Made by a program: the position numbers and the translations under genes
From: Myxococcales bacterium
GTDB taxonomy: Bacteria > Myxococcota > Myxococcia > Myxococcales > Anaeromyxobacteraceae
Direction: 5' to 3'
Length of the DNA stretch: 10,774 nt
Assembly: GCA_038320275.1 (NCBI GenBank)
Contig: JBBQEB010000130.1
Location: 1 to 10,774, forward strand
The notes under the pieces: model-generated
Seen by the model: the letters and a program-made list of their open reading frames with translations, nothing else
Databases searched by the model: none
What the model was told of the DNA's origin: nothing
Shown here: positions 1 through 10,774 of the stretch, in pieces
How the letters are laid out: each line of letters starts with the position of its first letter
Numbering within the stretch: the stretch's first letter is position 1

Positions 1-1299
1 GGAGCACGTTCTTCAGCAGATTTGAAAGGAGCGTTGGCCGGCAAAGTCCGGGCCGTGGAGTTCCGTGGCTGGGGCCAAGTTTCGACTCTAGATGCGAGTG
101 CTTTCACGGAGGGGTGCGACCTCATCATCACGGATCCGCCCTATGCGGATGCCGTGATGTACGAGGAGATCACCGAGTTCTTCATCGCCTGGCAGCGGAC
201 CCGCCCGCCCGCGCCATTCGCAAGCTGGGTCTGGGACAGCCGCCGCGACGTAGCCATCACCGGCTCCGGGGAGAGCTTCCGCCGCGAGATGGTGAAGGCT
301 TACTCCGCCATGACCGCGCGCATGCCCGACCACGGGCTGCAGGTGGTCATGTTCACGCACCAGGACGCGGGCGTCTGGGCCGACATGGCGGGCATCTTCT
401 GGGGCGCTGGCCTTCAGGTCACGGCCGCCTGGTACATCGCCACCGAGACCACCTCCGAGCTCAAGAAGGGCGGCTACGTGCAGGGCACCGTCCTCATGGT
501 CCTGCGCAAGCGGCGCGGCACCGCATCCGGCTCCACGTCCGCTTACAAGGACGAGCTGGTGCTCGAGCTGCGACAGGAGGTCGCGAAGCAGATCGAGACC
601 ATGGTCGGCCTGAACCAGCGCACCAAGGCGCACGGCCGGTCGGAGAACCTCTTCGAGGACGCAGACCTCCAGATGGCCGGCTACGCCGCCGCCCTGCGGG
701 TCATCACCGCCTACACCCACCTCGACGGGCAGGACATGACGCGGGAGGCGGTGCGGCCGCGCATCGCCGGACAGCAGTCGCTCGTGGACGAGCTCATCGA
801 GTTCGCCGTCGCCACCGCCAACGAGCACCTCATCCCCGAGGGGCTCGATGCCCACGTCTGGGCGCGGCTCTCCGGGAGCGAGCGCTTCTACCTGCGCATG
901 CTCGACGTGGAGCGCGCCGGCGGAAAGAAGGTCGACAACTACCAGAACTTCGCCAAGGCCTTCCGGGTGGCGAGCTGGAAGCCGCTCATGGCGAGCGAGC
1001 GGGCCAACGACGCCCGCCTCAAGTCCGCCGCCGAGCTGAAGCGCGCCGAGTTCTCTGGCGAGTTCGGCGAGTCCATGCTGCGCGCCGTGCTCTACGCCCT
1101 CCACGAGCTCCAGTCCGAGGTGGAGGGGGACGAGGTGCTGAGCCACCTGCGCGACAACGTCAAAGACTACCTCAGGCGCAGGCCCGACCTCGTCGCTGCC
1201 GCCGAGTACCTGGCGAGGAATCTGGAGCGCCGCCGCCCCGAGGAGGCCTCGGCCGCGCGCGTGCTCACGGGGCTCGTCCGCAACGAGAAGCTCGCGTGA
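1..1299 (+). CDS. DUF1156-type amino (adenine) DNA methyltransferase of a restriction-like anti-phage system, C-terminal part (5'-truncated by the window edge)
   Basis: Frame +1 is open from base 1 (GARSSADLKG...), so TTG at 22 is probably not the real start. Catalytic motif IV is present (LIITDPPYADAVMYEEITEFF), along with FTHQDAGVW and GGYVQGTVLMVLRKR segments typical of this family. GC3 bias is strong after about 110. Stop TGA at 1297-1299. A PLD-SNF2 gene follows. Confidence 0.9.
   Translation, partial: GARSSADLKGALAGKVRAVEFRGWGQVSTLDASAFTEGCDLIITDPPYADAVMYEEITEFFIAWQRTRPPAPFASWVWDSRRDVAITGSGESFRREMVKAYSAMTARMPDHGLQVVMFTHQDAGVWADMAGIFWGAGLQVTAAWYIATETTSELKKGGYVQGTVLMVLRKRRGTASGSTSAYKDELVLELRQEVAKQIETMVGLNQRTKAHGRSENLFEDADLQMAGYAAALRVITAYTHLDGQDMTREAVRPRIAGQQSLVDELIEFAVATANEHLIPEGLDAHVWARLSGSERFYLRMLDVERAGGKKVDNYQNFAKAFRVASWKPLMASERANDARLKSAAELKRAEFSGEFGESMLRAVLYALHELQSEVEGDEVLSHLRDNVKDYLRRRPDLVAAAEYLARNLERRRPEEASAARVLTGLVRNEKLA
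1291..1299 (+). repeat. 9-bp direct repeat CTCGCGTGA, left copy (includes methylase stop)
   Basis: An exact copy lies at 2022-2030; the pair brackets the TA-containing slot. Confidence 0.8.
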
Positions 1300-1322
1300 C
1301 CCGGCGCGTGACCGCCGCCACG

Positions 1323-1634
1323 TCAGCGCAGCCGCGGCAGCCGTCCGCGGGCCGTGTGCCAGACCGCGTGGATCGTCACGAGACGATGAGCGTCATCGAC
1401 CGTGAAGTAGAGATGGTAAGCGGTCCGGCGGAGGAGCAACCGGCGCGCTCCGGCAGGACGCGGAACATCGTAGGGACTACCGCTGTGCGGGGCGTCCACG
1501 AGCTGCTGAACCGCCTCGGTCAGCTCACGCGCGAACAGCCTGGGCGCCCAGGGGCGGTTCGCCTCCCACCACCCGCCGATGGTACGCAGGTGGCGCTCCG
1601 CAACTGCGGTGAACTGGACCGAATAGGGGTTCAC
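1323..1634 (-). CDS. Type II toxin, RelE/ParE family (103 aa)
   Basis: Size, N-terminal YSVQFTAVAERHLRTI and C-terminal YHLYFTVDD...VTIHAVWHTAR follow the ParE pattern. The GTG start overlaps the antitoxin stop (GTGA, 1631-1634). Confidence 0.85.
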   Translation of the reverse strand: MNPYSVQFTAVAERHLRTIGGWWEANRPWAPRLFARELTEAVQQLVDAPHSGSPYDVPRPAGARRLLLRRTAYHLYFTVDDAHRLVTIHAVWHTARGRLPRLR

Positions 1635-1855
1635 CCGCTTCGGTTCAGCTCGGCGAGCACGTCGGCGGCGGGGCGAAGTCGCCCGGCGGCTACGTCATCC
1701 TCCGACTCGGCCAACGCCGCGTGCAGCGCAGCCCGCTCGACGTCGTCCAGGTCGGCACCGTCGACGATCTCGACCTCGACCTCCGCACCCTCCGGAAGCT
1801 CCGTCGGCTCATCGACGACGAGGCGTCCCCCTCTGACGTGTGCCATGAGGCGCAT
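1631..1855 (-). CDS. Cognate antitoxin (about 74 aa) with an AF2212/DUF104-like N-terminus and an acidic helical C-terminus
   Basis: Hidden at the end of the 530-aa shadow ORF: MRLMAHVRGGRLVVDEPTELPEGAEVEVEIVDGADLDDVERAALHAALAESEDDVAAGRLRPAADVLAELNRSG. It is small, acidic, and lies upstream of and coupled to the toxin. Alternative ATGs are at 1846 and 1870; the latter overlaps the predicted -10. Confidence 0.82.
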   Translation of the reverse strand: MRLMAHVRGGRLVVDEPTELPEGAEVEVEIVDGADLDDVERAALHAALAESEDDVAAGRLRPAADVLAELNRSG

Positions 1856-1865
1856 CGGCTCCGGA

Positions 1866-1894
1866 ATCATAGCCGCCCGCGGCCGAGCTGGCCA
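1866..1894 (-). promoter_or_regulatory. Sigma70-like promoter for the TA operon
   Basis: The minus strand reads TGGCCA (1894-1889) - 17 nt - TATGAT (1871-1866), 10 nt before ATG 1855. The palindrome GGCCATGGCC (1890-1899) overlaps the -35. Confidence 0.65.
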
Positions 1895-1952
1895 TGGCCC
1901 CCCGGTCGGTCGAGAAGCCCGCTCCGGAGGCCGGACCCTCAGGCATCCCCCT

Positions 1953-2030
1953 GCCCTGCGCGACGTCGCGCTGTCGGAGCACGCGTCGAGCCTCATCCAC
2001 GGCAGCGTCGAGATCGGGGCCCTCGCGTGA
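1953..2030 (+). pseudogene. Probable 3' remnant of a lost cargo gene (ALRDVALSEHASSLIHGSVEIGALA*)
   Basis: 25 consecutive codons (1953-2027) end in G/C in a stretch with no other gene. The stop TGA overlaps the helicase GTG start. Confidence 0.45.
2022..2030 (+). repeat. 9-bp direct repeat CTCGCGTGA, right copy (includes helicase GTG start)
   Basis: Exact copy of 1291-1299. Confidence 0.8.
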
Positions 2031-4735
2031 TCAAGCGCTACTCGTCGAGGCTGGAGCGGCTCGACCACGTCTTCCTGCGGGAGAAGCTGAAAGGGGCCCG
2101 GCGCTACCGGCGCATCGCCGGGTACTTCCGCAGCTCGCTCTTCGAGCTCATCCACGAGGAGCTCGAGGGCATCGAGGAGATCCGCATCGTCTGCAACGCC
2201 GACCTCGACCCGCGCGACGTCGGCGTGGCGCGCTCGGCCGAGCAGCAGGCGATGGCGCTCAGGGAGAGGTGGAACGAGCGCGCGCCCGAGGCGGACAGCG
2301 TGCTCGGGCGCGACCGCTACCGCCGGCTGCACGCGCTCCTCGTGAAGGGCAACCTCCAGGTCCGCGTCGTCGACCGGACCACCTCGGCGTTCCTGCACGG
2401 CAAGGCCGGGGTGATCGAGGGGAAGGGAGGCGAAAAGACCTCCTTCCTCGGCAGCATCAACGAGACGCGCGAGGCCTGGTCCGAGAACTACGAGCTGGTC
2501 TGGGAGGACAGCTCCCCCGAGGCGGTGGACTGGGTCGAGGGCGAGTTCGAGTACCTGTGGGCGCAGGGGGTGCCACTCCCCCGGGCCATCGTCGAGGAGA
2601 TCGACCGCTGCGCGCGCCGGGTCGAGTACCGGAGGCCGGAGGACTGCCCGCCCGAGAAGCTCCCGGCCGCGGCCATGGCCGAGGCGCCCATCTACCAGCG
2701 GGGCGAGCGGCTCATGCCCTGGCAGCAGGCCTTCGTCAGCCTGTTCCTCGATCACCGCGCCACCTACGGCAAGGCGCGGCTCCTGCTGGCGGACGAGGTG
2801 GGCCTGGGAAAGACGCTCTCGCTGGCGACCAGCGCGCTCATGGCGAGCCTCCTCGGCGACGGGCCGGCGCTGGTCCTCTGTCCAGCGACGCTCACCCTGC
2901 AGTGGCAGGTGGAGCTGTGGGATCGGCTCGGCATCCCGTCGGCTGTCTGGACCACCAGGAAGACCTGGCTCGACCACACCGGCCACCACATCCGCACGCG
3001 CGGCCCGGAGGACGTGGCCCGCTGCCCGTACCAGATCGGCATCGTCTCTACCGGGCTCATCGTCCAGCACACGCCCGAGCGCCAGGCGCTGCTCGAGCGC
3101 TCCTACGGGACGCTTGTGCTGGACGAGGCGCACCGCGCGCGCGCGGCGCGGGGGATCGGGCAGTCGGGCGATCCCAACAACCTCCTCCAGTTCGTGCAGC
3201 TCGCGGCCAAGCGAGCGCGGCACGTCCTGCTGGGGACGGCGACGCCCATCCAGACCGACACGGCCGAGCTGTGGGACCTCCTCGACGTGCTGAACCGGCA
3301 GGGGGAGTTCGTCCTGGGGAAGCTCACGTCACCGTGGCGCTCGGCCGGCGCCGCGCTCCCGCTCGTCACCGGCAAGGAGCTGGTGGACGACGAGGGCTCC
3401 GCCTGGAACCTCGTCCGGAATCCGCTCCCGCCGGCACGCGAGCACGCGCTGTTCGACCTCTTGCGCACCGAGCTGCGGCTTGGTACGGGCGAGTTTTTCA
3501 CCAGCAGGGCGGCGACGGACCTGGACGACTCCGTGCGCGAGGAGCTCCTGGAGGAGATGGCCGGGCGGCCCGCCGGCCTGAGCTTCTTCCAGCGGAACAA
3601 CCCGGTGGTGCGGCACACCGTCCTGCGCCGGCGGGCGACCCTGGAAGGCAAGGGACTCCTGCCGCGAATCGAGGTCTGCATCCACCCGGGCCGGCGAGAC
3701 GAGTACGGCTTCTTCTCGGGGCTGGCGCTCCGGACGGACGCGCCCATCGACCGCGCGTACCAGGCGGCCGGCCGGTACACCGAGCTCCTCGCCCGCCGGA
3801 CGCAGGCGGCCGGCTTCATGAAGAGCCTCCTCCTGCAGCGCATCTGCTCGAGCCTCGCGAGCGGGCTCTCCACGGCCGAGAAGCTCCTCGCCAGGGAGCC
3901 ACTCGGCGAGGCCGAAGGCGAGGACGACGGCGCCCTCCCCGAGCTCGACGGCGGGGCGGCGCTGGCCGGGATCACCCCAGCCGAAAAGGCCGCGCTGCGG
4001 GAGGTGGTGGAGGCCCTCTCCGAGAGGCCGGCCGACCCCAAGCTCGACGCCGTGTGGCACTACCTCTCGCAGCTCGGCTGGCTCGGGCTCGGCTGCATCG
4101 TCTTCAGCCAGTTCTACGACACCGCCTCCTGGGTGGCCGAGAGCCTCACCGCGCGCCTTTCCGGCGAGCCCATCGCCGTCTACGCCGGCGCGGACAGGAG
4201 CGGCATCTTCCGCGACCGCCTCTGGACCTCGGTGGAGCGCGACACCATCAAGCGGGCGGTCCGGGAGCGCGAGGTCCGCCTGGTGGTGGCCACCGACGCC
4301 GCCTGCGAGGGCCTGAACCTCCAGACGCTGGGCACGCTCATCAACGTCGACCTGCCCTGGAACCCCTCCCGGCTGGAGCAGCGCATCGGCCGTATCAAGC
4401 GGTTCGGGCAGTCCCGGACCAGCGTCGACATGCTGAACCTCGTCTACGCGGGGACCCGTGACGAGGCCGTCTACGAGCGGCTCTCGCAGCGCATGAAGGA
4501 CCGCTACGACCTCTTCGGCTCCCTCCCTGACGTCATCGAGGACGACTGGATCGAGGACATCGAGCGCCTGGAAGAGAGGCTCGCGGAGTTCATCGAGCGA
4601 AAGAAGGCCGCCCTGAACGCCTTCGACGTCCGGTACTCCGACGCGGTGGACCCGAAGGGCGAGCCCTGGGGAACCTGCGCCGAGGTGCTCGCGAGGCGGG
4701 ACGTGGTGGAGCGTATGTCGCGCGGGTGGGCGTGA
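2027..4735 (+). CDS. Phospholipase D-like nuclease / SNF2-family helicase fusion anti-phage protein (902 aa)
   Basis: Start GTG 2027 (VIKRYSSR). PLD motif HGKAGVIE...FLGSINET; Walker A LLADEVGLGKT; DEAH; motif III TATP; motif V ATDAACEGLNLQ; motif VI DLPWNPSRLEQRIGRIKRFGQ. Confidence 0.93.
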   Translation: MIKRYSSRLERLDHVFLREKLKGARRYRRIAGYFRSSLFELIHEELEGIEEIRIVCNADLDPRDVGVARSAEQQAMALRERWNERAPEADSVLGRDRYRRLHALLVKGNLQVRVVDRTTSAFLHGKAGVIEGKGGEKTSFLGSINETREAWSENYELVWEDSSPEAVDWVEGEFEYLWAQGVPLPRAIVEEIDRCARRVEYRRPEDCPPEKLPAAAMAEAPIYQRGERLMPWQQAFVSLFLDHRATYGKARLLLADEVGLGKTLSLATSALMASLLGDGPALVLCPATLTLQWQVELWDRLGIPSAVWTTRKTWLDHTGHHIRTRGPEDVARCPYQIGIVSTGLIVQHTPERQALLERSYGTLVLDEAHRARAARGIGQSGDPNNLLQFVQLAAKRARHVLLGTATPIQTDTAELWDLLDVLNRQGEFVLGKLTSPWRSAGAALPLVTGKELVDDEGSAWNLVRNPLPPAREHALFDLLRTELRLGTGEFFTSRAATDLDDSVREELLEEMAGRPAGLSFFQRNNPVVRHTVLRRRATLEGKGLLPRIEVCIHPGRRDEYGFFSGLALRTDAPIDRAYQAAGRYTELLARRTQAAGFMKSLLLQRICSSLASGLSTAEKLLAREPLGEAEGEDDGALPELDGGAALAGITPAEKAALREVVEALSERPADPKLDAVWHYLSQLGWLGLGCIVFSQFYDTASWVAESLTARLSGEPIAVYAGADRSGIFRDRLWTSVERDTIKRAVREREVRLVVATDAACEGLNLQTLGTLINVDLPWNPSRLEQRIGRIKRFGQSRTSVDMLNLVYAGTRDEAVYERLSQRMKDRYDLFGSLPDVIEDDWIEDIERLEERLAEFIERKKAALNAFDVRYSDAVDPKGEPWGTCAEVLARRDVVERMSRGWA

Positions 4736-4844
4736 CCGACGATGCCATGCCTGCGGTCGAACGGTGCCGCGGCGTTCGATGACGCCCGAACCGTGCTTGG
4801 AGAGCGGCGCGAAGGGAGCGGGAAGTGGTCTGATCGTGCGTCCT

Positions 4845-4877
4845 GTCGAGCATCTGTGGAGCATTGGTCGAGCATCG
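4845..4877 (+). repeat. Three tandem 11-bp imperfect repeats
   Basis: GTCGAGCATCT / GTGGAGCATTG / GTCGAGCATCG. A fourth GAGCAT core is at 4910-4915. Confidence 0.85.
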
Positions 4878-4893
4878 ATCACGCGCCCCGCGC

Positions 4894-4915
4894 TGTCAGA
4901 CCTGCGTGCGAGCAT
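4894..4915 (+). promoter_or_regulatory. PafBC/RecA-NDp-like promoter motif upstream of the HNH gene
   Basis: TGTCAG-N10-GA-N3-T, compared with the actinobacterial consensus TGTCRG-N10-TA-N3-T. ATG 4923 follows a 7-nt gap after the final T, as expected for a leaderless mRNA. Confidence 0.45.
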
Positions 4916-4922
4916 GTTCACC

Positions 4923-6572
4923 ATGTGTGCCGCTCCCACCGACGATCCTGCCCGCGCCGTGGGGCAGCTGGCGGGCGCGGAGGCGGTCCTGGACCTCGAG
5001 CCGTTCACCTCGGCGGAGCTGGACGCGCTCTTTCGCGGAGGGGAGGCGGAGGCGGACGCCTGCGAGGCGATCCTGGCGCGGGCGGCGCGGGCGCGCGGCG
5101 CGGTGGACGTCGGGCTCGCGGAGGGCCTTCACGCGCTGCGGCAAGGCGATCGGCTGCCCCAGCTCGGCTGCCACCTCGACGACTACGCGCGCGAGGTGCT
5201 CGACCTGGGGAAGCGCGCGGCGGAGGAGCTGGCGCGCCTGGGCCGCGAGCTGGGCAGCCGGCCGCTGCTGCGCGAGGCGCTCCGGTCGGGCCGGGTCAGG
5301 CTGCGCGCCGCGCAGACGGTGCTCGGGGTCGCGAAGGGTGGCGACGAGCGGATCTGGGTGGAGCTGGCGGCGCGGCTCACGGTGCGCGAGCTGGAGGACC
5401 GGGTGCGCCGGGCGGGCGCGCTGCCCGACGAGGACGAACCCTGGCTGACCCTGCGCGCCACGCTCGACGACGAGGAGCGCGCGGCGGTGGACGAGGCGCT
5501 CGAGCTCGCCGGCGAGCTGATGCCGGGGTCGAGCCGCATGGAGCAGGTCGAGGCCATCGCTCAGGAGCTGGCGGGCGTCCTGCCAGCGCACCCCGACATC
5601 CCCGACGCCGACCACCTCCGCGAGCTGTGCGGGGTGCTCCGGCCCGTCCACCCTGCCGGCGGGGAGCGGGTGCGTGCGGCCGAGCTGGAGGCCGAGACGG
5701 AGCGGTGGGCGCTCCTGTCCGCGCTCCCCGACGTGCCGGTGCCCGGGGTGCCCCTGGAAGCCGGAGTCACCGCCCAGGAGCTCGATGCCGCCCTCCGGGA
5801 GCTGGCCCGGCTGCGGTCCCAGTGGGACGACGTCGTCGGCTACTGCGGCCTCGCCGTCAAGAAGAGCCGGCTGTACCAGCTCCTCGGCTTCGCCAGCTTC
5901 CGCCAGTATTGCGAGGAGCGGCTGGGGCTCTCCGCCCGCTCCGTCGAGCAGCGCGCAGCGGTGGAGGAGCGGCGCTGGCGCTCGTCCGAGCTCCGCGAGG
6001 CGAAACGGCAGGGCTTGCCCTTCGAGAAGCTGCGGCTCCTCACGCGCCTCCCGGACGGGGAGCTCGCGTCCTGGACGCCCCGGGCTCACGCGCTCACCTG
6101 CATCGAGCTGCGGCGCGCGCTGGAGGGCGAGACAGAGCGGCAGCTGCGCGCGCGGCGCACCATCCGGGTGCCTCTGCCCATCCGCATCGCAGCCCTGCTC
6201 GCCGCAACCATCCATGCCCTCCGGGAGCGCCTCGCGACGCCCCTCCCGGTCGGAACCTGCCTGGCGCTGCTCTCCCAGCACTTCGTGGACACCTGGCGCC
6301 GCGCCGTGAAGGTCGCCCGCACCCGTTCCAGGAAGGTGCGCGACCGCGACGGAGGCGAGTGCCAGGTGCCGGGCTGCAGCCACCGCGCGGCCCACGCCCA
6401 CCACGTCCTCTTCCGCTCCCAAGGCGGCGACGATGAGCAGGCCAACCTCGCCGGGATGTGCGCCTACCACCACCTGCGCTGCCTCCACGGCGGCTTTCTC
6501 GGCGTCGCCGGCCGCGCGCCCGCCCTGCGTTGGTCGCTCCTCGGCCAGCCGTGGGAGGGGCCACGGCCGTGA
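4923..6572 (+). CDS. HNH endonuclease with tandem DUF222-like N-terminal modules (about 549 aa)
   Basis: The C-terminus VRDRDGGECQVPGCSHRAAHAHHVLFRSQGGDDEQANLAGMCAYHHLRCLH is a Zn-finger HNH of the type found in DUF222/13E12 proteins. GC3 bias is strong from about 4923. The start could also be ATG 4914. Confidence 0.88.
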   Translation: MCAAPTDDPARAVGQLAGAEAVLDLEPFTSAELDALFRGGEAEADACEAILARAARARGAVDVGLAEGLHALRQGDRLPQLGCHLDDYAREVLDLGKRAAEELARLGRELGSRPLLREALRSGRVRLRAAQTVLGVAKGGDERIWVELAARLTVRELEDRVRRAGALPDEDEPWLTLRATLDDEERAAVDEALELAGELMPGSSRMEQVEAIAQELAGVLPAHPDIPDADHLRELCGVLRPVHPAGGERVRAAELEAETERWALLSALPDVPVPGVPLEAGVTAQELDAALRELARLRSQWDDVVGYCGLAVKKSRLYQLLGFASFRQYCEERLGLSARSVEQRAAVEERRWRSSELREAKRQGLPFEKLRLLTRLPDGELASWTPRAHALTCIELRRALEGETERQLRARRTIRVPLPIRIAALLAATIHALRERLATPLPVGTCLALLSQHFVDTWRRAVKVARTRSRKVRDRDGGECQVPGCSHRAAHAHHVLFRSQGGDDEQANLAGMCAYHHLRCLHGGFLGVAGRAPALRWSLLGQPWEGPRP

Positions 6573-6721
6573 TGGTGCGTCGTCTTGAAAGCCTTCAGCG
6601 AGACCCGGCGTCGCCCCCCGGGAGTTTGTCCTGGCGCGCCGGCGTCCGACCTTCCCCGCAAACACCCGAGCGTCACTCCAGCTGAGCAGCGCTGGTCAGC
6701 GCTCCCCCCCGGCGCGGGGCT

Positions 6722-8446
6722 TCACGGCCGTTGCGGTGAGAGGTCTCGCCGCACGCGGGGCGGCTCGGGCCTTCCCCCACGCCCGCGACCGCGCGCGAGG
6801 GCCTCACCCTCGGCGACCAGGTAATCGGCGGTACGGGCTGCCAGTGACATGATGGTGAGGCCGGGGTTGGCGGAGCCCTGCGTGGGGAGGATGCTCCCAT
6901 CGCACACGAAGAGGTTGCCGACGTCGTGCGCGCGGCCGAAGCCATCCACCACGGACGTTCGTGGATCGCTTCCCATCCGCGCTCCACCGACCAGGTGCGC
7001 GTAGCGGGCCTCCTGCACCACCTCCTCGGCCCCTGCCGCAGACATGACCTCCATCACCTTGCGCTTCGCGAAATCGATGAGCCGCAGGTCGTTCTCGTGC
7101 AGGTTGAAGGTGACCTTCGCGACCCGCAGCCCGCGCCGATCCCGCTCGTCGGCGAGCGTCACCGCGTTGTCCTCCCAGGGCAGGATCTCGCCCAGCACGG
7201 CCAGCGAGGCCCAGTGGTCGTAATCCATCATCACCCGGCGCATCCCCCATCCCCAGGCGCCCTTGGCGACAGCCATCTGCTTCGCGAAGGCGATGGGGAG
7301 CGGGCCCACGGTCTGGATGGCGAAGCCGCGCGCGAACCCGCGCCGGGGGTCGGTCTCGTAGAAATGTTCGGACATCGCATGGGCCGGGGGCGCCTTGTAC
7401 ATGCGGACGAGCTCCGCGAACCGGCCCAGCACCACGTTGCCCGCCTGCGCCATGAGGTAGCGGCCCAGCGTTCCGCTCCCGTTGGCGAGCCCCGCCTCGA
7501 ACCCCGGGGCTGCCGAGGCCAGGAGGAGCCGGGGGGTCTCGATGGCGTAGCCGCTCACCACGACGATCCGGGCTCGCTGCTCGCGCTCCACGCCCTCCGG
7601 GTCGAGGTAGGTGACGCCCGTCGCGAGCCCATCCCTGCCCAGGTTCACCCGCGAGACCATGCACCCGGCCCGGATCTCGGCCCCGTTCGCCAGCGCGTCG
7701 GGAACGTGCGTGACGAGCGTGCTCGCCTTCGCGCCCACCTTGCACCCCTGGATGCAGAAGCCGCGGTAGATGCAGTGCGGGCGGTCGCCGCGCGCTCCGG
7801 GCAGGATCGCCACGGGCCCGCCGATGCTCACGCCCACGCCGAGGCGGGTGCAGCCGCGCACCAGCACGTCGCCCACGCCGCCCAGCGGGTGAGGTCCATA
7901 GGCGTAGCCATGGGGATCGCCCCAGGGAAACCACGGCGGGCCCGCCACCGGGAGCTCCCGCTCCAGCAGCTCGTAGTAGGGCTTCAGGTCCTCGTAAGCG
8001 ATGGGCCAGTCCACTCCCACGCCGTCGAGCGTGTGAACGCGGAAGTCGGAGGGGTGGAAGCGCGGGGTGAAGGCCGCCCAGTGCACCGTCCCGCCGCCGA
8101 CGCCGTGTCCGCTGTTGTTCGCGCCCAGCGCGAGCGGGTGGGTGCCGCCCGTCACGCGCGGCTCGGTCCAGTAGAGCCGGTGCGAGCCGGCCTCGTCGCT
8201 CACCCAGTCGCGCTCCGTGTCCCAGAGCGGCCCAGCCTCGATGCCGACGACGCTCCAGCCTGCGCGCGCGAGCCGCTGCAGGAGGACGCCGCCCGCCGCG
8301 CCCACGCCCACGATCACGCAGTCGACCACCTCGCCTTCGGGGTGGCGGCGCATCCGCGGGAGGCGCTGGTTGGGCCCGAGCCAGTGCTCGCCTTCGGGCG
8401 GTGGTCCGAAGGGTCCGCCCAGAGGCTCCTGCCGGCCCGCGCTCAA
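6722..8446 (-). CDS. GMC-family FAD oxidoreductase (gluconate/glucose dehydrogenase flavoprotein-like, about 574 aa)
   Basis: Rossmann motif VIVGVGAAGG, GVGGGTVHW, Cys cluster CIYRGFCIQGC, ETPRLLL, and catalytic region AHLVGGARMG ... ANPGLT. TTG 8446 overlaps the upstream stop (TTGA) and follows a G-rich SD. An alternative ATG is at 8353. Confidence 0.93.
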   Translation of the reverse strand: MSAGRQEPLGGPFGPPPEGEHWLGPNQRLPRMRRHPEGEVVDCVIVGVGAAGGVLLQRLARAGWSVVGIEAGPLWDTERDWVSDEAGSHRLYWTEPRVTGGTHPLALGANNSGHGVGGGTVHWAAFTPRFHPSDFRVHTLDGVGVDWPIAYEDLKPYYELLERELPVAGPPWFPWGDPHGYAYGPHPLGGVGDVLVRGCTRLGVGVSIGGPVAILPGARGDRPHCIYRGFCIQGCKVGAKASTLVTHVPDALANGAEIRAGCMVSRVNLGRDGLATGVTYLDPEGVEREQRARIVVVSGYAIETPRLLLASAAPGFEAGLANGSGTLGRYLMAQAGNVVLGRFAELVRMYKAPPAHAMSEHFYETDPRRGFARGFAIQTVGPLPIAFAKQMAVAKGAWGWGMRRVMMDYDHWASLAVLGEILPWEDNAVTLADERDRRGLRVAKVTFNLHENDLRLIDFAKRKVMEVMSAAGAEEVVQEARYAHLVGGARMGSDPRTSVVDGFGRAHDVGNLFVCDGSILPTQGSANPGLTIMSLAARTADYLVAEGEALARGRGRGGRPEPPRVRRDLSPQRP

Positions 8447-9204
8447 TGCGTGCCCCCCTGGCCGGAGGGCGCCCCGTGCTCGCCCGTGCCGGCGAGGAGC
8501 TCCTCCTTCCCGGAGGGGCTGCCGAGGGGCGGGTCCCAGGCATAGCGTCGCTCCGCCACCTCCCAGTCCTCCGGGGCGCCGCGCTCGAGGCGCATGTAGC
8601 CGCGGGGATACGAGGGCCCTCCGAAGCCGATCTCGTCCCAGGCCCAGGGGTGCGCGTAGTAGACCGACACCGCGTCGCTCAGCACGAGGAGGAAGAAGCG
8701 ATGCGGAGGCATGCGCGCCCACACCTCTGGCGCGGCGGGCGGCTGGCCGGCGTGGAGCGTCTCGAGGACGCGCTCCTGGGCCAGCGCGTCGAGGTCGAGA
8801 AAGGGCGCGCCCTCCTTCACCCGGGCGATCGCGTCGATCGCGCCGATGCCGAGGCGGTACGCCTCGCCGTCCGGCGGCATCTTCTCGTAGCGGTAGCCGT
8901 CTCCACGCCCGGCGAAGAGCCGCTCGTCCACCCACGGCAGGATCGGGATGCGATGCGCCGCATCGCGGTCGTCCTGCGGGATGAGCCGATCGAAGACGGC
9001 CGCCAGCAGGCGGGCCTCTCCCGGCGAGAAGAATCGGATGGGAGGCACTTCGTCCATGCGCGCCCGCACGAGCGACCGCGTCGCCTCGTCCCAGAACGCC
9101 GCTTGCGAGAGCGTGTCCAGACCAGGGAAGTACCCGGGCTGGGCGCGGGCGGGCAGCGGCTCGCCCGTCGCGGGATCCACGGGCCTGTGGCCGGCATCGC
9201 TCAT
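8443..9204 (-). CDS. Gluconate 2-dehydrogenase subunit 3 family protein (253 aa)
   Basis: Family-like motifs FFSPGEARLLAAVFDRLIP, F..LD...QERVL and YYAHPWAWDEIGFGGP. ATG 9204 overlaps the upstream stop (ATGA). Adjacent to the GMC gene. Confidence 0.85.
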   Translation of the reverse strand: MSDAGHRPVDPATGEPLPARAQPGYFPGLDTLSQAAFWDEATRSLVRARMDEVPPIRFFSPGEARLLAAVFDRLIPQDDRDAAHRIPILPWVDERLFAGRGDGYRYEKMPPDGEAYRLGIGAIDAIARVKEGAPFLDLDALAQERVLETLHAGQPPAAPEVWARMPPHRFFLLVLSDAVSVYYAHPWAWDEIGFGGPSYPRGYMRLERGAPEDWEVAERRYAWDPPLGSPSGKEELLAGTGEHGAPSGQGGTH

Positions 9205-10232
9205 CGCCGCTCCCTGCGGAGGAGGCTGGCGAGGAGTCCCAGGAATCCCGCCGCCGAGAGCAGCAGGGGCGCGAAGGGCGGCGGACCGTGGACGACGTTG
9301 TAGACGAGGTGCCGCGCGCCGCCAGGGCGTCGCAGGATCCCGCGCAGGTGGTAGGCGAAGCCCAGCGCGCCGTCGGCGGCGGCGAGGAGCGCGGCCGCGG
9401 GCAGCGCCCGGTGCGCGGCCTCGCGGCTGACCGTCGCCGCGAGCCCGGCCGCTCCCAGGGCGCCGCCCAGCACGACCGGCGTCCACTGAACCCGGAAGCG
9501 GAATGCGTTCGCGTGGTGGGAGTAGAGCGCCTCGAACGCGCTCAGGACGGCCGCAAGCGCTGCAGCTCCGGCCATCTGGCGCTGGAAGCGGCCCTCCCGG
9601 AGCTCGTGGCGCAGCGAGACGCCGCCACGGGCGGCGCGGACCGGCAGGTGGTCGCGCCAGACCGCGCGCGGCCGGGCCCAGCGCGGCAGGAGCCGGCTCC
9701 CCGGATCGTCCTCGCGCCGGAGGAAGCTCGCCACCAGCCCCAGGTAGCCGCTCACGCCGAAGAGCACGGGCGCGAAGAGCGGCGGGCCCATGACGACGTT
9801 CACCACCGGGATGCGCCAGCCGCCCGGCTTGCGCGCGACGCCGCGGGCGTGCAGCGCGAAGCCCACCAGACCGTCGGCGAGCGTGAGCGCCGAAGCGGCG
9901 GGGAGCATCGCCCGCCCGGCGCGCGAGCCCAGCGCCACCGCGAGCCCGGAGAGGACGAGCGGCGGCGTCAGCGCGAGCGGCGTGTACATGAAGGGATTGC
10001 CGAAGCCGGCCCGCTGGTGCTGATAGCCGACCTCGATGCCGCTCAGGACGGCGGAGGCGGCGGCGATGGCGGCGAGGCTCCGCTGGAAGCGGCCCTCCCG
10101 GATGTGCTGCGCGAACACGAGCCCCTCGCGCGTGAGCGCCCGGGGGAAGAGCTCGTGCAGAGGTGGCCGGCGGCGGTGCCGCCCCGCTTCGCCGAGCGAG
10201 GTCATGGCGCGGCGGATGAGGCTCATCGTCAC
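9201..10232 (-). CDS. Internally duplicated polytopic membrane protein (about 343 aa) of unknown function
   Basis: Multiple hydrophobic segments and two homologous halves (REGRFQR...H...TP...GF..H.RG..R.PGG...N...GPP.FAP). GTG 10232 overlaps the upstream stop and has SD GAGGTG 5 nt upstream. An alternative ATG is at 10226. Confidence 0.85.
   Translation of the reverse strand: MTMSLIRRAMTSLGEAGRHRRRPPLHELFPRALTREGLVFAQHIREGRFQRSLAAIAAASAVLSGIEVGYQHQRAGFGNPFMYTPLALTPPLVLSGLAVALGSRAGRAMLPAASALTLADGLVGFALHARGVARKPGGWRIPVVNVVMGPPLFAPVLFGVSGYLGLVASFLRREDDPGSRLLPRWARPRAVWRDHLPVRAARGGVSLRHELREGRFQRQMAGAAALAAVLSAFEALYSHHANAFRFRVQWTPVVLGGALGAAGLAATVSREAAHRALPAAALLAAADGALGFAYHLRGILRRPGGARHLVYNVVHGPPPFAPLLLSAAGFLGLLASLLRRERR
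9580..10102. repeat. 22-bp exact direct repeat marking the intragenic duplication
   Basis: CGCTGGAAGCGGCCCTCCCGGA at 9580-9601 and 10081-10102, offset by 501 nt (167 codons). It encodes REGRFQR in both halves. Confidence 0.9.
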
Positions 10233-10774
10233 ACGCGCACCTCGTGGCGCTCGAGCTCGCTCCAGCGCACCTCCACGCCGAGCCCCGGGCGCGACCTGTC
10301 GGGCCGGAGGAGGCCGCCTTCCGGCTGCAGCGCGCCGTCGAAGAGCATCCGCTCGATGCGCGCGTGGTCGTGGAACCACTCCACGTGCCGCGCGCGCGAT
10401 GCGGCACAGCAGAGGTGCGCGTGGAGCTGCGGGCCGCAGTGCGCCGAGAGCGGGAGGGTGAAGGCATCGCAGAGCGCCGCCGCGCGCAGGAAGCCGGTGG
10501 GCCCGCCGCAACGCGTGGCGTCGGCCTGCAGGACGTCCACCGCGCCGGCGGCGAGCATGGAGCGGAAGTACCAGGGGTTGTAGCCGTACTCGCCGGCGGC
10601 GACGTCCATGCATGGCGGCGCCCGATCGCGCAGCAACCGCAAGCCCTCGAGGTCGTCCGACGAGACCGGCTCCTCGAACCACGCGACACCGCTCCCCGCG
10701 AAGGCCTGCGCCAGCCGGAGCGCCTGCTTGCGGCCGTACGCTCCGTTGGCGTCGACGAAGAGCTCCACGGCCTC
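10229..10774 (-). CDS. Mandelate racemase/muconate lactonizing enzyme (enolase superfamily) protein, C-terminal barrel (5'-truncated by the window edge)
   Basis: Metal ligands LFVDAN, WFEEP and AAGEYG, then LSAHC and RPGLGVE. The frame is open to base 10774. Confidence 0.92.
   Translation of the reverse strand, partial: EAVELFVDANGAYGRKQALRLAQAFAGSGVAWFEEPVSSDDLEGLRLLRDRAPPCMDVAAGEYGYNPWYFRSMLAAGAVDVLQADATRCGGPTGFLRAAALCDAFTLPLSAHCGPQLHAHLCCAASRARHVEWFHDHARIERMLFDGALQPEGGLLRPDRSRPGLGVEVRWSELERHEVRV

Follow-up and report, generated by a model that had tools for sequence, protein, structure and literature searches.

An antisense ParE-type toxin-antitoxin cassette between the methylase and helicase genes of a MANTIS (Gao_RL) operon

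The operon, the toxin-antitoxin pair and their signals

The window analysed here, a stretch of 10,774 nucleotides from a Myxococcales bacterium, is the entire contig C130 of a 4.1-Mb assembly and has a G+C content of about 70%. It opens within a methyltransferase gene that is followed by a nuclease/helicase gene, and a toxin-antitoxin (TA) pair lies between the two on the opposite strand. The features of this region are:

1..1299, plus strand: 3' part of the gene for a DUF1156 N6-adenine methyltransferase (MtsC) with a DPPY motif (PADLOC PDLC02189, 8e-173; NF042963)
1291..1299, no strand: left copy of the 9-bp direct repeat CTCGCGTGA, containing the MtsC stop codon (repeat search and junction rebuild)
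1296..2030, plus strand: open frame of 244 codons running from the overlap with the MtsC stop to the overlap with the MtsD start
1323..1634, minus strand: ParE-family toxin, 103 aa (PF05016 ParE_toxin, 39.1 bits, cut-off 23)
1631..1855, minus strand: antitoxin, 74 aa, with an N-terminal beta hairpin and acidic C-terminal helices, of a weakly RelN-like family (ORF and family alignment)
1866..1894, minus strand: sigma70-type promoter of the TA pair, TGGCCA-17-TATGAT (one found, 0.0±0.1 in shuffled sequences)
2022..2030, no strand: right copy of CTCGCGTGA, containing the MtsD GTG start codon (repeat search and junction rebuild)
2027..4735, plus strand: PLD-nuclease/SNF2-helicase (MtsD), 902 aa, intact (PADLOC PDLC02193, 1248 bits; NF042964, 1181 bits, cut-off 1100)

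The remaining genes of the operon, those for a DUF499 ATPase, a DUF3780 protein and the 5' part of the MtsC methylase, are found on contig C162. This contig overlaps the start of the window at 92% identity over 255 nt, which corresponds to two divergent methylase alleles, and the join between C162 and C130 is therefore one to a divergent allele. Across the two contigs the gene order (DUF499 ATPase, DUF3780, DUF1156 methylase, PLD-helicase) is that of MANTIS, and translations and alignments show that the DPPY motif of the methylase and the PLD, Walker A and DEAH motifs of the helicase are intact. The operon, described preliminarily as restriction-like, is by its gene content and its PADLOC and NF042964 matches a Gao_RL system, renamed MANTIS (bioRxiv 10.64898/2026.09.23.753747) and also called Type-2 BREX-related (BR; PMC12839542). 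MANTIS was detected in 9 of 401 genomes of the phylum, the window genome included, and in none of the 66 other genomes of the same family. Neither an integrase nor an att site was found near the operon on C130 or C162. The upstream macro-domain gene is present in all five genomes of the genus that were tested; a 307-aa gene and the downstream GMC oxidoreductase gene were found in none of the five at the thresholds used, and no empty site was defined.

In agreement with the preliminary description, which had placed a complete antisense antitoxin-toxin pair with its own promoter between the methylase and the PLD-helicase, both TA genes are intact, the toxin scores 39.1 bits against ParE_toxin and the promoter reads from 1894 to 1866. 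The antitoxin gene comes first, and its stop codon shares 4 nt with the GTG start of the toxin gene. Of 28 toxin loci, counting the window, 24 have an antitoxin match upstream on the same strand; as judged by these tblastn matches the pair is conserved as a unit. The structure model of the toxin (pLDDT 92) matched RelE/ParE structures: Foldseek returned 33 PDB matches at E ≤ 0.001, and all those listed are RelE/ParE-superfamily toxins. TM-scores were 0.69-0.78 against ParE entries and 0.47-0.67 against RelE, YoeB, HigB and YafQ RNases, and on this model the toxin would likely poison gyrase. This target is not certain, because the lowest Foldseek E-value belongs to a RelE (3g5o). The top PDB sequence match was weak (7etr, E 0.084); 7etr is a RelE/StbE-family toxin, which we take to be ParESO.

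The antitoxin is less easily placed. Eleven of 17 aligned family members matched the RelN model NF050107 weakly (E ≤ 0.1, best 6.7e-5), and the window antitoxin itself did not match it; weak matches to RelB/ParD models were obtained for 4 of the 17 at the same threshold. The antitoxin gave a weak AF2212-like match and none above cut-off to a family model, its fold returned nothing above Z 2.7 in structure comparison, and a search of PDB sequences gave no significant match. Neither toxin nor antitoxin was matched by PADLOC, and both are ordinary family members that carry no extra sensor domain.

A TAnnnT box occupies the position of the −10 box in each of the 23 TA loci examined and in 79 of 2221 control windows; the TA loci are the window and 22 relatives, since 5 of the 28 toxin loci were omitted for want of a full antitoxin match. 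The antitoxin ATG lies 10 nt downstream of the −10 box, so the transcript would be nearly leaderless. On the plus strand, the open frame that crosses the cassette gave no Pfam match in the part scanned (1721-2026) and is probably a shadow frame. It might possibly serve as a translational relay carrying ribosomes from MtsC to MtsD. As a selected feature the relay was set aside as a weak hint, since 3 of 22 other TA modules, a set in which L160 was mis-framed, likewise have no stop across this span.

The insertion between mtsC and mtsD

The insert is 731 bp long and the span given preliminarily, 1291 to 2030, ends exactly at the outer ends of the 9-bp direct repeat that flanks it. Excision of one repeat copy together with the intervening DNA restores a 4-nt overlap of the MtsC stop and the MtsD start, as found in the closest relative, L026 (genome G378, a member of the Myxococcaceae, of the same order as the window genome but in a different family), and also in L027, L030, L031 and L033. 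The rebuilt junction aligns with that of L026 free of gaps, 88 of 120 and 100 of 120 nt being identical. Beyond the shared GTGA the two repeat copies agree in five further letters, for which the probability by chance is about 0.002. A 9-bp direct repeat lying exactly at the junction is what a target-site duplication would leave.

In a tree of helicases from 77 loci, built by a quick method with SH-aLRT support only and omitting L090 and L096 as too short, the window is sister to L026 within a clade of seven myxobacterial loci (support 97). The six other loci of this clade are empty at the junction, and the TA cassette is therefore a derived insertion; its arrival was likely recent. No transposase frame is present within the 731 bp, and no end-to-end inverted repeat was found among the 25 longest of 80 pairs. 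We infer that the cassette may have entered by microhomology-mediated integration. Target-site duplication was also considered as a general route for junction cargo and rejected, none of the other 32 inserts having a comparable junction-spanning repeat. The TA relatives L156 and L157 have flanking repeats of 20-21 nt, of other kinds than that of the window. The 160 bp between the promoter and the right repeat were searched in six frames against the genome, the MANTIS loci and the TA loci as a candidate gene remnant, and this gave no convincing match.

An assembly artefact or a chimera of two strains could in principle mimic such an insertion, and the contig does start within a region that has two divergent methylase alleles, those of C162 and C130 (92% over 255 nt). 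Against this, a 2160-nt contig of a separate assembly (Logan) covers positions 253-2412 and bridges both junctions with a single letter different, and no joint skipping the insert was found in Logan. The Logan run may be the window's own source, and the comparison is therefore a check of the assembly and not independent support. Taken together, we regard an artefact as scarcely credible.

Origin of the pair and cargo at other MANTIS junctions

The TA family has three copies in the window genome, and toxin relatives occur in 15 of 61 genomes searched, the window genome counted in, and in 12 of 36 of the same family. A Pfam scan of 86 candidate neighbours at 21 relative loci identified mainly housekeeping genes (pgi, mutL, Glu/Gln-tRNA synthetase, cytochrome bd and dehydrogenases), other TA genes or mobile genes, among them an integrase, an IS-type integrase core and a diversity-generating element (DGR). 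No MANTIS gene stood beside a TA relative in these 21 loci (1.5-kb flanks), nor were the relatives enriched next to defence genes there. Their promoter regions can be near-identical in unrelated contexts (L150/L167, 92% over 75 nt; L143/L157, 94% over 79 nt), as expected for a cassette that moves as a unit. The pair is a member of a roaming TA family of myxobacteria, and this family is resident in the host lineage. A close donor of the cassette was detected in none of 91 other genomes of the family (E ≤ 1e-22) and in none of 250 other genomes of the phylum (E ≤ 1e-21). Five proteins with 60-84% identity to the toxin exist, and these might sit in defence loci. The window's TA pair is present in none of 100 other MANTIS loci (tblastn, and a profile search of 1.04 Mb); L040 has a distant ParE about 3 kb downstream of its helicase, where it is not nested.

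Those 100 loci, each with a MANTIS helicase start, formed the basis of a survey of the methylase-helicase interval across Gao_RL loci, a check that the preliminary description had suggested. In 78 of them the methylase is on the same DNA, and a junction gap of 200 nt or more was scored as an insert. Inserts were found at 32 of 78 mtsC-mtsD junctions, 14 of 60 mtsB-mtsC junctions and 1 of 54 mtsA-mtsB junctions; the Fisher test of the first against the last gives 3e-8, a value that is overstated because related loci are not independent. Among loci from even genome samples, 14 of 28 have an mtsC-mtsD insert, and mapping the cargo label on the helicase tree required at least 12 changes on well-supported branches. 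Thus, the mtsC-mtsD junction is a cargo hotspot. Complete TA pairs occupy the gap in 8 of the 78 loci, single TA-type genes in four more (L044, L179, L187 and L189), and twelve gaps hold GmrSD, Schlafen, an ABC-ATPase plus RloB or DUF4276, YhcG, Menshen or PDC-M28. The cargo named in the mtsC-mtsD gap includes:

MNT-HEPN pair: L041, L196, L090 and L180 (antisense in L041 and L196, which are near-identical to each other)
DarTG: L096
DUF433/DUF5615 pair: L169
DUF4160/DUF2442 pair: L188
BrnTA: L197
Menshen: L186
PDC-M28: L171 and L175
GmrSD: L046, L059 and L186
Schlafen: L047 and L177

The other eight inserts contain unnamed genes (L082, L084, L089 and L170 have such genes in this position), a gene for a TPR protein, or DNA in which no gene is clear. 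Metabolic genes and transposases were not identified in any of the 32 inserts, and none of the other 78 loci had ParE-family cargo between mtsC and mtsD. The mtsB-mtsC junction has a Gp49-like gene in L188 and YhaV in L197, both of which we take to be of the RelE superfamily. The bias of the cargo towards TA and defence genes suggests that inserts are selected for defence and not neutrally parked.

Interpretation and comparison with known systems

Together these results show that a member of a common TA family entered a known system in a single, derived insertion, at a cargo site of a kind already known. The cassette is self-contained, with its own promoter, its own antitoxin and no added sensor domain, and MANTIS with its four genes has been presented as standalone (bioRxiv 10.64898/2026.09.23.753747); the simplest reading is therefore an addiction-type module. 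On balance we lean towards the view that the ParE cassette is an autonomous passenger of this type that stabilises the MANTIS locus, and not a sensor wired to it. A two-gene ParE-type cassette with its own promoter has inserted antisense, with a 9-bp duplication, at the MANTIS methylase-helicase junction, which would tolerate inserts because the duplication spares the MtsC stop and the MtsD start. As in other members of the family, the antitoxin would bind and neutralise the toxin; were the DNA lost, the antitoxin would decay and the toxin would poison DNA gyrase. Loss of the region would thus become costly, and the module would maintain itself and at the same time stabilise the locus. The preliminary suggestion of an addiction module that prevents loss of an island has a ParE precedent (PMC12016545), but the "island" is not established: with no integrase or att site on C130 or C162, neither is the mobility of the DNA to be stabilised.

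Since the cargo of the junction is biased towards TA and defence genes, an independent abortive role is also possible, if unlikely: the pair would be uncoupled from MANTIS, phage-induced shut-off of the host would deplete the antitoxin, and the freed toxin would abort the infection, covering phages that escape restriction. DarTG, Menshen, PDC-M28, GmrSD and Schlafen are recognised defence cargo at the same junction elsewhere, the cargo state shifts at least 12 times on the tree, backup effectors have been proposed for BREX-related loci (PMC12839542), and its own promoter would make the pair independent of the operon. Such a role fits less well with the neighbours of the TA relatives, which were not enriched in defence genes in the loci scanned, with the failure of PADLOC to match either protein, with the lack of ParE-family cargo at the junctions of the other 78 loci, and with the main text of PMC12839542, which names neither ParE, RelE nor DarT (its supplement may list such neighbourhoods). 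We consider it doubtful that the mtsC-mtsD junction serves MANTIS as a slot dedicated to swappable second-line defences, with the ParE cassette newly recruited into it, the duplication and the insert length keeping a ribosome-relaying frame so that restriction is kept and a gyrase-poisoning abortive layer gained. If it did, the unnamed slot genes of L082, L084, L089 and L170 would be undiscovered defence systems.

The effect of the cassette might instead lie in the operon itself. The insert disrupts the coupling that mtsC and mtsD had ancestrally, seen as the stop/start overlap of the five closest relatives, and together with head-on transcription this may lower nuclease expression; the reduced or delayed nuclease would ease autoimmunity or partly disable restriction. 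A search of 900-2600 gave no promoter-like site on the plus strand, the sequence has no clear Shine-Dalgarno ahead of the MtsD start at 2027, a plus-strand frame stays open all the way between the MtsC stop and that start, and in a type I cluster of Casimicrobium a TA pair between hsdS and hsdR accompanies separate transcription of the two halves (PMC13515534). Yet mtsD is intact and exceeds its family cut-off, the open frame is not rare among the modules compared, and L041 and L196 also carry antisense TA cargo with the helicase N-terminus intact, so that a regulatory or polar role appears improbable. A layered system of the PrrC kind, as proposed preliminarily, in which the toxin would be restrained via MANTIS and freed once a phage inhibitor blocks the complex, is very unlikely. 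The location within the operon resembles that of prrC in ecoprrI (PMC12707154), and the MANTIS preprint infers the existence of anti-MANTIS mechanisms. But the association of this TA pair with MANTIS is unique and recent: the pair occurs in 0 of 100 other MANTIS loci, the six nearest of which are empty, and the insertion is single and derived. Moreover, the pair is antisense, self-promoted and has its own antitoxin, neither protein has an extra sensor domain, and the family resides mostly beside housekeeping genes.

Both components being of known kinds, the single locus matters little, and the part worth following is the junction-specific hotspot. About 40% of MANTIS loci have extra genes at the methylase-helicase junction, and almost all of the nameable ones are TA or defence genes, whereas the ATPase-DUF3780 junction is almost never interrupted. 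The methylase-helicase junction is therefore worth mining for new defence systems, and with cargo so frequent there, finders that demand adjacent genes may overlook MANTIS loci or break them up. The empty L026 and the filled window form a clean before/after pair for asking whether the TA pair adds protection, stabilises the locus or lowers nuclease expression.

Compared with MANTIS (Gao_RL, Gao_29, Type-2 BREX-related), all four genes are present in the same order and are matched by dedicated PADLOC models; the difference is the 731-bp antisense TA cassette that parts mtsC from mtsD in the window. MANTIS is characterised by adenine hemimethylation of a 6-bp site and by restriction that depends on site orientation, and the window operon is assigned to MANTIS by its genes. 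Toxins are not mentioned in the preprint's text, and no ParE pair within MANTIS was found in the literature searched. The preliminary view that the combination is undescribed thus stands for ParE in MANTIS only, since toxins nested in BREX-related loci (PMC12839542) and a TA pair between hsdS and hsdR (PMC13515534) have been published. PMC12839542 catalogues toxic backup or auxiliary genes nested in BREX and BR loci, which likewise represent toxic cargo within a core locus, and HEPN-MNT, PIN, Schlafen, GmrSD and ABC ATPase plus nuclease are classes common to that cargo and the MANTIS junctions. The TA pair of the Casimicrobium huifangae type I RM-C cluster (PMC13515534) is likewise placed where modification and nuclease genes meet in a restriction cluster; it differs in that the system is a type I RM, the toxin is an acetyltransferase and the pair is on the hsdR strand. 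PrrC in EcoprrI is a toxic gene inside a restriction operon as well, but it comes without its own antitoxin and is set off when the restriction enzyme is inhibited (PMC12707154), whereas the pair in the window is self-contained and shows no conserved association with the operon that hosts it. For the toxin itself, PMC11980606 draws a line between ParE toxins that inhibit gyrase and the RNase members and makes a case that the superfamily has roles in defence, and PMC12548467 provides review context for addiction-type stabilisation. Such stabilisation has a parallel in Shewanella, where ParE32/CopG32 maintains a defence island and where ParE32/CopG32 and ParESO/CopASO likewise combine a ParE toxin with an antitoxin on a defence-carrying region (PMC12016545). 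Those elements excise, use another antitoxin family and are not described as nested in a restriction operon, whereas the window, in which no integrase was seen, has its ParE pair set between the methylase and the helicase of MANTIS.

Methylase versions at the contig overlap

Positions 1-372 of the window overlap positions 1-378 of L021, the locus on contig C162 of the same genome that holds the 5' part of the methylase gene. The two stretches correspond to two divergent methylase versions, near the end of the target-recognition region: the encoded peptides differ ahead of the DPPY motif, and past it the identity is 92%. A separate contig covers window positions 12-178 at a depth of 2.8, versus 8 for the remainder. 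The divergent overlap together with this difference in depth suggests that the population has two MtsC specificity alleles, alongside one helicase in the assembly.

Surroundings of the operon and insert

The following features were found at the left end of the insert and beside the operon:

window 1293-1313: two copies of the short repeat CGCGTGACC, spaced by 12 nt
window 4764-6572, + strand: 600-aa frame with an HNH-like motif at its end
L021 5886-6806, - strand: 307-aa gene immediately upstream of the ATPase gene

The CGCGTGACC repeat, which overlaps the left direct repeat of the insert, is possibly an insertion scar. The 600-aa frame gave a weak match to IscB and none in a Pfam scan. About 20 further contigs of the same genome match it at 80-89% nucleotide identity, among them C162, whose far end carries a fragment; the frame looks like a multicopy mobile element beside the MANTIS operon. 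The 307-aa gene, for which neither Pfam nor PADLOC gave a match and which a search of five genomes of the genus did not find, may be part of the acquired block.

Cargo and contexts in other genomes

Junction genes without Pfam or PADLOC match, candidates for new defence genes, were present in six MANTIS loci:

L082 4601-5995
L084 5249-5896
L170 1063-1740
L089 2879-3997
L046 6733-7962
L175 7210-8946

A relative of the TA pair (L152 389-3286, genome G043) is located inside a diversity-generating retroelement, as its flanking reverse transcriptase and bAvd/FGE-sulfatase genes indicate.

Relatives of the MANTIS helicase are carried by 20 plasmids in PLSDB (H1-H20), seven of them from Acinetobacter. 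Five MANTIS loci each enclose an entire defence system, and DarTG was found at either junction:

L186 1050-4313: Menshen-like system
L171 11214-14079: PDC-M28
L175 1101-3909: PDC-M28
L096 757-2494: DarTG
L174 4021-5732: DarTG
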